The notes below the pieces were generated by a model. It saw nothing but the letters and a program-made list of their open reading frames with translations. It ran no database searches and was not told the DNA's origin. Source: Felis catus (Eukaryota). From it: a stretch of DNA of 64,000 bases. The number at the start of each line of letters is the position of its first letter. The stretch's first letter is position 1. The stretch covers positions 92,196,001 to 92,260,000 of the forward strand of contig NC_058368.1 of assembly GCF_018350175.1 (NCBI RefSeq). Reading direction: 5' to 3'. Positions 1 through 64,000 of the stretch are shown here, one piece after another. Made by a program: the position numbers and the translations under genes.

Positions 1-70
1 AGAAGCTAGATTTCCAGCAGGTCCATGGAGCTAAGCTCCCTGACTCCCACCTTTGGTTCCCCCGTTCCAG

Positions 71-217
71 GCCATTCACTTGGATATGCAGTTGGGTGAA
101 CGCAGCAACGATTACGTGGAGTTTGCAGCCAAGGACAAGCTGACCCAGCTGCATCTGCGTGTCCAGCAGCTTGTGGAGCAGGTGGAGTTGATCCAGAAGG
201 AGCAGGAATACCAGAGG
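71..217 (+). CDS. TMED9-like: TMED9-like p24-alpha gene, penultimate exon (exon 4 equivalent; end of GOLD domain and coiled coil)
   Basis: ttccag|GCC...CAGAGG|gtgagg; 147 nt, phase 0/0; [49 protein letters not shown] resembles TMED9 [24 protein letters not shown]...; upstream exons are outside the window. Confidence 0.9.
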
Positions 218-360
218 GTGAGGGGCTGGGTTGGGCTGGCACAGTTGGGACGGAGGATGTGTCACCTCCTGGGAAGGGAAGCTTCCCGCTCTTCCCCCAG
301 AGTGGGTGGGGGTGCAATTCAGTTCCGGACGCGTATCTACTCCCTTCTCCCCTCCCACAG

Positions 361-510
361 TGGCGAGAGGAGCGCTTCCGGCAGACCAGCGAGAGCACCA
401 ACCAGCGGGTGCTGTGGTGGTCCATTCTGCAGACCTTCATCCTTGTGGCCACAGGTGTCTGGCAGATGCAGCACCTCAAGAGTTTCTTTAAAGCCAAGAA
501 GCTGGTGTAG
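361..510 (+). CDS. TMED9-like: TMED9-like p24-alpha gene, last coding exon (TM helix, FF motif, KKxx ER-retrieval tail)
   Basis: ctcccacag|TGG after a 143-nt intron; [52 protein letters not shown] at 508-510. Confidence 0.92.
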
Positions 511-1229
511 GTGGGCCCCAGAAACCCAGCCCCAACTCATTCCCCTTCTGTTCACTGATGGGAAGTGGCCTGGCTTGGTCTATTTCCTGGTTCCCAACCC
601 CCCAACCCTGCAGGGCTTCCTTGCTTACTGGCAGGGGGACAGAGGACTTCTTTGAACTGGTTTCTCAGCCAGCACTTGGGAAAGGATGGGTTTCCCACTA
701 AACGCTTGGTCGGGGAGCTGAAGGATTCTGTGTGGCTCTGTGCTGCTGAGGAGGGTGACGGGACCCCATCCCCAGGCTAAACCAGATGGATGAACTATCC
801 CAAGATGGAGAATTAAGAGTGAATTATAAACTGCAGACTCTCTGACCTAAGCATTTATTGCCTCCTACTCTGCAATTCATTCCGGTGTTTTGTTTCTAAT
901 CAGATATTGATAGGTGTGTGAGGCCCCACATGTACTGGTGGGGGCTGATCCCAAAATGGATGGGGTGAAGGAAGCTTGTACTCCAAAAGCCTTAGCAACT
1001 TGTGGAGTCCTTTCCAGAAAAGTCCAATTTGGGTCCATCTTATGGGTAACCTGAGTGCTTGTGCGGATCCTCTGTCTCTTTCTGGGGTTGGGTCGAGTTC
1101 ATGTGCTATTCTAGCCACTTGGACTGCTGGGTTCTTCCAGGAGGTCAGGTGGGCACCTCTGTCTTCCTACTATTTTCTGCCAATCTGTGTCTCTCTTTGT
1201 GATGTCACTGGTTGATTTTTTTCAGGAGA

Positions 1230-1365
1230 TTCTTTTTCTCTTTTCTTTCCTTCTTCCCCCTCCTTCCCTCCTTCCTTTCTCTCTTTGTTCCTTTTTCTTT
1301 CTTCCTCTTTCTTCCCTCCTTACTTCCTCTTTCCCTCCCTCTCTCTTCCTTCCTTTCTTTTTCTT
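1230..1365. repeat. Long CT-rich polypyrimidine low-complexity tract
   Basis: Almost pure C/T run (ttttctttccttcttccccctccttcc...). Confidence 0.85.
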
Positions 1366-1582
1366 AAACAAGATTGGAAGTAATTGTTTCCATTATGTTC
1401 AGCATTCCTGTGACTCAGCCTTCACATGTGCACACAGGTATAGATAACCAGGCATCTATGTACCCACTGCATCTGCCTGATCTAGCCCACGTTTTACCAA
1501 GCCCTCTGCTGGTTGCTCTGTTGGAATATAGTCAGCGCTCATATGAATCTGATGTTTTCTGTCATAAGGAAGCTCACTCATC

Positions 1583-1588
1583 AATAAA
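1583..1588 (+). promoter_or_regulatory. Candidate polyadenylation signal of the + TMED9-like gene
   Basis: First canonical AATAAA I found downstream of the stop at 510; usage unverified. Confidence 0.3.
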
Positions 1589-2242
1589 ATCAAGTCCAAA
1601 TCATCAAGGCCAAGGGAGACTCCCCATTAGGAGGGGGAAGTTGTGACAAACCCTGCTCTTGGCCCCTGGGACAGACACAACCTCCCCTAAGATACTCTTG
1701 AGGGACGCTGCAAGCCTTGGAGATATTGCTCATTTGTGGGTGTGGTCATGACTGGCCTCTGGAAAGTATGAATGGACTGAACTGAAGGCTGAGGGAAACC
1801 ACTAGAGAGTAACCAGAGTATGTGATCATAGGGTCCATTACCCTTACTTGAAGCTGGTGCATATGTGTGTGTGGGGGGAGGGGGGTGCTCTGCTGTCTGC
1901 CACAGGAGAAGCAGAGTGATCCAGAAAGGCACACTCTTGCACACGGAGCCTCTGGTCTGACACCAAATGAGGCAGGGCTTGAACAACAGCTAAGGGTGAT
2001 GCATGCTTCTGAGGAGAAGGCTGTGCACTAAGATTGACATGATTGGAACTCTAGCCTAGTCTAGATGGTCAGGAAATGCTGCTTTTTAGAATTGCATTTA
2101 TGATTAGGAGTTAGCTGGAAGAAGTGTGTTCTGGCCAGAGGGAATAGCACCTACAGAAGCCCTAAGGCAAAAAAGAATATGGCAATTTGGGGAAACTGAA
2201 AGGAGGCCACTATATCATAATCCCGACTCTAAGAGAGACCAC

Positions 2243-2321
2243 AGGACAGATATGGTGTTTGCTGGGGGTATGGGAGGTGAAAGTGAACCTGCCTTCAGCC
2301 ATACTGCCCCACCAACATGAC
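2243..2321 (-). pseudogene. TMED9P: TMED9 pseudogene, exon 3 remnant (frameshifted, truncated)
   Basis: Reverse strand ctctctag|GTCATGTTGGTGGGGCAGTATGGCTGAAGGCAGGTTCACTTTCACCTCCCATACCCCCAGCAAACACCATATCTGT = VMLVGQYG*, then shifted [17 protein letters not shown]; TMED9 has [26 protein letters not shown]. Confidence 0.85.
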
Positions 2322-2490
2322 CTAGAGAGAAAGGGCTTCAGCGAGTGTTACAAGGAGGATGGGGCTGGAAGGAAACAGGGCTTAAGGCTCTCACTGCCTC
2401 CAAAGTTAGCAAACAGAGCCTTAGGCACTCCACAACACTAAAAGGAAGGTCCAGAGATGCTCAGCAGCAGTTGCCGAAAACTTATCTGAC

Positions 2491-2685
2491 AGGGTGCCTC
2501 GGTGGCTCAGGTGATTGAGCAGAGGATTCTTGATTTCTGCTCAGGTCATAATCCCAGGGTCATGGGATCGAGCCCTGTCACAGGCTCCACGTTGAGCATG
2601 GAGCCTGCTTAAGATTCTCTCTCTGTGCTCCTCTCCCCCTCTCTTGCAGGGACACACTCTCTCTCTTAAAAAAAAAAAAAAAAAA
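2491..2685 (+). mobile_element. Can-SINE
   Basis: gggtgcctcggtggctcag head, CT tract, polyA tail. Confidence 0.9.
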
Positions 2686-3004
2686 GCTTATCTAGCAAGG
2701 GAGAAGAGTCTGAGAAGAGGCTGAGATGTGACTGCTTCTGGGAAGGGCTTTCCTTCATTCAGAGCTCCTGCTCTTTCAACTCTTTTGGGGTGACTCCATT
2801 GTTAAATGAAAGGGGACAACTAAAGATTTGTTTTCCTTTGTTTTAATATCCTTATCTGGCGAAACTAACAGTTGCTTCATCGTTTTGGAAAGCACTCTGT
2901 CCTGTGAAACCTTAAAGTCTGGATGCCACAGCGTTAGAGTTGACAAAATTCTTTGACTGCCAGCACCACAATTAAGGCACCAACCACACCTGTAAGATAG
3001 GTGA

Positions 3005-3120
3005 GTTTCCATTTCACAGACCAGGAAACCGGCTCAGGGAAGCTCAGTGACTTGGCAGAGTCACGCAGCAGTCGGTAAGAGGTTGAGAGGAGCCGCTAGC
3101 ACTGCAGCAGCCCAAGCTTG
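3005..3120. mobile_element. MIR SINE fragment in pseudogene intron 2
   Basis: ccatttcacagaccaggaaaccggctcagggaagctcagtgacttggcagagtcacgcagc resembles the MIR core. Confidence 0.6.
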
Positions 3121-3276
3121 GCCTAGAGCGCAAAGCCGGGCGCGATCTTCTCACAACACCCAACTGTCTTCAGCAGTTCAGCAGATGCGGCAACTGGGAG
3201 GGGAAGTACCAGCACCTGCCTGGTCTGGCGCCTAAGCGCAGGGCGGAGGGCTCCGCGGGCTTTGGGGCCGGCTCAC

Positions 3277-3377
3277 CTTGTCCTCTGGGTCCTTCACCTC
3301 CACGAACATGCCGAGCCCGGGGGTGGCCGGCTGGTACTCCTCCCGCTGCTTGTCATACAGCTGCGTCCGGTAGTTTC
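3277..3377 (-). pseudogene. TMED9P: TMED9 pseudogene, exon 2 (intact, 101 nt)
   Basis: ctccag|GA AAC TAC CGG...GAC AAG|gtgagc = (G)[33 protein letters not shown], matching TMED9 exon 2 as recalled. Confidence 0.9.
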
Positions 3378-3514
3378 CTGGAGGTCAGATGAGCGCGAGG
3401 TGGCATGGAGTCGGCCCACGCCAGGACGCGGCGAGACCGGCTGCTCCCGGCTCTGGAAGAGCTGACTCTCCCCACCCCAAGGTCTTGTTCCAAACTCTCC
3501 CCCTCCGCCCGCAC

Positions 3515-3635
3515 CTATAATTATGGTCTCGTCTGGAATCTCTTCAATAAAGCTCTTTGTGGTCTCCCCGATATAGAAGTCAAGCCCGCCTTCACTGGGC
3601 GCAAAACACCCTTCCCACTCGCACTTGGCATCCAC
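3515..3635 (-). pseudogene. TMED9P: TMED9 pseudogene, exon 1 remnant
   Basis: [24 protein letters not shown] G|gtgcgg vs TMED9 [25 protein letters not shown]; one codon lost, Cys to Ser, no signal peptide, no in-frame ATG before an upstream in-frame TAG near 3724. Confidence 0.85.
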
Positions 3636-3720
3636 CCTAGTCTCGGCAGCCGCAGCAGGCGGCGCGTGGTAACCTTGACGCCGCCGCGGGACATGCCGGG
3701 ATAGCGAGTTCGACCAGCTG

Positions 3721-3740
3721 GACTACAAGTCCCGAGATGC
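3721..3740 (+). promoter_or_regulatory. ZNF143/THAP11-type promoter motif in the CpG-rich region upstream of the TMED9 pseudogene
   Basis: GACTACAAGTCCCGAGATGC matches ACTACAnnTCCCnnnATGC; CpG-rich about 3130-3860. Confidence 0.65.
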
Positions 3741-4012
3741 CCCGCGGCCTCTGCCGGGCATTACCAGAATAGGGAGCTGCTACTCCCTGGAGTCGAATTG
3801 GCGCTCCTGAATTGAAACCTTTGCGTGTATCTTCTTGGTGATCCGGCAAGTGGTAGCGATTCTCAGCTTTTTACAGATGCTGCAAGTATCTGCAGTATGT
3901 TTGTGGTCGCAGTGAATCATGAGCTCATACAGGATTGAAACCGAGGATCCCTGACTTTCCTCGGCATTGCAAGAGTGCACGAATTTATCTTTGAAAAAAA
4001 AAATTAAAAAGA

Positions 4013-4164
4013 GGGGGGCACCTGGGTGGTTCAGTCCTTTAAGCATCCGACTCTTGATCTCGGCTCAGGTCATGATCTCACGGTTTGTGGATTTGAGCCC
4101 CATGTCAGGCTTTACGCTGACAGCGCAGCGCCTTCTTGGGATTCCCTCTCTCCCTCGCCTGCTT

Positions 4165-4221
<57 letters not shown>

Positions 4222-4255
4222 ATAAATAAACCTAAAACAAAACAAAACAAACAAA
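4013..4255 (+). mobile_element. Can-SINE (SINEC_Fc) with long (CT)n
   Basis: ggggcacctgggtggttcagtc head, (CT)n 4168-4217, A-rich tail. Confidence 0.92.
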
Positions 4256-4671
4256 GCCTGGGAGACTCTCTTTACCATTTCCTTGCCTCCCAAACCCATC
4301 CACTCCTAAATCTCATCTACTCTGGTCTGTATGGCTCCAGGAAACAGCCCCCCTTCCCAACCAGGTAAAGGAGTATTAATGGGGGTCTTGGGGCAGAGTC
4401 ACCCCGTTTTGGAGAGCTCTGTGCTCAGTGTGAGATCAGCAGAGTTCTGAATACCCTGGTTTTACTGTCCTTCCTGGATTTTATACAAATTCTACCGTAT
4501 TTTGGCAGGTCTTGGAGTTAGCAGTTTATGATTGTGCCATGTCAAGGTTTTACAGAAATCATAGGTGTTCTCTCTAATTTACATCCTCTTTGGTGTTTTG
4601 TTTGGCCCTAAGAAGAAAATTTGATGAGAATGTGTTGACATTTCCCCCTCATTGGAAGTCTTTACCTCATT

Positions 4672-4680
4672 TTTCTTTTT

Positions 4681-4744
<64 letters not shown>

Positions 4745-4925
4745 ATTGCTTATTTATTTATTTTGGAGGGAGGGAGGGACAGAGAGAGAGAGAGAGAATC
4801 ACAGGCAGGATCCCCATTGTCACTGCAGAGCCCGATATGGGGCTGCATCTCAGGAACTGTGAGTTCATGACTTGAGCTGAAATCAAGAGTTAGATGCTTA
4901 AGTGACTGAGCTACCCAGAGGCCCC
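4672..4925 (-). mobile_element. Can-SINE with (TTTC)n microsatellite tail
   Basis: (TTTC)n 4672-4742 followed by reverse SINE body. Confidence 0.9.
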
Positions 4926-5294
4926 ACCATTTTTTTTAACAGTAACAATATAACATAATCGTGGTTCATACAGTCTTTATTTTTTTAACCATTCCTCTGA
5001 TGAAGTGGTTAAATTTTCTTCCCCCCTAATTATTTGCTCTTTTGTATTGCTGAAATAAAAATTCATGTTCATTTTCTAAAAAAGCATTACTGTAGGACAT
5101 AGTTTTTTGATAAGAGATCACAAAATTGTCCTTTCAAACTTTGTGCCAATTTATAGTCTCAGCAACAGTGTTTCCTGGTGCTTATTCTCCACCCTCTGGT
5201 CAAACATTTTCAAGCTTTTTAATCTTTGCAAAATCAGTGGATGAAAAGTTGTATTTCCCTTTATTTACCACTTATTTCCTTTCCTTCCCACCCT

Positions 5295-5347
5295 TTTAAT
5301 TTTTTTCTTTTTTGTTTATTTATTTTTGAGAGAGAGCACACACAGAC

Positions 5348-5386
<39 letters not shown>

Positions 5387-5519
5387 CATAGAATCTGAAG
5401 CATACTCCAGGCTCTAAGCTGTCAGCACAGAGCCTGACGCGGTGCACCAACCCATGAACCATGATATCATGACCTGAGCCGAAGTTGGCTGCTTAGCCAA
5501 CTGAGCCACCTCGGCTCCC
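5295..5519 (-). mobile_element. Can-SINE (SINEC_Fc)
   Basis: Reverse body with (GA)n, ending gagccacctcggctccc. Confidence 0.9.
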
Positions 5520-5724
5520 TCCCGTCCTTTTAATTTTTGTTTCCTCAGATACTGAGTATGTCTTATTGGTCATTTGATTTCTTCTGTGAATTGCTGATTG
5601 TGTTTTTCTTGGTGTCATTACAACTACATGCTATTAGTGTTGATGTAACCATCATTCAGAATTAACAAATGATTGCAGAGTTAATAAATGATAATATTTT
5701 ATAAGAGCTTATAGTATTTGTAAA

Positions 5725-6140
5725 ATTAAACTTTTTATGTTGAGATAATTATAGATTCACAAGAAACAACACAGTTGCAAGAAACAACACAGAGAGATCC
5801 AGTGTACCAATTACCCAGTTCCCCCATTGTAAATCTTGCCCAAGTATAATGCAATATCACAAACAAGACATTGACATTGATACAGTCAAGACACAGAACA
5901 TTTCCATCACCACAGGAATATAATATTGACCTGTTGTAGCCTACCTTCCTACTCCTTTACCCCATCTTTAACCCCAGATAACAACGAGTCTATGTTCTAC
6001 ATTTCTATGATTTTGTCATTTCAAGAATGTTCTATAAATGGAATCATACAGTATGCAACCTTTTGAGATTGGTCTTTTCCACTAAGCATAACTCTCTTGA
6101 GATTTATTCAGTTTATTGCATGTTTCAACAGCTTCTTTTT
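5725..6140 (-). mobile_element. Old L1 (L1M-type) 3' end
   Basis: ttatagattcac...ataaatggaatcatacagtatgcaaccttttgagattgg is typical of an antisense L1M 3' UTR. Confidence 0.75.
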
Positions 6141-6511
6141 ATAGGAAAAGTAACCATTACACACAATGAATAAAGTTATAATTCTGTGATATCCACAACG
6201 GATAGGTAAGAACAGAGCTGTTACAAGAGCAGAGTTTTTGTGTGTTACTGAAGGTAAACTGGTATAAATTCAAATCTGAGTGAGATAACTTTAGGATGTT
6301 AAATGTCATCTCGGTGGTAATCACAAAGAAAATAGCCATAGGAAATACACAAAAGGAATTGAGAAAGGAATTTAAATGATTCACTACTAAAAAATTAACT
6401 AAATGCAAAGAAGACAGCAAATGTAGGAAGTGGGGGACAGAAAAAGCTGTAAGGCAAATAGAAAACAAAATAGCAAACAGCAGAAAGAAGTCCTTCCTTA
6501 TCAGCATTTAC

Positions 6512-7159
6512 TTTTAATTTTTTTGAGAGGCCGGGGGAGGGCAGAGGGAGAGGGAGTGAGAGAATCTCAAGCAGGCTCCATGCTCAGTGCAGAGCCCAAT
6601 GCAGGGCTCGATCTCACAGCCATGAGATCATGACTTGAGCTAAAATCAAGAGTTGGACACTTAGCTGACTGCGCTACCCAGGCATCCCCGTATCAGTAAT
6701 TACTCAAAAATTTCTTTAACGTTTATTTATTTTTGAGAGACGGAAATAGAGTGCCAGCGGGGGAGGGGCAGAGGGAGAGGGAGACATAGAATCCGAAGCA
6801 GGCTCCAGGCTTCAAGCTGTCAGCACAGAGCTGGATGGGCTCGAACCCACAAACTGTGACATTGTGACCTAAGCCAAAGTCGGATGCTTAACCGACTGGC
6901 TACCCAGGCACCCCTCAGTAATTATTTAAATGTAGATGCATTAGGGGCATCTGGATGACTCAGTAAGTTGAGCTTCCGACTTCAGCTCAGGTCATGGTCT
7001 CGCAGTTCATGAGTTTGAGCCCTGCATAGGGCTCTGTGCTAACAAACAGCTCAGAGCCTGGAGCATGCTTTGGATTCTGTGTGTGTGTCTCTCTCCCCCT
7101 CCCCTGCTCATGATCTGCCTCTCTCTGTCTCTCAAAAATAAATAAATGTTAAAAAAAAA
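6512..7159. mobile_element. Three adjacent Can-SINEs (-, -, +)
   Basis: Bodies at about 6512-6689(-), 6710-6914(-), 6944-7159(+). Confidence 0.88.
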
Positions 7160-7663
7160 GTTAAATGTAGGTGCATTAAATTCTTTAATCAAAAGACAAA
7201 GGTTGGGAAAATGGATAAAATCATGACCCAACTATATGCTGTCTCTAAGACACTCACTTTAGACCCAGAGACAAAAATAGGTTTGAAAGTGCAAGAATAG
7301 AAAAAGCTATTCCACATAAACAGTTACCAGAATAGAGCAGGGAGTCTATACTAGTATCAGACAAAATAGACTTTAAATCAAAAAGGTTACAAGGTATGGT
7401 AATGGTACAAAAAGAGCTACATAGATTTATGCAACAGGATAGAGTCCATAAATAAACCCACATTTATATGGTCAACTAATTAACAAAGGAAGCAAGAATA
7501 TATAATGGAGAAAATAAATCTCTTCAATAAATGGTGTTGGGAAAACTGGCAGCTATATGCAAAAAAAAAAAAAAAAAAAGTGAACCACTTTCTTACACCA
7601 TACACAAAATAAACCCCAAAGGAATTAAAGGCCTAAATATAAGATCTAAAATCATAAATCTTC

Positions 7664-8620
7664 ATGGGAAAAGATATTTGCAAATGACATATCGGACAAA
7701 GGGCTAGTATCCAAAATCTATAAAGAGCTCACCAAACTCCACACCTGAAAAACAAATAACCCAGTGAAGAAATGGGCAGAAAACATGAATAGACACTTCT
7801 CTAAAGAAGACATCCGGATGGCCAACAGGCACATGAAAAGATGCTCAACGTCGCTCCTCATCAGGGAAATACAAATCAAAACCACACTCAGATATCACCT
7901 CACGCCAGTCAGAGTGGCCAAAATGAACAAATCAGGAGACTATAGATGCTGGAGAGGATGTGGAGAAACGGGAACCCTCTTGCACTGTTGGTGGGAATGC
8001 AAACTGGTGCAGCCACTCTGGAAAACAGTTTGGAGGTTCCTCAAAAAAATTAAAAATAGACCTACCCTATGACCCAGCAGTAGCACTGCTAGGAATTTAC
8101 CCAAAGGATACAGGAGTACTGATGCATAGGGGCACTTGTACCCCAATGTTTATAGCAGCACTCTCAACAATAGCCAAATTGTGGAAAGAGCCTAAATGTC
8201 CATCAACTGATGAATGGATAAAGAAATTGTGGTTTATATACACAATGGAGTACTACGTGGCAATGAGAAAGGATGAAACATGGCCCTCTGTAGCAACGTG
8301 GATGGAACCAGAGAGTGTTACGCTAAGTGAAATAAGCCATACAGAGAAAGACAGATACCATATGTTTTCACTCTTATGTGGATCCTGAGAAACTTAACAG
8401 AAACCCATGGGGGAGGGGAAGGAAAAAAAAAAAGAGGTTAGAGTGGGAGAGAGCCAAAGCATAAGAGACTCTTAAAAACTGAGAACAAACTGAGGGTTGA
8501 TGGGGGGTGGGAGGGAGGGGAGGGTGGGTGATGGGTATTGAGGAGGGCACCCTTTGGGATGAGCGCTGGGTGTTGTATGGAAACCAATTTGACAATAAAT
8601 TTCATATATTGAAAAAAATA
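7664..8620 (+). mobile_element. Young 5'-truncated feline-type L1 (ORF2 C-terminus plus 3' UTR)
   Basis: ORF2 text [18 protein letters not shown]...[28 protein letters not shown]...; G-rich 3' UTR; TSD ataaatcttc at 7654-7663 and 8621-8630; in-frame TGA and a frameshift. Confidence 0.93.
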
Positions 8621-8638
8621 ATAAATCTTCTAAAGAAT

Positions 8639-8851
8639 GGGGCACCTTGGTGGCTCAGTGGGTTAGGCATCCGACTTTGGCTCAGGTCATGATCTCGCGG
8701 TTTGTGAGTGCTGACAGCTCAGAGCCTGGAGCCTGCTTCGGATTCTGTGTGTCTCTCTCTGCCCCTCCGCTGCTCTGTCTCTGTCTCTGTCTGTCTATCT
8801 GCCTCTCTCTCTCACTCTCTCAAAAATAAATAAACACTAAAAAAAAAAAAA
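8639..8851 (+). mobile_element. Can-SINE
   Basis: ggggcaccttggtggctcag head, A tail, degenerate TSD cttctaaag. Confidence 0.9.
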
Positions 8852-9212
8852 CCTTCTAAAGGATAACATAGACAGCAATCTCTGGGGCATTGATCTTAGA
8901 AACATATTTATGAAAGGGAAAGCAAGGGAAACAAAAGCAAAATTAAACTGTCAGGACCGTGTCAAACTGAAAAGCTTTTTGCACATCAAAGGAAACCATC
9001 CATAAAATGCACAGGCAACCTACTGAATGGGAGAAAATGTTTGCAAATGATGTATCTGATAAAGGGTTAATATCTAAAATATATGAAGAGCTCATACAAT
9101 TCCACACCAACAAATCTCACAAGAACAAAGAAACAACCCACCCCCCCCAAACAATATGACTAAAAAACAGATAGAAGGGGCGCCTCGGTGGCTCAGTTCT
9201 CGTCCAATTCTT

Positions 9213-9428
9213 TTTTCAACGTTTTTTAATTTTTTTAATTTTTGGGACAGAGAGAGACAGAGCATGAACGGGGGAGGGGCAAAGAGAGAGGGAGACACAG
9301 AATCGGAAACAGGCTCCAGGCTCCCAGCCATCAGCCCAGAGCCCGACGCGGGGCTCGAACTCCCGGACCGCGAGATCGTGACCTGGCTGAAGTCGGACGT
9401 TTAACCGACTGCGCCACCCAGGCGCCCC
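9213..9428 (-). mobile_element. Young SINEC_Fc inserted into the head of an older + SINE (9177-9560)
   Basis: Perfect 18-bp TSD agttctcgtccaattctt at 9195-9212 and 9429-9446; CpGs retained. Confidence 0.93.
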
Positions 9429-9925
9429 AGTTCTCGTCCAATTCTTGATTTCGGCTGAGTCTGCTTTGTATTCTGTCTCTCCCTCTCTCTCTGCCCCTCC
9501 CATCCTCCCTCCCTCTCTCTCAAATTAAATAAATAAACATTAAAAAAATAAAAAAAATAGAGGACCTGAATAGACATTTTTCGAAAGAGACAAACAGATG
9601 GCCAACAGACACATGAAAAGATGCTCAACATCACTAATCATCAGGGAAGTGCAAAACAAAATCACAATGAGATATCACCCCCCAGGAGTCAGAATGGCTA
9701 GAATCAAAAAGACAAGAAAAAACAAGTGTTGGTGAGGATGTGAAGAAAGGCAATTCTTGCGATTATTGGTGGGAATGTAAACTGATGCAACCACTGTGGT
9801 AAATGATATGGAGATTCCTCAAAAACTTGAAAATATAAATACCACACAGTCCAGTAATCCCACTACTGGGCACCCAAAGAAAACGAAAACACTAATTTGA
9901 AATCCCTATATTCATTGCATCATTA

Positions 9926-11620
9926 TTTTGAGAGAAAAATAGAGAGTGAGCAGGGGAGGGGCAGGGGGAGAGGGAGACAGAATTCCAAGCAGGCTCTAAG
10001 CTGTCAGTGCAGAGCTCAAAGTGGGGCTCGAACTCCTGAGCTGTGAGATCATGACCTGAGATGATATCAAGAGCCAGACGTTTAACCCACTGAGCCACCC
10101 AGGCTCCCCTGAAGTATGTACTTTATATGAAACCCAATTTATTCTTTTGTGGTTTGTGCTTTTGGTGTCACATCTAAAACAAATCTTTCTCTAATCCCAG
10201 GTTGCAAAAATTTTCTGTTATGTTTTCTTCCAGAAATTTTACAGTTTTAGCTCATATTTAGATAAGGGCCTGTAATTCATTTTGAGTTAATTTTTTTGTG
10301 TGATGTGAAGTAAGGTTTGATATTATCATTATTAAAAAAATTTCTTATAAAAATGTTTTTAATCTTTATTTTGAGATACAGAGCGTGAGCAGGGGAGAGG
10401 CAGAGAGAGAGGGAGACACAGAATCTGAAGCAGGCTCCAGGCTCTGAGCCATCAGCACAGAGCCTGACGTGGGGCTCAAACCCACGAGCAAGATCATGAC
10501 ATGAGCTGAAATTGGATGCTTAACCAACTGAGCCACCCAGGTGCCCCTAAAAAATTTTTTTAATGTCTATTTATTTTTGAGAGAGAGAGAAAGAGAGAGA
10601 GAGAGCGAGAGAGAGCGCATGAGTGGGAGGAGGGGCAGAGAGAGAGGAGACACAGAATCCAAAGCAGACTCCAGGCTCTAAGCTGTTAGCATAGAGCCCG
10701 ATGCGGGGCTCGAACCCATGAACTGTGAGATCATGACTTGAGCCGAAGTTGGACACTTCACTGACTGAGCCACCCAGGTGCTCCTATTATTATTATTATT
10801 ATTTTTATAACAATGTTTTTAAAGTAGGTTCCATGCCCTGCATGGGCTTGAACTCACAACCCTGAGATCAAGAGTCACATACTGCACTGAGCCAGCCGGG
10901 TGCCCCAGGTTTGATAGTACTTTTAAATTTTTATTTGCATTTGGCCATTTAATTGTTCAAACACCATTTGTTAGAAAGGCTATCCTTTCTCCTTTGGACT
11001 GTCTTTTTTCACCTTCGTCGAAAGTCAGTTGTACAAATACATGTGGGTCTGTCTCTGGACTGTATTCTGTACTGCTAATCTACTTACCTATCTTTATGTC
11101 AATACCATGCTGCAGTTTTTTTTTAATTAAAAAATATTTTTATTTATTTTTGAGAGGGAGAGAGACAGAGCACGAGTTGGGTAGTGGCAGAGAGAGAGAG
11201 AGGGAGACACAGAATCTGAAGCAGGCTCCAGGCTCTGAGCTGTCAGCACAGAGCCTGATGCAGGGCTTGAACTCATAAACCACAAGATCATGACCTGAGC
11301 TGAAGTCAGACGCTTAACCAACTTAGCCACCCAGGTGTCCCTTTACCATGTTGTGTTGTTAAATGTGGCTTTATAATAAGTCTTTAAATCAGGTAGTTTT
11401 AGTCCTCAAACTGTTTTTTTTTTTTCTATTTTCAAGTTGTTTTGGCCATTCTAGTGCATTTCCATATGAAACATCATATTGTTAATTTTTTAGTAAAAAA
11501 ATGTGCTGGGCTTTTGAGTGGGGTTTTGTTGAATTTATAGACCAATGTGAGGAAAATTATTATCTTAACATTAGTGAGTCTTCTGGCCCCTGAACACGTG
11601 TATCTTTTCATTTATGTAAT
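9926..11620 (-). mobile_element. Antisense old L1 fragments peppered with about five antisense Can-SINEs
   Basis: L1 text ttgtgcttttggtgtcacatctaa, caccatttgttagaaaggctatcctttctcc; SINEs at about 9926, 10355, 10555, 10800, 11116. Confidence 0.8.
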
Positions 11621-12129
11621 CTTTAATTTTTTTATTCCTTATCATCTTCTTTTGTAGTTTTTGGTTATTTAAATCAGTCGAATGGAATAAGATAGTTCAC
11701 TTTTTTTCCTGTACATGCTTTGCTAGCTATTCACAGATAATCACAGTGAAAAGTGAGGCCAACCTGAAAGTGACATATATCATTTCAATTCACTACCCAT
11801 TTGCTGAAGCTAATCATATGTAAGGGGGCCAGGAAGTACAATTCTTTTTTTTTTTTTAAGTTTATTTTTGAGGCAAGGGGAGGGGTGGAGAGAGAGGGGA
11901 CAGAGGATCTGAAGTGGGCTCCGAATTGACAGTAGAGAGCCTGATGCAGGGCCTGAACCCACAAACTGTGAGATCACCACCTGAGCCGAAGTCATGACCA
12001 GTGCCGAAGTCGGATACTCAACCGATTGAGCCACCCAGGAGCCCCCAGGAAGTACAATTCTCCTACCCACTTGGAAAAGAAGCAAGCCAGAAATATTTGG
12101 TGAACATCACTGATGATTATCATAACTTC

Positions 12130-13285
12130 CTTGGTTGCTGACCTAATAGCTATTCTCCATCCCTTATTACTGGCTAAGAGAACCCTAATTTTGTCTACTC
12201 TCTTCTGGGTGACATCTGCTACAGAAAAGACCACACTTTTCATGGTAATCCCATTCATTTCTCTTTGGTGGTTATTGGATTAGCCATATTCTGGCTACAA
12301 GACAAAAGGATGTCTACTCCTGGGACTTCTGAGAAGTCTCTTAGGGACATCAGAGGGACAACTGGGTGGCTCAGTTGGTTAAGGATCTGACCTCGGCGCA
12401 GGTCATGATTTCACGGTTTGTGAGTTTGAGTCCCACATTGGGTGAGCTCGAGCCCCACTTCAGGTGAGTCCCACCTCTGTCTCTCTTTCTATGTGCAGAC
12501 ATGGGATTCTGTCTCTCTGCCCTCACTCACTTGCACCCTCTCTCTCTCTCAAAAAGAAAAAAAAAAAAGGACATCAGAGGGGCACCTGGGTGGCTCAGTT
12601 GGTTAAGTGTTCAACTCTTGATTTCAGCCTAGGTCATGATTCATCAGATTGAGCCCTATGTCGGGCTCTGCGCTGTCAGCACAGAGCCTGCTTGGGATTC
12701 TCTCTCTCCCTCTCCCTGCCACTCCTCTACTCATTCTCTCTCTCCCTTTCAAAATAAATAAATAAATAAACATTAAAAACAAAAAAAGGATATCAGGCAG
12801 TGGGCAGTTACTGTTCTTGCCCTTTATTTGGTGGTGTGTTATGATGTGATTACCTAGATGTGCAACCAAGAGAGGAGTGGCAAACACTCTCAGGATGGCA
12901 GAGGGGTAAGGTGGACAGATGCTAGGTGACTGAGGGCATCATGTGCCATGTTGAAATAATCAACCCTGGAACCACCCTACCCTTAGACTTCTTGTTATAT
13001 AAGGTAAGAAATGTCCTTACTTGGGTCTTTTTTTTTTTTTTTTTTTAAGAGAGAGAGGGAGAGAGTAAATGGGGCAGGGGCAGAGAGACAGGGGAACAGA
13101 AGATCTGAAGCAGGCTATGTGCTGACAGCAAAGAGCCTGATGTGGGACTCGAACTCACAAACTGTGAGATCATGACCTGAGCGGAAGGCAGACACTTAAC
13201 TGACTGAGCTGCTCAGGCGCTCCACTTGGGGTCTTTTTTGCTTGGGTTTTCTGTCTATTGAAGTAAAAAGCATTGAACTATAACA
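12130..13285 (+). mobile_element. ERVL-class solo LTR (LTR33/LTR16-like) split by three Can-SINEs
   Basis: Start tggttgctgacctaatagctattctccatcc...agaaccctaattttgt; end ttagacttcttgttata...ttgggttttctg...aaaagcattgaactataaca; SINEs 12354-12568(+), 12579-12787(+), 13027-13222(-). Confidence 0.6.
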
Positions 13286-14549
13286 GAATGCTAAGGCTGA
13301 GCCAGGAGCCAGGAATTACGGTAAGCACTTCATCTGCATAAAGGTAATATAATCTGATTTCATCCCGGTAATAACACTGTGACATGGGTGTTATCAGATC
13401 CATTTTATGGATGGGGAAATTAAAGCACAGGGAGGTTAAATAATTACATGAGGCTACACAATTCTAAGTGGTAAAAACAAGGATGAAAACTTTAGGTCTA
13501 TTCTATGTCAAGGATAACTTGAAATCATTTGTAAATATCCTATACGTTCCCTACTTTAATTTTTTCTCTGAAGCACATGTAAAAAGAATTGTGGTGTTTC
13601 ACCTTCAGCACCCAGATATTTCCAGGGGTAAGGAAAAATACCAGAGAATGTAGGAGCTGGTTAACCTTATAATTTATTGCTACCTACCTTTGGACAAGTA
13701 TTTTTTATTTGAATGAACATATTCCCTATTCTTCGTAGGCACCAGGAATATAAGCATTTAGGCATTTAAAAAAAGCTTTAATTTTTTTTATCTTGAGAAA
13801 GAGAGAGATAGAGAGCATGTGTACCAGGCTTGCAGGGTAGGGGAAGAGAGAAAGAGAGGGAGAGAGAAAATCCCAAGCAGGCTCTGTGCTGTCAGCATGG
13901 AGTTCGAAGATTTTTGGCATTTGTTTAAAAAGAAAGGAAAGAATGAAAGAATGAACACAACATTAAATCAATGCTTGATACTTACATATTATACCATATT
14001 CACAACAATCCTATAAAATGAGTATTCAATATATCTACTTACAGATGGGAAACCTGAACTTCAGCGTAAGTAGTCAAGCCACAAAACTAATGAATGATGG
14101 AGCCAATAAATGATGAAACTAAGAAGTTTTGGAGTGAGATTGAAAACAATATGTGTCTGGCCCCATATAAAATGTTTTGTCACAGGGGTGCCTGGCTGGC
14201 TCAGTCGATGGAGTATGTGACTCTTGATCTCCCGGTTGAGAGTTTGAGCCCCACATTGGGTGTAGAGATTACTTAAAAATAAAATAATATAAAAGGAATT
14301 TAAAAAAATAAGTAAAAATGTTTTATCACAGCATATCTGGTGCATCCAGATATTATCTACCATCTGAGTTTTGTCTTGGAATGAAGCTGGCCTTCATTTT
14401 CTGCTTATTCAGAACTCATTCTAGTTGCCAACCAACCAAAGAGATTAGGAGTTCAAGGATTATGAAGAAAGTTTTCAGAGGGTAGAGATGAATAATCCCA
14501 ATTCCAGATTCTAAAATATGGCTAACCAATGAATATTTCTCTGCAGTTT

Positions 14550-15090
14550 TTAGTTGCTGATGAAACCGACAAACAAGATAAAGGTTCCTGCGCTTGAGCT
14601 TATATTCTAATAAAAAGAGCAAATTATAAATAAATAAAATAATTTCAAACAGTGGTGAGAGTGATAACAGATCGATGTGAGAGAGCCTGTCTAGGTAACT
14701 GAATCCTGCCTTAAATGACAAGAAAGTGGCATCCACATGGGGTACTGGGAGGAAGATTGTCCTATGCAGGAGGAAACTATACAAAGTGGAAAGTTCCCTG
14801 ACGGTAATGAACTTGGTGTGTACAAGGGAAAGAAAGTAGTGCATTTGAGCACTGTAAGTGAACATGAGAGTGGTGGAGATGAGATTCCTTGGAGGTAGGG
14901 CAGAGGCCAGTTCAGGCAGGGTCCTGAGACTGTCATGGTAAAAAATTGAGGGTTTTTAGTAGTTGCAATGGAGCACTACTGGAGTGCTTTATGTAGGAGG
15001 GTTATCCTACCTGGCTTATATTTTTAAAAAGATCACTCTGGTTGCTCTCTGCAGAATGGATCATGGGAAGGCCCGAGTGGAAGCAGTTAG
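14550..15090. mobile_element. L2 LINE fragment
   Basis: ttttaaaaagatcactctggttgctctctgcagaatggat and related L2 hallmark text. Confidence 0.7.
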
Positions 15091-15259
15091 GGTGGCTGTG
15101 ACTAGGTTTATGTTAATGGAGTTGTATATAAGCAAGTCCAAACTCTCACAATCTTTGACCTTCCAAAATAAAGGGTTCCACCTTCCTATTCCATCATCTC
15201 AACTAACACTTATAACTATCATCTAACCATGTACTTGTTTATTGTCTGTCATTCTCATT

Positions 15260-15441
15260 TAGGATGGTCACATAAAATACGAGCGCTCTGTTAAAACTGC
15301 ATTTCAGGTAGAATAACTTATTTTTACTATAGGTGTTCCCAAATATTGCATGGGAAATTCGAATACTAAAAAAACTATTCGTCATCTGAAATGCTAACAA
15401 ACTGGGCAGCCTGCATTTTTATGAGCTAAATCTGGCAACGT
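15260..15441. mobile_element. MER53-like hAT MITE (palindromic)
   Basis: ataaaatacgagcgctctgttaaaactgcatttcag...cccaaatattgcatggga...ctgaaatgctaacaaactgggcagcctgcatttttatgagctaaatctggcaac. Confidence 0.7.
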
Positions 15442-15619
15442 GACCCCCACTAGAATGTGAGTTCCATACGGGAAGGAACCGCGTCTGTCCGTGCCCCAAC
15501 GTACACCTTGGGCTTAGCGTAGTGCCTGTCCGAACACGGTGGGAGCGCACACCTGCTCACGGAATGAATTAAAAAAGGATTTAAGGAAAGAATGAGTCAG
15601 TGAATAAAAGGCTGCACGA

Positions 15620-16330
15620 GAGCCCCTTGGTGCGGGGGACCTGTGGGTGGGCACGCGGGAAGACAGAGAAAACCGAGATTAGCCTGGGGCAGCCGGGAAG
15701 CGGACGCGCTGAGGTCACCGGCGCCTGCGGCCCCGGTGACGTCATCACGCCCGCGCTGCCGACCTCGCCTGGGCTTCAGCGGCGCCGGCTCCTCCTCTGC
15801 TGTTGTGGTGACGGGGTGGGGGGTAGGGGTGGGGTCTCTGGTGACCCCGGCCCAGCGCAGACAGTCTGCGGAGCGGTCCAGTCCCGGCGGTGGCCTTCTG
15901 CGCCTGTCATTGACCGTCAGCCGGCAGGCCTGGCCGCTCCCGCGAGGGGAGAACGTTTCAGGGCCATGTCCAGGCCGAGCAGCGTCTCCCCGCGGCCGCC
16001 CGCGCCTGGCGGCGGGGGCGGCCCGGCTCCGTGCGGTCCTGGGGGCGGAGGCCGGGCCAAGGGGCTGAAGGACATTCGTATAGACGAGGAGGTGAAGATC
16101 GCAGTCAATATCGCTCTGGAGCGCTTCCGCTACGGGGACCAGAGAGGTGAGGTTCCTGACAGGGACCCCGCCGGCTGCCCCGCCTCCCCCAAGCCCGGGC
16201 CCACCGAGTGAAGGGGCTGCCTCAGAGGTGGGAGGGCAGACCCGGGCCGTCCCCCGTCCCGGCCCCCACGGCGGCCGGGGGCCACGCTAGGTGGCCCTCT
16301 GTGGGATGCGCGGCGTCCTGCGCGTCTGCA
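15620..16330 (+). promoter_or_regulatory. YTHDC2: CpG-island promoter and first exon region of YTHDC2
   Basis: High GC and CpG density; full CRE TGACGTCA at 15737-15744; E2F-like GCGGGAA at 15655-15661. Confidence 0.85.
15966..16146 (+). CDS. YTHDC2: YTHDC2 coding exon 1 (Gly-rich N-terminus)
   Basis: gggccATG; MSRPSSVSPRPPAPGGGGGPAPCGPGGGGRAKGLKDIRIDEEVKIAVNIALERFRYGDQR; donor gtgagg; 181 nt. Confidence 0.97.
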
Positions 16331-17327
16331 GGGTGAAGGCACTTGCCCGGCATTAATCAGGTGAAAAGAGTCGGGTTGCTCCTTTGCAGGGGGCGTTTCT
16401 TTCCCCAGAGAGAGGCCTGTAGGCAGCCTGGGGCGGCTTAGCCACAGCTTTTAGGTATTGGTAAGCCGCTACTTTTTTTTTTTTAAAGGAAATTGTGGTA
16501 GCCTTAGCGGAGGCACGTTTAAGCTACAGAAGTAGAAGAGAAGGAAATCAGGCAAATAAATGCATTGGGAACACGTAGTGCATTGTTTACATTCCGAGGG
16601 CATCACCCTTAAACACTTAAAAACAATCAGACTTTGGTAGATGAAACGTTTCTCACACCTCTTACGGTTAGAAGGCTGCTTGTCCTGGGTCACACAGTGC
16701 AGAACGGGCAGCCGACCCGCGGTCATCCGTACAGCATATTGAGTGCCCAGTCCGGTTTGCTGGCCTAAATAGGGTTACCCGTTCGTTAACCCGGAGTTTA
16801 CGGTCCCGAACAGGCAATGACCTGGACAGAGTGAACTTACATTACACAGAGCCTCAGCAATAGTGTTGAACAACAAATCCAGTCTGAGATAAGTCTGTAC
16901 TGTTTTGAAAGCAAAGACCATGTGGAGTTTGACGTTGAGCATTCATAATGCTTGAGCATACTTCATCATGGAAGGAAGTGAGCCTTTTGTTAATGAAGCC
17001 AGTAAGGACTTAAGTTAAAAGAGTAAAATATGTTCATCAGTCATCGTACCAATTGAAGATTCCAGCCCAAATAAGAGTAATCTTTGGTGAACATTAGAGC
17101 CTTCTATCATATGTTTCTGTAATTTTTACTAATATCGCAATTCTGGCAGACATTTAGTACTTGAATTAATATCTACTTTTCAGGTAACCTATAAATTTGA
17201 TTATTTGTATGATTTTTTTCATATTTTACATTTATGTGTCTATATTGAAGTACCTTGAAAGAAAATTGTATATTCCCAAGTGGTACTTTGTGTTTTGTTT
17301 GTTTTTTTTTTCTTTTTTTTCATGTAG

Positions 17328-17418
17328 AAATGGAATTTCCTTCCTCTTTGACCAGTACTGAAAGAGCCTTTATTCATCGATTGAGTCAGTCTCTTGGTTT
17401 GGTTTCTAAAAGTAAAGG
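17328..17418 (+). CDS. YTHDC2: YTHDC2 exon 2 (R3H domain)
   Basis: tag|AA ATG GAA TTT; EMEFPSSLTSTERAFIHRLSQSLGLVSKSKG with RxxxH; 91 nt. Confidence 0.96.
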
Positions 17419-18041
17419 GTAAGCTGATAGTTTTTCTTATTTAAAAGGAATTATTTGCCAAAAAAAGAGAAGTGTTTCTCATTACATTGAAGTAGTTATT
17501 ACTGTTTTAGATTCACATTCTTAATTATACTGTATGTGGATAAACTCATGTCTGTACCAAACTCAGCTTTTTCCTTTTCCTCTTATCCTTCCCTCTTTTG
17601 TTTTCCCTTAGAGATTAAATAAACAAATAAATAAATAAATAAATAAATAAAATTTAAGATGTAAGAAAAATAGCTTAAAAGATGAAGTTGCTTGCTTGAG
17701 GAGGATGTTTTCTTTTTTCATAGAAACTAAGTCTCATTTTTTAAAAAGAGTGGATGGCCTAAAGATAGTAAGTACAATTATTTACAGAACTATTTCTTTT
17801 AAGGTTCCCATACTGTAGTGGTAACTTTAGAATACATAATCGTTTTCTTTCCTACCAACTTAAGAATCTTATGATTAGAAATGATTAAATAGAATGGACC
17901 AGGAAGAAACAGTATGTATTTTTTTCAGGGTCCCTCATCTGTAGGGGGGAAAAAGTCACTTGAACCATCCAAATTGAAGAACTCGAAAATTATGTGGAAT
18001 GATTTCATTTTGGGAATAAGGATGGTGGGGTTGTTATATAG

Positions 18042-18255
18042 CAGAGTTTCTTGGTATTGGCACTATGAACATTTTAGACTGGATAATTCTTTATTGTGGA
18101 GGGTTGTCTTGTGTATCGTAGGATATTTAGAAGTATATCTAACCGTATTGATATGTGCCAGGAACACCTCCACCCACAGTTTTAACAACCAGAAATGCCT
18201 CTAGACATTGCCAGAATGTTCTGGGGAGCAAAATTGTGTCTGGTTAAGAGCCACC
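18042..18255. mobile_element. MER20-like hAT-Charlie DNA transposon
   Basis: ggcactatgaacattttagactggataattctttattgtggaggg...aaatgcctctagacattgccag...ggttaagagccac. Confidence 0.8.
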
Positions 18256-18462
18256 GAGAGGGGGAAAGGAAGATAAAATTTCAGCTTACCAGGGTTTAGG
18301 TTAAGAAGAGAGAAAACAAATGACTGTTAGGTTAATATATTAATAAACAACAGGAATGTCTTAAGATGAAAATATTTGGTGTAGGAATGGCTGGTATTTG
18401 AATGCCCACAGTGATACATTACTGAGTGACACGGGATTTAGCTTAGGTGAATGTGCCTTTTG

Positions 18463-18841
18463 TTTGTTTGTTTTTTGTTTCTGTGTTTCAGCTTTTATTT
18501 ATTTATTTTTAATTTAATTTATTTTTTAAATTTACATCCAAGTTAGTTAGCATATAGCGCAGCAGTCATTTCAGGAGTAGATTCCTTAATGCCCCTTACC
18601 CATTTAGCCCATCCCCCCTCCCACAACCTCCCCAGTAACCCTGTTTGTTCTCTGTATTTAAGAGTTTCTTATGTTTTGTCCCCCTCCCTGTGTTTATATT
18701 TTTCCTTCCCTTCCCTTCTGTTCATCTGTTTTCTATCTTAAAGGCCTCATAGGAGTGAAGTCATATGGTATTTGTCTTTCTCTGACTGGCTAATTTCGCT
18801 TAGCATCATACCCTCTAGTACCATCCCATAGTTGCAAATGG
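18463..18841 (-). mobile_element. Carnivore L1 3' end
   Basis: L1 3' UTR text; 17-bp TSD ggtgaatgtgccttttg at 18446-18462 and 18842-18858. Confidence 0.88.
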
Positions 18842-19192
18842 GGTGAATGTGCCTTTTGAACATTACTAAGGCCAGTGTGTGAAGCAATGGTTAGGTTTCA
18901 ATCATGCCCATAGCATAGTCCTCTGTGTAGGTTAAATACAGCACTTGAAAATGAAAAGAGTACAGGGCCATACTCCTTTATCCAAGAATACCTGGACTAA
19001 GTAGATTTTGAGATTCAGATTTTAGGAACATTTTAGGATTTTTTTGCAGTATGTTATGTAATAACTCCTCGTAAGGTGCAGGCATCACCTTAATCACAAT
19101 ATTTCTGCCGAAAAATATAGGCTGTTCACAGTAAGATAAATACTGGAAATAGCCTCATGTCAATGTAGTCAGGTTTTGATACCAACTGAAGT

Positions 19193-19654
19193 TGTTGCTG
19201 TCAACTTTAAAACTGGCAGTTATTTTACCAGTGGAAGATGCGTTTCTTTGGAAGTAGAGAGTTGCCATGTGGGACAAGCAGGCTAGTGTACAAAACCATC
19301 CGAAAGTCCAACAAACCGAAGAGAGGAACATTATTTTATGGAGAAGAAGGAGGAAGTTGGGAGGGGTTGTTTTGAACAAAAGTCCATTGGAGAGAAGCAA
19401 GAAATTCAGGGTGATGTTGGTTTCTCAATTGGCTGAGTTGCTGGGGTGGTTGATTTCTTGTAGAAGATGCAGTGTACATCTTTTCCTGTTGGGGCTTGTA
19501 ATTGAATCTGCTTTCCTCTGGAGGAGTCTTCTGTTGGGTCTGTAATTGACAATTTTTCCTGTAATTGACATGAGTGGTTTGGCTTTCCCTACCAGCCTCC
19601 TCTTCTAGCATCCCCAGTCCACTTTAATGAGGTTTCCTTTTATTAATTTTCACA
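19193..19654 (-). mobile_element. Probable ERV solo LTR inserted within a Tigger/MER46-like relic (about 18960-19715)
   Basis: About 460-bp block bounded by TG...CA, compositionally distinct; reverse strand starts tgtgaaaattaataaaagg; family not identified. Confidence 0.5.
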
Positions 19655-19716
19655 TTGCAAACTTAGAAAGATATTCCAGTTTTCATTGTTGTTTGGGTTG
19701 AAGAGTTGCAGATATG

Positions 19717-20448
19717 AGGGGTGCCTGGGTGGCTCAGTCAGTTGGCTGAAATCGGACTTCCACTCAGGTCATGATCTCACAGTTTGGGGGTTCGGCCCGC
19801 ACTGGGCTCTGTGCTGACAGCTCAGAGCCTGGAGCCTGCTTGGAATTCTGTATCTCCTGCTCTCTCTGTCCCTCCCCTGCTCATTCTCTGTGTCTCTCTC
19901 TCAAAATATACAAACATTAAAAAAAATATTAAAAAGAAAAAGTTGCTTTTAGAGGTTTCAGGTCTGTCTTACAAATGTCTGTTGTAAAGCAGCTATACCA
20001 TTTCTATGGTTAAACTGTTTTAAAAAAAAATTTTTTTTTTTTTAACATTTATTTATTTTTGAGACAGAGAGAGACAGAGCATGAACGGGGGAGGGTCAGA
20101 GAGAGGGAGACACAGAGTCTGAAACAGGCTTCAGGCTCCGAGCTGTCAGCACAGAGCCCGACGCGGGGCTCGAACTCACAGACCGCAAGATCATGACCTG
20201 AGCCGAAGTCGGCCACTTAACTGACTGAGCCACCCAGGTGCCCCTAAACTGGTTTTGAATTATAAATAGTTAACTTCAAAATGACCATTAGAAATTACTC
20301 TTAGAGGGGTGCTTGGGTGACTCAGTCGGTTAAGTGTCTGTCTGACTCTTGATCTCAGCTCAGGTCTTGATCTCAGGGTCGTGAGTTCAAGCCCTGTGTG
20401 GGACTCTGTGCTGGGTGTGGAGCCTACTTAAAAAAAAAGAAAAGATAA
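19717..20448. mobile_element. Three Can-SINEs (+, -, +) in YTHDC2 intron 2
   Basis: About 19717-19935(+), 20030-20244(-), 20306-20448(+, TSD agaaattactcttag). Confidence 0.9.
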
Positions 20449-23400
20449 AGAAATTACTCTTAGTAAAGAAGTCCATTGGAATAGTCTACCTCTGTTTCTG
20501 TTCAGTAGCATAACTATTTAAGGGATGATCCAGAATGGAGAAACCTGGGGAAAGGTAGAGAGCAAGATAGAAGCTGTCAGGACAAGAAAAGGTGGGTGAG
20601 AAAACACTGAAGAGACAGAGAGAGGAAAAAAGATGCTAAGGGAAACAAGGCAACCCTGCCTTCTTATCTAGTCCATAGTTCCTATTCCTAGTGCTCTGCA
20701 AGCCCTCTTGGGATATTTCTTAGTGCTTTCCCTCCCCAATTTATCATTGATTAAAGGTAGTATAGTGTTTATCTAGCGTTCCTTGTGATTTTCAAATGCC
20801 TTTACTTGTTTTCATATGTATGAAGAACTTCTTACACGTTTTTTCTTTTTATTTGCATGAGAATGTGTACGTGACTTATATTTTCATGGGTTTTTTTGTT
20901 CACTTTTGAGTAAAGGTTTTTTTTTTTTCTTTCTTCCCCCAGTGCCTAGCATAACTTCATTAACTTAATAAGATAGTTTTTCTGCCTTTTTTTTTTTTTT
21001 CTTTTGTACCTGGCATCATGGTTCCTTAATATGTATTTGAGAGAGAGCCTTTGGAGGAAAAGGCAGGAAACCTGGATTTGACTCCTAGTCCCTTACTACC
21101 TGGTTCTCTGGTCATGGCCCTTAACTTAAAAAAAATTTTTTTTTTTAATGTTTATTTACTTTTGAGAGAGGGAAAGAGACACAGAGTGTATGCTGGGGAG
21201 GGTCAGAGAGAGAAGGAGACACAGAATCCGAAGCAGGCTCCAGGCTCTGAGCTATTAGCATAGAGCCCTACACGGGCTCAAACTCCCAAACTGAGATCAT
21301 GACCTGAGCCGATGTTGGACGCTTAACCAACTGAGCCACTCAGGCGCCCCTAAGTAGGTTATTTAATCCTCACAATAGTCTTAACCAGTAGATTCTATTA
21401 ATAATGTCTGGTACCTGTATAATAGATGGGACAGTTCAGGGTTGGAGAGGTTAAGTGGTTTTCCCCAAGGTCACATGGCTAGTGAGTGGCAGAGCCAGGA
21501 TTTGAATATAGTTAATGTTTAGTTTTTGATGTTTACAGTGAGTTCATGGTGATGTCCTAGGAGCAGTGAGCAGTTAAAATCGAATTATTAGATAGGTCTC
21601 ATCTTTAAGTTGCTTATAGTCCAAAGTCACAGAATGAACAAATGTACCACAATTATAGTGTCCATGATATGAGAGCAACTTTGTTTAGGGACAAAGCTAA
21701 CTGGTTGGTTTATTAATTTCCACATAGTCATAAAGTACAAATTAGGATGATAATAGACTTTAATAAATTTGCAATTCTGTATTACAGTATGAGGAAGAAA
21801 ATGGTTTGGAGTTAGGTCTTTCCATCTTTGTGCATAATGGAAGTATTAAACTAAGGAAATAGGGAATTACACATTTGCAAAGCATCATACAAATATGTAT
21901 TATTTTTTGAGAGATTAGGTCCTTGGTGGTTGTGAACTTTTTAAGTCATTTCAGATTTTGGCTCCTTAGCTGATTTTTTAAACTGTTTATGGATTTGGAG
22001 AGTGGAGAATAATAAGGCATAGGGTGATATTTGAGTTAAGTGTTGAGTAACATACTGTGTAAATTGATAAATTGATTGATATTAAAATTGCATCAAATTT
22101 GATGAGTTATTTTTCCTTAAAAGGAAGCCAAAACTTAATTATAGCGTGTATTGATTACTTTCACACTTTGAAAGTTAGATACTATGATGTTCATGCCTAT
22201 AATTTTAGCACATTTACTTTTATATTAAAATTGCATATGGAGCTTACGTTTCATTATTTGAAAAAATTATTGTGGCATTAATGTATTTAGCATCTCTTCC
22301 ACATTGTGCGGCTAGTTTCTAGTTAACTTTGCTTTGAAAAGGAGTCTCTCTTTTTTTTTATTATTTTTTAAAATGTTTATTTATTTATTTTTTTGAGAGA
22401 CAGAGTATGAGCAGGGGAGGGGCAAAGAGAAAAACACAGAATCTGAAGAGGCTCCAGGCTCTGAGCTGTCAGCACAGAGCCCGATGCGGGGCTTGAACTT
22501 ACAAGTGGTGAGATCATGACCTGAGCCGAAGTCGGACGCTCAACCTACTGAACCACCCAGGTGCCCCTGAAAAGGAGTCCCTTAATGGTTTTGTTGAAAG
22601 AGTAGTGCCACTTTGGGATGAAAGCAAAATTAGACCTCAGCATGTTTACATAGTAGGACAAATCTCTGCTAGATTGAATGTTTTCATCCTCAAAACAACG
22701 ATGCAAATATTTTACCAAACATTTCATTCATCTTTTTATCATTTATCAGTGTCACCGTGGAGCTAAATATGGTAGGAATGAGCACTGAGAGCTACAAGTA
22801 GAATCTTTTACTAAAACATGAAAACTACCAAGTTGATAATATCTTTCTGCCCCTTCACCCATGTTCAAAGTGAATTCAGTACATTTTAAATGGTAATGGT
22901 TGAGTACTCACACATGCTTAGTTTGGGTTATTTTTGTACATAAATGATGTATTCTTAGTAGGCAGGCTCTGTTAGGAAAGTTTGAATCTGACTGATTTTA
23001 GTTGTGAGCTTATTGAGGAGAGTATGTTTTACTTAACTGTAATCCCGGCTTCTTGCATAGCGCCTGGCATAGAATAGGGGCTTAATATATGATTAATGAT
23101 TGATTGAATGAATGGAATAAAATTAGTTACAGGTGAAATATAGCATAGCTTTCCCAAGACAACTTCCAAGAAAATTAAAGCATCTTCTTGGAACTGGCAG
23201 AAATAGTAGAGATTTTTGAATTAAGTTGTATACAGTGTCAGAGAGATAAAATGGTTTTTGATCACACAGCTAGTTAGTTGAAAGATTTTTTACTAGCTGA
23301 ACACAAGCCTACCGAGTCTTGCTCTAGTGATCATTCCAGCACACTTCCAGCCCTCTGTAGTTAAAATTTTTATGAAGTAAATGGGGAATGGATGATTAAG

Positions 23401-24959
23401 TCTATAACGACTGTGCTGAATTTTCAGAAAGGTCCATAGAAAAGAACCTACTACAGAGATCATCTTTTAGAATCCAGCAATTGTCATTTACCATGGAAAT
23501 AGCTGAAATTCCTAGATCAGGTTAAATTTAGTTACTTCATTTTTATCCCATAATTTCAAGATGACTAAACACTTTTTAAAAAGCAGATGACAGCACTGAA
23601 AGCTTATAATCCATTAAAGCATTCCATAAAACGTTTCCAGAAATTAAAAACCTTGGTAAATCAAAAGCCTCACTTAAGAAGTCTTAGAGAGCCAAAACTG
23701 TATAGGTTAATCTCCAGTTTTATGTTATTTTTACGGTGAAGATTTTGTTGAAAATTTTAAATCTAATGAAAATTAGAAAAATTGTACACATACTTACCAT
23801 TGTATTTGTGGCTTTGTTCCTCATTTCTGTAATATAATAGTGACATTAACAAATGATAGAACCTTTTATGAAGTAGTTTGGGTAACTTTTTAAAAATAAG
23901 TGATTTTTTTTCCCAGACTAAAATTATAATAACAGCTTTAATTCATTTAATGCTTATTCTGCTCAATTTACTCAAACATGAACAGATGTTTTCTCTTAAC
24001 ATGCGTTATCTTATTTAATCATATGAATAATCATTTGAGGCAGGTGTTATTATTATCGTAGGCTCAGAGCTGTTAAATAATTTGCTTATGGTCCCAACAG
24101 CTACTAAGTGGTGGAGCTAGGATTCAAACCCAGGTTGGTATGCTTTTAGAGCTTGCGCTCTTTTCTAGTACTATATTGTACTGGATTATAGACATGCATT
24201 ATTAAATTGTTCAAAACACGTTTGAGGACTTCCTGTGTGTCTAACATTATACCTAGTACTCTAGAAGCTACAAAAGTCAAAAAAGACATTGTTAGTCTGG
24301 ATCAGTTGAAGAAATAAATATACCTACATCAAATCATTTGAGAACTGTTATAAATCACCATTACCTTATAACTGAAGGCTAGAGCCAGAAGCTTTGAAAA
24401 ATTTGTTTTTTTCTCCCCGTATGCATATAAAAATACTTATCAGTAATGTTGACTTATGCTTTTTTGGTCCAACCACTAAGCTTGGTTCTTTTAACAGGTT
24501 TTCATGGGATGTGACATTACCAGCATACTATGGAAACGTTCAGTGGGATATATTAGTCTGTACAGTGAACCATAACTTTTTAATGATCATTTTTAGATTC
24601 TGTTGTTCAACAGATTGGTTTTCTCCCTCTGTATGCTTCCAGCATATATTAACTGGTGATGTTTCATCCACCATGAAGTCTGCTAAGACTAGACTTTAAC
24701 ATTTGTGGGTAAGTAAGCCATTTTTTGCAGTTTAAAAACTGGATTGGTAGCATTTTGAAACTTTAATTGAAAATGGTCTTTTGGCCACTTCAGCACCAAA
24801 CCCCTCCTTATTGAATTTTTGGGGACTTTCAGCATCTTCTCACAAAGCATTTTGATTTTTTCCAATGTTTTGCTTAAGACGTGTTGCCTAAGTAGGCATA
24901 CATCATATGTGAACCAATTGACTATATATAGTAAATAAATGATTTTTATTAATATTCAG

Positions 24960-25156
24960 AAAGGGAGCAAATAGATACCTAACTGTGAAGAAGAAAGATG
25001 GATCAGAAACAGCTCATGCAATGATGACCTGTAATTTGACTCATAATACAAAACATGCTGTTAGGAGCCTAATTCAAAGATTTCCTGTCACCAATAAAGA
25101 GCGTACTGAACTTCTGCCTAAAACAGAAAGAGGAAATGTGTTTGCAGTTGAAGCTG
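24960..25156 (+). CDS. YTHDC2: YTHDC2 exon 3
   Basis: KGANRYLTVKKKDGSETAHAMM...VFAVEA; 197 nt, phase-consistent. Confidence 0.96.
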
Positions 25157-26473
25157 GTATGTATTTTCTGGGGGAGCTTCCTTGTTTATCCTATTAATTG
25201 ATGACTGTTCTTTTTCCATTTTAAATTAATTTAAAAAAACACTAAGATGAAGTAAGATTTCTCAGTTTGAATAGTCTGTTAGAAATGATAAAGAACTGTG
25301 AAAATTTGGGAATGAAATGCAGTGTTAAGGCATGTCATGAAGTTAGACAAATCTTTAAGTGTCACAGTAATAGCTATCATTTTTGGAGCACTTATTGTGT
25401 GCTAGGCAGGATACTAAACTCTTTATAGAGGGCCTCATAGCAACCCTCCCAAGGTAAGAATTTCCTCTGTTTCAAGGGTGAGTAGACTGGGGTGCAGAGC
25501 AGTTAAATAATTTGTTCAAGGCTACTCAACCAGCCTGTAAACGGCAGAGCTGGGATTTGGCTTCAAGGTCTGGACTTTGCTGTATTAATGTTGCCGAGGC
25601 ACGCTAATGAGTGCGATTTTGAACTGGGGCTTTAGCTTCTGGTAAGAGGACAGAGTCTTCATTACGCTAACTTGCTGAAAGCTAGATACATGATACATTT
25701 AGGTTATAGAATGAAGCTGTAATTTTATTATTTGGAAAAATAACTTCCTAGTGAGAAAACCATTAATAACCTAAAGCAACAGATTTCATAATTTCCATCG
25801 TCTGTTGGAGTAGGTTTGCAGAGTGTAGCAAACACATGGTCTTAGATAGCGAGGGAATTAAGTTTTAAATACATGCACACAAAAATGTTTTGAATTATGT
25901 GAAGAGTATAAAACATTATGCTTTTTTATTCTTGTCTTATTAATAAAATGTAGCTGTTGGCAAAAATTTTCAATTAGGAAATTTGTTAAGCATTAGGACT
26001 TTATGTTTACACATATCATTCTATCTGTTCACATAATCTTACATAGTTAGCTTTAAACACAGAGAATATTTTTCTTTTCATAACGTGTTTTCATATTGTA
26101 CATAACAGACTTTATAAATAATGCACATTGTTACCTACTTACAAAATTTTATTTTTTTGTGTCTAATTATTGATAGAAGCAAGCCTGAAAACTGTTTTAG
26201 GATATCAGAATCGTGTTTTATTTTTAATGGGTATGGAGTGATTGATTTTTGTTTGTAAATGTTATGCACGAGAAACACTTTTAGCAATTTGCTTTCTAAT
26301 TACTATTGAAATTTATAACTTATTTTTTAAAGAATATTAAGCATAGAGTGCAACACTAAGCTATTGCTTGCTAACTTTATACAGACTGAATAGAGAAATT
26401 ACTTATCTTTGTGTTTAACGCTTTTTAAAAAATGTTGATCATAAATGTTTTTGTTTTTTATTCATTTTCAAAG

Positions 26474-26673
26474 AAAACCGGGAAATGAGCAAAACAAGTG
26501 GGCGACTCAACAATGGCATACCTCAGATTCCAGTGAAAAGAGGAGAATCTGAATTTGATTCTTTCAGGCAGTCTCTGCCCGTGTTTGAGAAACAAGAAGA
26601 AATTGTTAAAATAATTAAAGAAAATAAAGTAGTTTTGATTGTAGGAGAAACTGGGTCTGGAAAGACTACACAG
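26474..26673 (+). CDS. YTHDC2: YTHDC2 exon 4 (Walker A GETGSGKTT)
   Basis: ENREMSKTSGRLNNG...VGETGSGKTTQ; 200 nt. Confidence 0.97.
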
Positions 26674-28217
26674 GTTGGTTTCTTCTTTGTTGTTTATGGA
26701 AGAAAAAATATTTTTTTCCACATGGCAGTTTTATAACAAATTTATACTACATGTATTTTAACAAAAACAACCCCTTTTGGGTACTTTAATGTTTATTTCA
26801 AAAATAAATTGTTACTGGGAGTATGTTTTGAGAATTGGTAGAAAGGAAATGTTTTAAAATATTTTTAAACTAGCACCTTGGGCCTCCATTTAAATAGAAT
26901 CGGGGATGTGGTTTGGCATCATGAAAGGAATATGGACTGGGCTAGTCTTGTTAGCCTCTGTGAGCCGGAGCCCTCGTTTGTAAAATGGAGCTAATACTTG
27001 CTCCCGTTCACCATGACGTTTAGAGAGGTCTATAAAGTGCCTGTCAGTGTTTTGTGCATAGGAGTTAAACTAACAGCAATATTAATAATACCAAACGTTA
27101 ATATAAAGTTGACTGTAGACGTTGAGGCCTGCGCAGGTCCCAACCTGTCTGTGGTTTGGGGTTGCTATCTGCCTCATAAAGGAAAGTAGAGGGTTTATCT
27201 TCTGGGAAGACAAAGTCGTCTTATCCTCTGAAAAAGCCTCCTACATAGTTAGCTTTGGCTCTTCTGGGAATAGGGAGGCAGGGATTGAGGCCTCCTGAGT
27301 CTGGGTTTTCAGGTGAGGTAGAGAAGACCGTGTTTATAACCAGAAAGGTATTTAGTGGTGTTTTAAATATTATGCCTACATGCCTGTTATCTGTTAGATA
27401 TCCTAAAAATGATTTCTCTCAGTTTTTTGTTTGCTCTGTAGCTTTGCTTTGTGGTATCTTGTGTATTAGCTTTACTAATTATTTAGTCACATCTGTCAAT
27501 CTTTTTTTTAGGGCTTTGAGCCATGCTGAGAAAGGCATTTCCTATCCCAAGATTAAAAAACATTTTCCTATAAATACTTTATTCTAGTATTTTTGTATTT
27601 ATAGTTTTAAAAATCCATCTGGAATTTATAATATCATGTCAGGTAGGAATCCATCTTACTGTTTTCTTCATGTTAATATCTAGTTGTTCCGATATAATTT
27701 TTATTTAATTATCTTTTCCCCCTTCACTTAAGGTAGCCCTTTTGATCAAACGAAGTTTCTATAGTACTTGGGTCTATTTCTGGAATTTTTGTTATCTGTC
27801 TTTAATTATTTTTGCACCAGGATCCCTCTTTTTTGCTTTTTGTCGTTTTACAGTATGTAGCATAATATTCCAGTTTATTATCTTCTCTTCTTAAATATTT
27901 CCTAAGAGAAAATTATTTCCTTAAATATTTCCTATTTATGTTCATTTATGCTTCTGTATAAACTAGTCAAGTTTAAAAAAATCCTAGAGGCTGAAACATG
28001 CATGAAATGATGCTCTCTCTCTCTCACTTACAGTTAAATGAAATCAAAACAATGATTATATTTTTCAACTATCGGAGGGGCAGAAACTAAAACATTAACG
28101 ATACGTATTTGCATAGGTGTTGGGAAAGCAGCATCTTCTGCTTTATGGGCAGGAGTATAAATTGTTTTGGAGGGCGATTTGATACTACTTCTCTCCAATT
28201 TAAATTTACATACTCTT

Positions 28218-28462
28218 GGGGTGGCTGGGTGGCTCAGTTGGTTTAGTATCTGACTCTTGATTTCAGCTCAGGTAATAATCCTGGGGTCGTGGGATCTAGC
28301 CCTGTGTTGGGCTCTGTGCTGAGCATGGAGTCAGCTTGGGTCTCTCTCTCTCTCCCTCTGCCCCTCTCCCCTGTTCTCTCTAAAACAAACAAACAAACAA
28401 ACAAACAAAACCCACCTTAAAACATTTACATGCTCTTTCATTTGACCTGTGTGTGTGTGTGT

Positions 28463-28510
<48 letters not shown>

Positions 28511-28533
28511 TTTTTTTTTAATATTTATTCATT

Positions 28534-28570
<37 letters not shown>

Positions 28571-28756
28571 ATGAGCAGGGGAGGGGCAGAGAGATAGAGA
28601 CAGACAGACAGACAGACACAGAATCCAAAGCAGGCTCCAGGCTCCAGGCTCCGAACTGTCAGCACAGAGCCCAGTGTGGAGCTTGAGCCACAAATCATGA
28701 GATCATGACCTTAGCCAAAGTCGGACACTTAACCGACTGAGCCATCTAGGTGCCCC
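28218..28756. mobile_element. Tail-to-tail Can-SINE pair around a (TG)9(CG)4(CA)17 microsatellite
   Basis: + SINE 28218-28410, microsatellite 28448-28508, - SINE 28510-28756. Confidence 0.9.
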
Positions 28757-30044
28757 TGCATATATATCTTTATAAAAGTTTGTGAAGATATTCATTGCAG
28801 CAGTTTTTATAATAGCAAGCAGTAATATCAGTAACTTAAAAAAACTAGAAATTATTTAACATGATATTTGTTAAATTATAGCACATCCCTAGGATGGAAT
28901 ATGCAGCTATTAGAATGGATTACGTAGATCTGAGTATTAAGTGAAATCTGCAAATTTTATAAACATTAAGTACGGTAATCGCTTTGTGTGAATAAAAGCC
29001 TGTTAATATACACAAATATCCTAAATTGTGTAAACATTTTTTTCCCTGAAACAGTTCATAAGAAGTAATAGTTATTTTTTAAAAATAGTTATTTTTGAAA
29101 GAGAGAGAGGGAGGGAGAGAGAGAACGTGAGTGGGGAAGGGGCAGAGAGAGAGGGAGACACAGAATCTGAAGTAGGCTTCAGGCTCTGAGTTGTCAGTAC
29201 AGAGCCTGATGCGGGACTTGAACTTACGAAATGTGAGATCATGACCAGAGCCAAAGTCAGATGCTTAACTGACTGAACCACCCAGGCGCCCCAATAGTAG
29301 TTACTTTTTTGGAGAATACTGGTAGTGGTACGGCAAGAAAGACTTACTTTTTAAGTCCTTCTGACATGTACATCCCAGTATTAGGCTATTTTTGCTTTCT
29401 TTATGCTTTTCACTATTTAAAAAAATTTCAGTGGAATTTTGATTGTTGTTTCGTTGACTTTATAGAATAATTTGGATAGAATTGACATTTTTGAAGTATT
29501 GATTATTTCTACTCAAGATTGTGTCCTATTTCTTTATTCAGTTAGTGTTTTTTAGTTGTATTTTATATTTGTGGAATTTGTATTTGTGCAAGCCTTATTT
29601 CTCTGTGAATTTGGTTTTTTTCACAAATTTTTTTTTAAAGCTTATTTATTTATTTGAGAGAGTGAGCAGGGGAGAGGCAGAGATAGAGATAGAATCCCAA
29701 GCAGGCGCCTTGCTGTCAGCACAAGAGCCTGAGGTGGGGCTCGATCCTAGGTACTGTGAGATCATGACCTGAACTGAAACCAAGAGTCAGATGCTTAACC
29801 AGCTGAGTGCCCCTGTATGAATTTGTTTTTAGTATTTTCATTTTAGTTTCTCTTGTGAATCAGATCTTTGAAAATTACATTTTCTAGCTGATTGTTAGAA
29901 GTTACATAAAAGTTGTTGATTTTATGATTATTTGGACACGTTACCAAACTTTTCTAATTCTAGTAGTTTTTCAGTTGTGATTGACTTGGACTTTCTGGGT
30001 ATATAGTCATGTCATTTTATAGTACTTTAAAACTTTCATTTCAG

Positions 30045-30211
30045 ATTCCTCAGTTCCTTTTAGATGATTGCTTTAAAAATGGTATCCCCTGCCGTATATT
30101 TTGTACCCAGCCAAGAAGGTTAGCAGCTATTGCTGTGGCTGAAAGAGTTGCTGCAGAGAGAAGAGAAAGGATTGGTCAAACGATTGGATATCAGATCCGA
30201 TTAGAAAGCAG
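30045..30211 (+). CDS. YTHDC2: YTHDC2 exon 5 (motif Ia TQPRRLAA)
   Basis: IPQFLLDD...[36 protein letters not shown]; 167 nt. Confidence 0.97.
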
Positions 30212-30727
30212 GTAACCATGGTTCTCCTGTAGCCTAGCATTCTTAGAAAAGATTAATGTTTATATTTCATTAAATAGGGACTATGTTAGTCAAAAAGTTA
30301 GGTGATCATTTTGCTCCAAGTAAGTCTTTGATAGGATGTTGAGGTCATGTCTGAACTTCATAAGGTTTTGAATACATAGTTGAAGAAAGAGTTCGGGCCA
30401 TGGATACAAATCCCATTTCATAGGGGGATTTATGATCGAATACAAGTTATTTTGCCTCCTTAAGGTTTAAAAAAAAAAAAAATCTATTTAATGGTTTCTT
30501 AAAATAATTAATAAAACCCTGTTAGTAATAAAAATTTTGTGAGTTCGTCAGGTATAAAATACATATTTCAATAACTTGGCTAATAAAGCATACAAACTGC
30601 TATGCTATATTAGTAACTTTAACATTTATAAAACTTACATATGAGATTAGCATTTAATGTAATCATGTTTTAATTACATTTAAGAGTTGTAATTGTATGC
30701 TTTATTTTTGTTTGTTTTTTTAAAAAG

Positions 30728-30830
30728 GGTTTCTCCAAAGACACTTCTGACATTTTGCACTAATGGGGTATTGCTTCGTACATTGATGGCGGGAGATAGT
30801 ACATTGTCGACTGTGACACATGTTATTGTG
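30728..30830 (+). CDS. YTHDC2: YTHDC2 exon 6
   Basis: VSPKTLLTFCTNGVLLRTLMAGDSTLSTVTHVIV; 103 nt. Confidence 0.96.
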
Positions 30831-31720
30831 GTAAGAATATTGCTGAGTTTAGCCGTATACAACTCAGATTGCTTAAAAATTTGAATATGTAATTAATTAT
30901 ATTTTTAGAATAGAATGGGGTGAAAGCCAGTTTTTTTTTGAACAGGTATTATAATGAAGTTACTTTTTATTGCCTGTAATTATTAGAAATAAATTTTACT
31001 TGTATTAAGTAAAGAATTCTTACCATTAGGTTTTATGAGGGCAAATTAAATGTATAGGTAGATTTTCAAAAAGTGCTTTTTATATGTGAAAATGATACAA
31101 CTACTTAGCGTTCCTCAGAATGGGGTGAAAATTTTCTTTTTTTTCTCTCTCTGCTTAGTCATCTGATTCCACCTTTGGCTAATATGTATTTCCCAGTCTT
31201 CGCTTTACAGTCATTTAACTTCATAGTTAAGCTGCTAAATTAAGTAGCTGTTGATGAAGTAGATGAATTACCACCTTATTAAAAAGTTGTAAGCTTTTAT
31301 CCAGTTTGTGTCAGAAAACAATTAGATTAAGTTTTAGAAGCTTGCAATAAGCAGCTTTAGAAAACTTATTAGTTTTGTTCATTCAAACCAAAGGGCGCAC
31401 CTGTACCCTGATGCTAATTGAAGCATGTTTAAGTAGATTCTATATTTATCAAATTATGTTAAATTAGACTCCACTAATTCCGAATTTGTTGTAGTTTGTA
31501 TGTCTTTTATATTATGTTAAGAGGCAGTGCTTTGTTTCAGTTGGTTGTTAATGTCTGATTATTTCTGAATTGTCCATAATACAACACTTTCACGAGTACC
31601 AATTGGCCTTGTTCACATTTAATTTGAATTACTATAAAACCCAGCAGCCCCATAATTTTAAAGGCTTAGTCATCCATAATGTTTTAACTATTCCATGGTT
31701 TTATTTTTTGTTTACTGCAG

Positions 31721-31877
31721 GACGAAGTACATGAAAGGGATCGATTTAGTGATTTTTTACTTACAAAGTTAAGAGATCTGTTGCAAAAGCACCCAACTTT
31801 GAAACTTATTCTTTCTAGTGCCGCCTTGGATGTAAATCTTTTTATAAGATATTTTGGAAGTTGCCCAGTGATCTATA
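31721..31877 (+). CDS. YTHDC2: YTHDC2 exon 7 (DEVH box, motif III SAA)
   Basis: DEVHERDRFSDFLLTKLRDLLQKHPTLKLILSSAALDVNLFIRYFGSCPVIY; 157 nt. Confidence 0.97.
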
Positions 31878-34082
31878 GTAAGTTAAATTGTCAGATTTCT
31901 TCTAGGATTTTAATGAAAGTATACTTTTGGCGTGATTATATTTATTGTAATAGGAATTGGGGAATGTTCTGAAGTAGAGTGCATCCATTTCTGTTTTCTC
32001 TGAGACCTGCCTCCTAATCATTCATCTGTATATATTTCCATCCTCTCCTTTTCCACCTATACTCGTTGATATTGTGTTGTGAGGCAGTTTTTCATTCTTA
32101 AAAGGAAATGTGCTTTATTGTGGTCCTGTATCCTCCTTAAATTCTGTCCTACAGCTTCCCTTTAATTGCTAGACTCCTTGAAAAGAGCAGTCTACACTCC
32201 TGTGTTTACTTCCTGTGTACTTTTTTTTTAATATGATTTTTTTATTTAAAAAAATGTTTATTTATTTTGAGAGAGCGAGTGAGCAGGGGAGGTGTAGGGG
32301 TTGAGGGAGACAGAGGATCCCCAGCAGGCTCCATGCTGTCAGCACAGAGCACAATGCGGGGCTCGAACTTACAAACCATGAGGTCATGACTTGAGCTGAA
32401 ACCAAGAGTCAGACGCTTAACCGACTGAACCACCCAGAAGCCCCTAAGCAGCTATTTTAATATTTCATAATACGAATGTACCATGATTTATTTAACCATT
32501 TATTTTTGAACACTCAGATTGGTTCTAGACTCTGCTCATCCCCCCTCATAAACAGTGTTATAATAAACATCCTGTATGTATATCCTTATATACTGGTGCT
32601 CTTATTTCTAGGGATAGATTCCTGAAAGTACAATTGTTGAGTAAAAGAGTGTATCTGTTTTTAATTTTGACAGCTTTTGCCATTTTACTTTTTCAAAGAG
32701 CTGAAATGATTTATATTTCTGTAGTGTATGGGGTTGTTCATTCATGTATTGTTACCAGTATTGTTTTGATACTGATATAATTGCCAAGCCTACTATTTAA
32801 ATTTTCCACAAAAATCTTACTTAAATTTTCCATATTTCTCATGGTTGGCCCCTCTTTTTTGTATGTGAAATGCTCACATCCCAGAATTTATTTGACAACA
32901 CTGTCTCCTAATTCTGCATTAGCACTTGTACCCTCATGGTCTCCTTGGTGGGCTTCTCTGTTGCATGGTGCTTATATATTGGTATTCTTTGGGATTATTC
33001 CCTTGATCCTTTTTTTTTTCTTCTTTCTCATTCATCTTCCCTTCCTTCTTCCTTCCTTTGTTTTCCTCTTCTTTCCTGGTCTGTGCTGTACTCTACTAGG
33101 TACTGGAGATGCACAGGTAGTTTCCCTGGAAGCTCTCATTCATGCCTGTGGCTTCTACTTTCTTTTTATACTCATGGACCCTGAATCTTTGTTTCTGTTT
33201 ATTTTTTGTTTATTTTGAACATTTTCTTTAAGTAAGCTTTATGCCCAGAGTGGGGCTTGAACTCATGACCCCCTGAGATCAAGAGTCCCATGCTCTACCA
33301 ACTGAGCCAGCCAGGGGCTCCCTGAATCTTTGTTTCTAATTCAAACTGTTCTCCAGAGCTTTGGGCTTTGATGTCTTATAAGCAGCTCATTTCTAATATG
33401 TCCCAACCTAAATATTTTATCTCTTCTACAAAAATCTGTGTTAGGGTGCTTGGGTGGCTCAGTCGGTTAAGCATCCGACTTCGGCTCAGGTCATGATCTC
33501 GTGGTCCGTGAGTTCGAGCCCCGCATCAGGCTCTGTGCTGACAGCTCAGAGCCTGGAGCCTGTTTCAGATTCTGTGTCTCCCTCTCTCTCTGACCCTCCC
33601 CCGTTCATGCTGTCTCTCCCTGTCTCAAAAATAAACGTTAAAAAAAAATTAAAAACAAAATCTGTGTTGTCCGTTTTAGTTAATCATACCATCAACCTAA
33701 TCACCTACATCACAAACCAGTCTTTCTTACAAAACTTATACATCTGCTAGTTGAAAGCTCGTTTTGTCACCTCACATTTGACATGTCTAAAACCAAACCC
33801 CAGCTCCCACCAGCCAGTCTGTTGCTTTTAGCTTTGCTTGTTACCTTTGAGATTGACCTCATCATGTATCCGGTTTTGTGCGCCAGACATCTAAGAAACA
33901 TGGTTGACCCTTCATATCATTCCTTCATATCCAATTTAATGCTGAGTTTTGTGTATTTTGCTTCCTATCTCTGGAGTCTGTCTCTTGTCCGTTTTTTATC
34001 ATCACCAGTTTTATTCAAATATTGTTCTCTTTTACTTGAATTATCAGATGATAACCTGGTCTCTTCCATCCCCTCTGCTCTC

Positions 34083-34084
<2 letters not shown>

Positions 34085-34129
<45 letters not shown>

Positions 34130-35001
34130 GAGAGTGCACGTATGCACACAAGAAAGAGTGGGGGAAAGGCAGAGAGAGAAGAGAGAGAATACCAAGCACA
34201 CTCCATGCTGTCAGCGTAGATGCAGGGCTTGATGTCATAACTGACCTGAGCCGAAATCAAGAGTTGGATGCCTAACCAACTGAGCCAACCAGGCACCCCC
34301 ATTCCTCTGCTCTCTTTTATTTATTTTATTTTTAAAAATTTTTAATGTTTTTTTTTTTATTTTTATTTTTTTTTCAACGTTTATTTATTTTTGGGACAGA
34401 GAGAGACAGAGCATGAACGGGGGAGGGGCAGAGAGAGAGGGAGACACAGAATCAGAAGCAGGCTCCAGGCTCTGAGCCATCAGCCCAGAGCCCGACGTGG
34501 GGCTCGAACTCCCGGACCGCGAGATCGTGACCTGGCTGAAGTCGGACGCTTAACCGACGGCGCCACCCAGGCGCCCCATTAATGTTTATTTTTAATGTTT
34601 ATTTATTTTTGAGAGGGACAGAGACAGAATGTGAGTGGGTTAGGGGCAGAGAGAGAGGGAGACACAGAATCTGAAGCAGGCTCCAGGCTCCGAGCTGTCA
34701 GCAGAGCCTGACATGGGGCTCGAATTCATGAGCTGTGAGATCATGACCTGAGCCAAAGTCAGACGCTCAACTGACTGAGCCACCCAGGTGCCCCTTAATG
34801 TTTGTTTATTTTTGAGAGAGAGAGAGAGAGAGAACATAAGCAGGGGAGGGACAGAGAGAGAGGGAGACACAGAATCCAAAGCAGGCTCTGGGCTCTGAGC
34901 TGCCAGCACAGAGCCTGATGTGGGGCTTGAACCCATGAACCATGAGATCATGACCTGAGCCAAAGTCCAATGCTTAACCAACTGAGCTATCCAGGTGCTT
35001 C
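34085..35001 (-). mobile_element. Stack of four antisense Can-SINEs with a (TCTA)n microsatellite
   Basis: Bodies about 34085-34300, 34340-34578 (young), 34580-34795, 34797-35001. Confidence 0.92.
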
Positions 35002-35798
35002 TCCTCTGCTCTCTTTTAAATCTGTGTTATCTACTGCAGCCAGAGTGGTCTTTTCTGACCTGGAATTCTGAGGATGTTGAGCACTCTGCTGAGCTTAAAC
35101 TTTGGATAACCATTACCTCAGGATGAAGACCTAAATCCTTAATAAGGCTCACCTGTTTCTCCTGCCTCATCTCAAACTACAACCCCTCTTTACTCCCCAT
35201 CTCCCACCATGTTCCAGTTTGCTTGGCCAATTAGTTTCTTGAAGACATCATACTCTTTCCCATCATAGCATCTTTGCATGTGCTTTTGTTTTCTTCATTG
35301 TATATTTCTTCTGCATATATCCCTTCTCTTGGTCCTCATCTTCTCTGAGAGGATGATTTTCTTGACTCATTCAAATCCCCTATTATGTGATGGTATCCTG
35401 TGCTTTTCTCTGAGAGGATTTATTACAACTCTGTTTTCACATTTATATTCTGGATTATTGGATTAATGTCTGTCTCCCTTTCTAGTGTGTAAGCTTCAAG
35501 AGAGTAGGAGGCAGCTGTGTTTCTGCTTATGATTTGTATTCCTGGGGTCTGCCATGATGACAGACACAGGATAAGTAGATAGTAAACCCTAGAAAAGACA
35601 AGCAAATGAGCAGTTCTGTAACATGAAAATCAGAATTATATTTAAATATAATGACATGACAATATCATGGGGATCACTTGACCTTTGGAATTGCTTTTGG
35701 ATTTTTATACTCCAGTTCATTAACTCAAGATTCTCATGTTTTTATGTGCATCGTCCCTGTGATGCAAACTGAGTCTGTAAAGTATTCCTATTATTTAG

Positions 35799-35906
35799 TA
35801 CAGGGAAGACCTTTTGAAGTAAAAGAAATGTTTCTGGAAGACATCTTAAGAACTACTGGATACACAAACAAAGAAATGTTAAAATACAAAAAGGAAAAAC
35901 AACGAG
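35799..35906 (+). CDS. YTHDC2: YTHDC2 exon 8
   Basis: QGRPFEVKEMFLEDILRTTGYTNKEMLKYKKEKQR; 108 nt. Confidence 0.95.
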
Positions 35907-37245
35907 GTAAGCTTTTTATCAAACAAATTTAAAACAAAAGTACTACTAATACTAAGTTTTTGGTCTTATCCTGTGGAGGTACAAGGACACTTGAAAGTAT
36001 TTTTCCCTTGCACGTAATTGTATAAAATCATATTAGAGTTTGGTCCCAAGTGTACCTGCTACGTGGTGGTTTATGTCCATAAATTATCATCTATAGAGAG
36101 GAATTGAAAGTGGATGCTGGGGTGGAGGAGGGTGAGTGTGTCTGTATCCAGAGATACAGCCACTGTTTTAAGGAGGCCGAAGACTATGTGCTGCCGAGTG
36201 TTTGACATGCCGCATACGGTAAGAATGCTACCCGCCACAGCACATTGCACAGGACCCGGATGGGGAGTAGGCAGGAGGCGTTGAAGGGAGTGGGATGTGA
36301 GTAGTAACAGGTTCATCTTTGATACAAATGCCAGGTTTTCAAATCTTGATTTCGTTATGAATTGCATCTGTGCTTACAACTTAGTGTTATTTGCCCATTA
36401 ATACATCTCTTAATCACGACTTACAGTATATCTCAGCTTTGGAGTTAGGGTGAGATTCTTCTTGGTTGCTTTTTTTTTTCCGATTTTTTTTAATGTTTAT
36501 TTTTGAGAGAGAGAGAGAGAGAGAGAGCATGAGCAGGGGAGGGGCAGAGAGAGAGAGAGGGAGACACAGAATCTGAAGCGGGCTCCAGGCTCCACTCTGT
36601 CAGCACAGAGCCTGACGTGGGGCTTGAACTCACTAAGTGAGATCATGACCTGAGCCGAAGTCGGACCCTTAACCTACTGAGCCACCCAGGCGCCCTTCTT
36701 CTTGCTTACTTTTAACTTCATTATTCGCGATACGAGATTTGGCTTCAAGCATTGTTTCCTTTGTTTAGTCTGTGTGACCTTGGACAAGAATCTTAAGTTC
36801 TTTGGATTCTCCACTTGAATAAAAGCAGTAGGAATTAGCAATTCCTATGTAGATCATAAAACTAGTAGATCTCTAAGCTTTTGAAGGTGAAAATTGTAGA
36901 TCACTTGTACCTCAAACAACTGGCATGGTGGTAGAAGTTCAATGAATGGTTTTTCTACAAAGTGCTGTATGAATATTAGTCATTGTTTTAAGCAATATTT
37001 ATAGTATGGCTCAAATAGTTTTCTTGAAATTTGGACTGACTTAGAAATAAACTTCTCACCAATAACGTGGAATAGATGATGTATTTAAGCATAAACATTA
37101 CTGGATGTTTCTCATTAATGTATTTTGAAAAAATAAAGCCAACTTTGAAGTATTTTCAGATTCACTTAATTTTTAAAAGCACAATATATTCCCCAACGTG
37201 AAGCATTTGTGTACTTTTTTGTTGTTGTTGTTGTTACTAATTTAG

Positions 37246-37394
37246 AAGAGAAGCAACAAACTACTCTTACAGAATGGTATTCAGCTCAAGAGAATACATT
37301 CAAGCCTGAATCTCAGAGGCAGAGAACTGTTCCGAATGTGACTGAAGAGTATGATTTGTTGGATGATGGTGGTGATGCTGTCTTTAGCCAGTTG
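37246..37394 (+). CDS. YTHDC2: YTHDC2 exon 9
   Basis: EKQQTTLTEWYSAQEN...DDGGDAVFSQL; 149 nt. Confidence 0.94.
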
Positions 37395-38443
37395 GTAAGA
37401 CCTTGTTGATTTCACAGTGATATTTTGAGTGAAAATTGTGTAGTTTAAAGAACATCTTACGAGATTATAATATGTTACTGAATTATTACAGTGTAATTCT
37501 CTTAGTTTATCTTAGGCTACAACACATTTTTCAGAAAAACTTTCTAACACTTTTTTTTGGCAAATAATGCAACATTTTTTATTGTTTTATATGAATTTAA
37601 ATTATGTCAATATTTTCTCTGATTTTTTTGAAGACAATAAAGATATTATGGATATATGTTATCATTGCCTGATATTTTATCATCTCAAAAGTTTTTTTTA
37701 TTAAAATTTTTTTATGTTTATTAATTTTGAAAGAGGCAGAACATGAGTGGGGGAGAAACAGAGAGGGAGACACAGAATCCAGAGTAGGCTCCAAGCTCTG
37801 AGCTGTCAGCACAGAACCCAGTGCAGGGCTCGAACCCATGAACCACAAGATCATGACCTGAGGCAAAGTTGGATGCTTAACCCACTGAGCTACCCAGGTG
37901 CCCCTATCATCTCAAAAGTTTAAGAACCTGTGAGCTGAACAATGTAAGATAAGTTCAGTTAAGAGAAAATTGAGAAAAAACTTTTGATATTAGAGCCCAT
38001 AGTCAATACTGGTGTTGTTTCTACAACCAACCAGCTATGTGACTTTATAAAATCAGTTACCTGCTGTAGACCTCAGTTTATTCTTTTCTTCTGCTTTTCT
38101 TTTTTCTATTTTGCCACAGAATGTTTTACAAATGAAATATTTTGTAGAAGCCCTGCCTGCTCGTCTTTACCGTCCAATCCCATCCCTACGTGGGGCTTCT
38201 GCTACCTTGGGTTCCATTGAAACTGTTTGAATCCAGGTTGAAAACTGGAACTAGCTGATTTCCTAGGTCCCTTCTGGTCTTTAATTCTGGTTTAGAATTC
38301 TTTAAAAGGCACTGGTGATTAGTGTGATGCAAAATATTGCTGGGCCTATGCACTTTTTGGAAAAAGAATTTAACTGTTTTGAGCATGAGAAGGTACATAT
38401 GCAGGTGCATTTGGTTCAGTGAATAGCCTTTTGACCATTAAAT

Positions 38444-38610
38444 CAGTGTTTCTTAAGCCTGGTTGCACATGAGCATCACCTCAGGAACTTATTTTAAAGC
38501 CCTTATGGAATCTTGCCTCCACCAGCAGAGGTTCTCATGAATTTGGCATCAGTGTTGAAATAACACCAGTGTTGGCCCCTGTGATGTGCAGCTGGGAGAG
38601 AGAACCACTG
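38444..38610. mobile_element. MER5A-like hAT MITE
   Basis: Ends cagtgtttcttaa...gagaaccactg are inverted termini. Confidence 0.7.
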
Positions 38611-38902
38611 GTATACAAGTATATTTAGCAACATTTTGCTAGAAACACACTTAGGTAATATTTTGACTGAATCATGCTCCTTTGGTTACAAACTCATTCT
38701 CAGATGAAAGATAAATGTAAGAACAAGATCCGATATTGTAAGTGGAGTGTGTGTGTTCAGATGAGAAACTTTTATGTCAAAGCCTGTGCTATTATATGTG
38801 GTTAGTAGTTCTTGTGGCCATTGTGTCATCTCATATTCTTTGCAAGCAAAGGTTAAGCTGTCAGGTAATTTATAACCTCTGCTTTTGTTTTGTTTTTTAA
38901 AG

Positions 38903-39038
38903 ACAGAAAAAGATGTGAATTGCCTTGAACCATGGTTAATAAAGGAAATGGATGCTTGTCTTTCTGACATATGGCTACATAAAGATGTCGATGCCTTCGC
39001 TCAGGTCTTTCACCTTATTTTAACTGAAAATGTTAGCG
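38903..39038 (+). CDS. YTHDC2: YTHDC2 exon 10
   Basis: TEKDVNCLEPWLIKEMDACLSDIWLHKDVDAFAQVFHLILTENVS; 136 nt. Confidence 0.95.
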
Positions 39039-39540
39039 GTATGTATAACTTCTTAAAAAATATATTTTTTTACTCTTACAGTTATTTATGGTGGAAATGT
39101 AGTTTAATTCAGAATGTATGTACTACATTTGTTGTTCACAACCAATAATTTGTTCTTTTGGAGTACTTATTTCAAATGGACAAATCAAGATCTTATTAGC
39201 ATAGTAGAATAAATATTGTGTTAAATTAGGGATTCTTTTTTTTTTTTTTAATGTTAATTTTTGAAAGAGAGACAGAGCATGAGTGGGGCGGGGGAGTGGG
39301 AGTGGCAGAGAGAGAGGGAGACACTGAATCTGAAGCAGGCTCCAGGCTCTGAGCTGTCAGGGTAGGGCCCGACATGGTACTTGAACTCATGAACTGTGAG
39401 ATCATGACCTGAGCTGAAGTTGGACGCTTAACCGACTGAGCCACCCAAGCGCCCCTAAATCAGGGATTCTTAATCTAGTTGTCTTCAGAATAGCTATGTG
39501 GGGGTCTGTGAGTATATGTGCAGTTATGTGCAGAGGTATT

Positions 39541-39590
39541 TTTCTGTATATATATTGTACCCATATTTCTGTATATATATTGTACCCATA
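39541..39590. repeat. Perfect 25-bp tandem duplication
   Basis: tttctgtatatatattgtacccata x2. Confidence 0.95.
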
Positions 39591-41281
39591 AATACATGTT
39601 CCTTCCCTCCCAAGGGAATATCTTTGATTTTTTGAAATTTATGATTTCAAAAAAGGAAGGAAAAAAAAGATTGATAACTTTGCTCTAGATTTTGTATTTA
39701 GTAAGTGGAGAATTTTAACATACCGTTAGTTATTTAAGCTCAAGTACTCATTCACATGCACATGCTTTATGTCATGTGATACGTTTTCATAATGACCTAG
39801 CCTGATTTTGTTAGTTGATTATAGTGACTATTGGTAACCAGAGGTGAGTTTCAGAACTCTGAAGCCTTCTAGACAAAAGACAGAATGAAAGGCCAGAGAG
39901 TCAGTACTGGAAATGATTTAGATGTCAAGTGGTTTATCCCCTCAACTAAACTTCTCAGTGTTACTATTATTATTATTGATCACTCCTTTCTTGAAACATT
40001 TCCTTCAATCAACCTATCCTATTCCAGCTGGAACTTCTTGGTTTCCTTCGCAGAATCTTCCCTTTTCCTAACCTCTAAATATGCAATGGCCCAGGCCTCA
40101 GTCCTTAGGCCTTGCTTCAGTTTACACGGACTCCTTTTGTGGTTCTCATCTAGTCATAGCTTTAAATACTTATTGTCTCTTAGTGACCAGCTTCAGGTAC
40201 AGTAGGTCAATCAGCCTAAAAATCTTTACTCTTTACTTACATCAATTCAGCCGATGGTTAGTATAGCTCGTTGCCAACCACATTGTCTTAGTGATTCATA
40301 TCACCTTTAAAACTTCTAGTTCTTTTTTTTTTTTTAACATGGGATTTTGTTAAATGAATGCCCCCTATCATTTACATGTTGTTCTGATTTTTCTTATTTT
40401 TATTTTTTTTGAGTTTTTAAATCTCATAATTAGATTTGGCCCATTGGTTTTGGTTAACAACCCCCCTCCCCCCCGCCCCCGCCACCCAGTTCTAATTGTT
40501 ACCTAGTGTATTAATAAACCTTCTCAGTTTATTAGCTCAGAAGGACTGGGTCAATGACCATGTACTATGTATGCTAGAAGAGGCTTTAGGTCAATATTTA
40601 GGTGTAGTTGTTCAAATGGCTATAATTCCATAATGTACTAATCTAACAGACCTCTTAAGAAGGAAATGAAGATCTTTGTAAATTTAGTTTGATCTACTTT
40701 TTTTTCCAGTTTATCAGTCATTAAAAAAATAATCTGTATTTTGAAAAGTAACTTTTTGTATTTGGAAATGTGAACATTTGTTCCTCTCCAGTTTTCTGGC
40801 AGTCTTTTTTTCTCCAAAAGAGAAATGCCTTGCCATCTTACCTGAAAGTTAGGAAAATTTGAACTCTGAGGCAAGTTGCCTTAAAATATTTATGAAGCAT
40901 TAATGTATTATTCTTGACCTTCATCCTAGATACTTCTTTAGTGTATACTATTACTTCGATGTCATCATCCTATGCATCCAGGTCCTGCATCTTTATAAAA
41001 GTGTCACTGGACATTTTCTAGAGTGCGCTATGCTAGTATTTTAAGCTGTGTGAAGCAAACTAAAATGTTGTAGTAATTCTTTGAACAGTTATTGACTTCC
41101 TGTCTTTTTATTTTTCTTCTAAAATCTCAATCCTTAATTGGCACCAGAGTTGAAAATACTTCATGTAATCCAGGAGACCCTGGGCTTCATAGGTTTCTTT
41201 TTAATGTTGTCAGTTTCTCCATGTGATCCTGTGGAAGCAGTTGGTAATTAGTAAGATGCAGGCATTCTTTGTCATGCTTAT

Positions 41282-41795
41282 TGTCCTAGTTACCTATTGC
41301 TGCATAACAAATCATTCCTAAACTTAGCAACCTGAAACATTTATTATCTCACACTGCTTCTGAGAATCAAGAATCTGAGAGTGGCAAAACTGAGTGGTTC
41401 TGGCTCCTAGTGACTCATAGAACAGTAGTGAAGCTGTTGTTAGGGGTTTGGTCATCTGAAGGTTTCACTGGAACTGGAGCATCTGGTTCCGAGGAGGCTC
41501 CCTGACATGGCTCTTGGCAAGAGGCCTCCAGTCATCTCTGCTTTTGGCATAAGGCTTCAGTTCGTTGCCATGTGGATCTCTTCATAGGGCTGGCTGTCTT
41601 ATTCTTCCTAGGATGTGACAGCTGGCTTCTTTCAGAGTGAGTGATCAAAAGAGAAGGAGAAAAAGCAAGCAGGAAGCTGTAGGTACCTTTTAGAGTGAGT
41701 TACGTAGTCTAGCTCTTACTCTAGGAGAATGGAATTAGGCTCTGCCTCTTGAAGAGAGGAGTACCAAGGAATTGTTGGATACTTATTAATACCCT
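41282..41795. mobile_element. MLT1 (ERVL-MaLR) solo LTR
   Basis: tagttacctattgctgcataacaaatcattcctaaacttagc...catttattatctcac hallmark. Confidence 0.8.
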
Positions 41796-43143
41796 GCTGC
41801 TGAAAATACATACTTATTCGTACCTGCTGCTCAAAAATATACACATTTTGGTTCTGTTCTCCAGGGCTATCAAATGACTATTCAGTTGAAGCTGTAATTC
41901 TCTTACAGTGAGTATAGGTCATAATCTTTTCAGACCTTTTTAAAAATGCGTGTGCCTGGCCATCCCAGACTTACCGACTCTGAATCTAGAGTAAATCATG
42001 GCTATCTGTGCTTTTAGAAATAAGAAGCTTGAGGTAATTCTCTTCTGAGTCCTCCTCCCCATCTTAAGAACCATTGATTTGTATTAATGGTTACCATGTT
42101 GTAGAGTATTATTAAACAATGAGAATAATTGGGTATCTAAAATTTTCCATTTGTAATTATCTTAAATTTTACTGCAGAGGTTCCCCCCCTGCCACCCAGT
42201 GGTTCTTTATTTTTGAAATTACCAGTTTTATAATTTAAGCAAACTGGTGCTAAGTAATTTTAATATATTGCATTCCTTGAGACATATATTCTAGGAAAGA
42301 ACTTAAACTCAATAGACCTTTGTTTTTCTCATGGAGGGATTTTATGGTTTGTAAACTTTCTGCCAATGCTTTATTTCCATTAAACATCTGAGTAAGTAAC
42401 AGCCTGGAATGGTGGAATGAAAACAAAACGAAAGAACAACAAAAAATGGTCTTGAACTTTGCATTTGCACTTTTAAGCATTCATTACCAGTTGCTGATGA
42501 ACATTAACTTTTTAATTCTTTGTATTTTGTCATCTGATGATTAAGACATATCCAGGCTTAGGAAAATTATTTAAGGGTTCTGCAGGTTACTAGTTTTCCT
42601 CTTCTGTTTTAATTATCATGGTGAGCTTAAGACAGCTTAACAACTATCTTTCCTTCTCTTGCCTTCCAAATGATTGTCCCTATTCCATCATTTATTTTTA
42701 TTTATTTGTTTGTTTGTTTATTTATTTATTTATTTATTTATTTATTATTTTTTTAGAGAGAGTGTGAGTGGGGGAGAGGGACAGAGGGCAAGGGAGAGAG
42801 AATCCCAAGCAGGCTCTGCACTTAGCATGGAGCCTGACATGGGGCTCAATCCTGTGACCCTGGGATCATGACCTGAGCTGAAGTCAAAAGTTGGATGCTC
42901 AACTGACTGAGCCACCCAGGCGCCCCTCCTCCATTGTGTTTATATTAAAAGCATATGAATGACATCTCCTTGGATGATCTGAGTTAAGGTTATGTAATAC
43001 TGTTACCATGTAGTGGGTTAAGGCGCAAAGTCCCAAGTGAATTCTCCTGACAGTCATTTATTTCTTTCATTTAACTTAAAAAAAATTAAAACGATTTAAA
43101 AAATTTGGAAATGTAACCTATATTTATCTTTTCCTGTTTTTAG

Positions 43144-43270
43144 TTGATTATAGGCATAGCGAAACCAGTGCAACAGCTCTGATGGTTGCTGCTGGACGAG
43201 GTTTTTCAAGTCAAGTAGAGCAGTTAATTAGCATGGGAGCCAACGTGCACAGTAAAGCGTCAAATGGCTG
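43144..43270 (+). CDS. YTHDC2: YTHDC2 exon 11 (ankyrin repeat)
   Basis: DYRHSETSATALMVAAGRGFSSQVEQLISMGANVHSKASNG; 127 nt. Confidence 0.96.
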
Positions 43271-43473
43271 GTAATTGTAAACTGCATCCGTTCTTTGTAT
43301 GTCTTGGTCCAGCTACACATACTGTCTTTGATTTCTTACGTTTGTCTTTATGTTAAAAGCTGTTCTATAATAATTGCTGGAATATCTCTAATGGGTGAAT
43401 GAATAATGTGACTAGTTTTATAATTTTGAAAACATCATTTTTCTAATAGTTTGATATCTTTGAATTTTGGCAG

Positions 43474-43539
43474 GATGGCTTTAGATTGGGCTAAACACTT
43501 TGGACAGACTGAAATTGTGGATCTTCTGGAATCTTACAG
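43474..43539 (+). CDS. YTHDC2: YTHDC2 exon 12 (ankyrin repeat)
   Basis: MALDWAKHFGQTEIVDLLESY; 66 nt. Confidence 0.95.
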
Positions 43540-46500
43540 GTAAAACTTTATTCTGTGCTTAATTAACCCTAACTTCTTTTTATTTAAAAAAAAATTTTTT
43601 TTAACATTTATTCATTTTGAGAGACAGAGGCAGAGCATGAGCAGGGGAGGGGGAGAGAGAGAGAGAGATACAGAATCCGAAGCAGGCTCCAGGCTCTGAG
43701 CTGTTTGTTAGCACAGAGCCCGACGCGGGGCTTGAACTCACAAACCGCAAGACCAGGACCTGAGCTGAAGTCGGACGCTCAACTGACTGAGCCACCCAGG
43801 TGCCCCCTAACTTCTTTTGTAAAAGCTTAGCTGTGAAAATCAGTATGATGCTGTAGGCTATAGTCTCTTATTCAGAGATTTTCTTTTGTGTTTTGTGTTT
43901 TTTTTTTTTTTGCTTTTTTTTTCTTGCTGTTGGTTTTTGAATTCTAAGGAATTCTAAGGAAAAAAAAATTTTTTGTAGGGTGCCGGTAAGATCCACTATG
44001 CTGTAATAATTTATTTTATTTTGAAAAACAGAAGGATTTCCAGTTAAACATGGTAGCTAGAACACATGTAATTTATCTGCATTTTCACAAAACCTCGTTG
44101 AAATGGTACAGAAGGAATGTTCAAGCTAATAAAGTGAAAGAGATTGGAAGAGGTCATAGCAACTGATCGAAGAAATTAGTAAATTTTTGGGTACTAGAAG
44201 GCTAGTGGATCGGTGCTGGTTGACGTGGCAGAGCTGAGAAAACTGAAACCTGAGTGCCCACAGAGGGAAGTGCCAGTGAGAAACAGATTCATTTTAGCTT
44301 CTTAGAGGCTCACTTAACTAATTCTTTTTTTTTAAATGAATCTTTTTTTTTTTTTAATGTTTATTTTTGAGAGAGAGACAGAGCGTGAGTAGGGAGGGGC
44401 AGAGAGAGAGGGAGACACAGATCTGAAGCAGGCTCCAGGCTCTGAGCTGTTAGCACAGAGGTCGACGCGGAACTCAAACTCGTCAACCGTGAGATCATGA
44501 CCTGAGCTGAAGTCGGACACTCAACTGACTGAGCCACCCAGGCGCCCCTCACTTAACTACTTCTGAATAACAGTGAAAGAAAAGGCCAAAAACAAAACAA
44601 AAACAAAAAACACAACAACAAAAAACCCCTCAAAATCCCAGAATTGATTGAAATTCTCTATGAGGAACATTTAGAATTCCAGATTCCCTTCTCCCCTCCA
44701 CCAGGTGATACCACTTCCCCACCTTTGCAGGAAGTGGGAAGTATATTAAAAAATAAAGCCACGGACATGTTGGACTTGGAGGTACCAGGCACAGTGGGAG
44801 AGTAGGAGTGAGGCATCAAACAGAAAAGTCTAAAGACTGAAAGTTGAGGTACCATCCACTCGCTTCCACTGCTGTCCTGTTGCCTTTTCCTGTTTGAAGC
44901 TTATGTTCTTTAGCAGAAAACTTGAGAATTCTTTCCTGGGAAAACAGACGAAGCCGAGGGAAAAGAATTAGAATTATAGAAGGTTGGGTATTCCTTCAGT
45001 GAAATGACCATCTTTAAACTAGATAGCTCAGCAATTGTCACCTGTGCAGATGGAGTTTTTTTTTTTTTTTTTTTTTTTCATTGTCTTTAAAGATGAGCAA
45101 AATGTTGGGGATTGATCACTGGGAATCTTTGAGGGGAAAAAGCACCCACAATCCAACAGACAACAATAGCAACCAAAAAACCTGGAACTTGGATGGGACT
45201 AAGTGTTAGTGACCAGAAGAAGACTTCAAAAACTAATAGAAAATATTCATGAAAGAGAAACAATGTGTTATAAAACAGGAACAGAACACATATCTTTGTT
45301 TAAATCTTACCTTCATGGGGGCTACCTAATTAATCCTATTACTGCAGTCTACCTCCTGTGCTACTGATCCTCCTTAACTGATTCTACTTTGATTTAAAAA
45401 AGAAGAATCAGACAATACTTTTCACAGTCCTATGAAACAAAGCCTTCATTTTGGTAATTAAAGCTTTTAGGTAAATTTAGGTCAGATTGTGTAGATTTTA
45501 ATGTTTATTTTTGAGACAGAGACTGAGACAGTGCATGAACTGGGGAGGGTCAAAGAAAGAGGGAGACACAGAATCTGAAACAGGCTCCAGGCTCTGAGCT
45601 GTCAGCACAGAGCCTGACGCGGGGCTCGAACTCACGGACTGCGAGATCACAACCTGAGCCGAAGTCAGACGCTTAACCAACTGAGCCACCCAGGCGCCCC
45701 CAGATTGTGTAGATTTTAGATTAGATATCTTAAGAAAAGAGAAAGATATTTTATTAAAGGAAAAGGTACCTGAAAAAAACATGTTTAGTAATACGTGGAT
45801 AGCATCTATCGGTCTTCAACCTATAAGAATCAAAAGTGAAAAAAATGGAATTTGAAGTTAAAATATATCAAAACATCTTTTATTGAAGAACATATAAATG
45901 TTTTATATGAGTTGGGTTTTTGTATTTAATTCTATAGATATAGTCTCAGGTATTAGATGAAGTATGTTTGAAGTATGAAATTAGTCTTTTCGTTTTAATT
46001 TCAATTAAATGCTAATGACGTTTAGAGTGACAAAGTTCTTAGCAATGGCAGGATTTGTTGTCATTTCAGTTAATAGCACCCAGAACTTGCAGTCCTTTTA
46101 GTGCTAATACTTTGAATGCTTCACTTTGAATGCTTCTTAGGGTGCTAGGAAGTATCTCAGTAGACACTATACATTACCAAGTACAGGAGTTATCTGGATA
46201 ATATTCTAATTATCCTGGCTACCTGGGCTTTCTTTTTAGTCCACAGATCATGACATTATCAATCACCAATTTTAAACATTTAAAATGCAATTTATTAATA
46301 AAACGTGTGTTGGATTATTGATAATTGATATGTAAAGTCAGTGGGTTTTTTTTTGAGAGTGCTAGTGGAGAGGGGCAAAGGGAAAGAGAGAGAGCATCTC
46401 AAGCAGGTTCCACACCCAGTATGTAGCCCGACATGGGGCTCCATCCCACGACCATGACATCATGACCCGAACTGAAATCAAGAGTTGGGTGTTCAACTGA

Positions 46501-47004
46501 CTGAGCCAACCAGGCTCCCTTGAAGTTAGAGCTTTAAACAAAGAACATACTCCTCTCCTCATTTACCTGTTAAGAAGTAAAAAACCAAAAAACTTGGAGT
46601 ATTTGAAAAAGGATCTTAAATTTAAAATACTACAATTTTAAGTTTAATATTTTCCCTATTGAGATCAGGCTTCATTTTCTGCTAAGCTCTTTAAGAGAAA
46701 TGGGCTGAAATGAACTTCCTAGAAATCTTATTGATAGTTACTGGTGATGTTAGTAGTTTATATTTTTATATAGAGGATGAAGAAGCAAGCAATTATTTAA
46801 TTTATGCTGATTCTGGGCTTTTGGAAAGTAGTGAAATCAATCTGCTTTTAGAATAGAATTACCAAGTTAGCAGTCATGTTAAGCTGGTACCTGTAGAATT
46901 GTGGTTTGTTTGTTTTTTTAACATAGACTTTTCTTCAGAGTATTGTTTATAAGAGTGAACAACCTGTTGAAATATAAATGATGATTGAAAATTTGTGTCT
47001 TTTA

Positions 47005-47760
47005 AGTTTTATTATGGTAAAATACCACATGAGTTAGTTCACCCATGTTACACAGTCATTACCACAATCAATTTTGAGAACGTTTTCATTACCCATCTCC
47101 CCCCAAAAAACGCAACTCTTCCAGCTCTCGACACCTAGTGTACTTTCTGTTTCTGTAGGTTTGTTTATTCTGTACACTTAATCTAAGTGGAATGGTATCA
47201 TACTTGGTCTTTTTGTGATTGGCTTCTTTCATTAGCATAATGTGTTCCAAGGTTCATCCATGTTGTAGTAGGTGTTCTTTTTCTGACTAATAACCTACTC
47301 TGTGGATACATCACGATTTGTTTAACCATTCATCAATTGATGAACATTTGGGTTTCCACTTTTTGACTCTTACCAATAATTCTGGTATGAACATTTGTGT
47401 ACACATATTTATATGGACATGTATTTTCATTTCCCTTGTTTATATACCTAGCAGTGGAAGTGGAATTGCTGGGACGTGTGGTCACACTGTGTTTAACATT
47501 TTGAGGAACCACCATATTCTTTTTCAAAGTGGCTTCACCATTTTATGCTCTCACCAGCAATGTATGATGGTTACAGTTTCTCCACACTCTCTCTCCACAC
47601 TTACTTTCTTGTCTTTTTTTTATTGTAGTCCTCCTAGTGAGTGTGAAGTGGTATTCATTGTGGTTTTGATTTTCATTTCTCTGATGACTAATGATGTTGA
47701 ACATCTTTTCAGTGTGTTTATTGGCCGTTCGTATATTGTCTTTGGAGAAATGTCTTCAGA
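47005..47760 (-). mobile_element. Old L1M 3' end
   Basis: aggttcatccatgttgtag, ccattcatcaattgatgaacatttgggttt, ctgatgactaatgatgttgaacatctttt. Confidence 0.85.
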
Positions 47761-47992
47761 TTGTGTTTTCAAAAATCACTTACTGACAAATTTTACTTTG
47801 GATAATGTACTGTAAACCAAAACATGAATTGTAGCTGGGACATTAAGTATCACTTCCCTCTTTAGGGCGTATTTAAAATTTGAAGAAGGATATCATGGGA
47901 ATTGTTGGCCTTAAAGGATTACTCTTTTTTGATGAAAATTGAGTTTGTGGTTTTTTTTGTTGTTGTTGTTGTTTTTGTCTTTTTTTTCCTAG

Positions 47993-48171
47993 TGCTTCAC
48001 TGGAATTTGGAAATCTAGATGAAAGTTCTCTGGTACACACAAATGGGAGTGACCTCAGTGCAGAAGACAGAGAGCTCCTGAAAGCTTATCATCACAGTTT
48101 TGATGATGAAAAAGTAGACTTGGATTTGATCATGCACCTTCTATACAATATCTGCCATGGTTGCGATGCTG
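47993..48171 (+). CDS. YTHDC2: YTHDC2 exon 13
   Basis: ASLEFGNLDESSLVHTNGSDLSAEDRELLKAYHHSFDDEKVDLDLIMHLLYNICHGCDA; 179 nt. Confidence 0.95.
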
Positions 48172-48421
48172 GTAAATAACTACTGTCTAAAATAACTGGA
48201 ACAACAGTGTATACTTCGATTTCAAAATTAATATGTTGTGTGTACAGATTTTTGTGTAATTCCATTGGCAGTATTGCATAAATAATCTCTTAAACATCAT
48301 AAGTGTCACAGTTTATTGGTACATAAAAACACGTGATAGAGTTCATTATAGATGGTTCTGTTGATTGGTTCTGGTTTGTAAAACCGGAGGTTTACTGTTA
48401 AAAACATTATTCTTCTCCAAG

Positions 48422-48518
48422 GAGCAATATTAATTTTCCTGCCTGGATATGATGAAATTGTTGGACTGCGGGATCGTATCCTGTTTGATGATAAGCGGTT
48501 TGCTGATAACACACACAG
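48422..48518 (+). CDS. YTHDC2: YTHDC2 exon 14 (motif IV LIFLPG)
   Basis: AILIFLPGYDEIVGLRDRILFDDKRFADNTH; AAG acceptor; 97 nt. Confidence 0.95.
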
Positions 48519-48597
48519 GTAAAAGCTAAAGCTTTATATTTGCTGCTTTAAGTAACAGATAGGTACCATAGTGTATTTTCCCTTTCATTGTCAACAG

Positions 48598-48685
48598 ATA
48601 TCAAGTCTTTATGCTTCATTCAAATATGCAAACATCTGATCAAAAGAAGGTATTGAAAAACCCGCCTGCTGGTGTTCGAAAAATT
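48598..48685 (+). CDS. YTHDC2: YTHDC2 exon 15
   Basis: YQVFMLHSNMQTSDQKKVLKNPPAGVRKI; 88 nt after a 79-nt intron. Confidence 0.96.
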
Positions 48686-48773
48686 GTAAGCTTTATAAAA
48701 TCTTCTTTTGTCCATTTTATTAGTCATTGGTCCTGTTTTCGTATTAACTGTAACATAACATTCCATTTTGCAG

Positions 48774-48854
48774 ATCCTTTCCACCAATATTGCTGAAACC
48801 AGCATCACAGTCAATGATGTTGTCTTTGTTATTGATTCTGGTAAGGTGAAAGAG
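48774..48854 (+). CDS. YTHDC2: YTHDC2 exon 16 (motif [11 protein letters not shown])
   Basis: [27 protein letters not shown]; 81 nt. Confidence 0.96.
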
Positions 48855-50266
48855 GTAGGTTGGAGGAATTGTATTTTATTTAAATGAAGAAGATTAAGTT
48901 ACATTCCAATAAATGCTTTTATAAGCAGAATTCACTTTAGTGGGAAAATCTCTGGTTCTGCCTGAATTTACCATAGTAGTCGTTGATTTCTCTGAAGTGA
49001 ATATTTTACTTTAAACAGTTCAGAATATAAGATCCAGTTAGTGTAACAAATTATATTAAAAAAATGAGCTTCTGCTGATTAAATATTAGGAAGAAAGTAA
49101 AGGGTTGGCTAGCTACACTGAAAATTTTGTCACAGTGTGGGAATTTGATTACATATTTTGTATGCTTTCCTTCTACATGTGGGCATGGACCATGTCCCTC
49201 CTGTTCAATGTTTAATCTCCGGTGCTCCACATGTAGGAGATACTCAAAAGATATTTAGTTTGAGAGAACCATACTCAGAGGAAGCAGACAAAACTAAAGT
49301 TCAGCAAATGATAGTGGACACATGGGTCCATTACCTGCTTTTATAAAAATAAATTCCGTCGGAACACTGCCATTTTCACTCTTCTGCCTATTGACTGTGG
49401 CTGCTTTCAGATGGCAGATTTGAATTAGTTGCAACAGAGACTCTCTACAAAGGCTAAAATATTTACTGCCAACCCAGTAGAAATAAAAGACAGCATTTAT
49501 TTTCTTTAGCATTAGAATACTCAGCAGTTCTCAATGCCCTTAACTTTGGTAGGTCCTTTTACTGAAAGAGTTGAAAGTGAGAGGTGGTTGATTTTCAAGG
49601 AAAGATACTATCTATGTTGGGGAAAGCAAATGATCTCTGTTCTAGTGGATATAAATGATCATGTTTTAATGTGAAAAAAATTTATTAATTGCTTTATAAT
49701 GTTTTCAAAGTAATTTTAAGGAATATCTTATAGAACACAAGATTTTATTATAAAATTTGGACATTTCATTATAGTTGGATACTATAAAGAAGGGATAATA
49801 CATTTTGTTTTTTTATAAGAGGATAATGATGAATATTATCTTTAAAAGTCTGAATGGTGAGTCCATAAAAATTCAGATTTTATTGCCCTGAAATTAGCTA
49901 AAGCTGAACAAGTAAATTTTGAATAATTTAGAAATTAATTCCTATAGGTATCATTTATCAAGTAAACCATAGTTAAGAATATGATGATAGTGTCAGAAGT
50001 TATTTTACATACAAAATTGACAAATGTGACATTTTATTAAAAACTATTGGTACTATTTTTTCTAAAGATCCTATAATTAAACTATTATGAGAATGCATTT
50101 GTAATTGCTCTATATAGTTATCCTATGAAAGGAAAAGTGTAAGTCACTGAATGATTAAGTATATATTCTAGTTAGGAATCCACTCTTTTACAGTATTTCT
50201 CTATAGTGAATTTTTGCTTTAGAATCTTTGAGGATGTATGGAGGGAATAATGGTTCTTTTTAAAAT

Positions 50267-50300
<34 letters not shown>

Positions 50301-50806
50301 TGTTTATTTTTGAGAGACAGAGCACAAGCAGGGAAGGGGCAGGGAGAGAGGGAGACACAGAATCCAAAATAGGCTCCAGGCTCTGAGCTGTCAGCACAGA
50401 GCCTGACATGAGGCTGGAACCCATGAACCGTGAGATCATGACCTGAGCCAAAGTCAGGTCGCTTAACTGACTGAGCCACCCAGGCACCCCTATTTATTTC
50501 TGAGAGTGAGAGAGACGGAGAGCGAGCACGAGCTCAGCAGGGGAGGGGCAGAGAGAGAGAGGGAGACACAGAATCTGAAGCAGGGTCCAGGCTTTGAGCT
50601 GCCAGCCACGGACCCCCAGGCGGGGCTCGAACTCAGACTGCGAGATCATGACCTGAGCTAAAGTTGGACGCTTAACTGACTGAGCCACCCAGGCGAAGAG
50701 GCTTTAAATTAAACTTGGCATGTTAAAATATATTCATAATGTTTCTTGCTGTTTCTTCTTAAACACCTTTTATAAAAGTTTTAACATGAAGAAAACTTAA
50801 TTACAG

Positions 50807-50889
50807 AAATCCTTTGATGCACTGAATTTTGTTACAATGTTAAAAATGGTGTGGATTTCCAAAGCTAGTGCCATACAACGAAAAGGCAG
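50807..50889 (+). CDS. YTHDC2: YTHDC2 exon 17 (start of motif VI)
   Basis: KSFDALNFVTMLKMVWISKASAIQRKG; 83 nt. Confidence 0.95.
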
Positions 50890-53800
50890 GTAATGTACAT
50901 TCATTCACTCAATTGCCTATAAAATGGAAACATTTTGGTATGTATTACATATTTAATATATATTCTTTCTATAAAATGTTAAGATTTTCATGTTAATCTT
51001 CATTTTTATATTTTTGTAAAGCAATCCATTTTAAAATATACTTTTTTTTAAAGGTTGAATTCAGCTTATTTTAAATTTTTTTGCGTAGTATAAGCTATAC
51101 TCAGAAGATGTAAGAAACATAGACAAAATTAAATGGAAAATCTCTTCAATATTTGCTTCATAGGACAAAGGACTAATTTCTGTATTTTGCAAAAAAACCC
51201 CTTCCAAATCAATTCACGAAGACCAATACATGAACCTCACATATATCACCTCATATATGCCAAAAGAAATGTAAATTAGTGAGGTAATATTTTTTGCTTA
51301 TCACCGGATTGTCATTGATGAAAATGTTTAACAGTACATACAACAGAGTTGGCAAAAGTATAGGCCAGTAAGCTTTCATGGTTTGCTGATGGGAGTGTAA
51401 ATTGGTGTGACTTCTTCAGAGGACAGTTTGAAACTGTTGATCCAGATCTACCCTTTGCCACTGGATTCACCTCATAATTTGTCCTGCGTATACTTGTGCA
51501 CTGTGTGCAGGGATGTGTTTAAGAATGTTTTCTGCAGCATTGTTTGTAATAGTGAAAAATCTGAGAACATTGTAGTGTCCATTAGTAGTGAAGTATTGTA
51601 GTTAGATAAATTATGCTGTAGTCACACAATGGTATACTAGGTAAGTGTTAAAAGGAAAGATGTAGATGTATGTATTTTTATAGTGGAATGGGTTTTCAGA
51701 ATATATTATTAATTGAAAAAAGTAAGGTGTGGAACGTGCATCCAATAGTATTTGCTTGTGCTAAATATGTATATGTGTATGTATATATGTATGTGTATAT
51801 ATAGTTTAATGTTTATTTTTGTGAGAGAGATGGAGTGTGAGTGGGGGAGGGGCAAAGAGAAAGGGAGACACAGGATCCGAAGCAGGCTCCAGGCTCTGAG
51901 CTGTCAGCACAAAGCCCAACACAGGGCTCGAACCCACAAACCGTGAGATCATGATCTGAGCCGAAGTCTGATGCTCAACCGACTGAGCCACCCAGGCGCC
52001 CCAGTATATATTTAGGCACAAATGCATTGTCAAGTTTGAGAGAAATATTAAAAAAACAATTGTTGACTCTGAGAAGGTGGGTTTGTGGGGCTCTTGAAGG
52101 AGATTTAATTTTCATTTTATTGCTTTGTAGTTTGGTTACTTATTTTAATAAATAACATGCTTGCGTTACTTTTTAAAAAAGATTAAAAAAGTATTGTATT
52201 TTTCGATAATCATTTGACTGATTTTTTCTTTCATTTTAACTGATAGAACAACATCAGATACTGACTTTAAAGATGTGCCTCATATGCTGAAGATGGTGGA
52301 TGCATTATTTCTGTGCTTTATACTTTCATAGGATGTTCTTGAGGGCTTGTTGCTATTACCATATCAGTTGTTTTCTTATGACAAGGTGTGGCTTGATACA
52401 CTGAGCTAGGTTTATAGGCTGTTAATAGTATATTATTAGGGATGAAAATCAGAAATTGTTAAAATTTTTCTTGTCATCTCTTTCAACAGGTATTTTTTTT
52501 TTTTTTACAGCCTTCACTGTGCAAGTGTTAGGGATACAATGATCAATAGAGTCTGATGAGTAGAGTTTGAGGTGGGGGGAATGGTGTAGTTCTTCTTGGA
52601 ATCCAGTAAAGTAAGCAATGATAATACTATGTGATTTGTGCTACAACTGGATTATGCTTCTAGAGGAGTTAAGGTAGAATCTGAGATAAATATGAATAAA
52701 GAGGTGTTGTGGCTCTCTGTCTCTCAAAAATAAATAAATGTTAAAAAAAAAAAAAGATGTTGTGGGAAGGCTTTTCTAGCAGAGGCAAGGCTTACGCAAA
52801 GGCCTAAAGAAAAGCGTGAGCAAGAAAGTTGTTTGGGTGGAGTTTAGTTTAGAGGAGAATGGTGAAAAGAGCAGAAAGAGGTAAGTTGCGGACAGGTCCT
52901 TAAGGACCCTTTTGTGTTTTCTGTCTTCTTAATCCAGAGGATGGTTCAGTGATCATATTCTTTTAGCTCTTTGAAGAATGAGTTGGTACAGACAAAACTG
53001 ATGGTAGGAGGACCCAGTAGGAGGCTCTTTCATTAATATTTGCATTTAAAGTAAGGGAGAGATGACAGTAGTGTGGATTGTGATAGTGGAGAAATAAAGT
53101 AGATAATTCATTCAGGAGATACTAAGGGGTAAGGAATACTGTGGAGTCAAGGATGTCATACAGGTGTCTTAGAAATTTTGTGGATGGTGGTGCTGTCGTC
53201 ATGGAAAGTGGGAATAGTGGTTCTGTTGGGGAGAAGAATGAACTTTTGGTTGTGTTGAGTTTGACTGGAAAACCTAAGTGGGGCTAAAAGGTTTCATAAG
53301 GGTAAATGTAGGGCTAGGATGAAGAGATCTCAGTGGATGGAAATTGAAGTCAGGAGGATAATTACGATCCCCTTGGGAGAGAGGGTAGAGCAGGAGAGCA
53401 GAGGGCTGAGGTCCAGCCTCACAGGAACATCAACATTTAAGGACTGGCAAAAGACAGAGGTATCTCAGAAGAGGCAGGAGAGGAGGGAAAGTGGATGGGT
53501 TGATAGTGAGGAAAGTACTGATGAAGGAAGCAGTGGTCCAGAGTCTATTTTTTTGTAACTTTGTAACTACAACAGTATGTTACTTATGTTCGGGGGTCTG
53601 GATTGTGAGCTTTGCCAAGATAGGAATATTTCTATATCTCTCTCATTTAGCATACTCAGCCTTGCCATTAGCGGACATGATGACTGTGGGTGAAATGAAA
53701 ATAGACTGCTTTTCTTCGAGATATTTTTCTGCTGCTTCCCAGAAAATGATACAAGTCTGTACGGTGACGGGGAAGGTGGTGGGGATGCCGCTCCCTGGGA

Positions 53801-53898
53801 GCTGTTTAATGCCTGCTTTGTGCAATTCTAAACAGCGGCATATGCACTGAGCTCTGAGCACAGTGCTTGTGTCAGTTCAGTAAAGCTGATGAAATTTA

Positions 53899-53995
53899 TT
53901 TTCTTTTCAAATTTTTATTTAAATTCTAGTTAGTTAACATACAGTGCAATATTGGTTTCAGCAGTAGGATTCAGTGATTCATCATTTACATATAC
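53899..53995 (-). mobile_element. Very short carnivore L1 3' tail
   Basis: ttctagttagttaacatacagtgcaatattggtttcag; near-perfect TSD aaagctgRtgaaattta at 53882 and 53996. Confidence 0.75.
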
Positions 53996-54314
53996 AAAGC
54001 TGGTGAAATTTAAATTACCATGTATTTTTCTTTATTTTTAGTCTCATATGTATCTTACCTAAAAAAATTTTTTTAATCATTTCCTTAGAAGGCTTATCAG
54101 GTAGGTGTCATTCATGAATTTTTATAAATGAATCCCAGATGGGTAAAGTGCCTTCTGGAAAGATTCAGAGGGGAGGAGTATCACAGTAGGGATTTGCACT
54201 CAGATGTCCTGACCCTGGTCCATTGCTCTGTCTCCTTAGCACACTGCTTGTATAGTTTCCTTGATATAGTCTTCATTTCTTGTTTGAATCTCAATTTTTT
54301 ATTTCGCTTTTAAG

Positions 54315-54420
54315 GGCAGGGAGATGTAGACCTGGAATTTGTTTCCGGCTGTTCAGCAGACTCCGATTCCAGAATATGTTGGAATTTCAGACTCCAGAAC
54401 TTTTGAGAATGCCATTACAG
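54315..54420 (+). CDS. YTHDC2: YTHDC2 exon 18 (motif VI RAGR)
   Basis: AGRCRPGICFRLFSRLRFQNMLEFQTPELLRMPLQ; 106 nt. Confidence 0.96.
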
Positions 54421-55878
54421 GTAGGAATTTACGAAACTCTAAATTAGAGGCTATTTTTGTGGGTGACAGAGGAGAAAGGACCATTTTAACTTATACTAGT
54501 TGGACTTTTAAATAGTCAACTCCTAAAACGAACTTATAAAATGTATATTATGTAGGGTGGTTATGTACCTAACATTTTTTTCCTATACTAGAAAATCCAT
54601 AAACCTCTAAAATTTTAAAGAGTTACTTGAATGCATTTAAATTATGGTACAGTTTATAAATACGCTTTTTTTTATATGCGACATTTTAGAAGTCTAACGA
54701 CCACATTGTGTTCACCTTTCACATTCTCACTGAGGATTAGAAAACAAATTATTTAAGGTCCAAAAGATAATGCCACAATCTCAGTTTAAGACGCTGAGAT
54801 TACGATGGTAGTTTAGAAGGGAGTCTGCTGAGATTTCCTGGCCTTTATTGTTTTGCTTTAGGTCTTCTCACTTCACAGAACAGCCAGAAATTGTAGTTTC
54901 TAGGGAAAACTACCGGAAGTACATTAATTTGATTATCTGGTGTGCTGAGATGGATGTTGGTTTCTAAACATTTCCAGAGATACTGGATCATGTTTTTGGT
55001 ATTCATGTACCTGGATGACTTCCCACTTTTCCATGCCTTATGGTTTTAGGATCAAATACAAAACTCTTAACAGGAGCCTAAATTATCTGCCCTTCCTGTG
55101 TCTCTAGTTTTAATTTTGACATCTTGTCTTTTCTTCTCTCTCTGCTCATACCAGTAGTTCGAATTTCTCAAGCACACCTTGTTTCTGTATTAGGGGCTTC
55201 CTCTGTGTGCTCCGCTCTCCCTAGAATCCTCCCTCTTGTTTCTTTGATAATTACCTCCTACTCAGTCGTTACATCCAAGTTTAAGTGCTGGTTCCCCAGA
55301 GATGTTGTCTTTGACTTCCCATGGCCTCCTCCTGCCCTTTCCTGAACTTGATTAAATATTTTCCTTTACCTCTTTAGTTCTCTGTATCCTTCACAGCATT
55401 TATAAAAATTGTAACTAAGTAGTTAATTGTGTCATTATTCTGTTTTTCCCACAATGAAAAATCCACCAGGGCAGACACTTGTCTACTTTTTCTACCAACT
55501 TGCTGCATAGTCCCTAGCACCTGGCAAGCACTTTGTTGAACGGATAAAAGATTCTAGAATGTAATGTAAAGGAAAAAAAGAGACTTCTGGACAATAACTC
55601 TTACTGTTATGTATAAGAACTGTGTGAGGAGACATCGCCAGTGTGGGCAATGGTAATCTTGATAGGAGGTAATGGAGGGTGTTTATTATATTAAAGTTTT
55701 AGCACCTAGGGCAAGGTTAGAGCCTGTCTTTCATAGAAAGACATGGTTCCCTCTACTGTTCATTTTAAGCAGAGACTCTACTAGTCGGTTTGGGGACTGT
55801 GTTTCCCATGATTTCTTTAAAAAACAAAATCACCATAAATTTCAGCATTTCAACATTATTTGCTGTTCTTATTTGCAG

Positions 55879-55998
55879 GAACTTTGTTTACATACTAAGC
55901 TGTTAGCCCCAGTTAATTGTCCTATTGCCGATTTCCTAATGAAAGCTCCTGAACCTCCACCTGCTTTAATTGTAAGAAATGCTGTACACATGCTTAAG
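55879..55998 (+). CDS. YTHDC2: YTHDC2 exon 19
   Basis: ELCLHTKLLAPVNCPIADFLMKAPEPPPALIVRNAVHMLK; 120 nt. Confidence 0.96.
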
Positions 55999-56319
55999 GT
56001 TCGTGTCTTCATAGTTTTCACTTTACTGATTTTACTTGAAATTTAAAGTGGGAATATATATCTTGCCTGATTTTTGTACTTAAAAAGATTATCTGAAAGA
56101 AGCATGTACTTTGAATAATACTCTCATGGTAATTACAGTAAAACAGTTGATGTAGATCTTTTTTTATATAAAATATTTGAAGCAAACGATGTTTTCTATA
56201 AGATGTGGCAAAAGAAAATTTACATTTTTATTTCTTTATGATTTTTAAGTATGCAGTTCGATTAAACATCATGAAACATTTTGGTCCTGCCAGATTCTGT
56301 TTTGTGTGCTTTTATTTAG

Positions 56320-56592
56320 ACAATAGATGCAATGGACGCGTGGGAAGATCTCACTGAGCTTGGGTATCATTTGGCTGACCTGCCCGTAGAACCACATCTT
56401 GGAAAAATGGTCCTGTGTGCTGTCGTGTTAAAGTGTCTGGACCCCATCCTTACAATTGCCTGCACCCTGGCCTATCGAGACCCTTTTGTACTGCCAACCC
56501 AGGCCTCTCAAAAGCGCGCAGCTATGCTCTGTAGGAAACGCTTCACTGCAGGAACTTTCAGTGACCACATGGCACTTCTCAGAGCATTCCAG
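56320..56592 (+). CDS. YTHDC2: YTHDC2 exon 20 (HA2 domain)
   Basis: TIDAMDAWEDLTELGYHLADLPVEPHLGKMVL...FSDHMALLRAFQ; 273 nt. Confidence 0.97.
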
Positions 56593-57662
56593 GTACTGGT
56601 CGTTGTTGTCATTTCATTTCTGAACATGTTGCTGGTTGAACACACTTCTGGGGCAAGTGTAACAAATTAAAAAAGAGCTAGGACTCCATTAATTTGGTTT
56701 CCTTATAAAGTCACATTTTATAAATAGCTCAGAAACATACATTCCTGCTGTCCTTGTGTTAAAATTATCACTGTTTTTCTCTACCTTTTTTTCTTTTATC
56801 TTCTCAGTTTTCTCCCTGTAGGAATATGTGTATGTATATATTTATTTACTTATATGTATTTTTTAATATCCAAGTTCCTTTTAATCATATCTTGGGCAGG
56901 AAATGCTCTCAAATTTTGGTTGAGAAGCAATGTATATTATGGGGTGCCTGGTTGACTTAGTCGATTGAGTGTCTGACTCTTGATTTTGGCTCAGGTCATG
57001 ATCTCATGATTCGTGCGTTTGAGCCTACGTTGGGCTCCACACTGTGTGGAGCCTGCTTGGGATTCTCTCTCTGCCTCTCCCCCTCTCTCACAATAAATAA
57101 TTAAACTTAAAAAAAAAAAGAGATAATGTATATTATTCAAAGTATGTAGAACAAACCGAGGAAGAAACTTATCTTGAATTTAGTATCTCTGTGTTGATTT
57201 TTTTTTTTAGAGTATGTCTTTTTCTTGTGTGCTCAAGACACGATGCTAAGAACTTAATTTTATAAAATAAAATCTAAATACCATTTAAAACTTTTTAAGA
57301 TAACAGTAGTGAGAAATTGATGAACATGATAAATAAGAAAGAAAAGATAAGGAAAATAGGATTCTGAGGAAAGGAAATGATATGTAATTTAGAATTTCAG
57401 ATATGTGGAGAAGAATATGTTATTTCTTGAAAAGGCATCCTTAAATTCTCTTGAATGTGGGCTATGACTATACATTTTTTAAAAATTTAATTTTGTTGGG
57501 ACGCCTGGGTGGCTCATTTGGTTAAGTGCCAACTTCGGCTCAGGGTTGATCTCACTGTTTGTGAGTTTGAGCCCTGCGTCGGGCTCTGTGCTGACAACTC
57601 AAAGCCTGGAGCCTGCTTCAGATCCTGTGTCTCCCTATCTGTCTGCCCCTCCCCTGCCCATG

Positions 57663-57703
<41 letters not shown>

Positions 57704-58451
57704 AAAAATAAAATAAACATAAAAAAAAATTTCATTTTGTTTATGCAGAAGAGACTCTTTTCCAGGCATAGATGATTTTTTCACTATATACGGTTTAAAG
57801 AAAACACTGGCAAGCTATTTTGTGAGCATTATTGAACAATGGATAATGCAATGCTATTGAGTCTATTAGATACCACGTCTTACAGTAGATTAGTTGAGTA
57901 GATAATAATTAGAGGGAGATTTGGAGTAGAATTCCTATGTATTCTTTGCTTTTCTCCCAGCTCCTTCAAGAGCAGAAAGGATAAATTACTGCTTTGGTCT
58001 TTCAGTTATATTCCAAAGCAAGAAAAGTCATTTTCAAAGAGAAGTTTTCCTATACTGCATATAGATGGTTTCTAGAAATCCCACTTCCCATTCAAAGATA
58101 GATTAAGAGGTTGATATAGAGCTTATTTTTGGAGGACTGGAGTGGCAGAATCCTTAAATATAAGTGGTGTTTATAATGGCTTAGTTAAAAACCTCCCACA
58201 CTTCAGTGGAAGAAAATTAGCAAACACATATGAAAAGTTAAATATGTTTACACAGCTGGTCATTTAAGTTAAAGGATACGTAGTTTTCATTGGGATTTTA
58301 TAAACTCAGTGACTTTCATAGAATTTGAGTATAAATTAATGATAAATTTCATCTGATCATAAAGTCTTAGATTTTATTTTTTATATTTAATTTAAAAATT
58401 TTATTTTTTTATTTTTAAATTAAAAAAAAATTTTAATGTCTATTTATTATT

Positions 58452-58872
58452 ATTATTTTTTTTTCAACGTTTATTTATTTTTGGGACAGAGAGAGACAGA
58501 GCATGAACAGGGGAGGGGCAGAGAGAAAGGGAGACACAGAATCGGAAACAGGCTCCAGGCTCTGAGCCATCAGCCCAGAGCCCGACGCGGGGCTCGAACT
58601 CACGGACCGCGAGATCATGACCTGGCTGAAGTCGGACGCTTAACCGACTGCGCCACCCAGGCGCCCCAATGTCTATTTATTATTGAGAGACTGAGAGACA
58701 CAGAGCGTGAGCAGGGGAGGGGTAGAGAGAGGGGGAGACATAGAATCCGAGGCAGGCTCCAGGCTCTGAGCTGTCAGCACAGAGCCCAACATGGGGCTCG
58801 AACTCACAAACTGTGAGATCATGACCTGAGCTGAAGTTGGTCGCTCATCTGACTGAGCCACCCAGGCGCCCC
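58452..58872 (-). mobile_element. Young SINEC_Fc (58452-58667) inserted in the tail of an older SINE
   Basis: 17-bp TSD aatgtctatttattatt at 58435-58451 and 58668-58684. Confidence 0.92.
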
Positions 58873-58899
58873 CTAATTTTAAAATTTTAATAAAAAAAA

Positions 58900-59390
58900 T
58901 TGAGACGTCATTGACATATTAGTTTTAGGTGTAAAACACATTGATACTGTAATTGTATGCATTGCAAAATGATCTCCACAGTAAGGCTAGTTAACATCTA
59001 TCATTGCATATAGTTACAAATTTTTTTCTGTTTGTGATGATAACTTTTAAGATATACTCTCTGGTATGTTAACTAGATTTATTGTGGTGATAATTTCACA
59101 TTAATATATGGCTATTGGATCACTATTTTGTATACCTGAAATGAGTATAATGTTAAATGTCAGTGATATCTCAATAAAAAAAAAGTGGACAAAAAAAATT
59201 CTCTTATCAACTTTCAAATATACAATACAGTGTTATTAACTATAGTTACCATGCTGTACTACAGTTACCTTCCCAGGACTTAATTTATTTTGTAACTGGA
59301 AGTTTGTATCTTTTGACTCCTTTCATCCATTTTACTTCCTCTCCTCCCTCACCTCTGGCAACTACCAATCTGTTCTCTGTATCTTTGAGT
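58900..59390 (-). mobile_element. L1MA-type 3' end carrying an oppositely oriented short L1 3' end (59062-59198)
   Basis: Host text resumes (ctcttatcaactttcaaatatacaatacag) after a sense fragment ending tctcaataaaaaaaaa. Confidence 0.7.
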
Positions 59391-59426
59391 TTTGTTTGTT
59401 TGTTTATTTATAAATGTTTATTTAAT

Positions 59427-59466
<40 letters not shown>

Positions 59467-59786
59467 CACAAGGCAGGGAGAGGCAGAGAGAGAGGGAGAC
59501 ACAGAATCTGAAGCAGGCTTCAGGCTCCAAGCTGTCAGCACAGAGCCTGATGTGGGGCTCGAATCCACGAACTGTGAAATAATAACCTGAACTGAAGACG
59601 GACGCATAACTGAGCTGAGTCACCCAGTCGCCCTGAGTTTTGTTTTTTTTAATGAAGTCCTAGATTTTATCAAATAATTAGAAGGAGAATTGACCTTGAG
59701 TGGTTAATGTAGTGGTTTTCAGTTACTTTGCTGCCTAACTAAGGAGTTTGGTAAATGTGTCTCGTTATATAATTATGTTTTTGTAG

Positions 59787-59913
59787 GCATGGCAGAAAGC
59801 ACGAAGTGATGGGTGGGAGCGAGCCTTTTGCGAAAAGAATTTTCTTTCGCAAGCTACCATGGAAATAATCATTGGTATGAGAACTCAGTTGCTTGGTCAA
59901 CTTAGAGCATCAG
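59787..59913 (+). CDS. YTHDC2: YTHDC2 exon 21
   Basis: AWQKARSDGWERAFCEKNFLSQATMEIIIGMRTQLLGQLRAS; 127 nt. Confidence 0.96.
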
Positions 59914-60645
59914 GTAATGTTTTCCCCAGAGAACCTATTTAGGCCCCTGAGAGTACCCTACCTATACCTCGTAGTATTTGTAGTGTTAACTGATGCCATT
60001 TTACATTATTTTTATGATGTTTTTACATTGTTGTAGATCTTGTATTTATGAACTGTGTTGTAGACTCCTATGTGATCTCAGAGTTTGTTGATTTAAAAAA
60101 TGATATTGTGGAGGCCTCTAGCTGAGAAATCTATGAACACCTTTTGATACTGTAGGCAGTGAGCAATTTGTAGTCTATTTGTTGGCAAAGATCATTGTAG
60201 ATAATGTAGCTCTGTTTTATCACTATTAATAAACGATCATTATGTCTGTGAAATAGAAGTTAAAAAATGTAAGTAGGTTGATCTGAATGCTGGTCTTCAT
60301 GTTTGTGGAACATAAAACAACTAGTAATCACTTGAAGGTACTTAATTTTTTTTTTTTAAAAAGAGAATGCCAGTATTGCTATGTCAATTTAGAATTGTAT
60401 CTTTAAATTTCCTTTTGAGTAGCATGGTACATTGAAAAAATAGCCAAAGACTACCAGAGCCTGGATTCATAGATTAGCTAAAGTGTTAAAATAATATAAG
60501 GAGCGAGCCAAAGGATTTCGAGTTGTTGTAAATATCAGGAAATGTGAAGGGCGTTGGAAATTCAAGCAAGAATATATTTACTTCACTCCAGAATTTGTCT
60601 GTCATAACCACAGTGTTATTAATACCAGGTAGAAGAGTGGTTTAG

Positions 60646-60857
60646 ATTTTCAGCTGTGACTTTAGTACATTTCTATTTCTTTTTTTAAATTTTAGTACAT
60701 TTCTCATAGAAGCTTATGAAGAACTTTGTAGCAAGAGTGTGTATTTTTTAAAAAATTTTCAGCTGTGACTTTAGTGCATTTCTTTTTTTAAATTTTAGTA
60801 CATTTCTGATCGCAGCTTATGAAGAACTTTATAGCAAGAGTGTGTATTTTTTTTTAA
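60646..60857. repeat. About 109-bp tandem duplication (2 copies) in intron 21
   Basis: attttcagctgtgactttagt...gcttatgaagaacttt.tagcaagagtgtgtatttttt starts at 60646 and 60755. Confidence 0.92.
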
Positions 60858-61066
60858 GAGTCCCACATCCCCAGTGAACAAACCTAAACTTTATTAGAAT
60901 ATTTAATCTGTATCTTAAACTTACCAGAGGAGATTTTATTAATTGCTCTGGAATTTGAATATCCCTAAACTTACATGGGCTATACAATTTTTGTAAAAAA
61001 TGCATACGTTTAAAAGTATATTTTGCACAATAGAAAAAGTTGGTGTGGTTTTTTTCCTCCTTCTAG

Positions 61067-61272
61067 GTTTTGTTAGAGCACGAGGCGGTGGTGACATTCG
61101 AGATGTTAACACAAATTCCGAGAACTGGGCTGTTGTTAAAGCTGCATTGGTGGCAGGCATGTATCCTAATGTAGTCCATGTGGACAGAGAGAATGTAGTA
61201 CTGACAGGGCCAAAGGAGAAAAAAGTTCGGTTTCATCCCACTTCAGTTCTCAGTCAGCCTCAATATAAAAAG
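61067..61272 (+). CDS. YTHDC2: YTHDC2 exon 22 (OB-fold region)
   Basis: FVRARGGGDIRDVNTNSENWAVVKAALVAGMYPN...VRFHPTSVLSQPQYKK; 206 nt. Confidence 0.96.
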
Positions 61273-61616
61273 GTAAAACATTTTTAATGCTGTCTTAGGC
61301 CTTGAAGTCAAACTGATCTAATTTACATAGTTGAAGATCAACCAAAAATGCTCCAAATACCAGCCTGCTTTAAGAAATTAGTTACCTATGTCTAATTCAA
61401 CATTGGAACAAATTTTTGATGGAATCTTAGAGTTGGAAGAGGTAGTGTGTTAGGTAATGAGGACTACTAGCTGTATGAACAAGGACGTGCTTTAGTTTTT
61501 GCTTGAGTATTAATACACCTCATCTGTTTCATTGAGGGACTTTTTACATTTTAAAAGTATTGCTGGTAAACTAGGTGACATACAGTTAACAATTCTTCAA
61601 TCCATTTTTCTAATAG

Positions 61617-61812
61617 ATTCCTCCAGCCAATGGTCAGGCTGCAGCGATTCAGGCACTACCTACAGATTGGCTTATTTATGATGAAATGACCAGGGCCCAT
61701 AGAATAGCTAATATTCGATGTTGTTCAGCAGTGACACCCGTCACTATATTGGTATTCTGTGGACCAGCTAGATTGGCAAGTAACGCTCTTCAAGAACCTT
61801 CATCATTTCGAG
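61617..61812 (+). CDS. YTHDC2: YTHDC2 exon 23 (last in window; YTH-domain exons lie beyond)
   Basis: IPPANGQAAAIQALPTDWLIYDEMTRAHRIANIRCCSAVTPVTILVFCGPARLASNALQEPSSFR; 196 nt. Confidence 0.96.
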
Positions 61813-62319
61813 GTAAATGGATTATGAAGGAAATGAAAATCTATCTGCAATGAAATTTTTTTCACTGGACCAAATAAATTTTGAAATTACCGAAATTTAT
61901 GTAGTAGTAGCTCCCTTTTGATATGGTAAGACTAATTAGAAACTACTGAAGTATACCTCAGTTCTTAAAAATTGATTTTTCTGAAGGTAACTTGGTATTG
62001 ATTTGTGCATTTTTGATTAATCTTGATAGGTTTACTTTTCTCTCCCACTTGAAGTTAAATAACAGTTTAACATAAATAAAGGTAATTGTTTAAGGAAATA
62101 ATATTAATAGTGACCCATGATCTCATTTCCCTTATGCAAACACTTTTTAATATTATTTTAAAATTATGTTTAATATTTTTACATATTTCTTAAGCTATTT
62201 TACATTGTTATTTTCATTATGCAGAATATAAGTTTTAAAAAATCTTTTATATTAATGGCTGCAAAATATACTATCACTTAAAAGTGGCGTAATGCATTTA
62301 AAATGTTCTGGCGGGAGCG

Positions 62320-62740
62320 GGGGGCCTCTGGGTGGCTCAGTTGGTTAAGCATCTTACTTTGGCTCAGGTCATGATCTCGTGATTTGGTGAGTTCGAGCCC
62401 CACATCAGGCTCGCTGCTCTCAGCCTGTCAGTGCAGAGGCCCCCTTCAGATCCTCTGTCCTCCTCTCTCTGCCCCTCCCTTACTTGTGCTCTCTCACTCT
62501 CTCTCTCTCAAAAATAAATAAACATAGGGGCGCCTGGATGGCGCAGGTGGTTAAGCATACGACTTCAGCTGAGGTCTTGCGGTCCGTGAGTTCGAACCCC
62601 GTATCAGGCTCTGTGCTGACAGCTCAGAGCCTGGAGCCTGCTTCAGATTCTGCATCTCCCTCTCTCTCTGCCCCTACCCTACTCACACTCTGTCTCTGTC
62701 TCTCTCTCTCAAAAATAAACATTAAAAAAAAAAAACATTA
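62320..62740 (+). mobile_element. Two tandem sense Can-SINEs
   Basis: Heads at about 62320 and 62527 with A-rich tails. Confidence 0.9.
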
Positions 62741-62749
62741 AAAACAATT

Positions 62750-64000
62750 CATGAAAGAACTAGCTCTTCGTTTCAGTGAGCTTTTCTATTGTGTTTTAGT
62801 CTCTTATTTCATTTATTTTTGCTCTGATCTGCATCATTTCTTTCTTTCCACTAACTTTGGGCTTTGTTCTTTTTCTAGTTCCTTTAGGTACAAGGTTAGA
62901 TTGAGATGTTTGCTGCTTCTTGACTTAGGCGCCTATATTTCTGTAAACTTGCCTCTTTGAACTGCTTTTGCTGCATCCTGTAGATTTTAGAGCATTGTGT
63001 TTCTGTTTTCATTTGTCTTCAGGTATTTTTTTTTCCTTTCTTTTTTGATTTCTTCATTGGCCCATTGTTTGTTTGGCAGCCTTTTGCTTAGGCTTTATGT
63101 GTTTGTGTTTTTTCCAGTTTATTCTTATAATTGATTTCTCGTTTTGTACCATTGTGGTCAGAAAGGACGTTTGATATGATATAAGTGTTCCTAAAAATAT
63201 TGAAACTTGGTTTGTGGCCTAACATGCGACCTATCCTGGAAAATGTTTCATGTACACTTGAAAAGAATGTGTGTTCTGCTGTGTTTGGATGGAATATTCT
63301 GAATATATCTGTTAAGTCCACCTAGTCTAATGTGTTGAGACCAGTGTTTCCTTATTGGTTTTCTGCCTGGATGATTTGCTATTGCTGGAAGTAGATGCTG
63401 TGTTCCGCTACCATTATCGTGTGTGACTGTTAATTTCTCCTTTTACATCTTGTAATACTTGCTTTCTATGTTTCGATGCTTTTGTGTTGGTTGCTTAGAT
63501 ATTTACAATTGTTATATTCTCTTATTTGATTAATCCCTTTATAAGGCTCTTCTTTGTCTCTTCTTGAAGTCTTTGTCTTGAAGTCTGTTTTGCTTGACAC
63601 AATTATTGGTACTCTAGCTTTCTTTTCAGTTTCTATTTGCATGGAATATCTTTTTCCATCCCTTCACTTTGAGGCCTTCTCTTTCTTTAGGTCTGAAGTG
63701 AGTCACTTACAGGCAGCATATTAGATGGATCTTGTTTTTTATCCATTCGGCCACCCTCTGTCTTTGGAGCATTTAGTCCTTTTACATTTAAAGTAATTAT
63801 TGATAGGTATGTTAGTTGTTAATCATTTTCTGGTTGTTTTTGTAGTTCTTCTCTGTTCCTTTCATCTTTTATTCCCTTCCCTTGTGATTTGATGACTTTC
63901 TTTAGTGTTATATTTGGATTCCGTTCTGTTTATTTTTTATGTATCTATTATAGGTTTTTTGTTGTGTCTACCATGAGGTTCATCTATAACAACCTGTGTA
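62750..64000 (-). mobile_element. L1 fragment (ORF2 endonuclease region), degenerate
   Basis: ORF 63088-63321(-) MDLTDIFRIFHPNTAEHTFFSSVHETFSRIGRMLGHK is L1 endonuclease-like. Confidence 0.88.

Follow-up and report, generated by a model that had tools for sequence, protein, structure and literature searches.

Background

Does the cat genome carry, beside TMED9, a further functional p24-alpha gene, and if so, in which part has its product changed? The question is raised by the beginning of the stretch of DNA analysed here (the window; 64,000 nucleotides of Felis catus contig NC_058368.1, positions 92,196,001 to 92,260,000 of the forward strand; window position = genome position (G000:C1) minus 92196000). 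A preliminary description, made from the letters of the window, had recognised two exons at positions 71 to 510 as the end of a diverged TMED9 paralog, and had proposed a lineage-specific duplicate with changes concentrated in the lumenal coiled coil and hence, possibly, with new partners or cargo. It also proposed that exons 1-3 be assembled, that carnivore orthologues be sought, and that a p24-alpha tree and a selection test be made. Reviews of the family, as far as their accessible text goes, put the number of mammalian or vertebrate TMED genes at ten, three of them alpha members (TMED4, TMED9 and TMED11; PMC7045115, PMC13601593). The gene at the start of the window is referred to as the paralog below.

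Results

Structure of the gene

The paralog of the cat consists of five coding exons (130, 101, 126, 147, and 150 nt), of which exons 1-3 were located 0.5-1.5 kb before the window. These upstream exons are intact, neither disabled nor absent, and complete an uninterrupted reading frame of 654 nt for a 217-aa protein. All of the introns (4/4) are of the GT-AG type, and exons 2-5 have the same sizes as those of TMED9. Exons 4 and 5 are open and in phase 0 (exon 4 is bounded by AG and GT; exon 5 ends with TAG), and the clean splice sites, open frame, and TM, FF and KKxx signals first noticed at 71-217 and 361-510 were confirmed. The features are as follows.

G000:C1:92194470-92194599: exon 1, coding part; start ATG, predicted 19-aa signal peptide, C49, E52Q, CpG island
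G000:C1:92194965-92195065: exon 2
G000:C1:92195396-92195521: exon 3; C121 kept, N125 sequon lost
window 1..70, plus strand: 3' end of intron 3 (whole intron, 549 nt)
window 71..217, plus strand: exon 4 (147 nt); last GOLD strand, linker, first part of the coiled coil
window 218..360, plus strand: intron 4 (143 nt); resemblance to TMED9 only in the last ~15 nt
window 361..510, plus strand: exon 5, coding part (150 nt); end of the coiled coil, TM helix, FF and KKxx tail, R223Q, E230K
window 1583..1588, plus strand: putative poly(A) signal, the first AATAAA past the stop codon

The CpG island is the gene's own. The N-terminus (19-aa leader) and the TM segment are hydrophobic, and the leader is presumably cleaved. 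An internal GT donor at window 182 in exon 4 yields isoform X2, shorter by 12 residues; the Felis catus RefSeq model (isoform X2, P0010) equals the paralog protein minus 12 residues. The 203-aa ORF at window 44-652 was also considered as a gene and was rejected, being exon 4 read through the intron. In the 3' UTR, the stretch at window 611-667 resembles the 3' UTR of TMED9 (score 56; shuffle maximum, 30), as a remnant or a shared element.

EMP24_GP25L (PF01105) spans the mature chain (E 2.4e-49, profile positions 1-182 of 182), as determined with the leopard orthologue (P0056; 196/198 identical to the window protein). The layout of p24/TMED proteins was found in full, namely a GOLD beta-sandwich with C49-C121, a coiled coil, a single TM helix, and a short tail, with the putative signal peptide in front; F229, K232, and K233, expected of p24-alpha members, are present in 27/27 paralog rows of the alignment described below. 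A PDB sequence search with the paralog gave E-values of 1e-96 to TMED9, 3e-20 to TMED10, and 4e-13 to TMED2, the best matches being 9CJK/9CJL and 21GL/21GM (TMED9). The entries 21GL/21GM, on which no paper was found, hold TMED9, TMED10, and TMED2 chains together and offer a template for mapping the paralog changes onto a p24 heteromer. The AlphaFold2 model of the leopard orthologue (mean pLDDT 73, pTM 0.47) shows a beta-sandwich and a long helix, and its fold matches were the GOLD structures of p24beta1, delta1, gamma1, and gamma2. The ESM Atlas search returned generic emp24 clusters only.

The neighbouring TMED9

The true TMED9 was found upstream of the window.

G000:C1:92181544-92184619, minus strand: TMED9, 235 aa, head-to-head with the paralog

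The ATG codons of the two genes are 9.9 kb apart on opposite strands. The mature chain of cat TMED9 is identical (198/198) to that of macaque, mouse, squirrel-monkey, ferret, and horseshoe-bat TMED9, and downstream of the gene lies a glycosyltransferase-7 gene (B4GALT family), which we take to be B4GALT7 from its motifs and synteny. A near-invariant mature chain and a place beside B4GALT7, as expected of a TMED9 orthologue, thus belong to the minus-strand gene and not to the paralog, of which the mature chain is identical at 140/198 residues to TMED9 and at 125/198 to TMED4. The exon-5 search of the cat genome (2.43 Gb, 71 contigs) gave six matches: the window's own exon, TMED9 on the minus strand (92%, 15 kb upstream), a TMED4-like gene (C2), a TMED11-like gene (C11), a disabled copy of the paralog (C1:172.62 Mb), and a distant exon (C15) presumably belonging to TMED10.

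Compared with TMED9 of the same genome, 14/49 residues of exon 4 and 4/49 residues of exon 5 (including E230K) differ; over exons 3-5 (140 residues), the paralog is identical at 107 positions to TMED9, 97 to TMED4, and 75 to TMED11. The preliminary description had given about these counts for the two exons against human TMED9, with the E to K change in the tail, had held TMED9 to be nearly invariant in mammals, had seen no closer resemblance to TMED4 or TMED11, and had regarded the gene as an intact extra p24-alpha paralog; on all of these points the present data agree with it.

Species range

The range was examined in a 90%-cluster protein collection (53/56, 80/118, and 55/102 candidates passed) with additional cluster look-ups. 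Orthologues were found in six laurasiatherian orders, i.e., Carnivora and Pholidota (felids, meerkat, dog, bears, pinnipeds, mustelids; pangolins), Perissodactyla and Cetartiodactyla (horses, rhino, pigs, camels, hippo, whales, deer, bovines), rhinolophoid bats, and Eulipotyphla (mole, desman, shrews), and also in Lagomorpha (rabbit, hare, pikas). The paralog is therefore at least boreoeutherian (Laurasiatheria and lagomorphs), and its earlier designation as a lineage-specific duplicate is not upheld. Among the matches listed from primates, rodents, Afrotheria, Xenarthra, marsupials, and non-mammals, there was no orthologue; this absence is suggestive only, because the range of the largest orthologue cluster (54 members) was drawn from the 15 listed and unannotated or pseudogenised copies cannot appear. 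A 50%-cluster search gave no further paralog-type lineage in the 145 sequences examined, at a level of clustering that would absorb such members.

The models named 'transmembrane emp24 domain-containing protein 9-like' in RefSeq and UniProt correspond to the paralog (XP_023110004.2, cat X3; XP_019295713.1, leopard; F1MTJ7, cattle; G1SWP8, rabbit). Most orthologues bear this label, which is automated only; models of horse, pig, cattle, rabbit, and Rhinolophus bear the plain name TMED9.

The models of sheep, goat, ibex, argali, takin, and oryx are abnormal at the start of exon 3 (P0108, P0125, P0133, P0053, P0054, P0086, P0052), and a shared loss or decay in this clade is probable. Together with the lack of a primate or rodent orthologue among the listed matches, these broken models suggest that the paralog is dispensable in several lineages. 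Caprines, the clade in which the paralog seems to decay, have a separate TMED9-derived copy on another contig of chromosome length (P0165, P0166, P0167; cluster of P0118; 184/198 to TMED9). The orthologues of shrews (P0105, P0106) and leporids (P0135, rabbit; P0109, hare) evolve much faster than those of most orders: shrews and rabbit are identical to the window protein at 160-162/198 positions, and most other orders at 181-196/198. The lagomorph orthologues keep E230.

Location of the protein changes

The alignment contained the window protein and 26 orthologues (27 paralog rows), and 13 TMED9 rows; the caprine TMED9-derived copy (cluster of P0118) was counted as a TMED9 row here and in the trees. 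The paralog differs from TMED9 at 44/109 positions of GOLD, 4/11 of the linker, 6/45 of the coiled coil, 2/20 of the TM helix, and 2/13 of the tail, and only 6/14 of the exon-4 changes fall in the coiled coil. Hence, the changes are not concentrated in the coiled coil, as had been thought, but in GOLD. The cat paralog GOLD differs from that of horse at 0/109, mole at 3/109, cattle at 4/109, and rabbit at 21/109 positions, while cat and horse differ outside GOLD at 3/45 (coiled coil), 4/11 (linker), and 3/20 (TM) positions. The same 109 positions of TMED9 show 7-8 differences from fish TMED9 and 18 from TMED4. The large distance from TMED9, with approximately 0-4 differences among several orders, points to a burst of change on the stem followed by freezing, and by these counts GOLD changed more on the paralog stem than between TMED9 and TMED4.

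The preliminary reading, in which a carnivore-specific duplicate found its novelty in the coiled coil and hence in the choice of oligomer partners, can appeal to the 6/45 differences in that region and to N183E, fixed in 27/27 paralog rows. We regard it as highly improbable, with GOLD three times as divergent as the coiled coil and with orthologues in horse, pig, whales, cattle, bats, moles, shrews, rabbit, and pika.

TMED9 has been reported to bind misfolded MUC1-fs at the open beta1/beta2 edge of GOLD, and E52R to reduce its cargo binding strongly (PMC11414720). In the beta1/beta2 strands of the paralog, 8/17 positions are changed with respect to TMED9. These include E52Q, found in 25/27 paralog rows (the other two lack exon 1); E is present in 13/13 TMED9 rows and in 59/81 distant p24-alpha-like sequences. 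The replacement by Q is far milder than E52R, and the cargo contact of E52 is mostly main-chain, as judged from an AlphaFold model. C49 and C121 are kept. The N-x-S/T sequon of GOLD, which TMED4, TMED9, and TMED11 have (a typical feature rather than a formal criterion of the alpha subfamily), is absent from the paralog: N125 is replaced in 27/27 rows, and the mature chain has no sequon in 26/27, the hare having a new one elsewhere. The N125 sequon is used as a glycan site.

The residues that build the coiled-coil trimer, the inter-trimer contacts, and the PIP site of TMED9 have been named (PMC11414720). According to these lists, the paralog keeps 4/4 hydrophobic core residues of the coiled coil, 6/6 core residues of the coiled coil and TM helix taken together, and 14/14 intra-trimer hydrogen-bond residues, and 4/14 inter-trimer contacts are changed. 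R223 is replaced in 21/27 paralog rows (Q in the window protein) and kept in 6/27; Q177 is Q in 10/27.

Selection

A copy of the paralog with which its rate of change can be compared is the disabled one at C1:172.62 Mb (L019 795-3873; G000:C1:172622295-172625373). It holds exons 2-5 with introns (no exon 1 was found there), carries frame-breaking indels, and has introns 76-83% identical to those of the paralog. Over 166 codons since the split, 39 amino-acid changes and 5 stops fell on the disabled copy versus 5 amino-acid changes on the paralog branch, with two unclear (39 vs 5, binomial p 1.4e-7). Between paralog and TMED9, pN (0.21) is also lower than pS (0.56) in exons 1-4. The reading frame thus appears to be under strong purifying selection, as judged from the TMED9 and disabled-copy comparisons and the orthologue proteins. 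Orthologue DNA was also sought in metagenome contigs, where one weak match (54% over 24 codons) was obtained from 39 candidate stretches and was left out.

These counts bear on the alternative of a decaying or non-translated duplicate (a transcribed pseudogene), conserved through recent origin or slow carnivore rates. The start codon is unstable outside Carnivora (see below) and the caprine and oryx models are broken, as such a duplicate would predict; however, the excess of changes in a copy whose introns are only 76-83% identical, the GOLD identity across orders, and the intact frame and splice sites make it most improbable.

Phylogeny and age

For the trees, takin was left out, the first 24 columns of pika and hare were masked, and TMED11 was represented by exons 3-5 only. 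In the maximum likelihood trees, the 26 paralog rows formed one clade (98-99% ultrafast bootstrap) with a stem of 0.31 substitutions/site. The root position of the clade differs between trees: with exons 1-4, it lies outside TMED9+TMED4 (support, 83), and with the full mature chain it is nested among TMED9s with low support (42-48). NG86 dS to TMED9 was 1.02, which is near saturation (GC3, about 0.8), and no date was taken from it. As synonymous sites are nearly saturated and the roots disagree, the date of the paralog is soft.

The first of these placements would suit an ancient p24-alpha lineage, at least as old as the TMED9/TMED4 split, whose 3' end was overwritten by conversion from TMED9. 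The pS of 0.56 is close to saturation and near that between TMED9 and TMED4 in exons 1-4 (0.64), and introns 1-3 do not align with those of TMED9 above shuffled controls. At the 48 conserved diagnostic sites, 81 distant p24-alpha-like sequences (of 145) favour the paralog state at 12; they favour the TMED9 state at 34, however, so that most of the paralog changes are derived. In addition, at the 25 sites of exons 1-4 that discriminate TMED9 from TMED4, the paralog agrees with TMED9 at 13, with TMED4 at 3, and with neither at 9; positions 93 and 99 have the eutherian TMED9 residues, E and A (D and S in marsupial and fish); no non-boreoeutherian member was seen among the protein-cluster matches or the 145 sequences examined; the full mature-chain tree nests it among TMED9s; and its long stem invites attraction to TMED11. 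We therefore consider an ancient lineage very unlikely. The agreement at 13 versus 3 sites, E93/A99, and the species range point to an origin on the eutherian stem, where the paralog most likely arose as an inverted tandem duplicate of TMED9.

Probable gene conversion in exon 5

Exon 5 is identical to that of TMED9 at 138/150 nt. Synonymous differences from TMED9 are fewer in exon 5 (8/32) than in exons 1-4 (56/101; Fisher p 0.004). Since exon 5 is far closer to TMED9 (pS 0.25) although TMED9 and TMED4 reach a pS of 0.51 there, its similarity probably comes from an old gene conversion by TMED9. Two other explanations were considered. Synonymous constraint is unlikely for the same reason (0.51 vs 0.25), and recent conversion was rejected: of the 12 differing sites, the disabled copy shares the paralog base at 8 and the TMED9 base at 3, so any exon 5 conversion predates the disabled copy. 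The kept C-terminal half of the paralog may partly reflect conversion, not selection.

Duplication and surroundings

Downstream of the paralog, the window contains the trace of a second, larger duplication.

window 2170..2245: head-to-tail junction of an old tandem duplication (unit, ~14.9 kb; G000:C1:92183312-92198170)
window 2245..6390, minus strand: disabled TMED9 5' fragment (upstream DNA, damaged exon 1, exon 2, half of exon 3)
window 2880..3400, minus strand: recent conversion tract in the fragment (exon 2 and flanking introns; 519/521 nt identical to TMED9)

The duplicated unit extends from the middle of TMED9 exon 3, with the 5' half of TMED9, to 1.7 kb past the paralog stop. Outside the converted tract, identity of the fragment to the real TMED9 region is mostly 65-96% in bins of 100 nt. 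The tract shows conversion at this locus independently of exon 5. The region at window about 5750-5950, with 95-96% identity to TMED9, may be an older tract. The fragment also keeps a CpG-rich promoter region facing the 3' end of the paralog, from which a truncated or convergent antisense transcript could arise; reads from exon 2 of TMED9 will also map to the fragment.

On this evidence, the second copy of the unit was later split, so that the TMED9 fragment stayed and the paralog half is now 80 Mb away; the disabled copy and the fragment in the window would mark a chromosomal break through the old tandem duplication. The disabled copy lies 62 kb from a FAM193 match; we take TMED9 and FAM193B to be adjacent in human. 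The repeat-rich region at window about 6400-15500 must hold the breakpoint between the TMED9 block and a YTH-domain gene on the plus strand (CpG island from window about 15500; first exon from about 15960 onward; YTH match at G000:C1:92276751-92277794), presumably YTHDC2 from its N-terminus.

Translation start and transcripts

Met at the start position of the paralog is present in carnivorans only, and Leu is found in the ungulate, bat, pangolin, and rabbit models. The non-carnivoran models have leaders of 14-155 residues or an internal Met start (23 proteins). As many of them lack a convincing in-frame ATG, the full-length product is uncertain outside Carnivora. In the cat, an out-of-frame ATG lies 25 nt before the start and opens a 52-codon overlapping ORF that ends at the exon 1/2 junction; the same upstream ATG (25 nt) is shown by the non-carnivoran models that are out of frame. 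If the in-frame residue is Leu as in relatives, the start codon would be CTG in goat and porpoise and TTG in deer and pika. Outside the cat, start codons were deduced from protein models, not from DNA, and faults of assembly or annotation may account for some of the cases. The mustelid, pangolin, Rhinolophus, and cattle models have the upstream ATG in frame, which would mean repeated independent gains of an AUG.

The annotation gives isoform X2 in 11 carnivore records and a form that skips exon 3 in 8; as a rule, RNA alignments underlie RefSeq isoforms. Two Logan-derived proteins cross exon junctions, P0095 (five exons, 1277-nt contig) and P0003 (exons 2-3), an indirect sign of spliced RNA in relatives; other Logan-derived proteins read through introns. 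P0095, of the bovine type, switches to TMED9-type residues within exon 5, as an assembly chimera or a recent conversion allele.

Discussion

In our opinion, the paralog is probably a functional fourth mammalian p24-alpha subunit with altered cargo preference, with assembly and cycling like those of TMED9, and with fewer large homo-oligomers. In the proposed course of events, an inverted tandem duplicate of TMED9 would have undergone a burst of change in the lumenal GOLD domain and then come under strong purifying selection. The protein would be a type I membrane protein cycling between ER and Golgi by means of FF and KKxx; its coiled coil and TM helix, essentially of the TMED9 type, would bring it into p24 complexes, either in the alpha position or in mixtures with TMED9, and it would present an unglycosylated GOLD with a rebuilt beta1/beta2 edge. 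From such a GOLD, different cargo is expected, probably in a restricted tissue, and octamers and dodecamers of the TMED9 type would form less readily, given the four inter-trimer changes and the change at the PIP-binding R223. The phrase 'new partners or cargo' therefore remains the best reading of the sequence. A more specific version, in which the fourth member, retained in most boreoeutherian orders, sorts cargo that TMED9 does not and has its synthesis gated by the upstream AUG and, outside Carnivora, by a CUG/UUG start, is tentative and less likely than not; if it were true, the paralog would act as a cargo receptor under regulation, possibly by stress or tissue, and would serve as a GOLD swap made by nature for asking what p24 GOLD domains recognise.

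The main alternative is a modulator or decoy, which would co-assemble with TMED9 by way of the conserved coiled coil, bind cargo poorly, and, with no cargo of its own, dilute TMED9 entrapment and higher-order oligomers. This would accord with fixed changes at the cargo-binding (E52) and oligomer-growth (Q177, R223) residues, of which the TMED9 mutants are reported to be defective in cargo binding or oligomer growth (PMC11414720), and the conserved upstream out-of-frame ATG suggests a low, regulated output. However, a decoy needs no GOLD that is frozen (0/109, cat-horse) while the coiled coil (3/45), linker (4/11), and TM helix (3/20) drift, and Q177 and R223 are still present in 10/27 and 6/27 rows, respectively. 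A decoy role is thus rather doubtful.

The paralog is already in automated annotation, and its existence is not new; the apparent novelty lies in recognising it as an orthogroup of its own, conserved and with a rebuilt cargo domain. A search that included the accessions, mostly over titles and openings of abstracts, found no published description (a 2009 Mol Biol Evol survey of vertebrate p24 genes may mention it) and no paper treating the 'TMED9-like' models as a distinct orthogroup. The main text of PMC9888432 gave no match for 'paralog' or 'duplicat'.

As a fourth alpha member, the paralog would be the eleventh TMED gene in cats, dogs, horses, pigs, cattle, whales, and rabbits, possibly missed because it seems to be absent from human and mouse. 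In several of these species it goes under the name TMED9, which can lead studies of orthology, expression, or knock-outs astray; large-animal models may depart from human and mouse at the TMED9 locus. With a stalk, TM helix, and tail close to those of TMED9 and a GOLD changed at 40% of positions and then frozen, it offers a test bed for the roles of GOLD, E52, and the N125 glycan. As a drug target, TMED9 is of interest for its entrapment of misfolded cargo, and a natural variant without the entrapment residues would be useful.

Comparison with the known p24-alpha members

With TMED9 (p24alpha2, gp25L2), the paralog shares the sizes and phases of exons 2-5, C49-C121, the coiled-coil core, the TM helix, and the FF/KKxx tail. 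It differs from TMED9 in being a gene of the opposite strand, in its GOLD diverged by 40%, in E52Q, R223Q, and E230K, in the absence of the N125 sequon, in its leader (19 aa vs 37 aa), and in its patchy distribution, whereas TMED9 is universal and almost invariant. TMED4 (p24alpha3) belongs to the same subfamily and has the same exon sizes, but it is located on another contig (C2), keeps both E52 and the N125 sequon, and is far closer to TMED9 (165/198). TMED11 (p24alpha1, gp25L) is, like the paralog, a divergent alpha member dispensable in some lineages, and its human copy is described in the accessible text of a review as probably non-functional (PMC13601593). A few exon-3 states, such as P104, Q105, S114, R128, and K136, are shared by the two; TMED11, however, lies on contig C11, is identical to the paralog at only 75/140 residues over exons 3-5, and has kept the N125 sequon.
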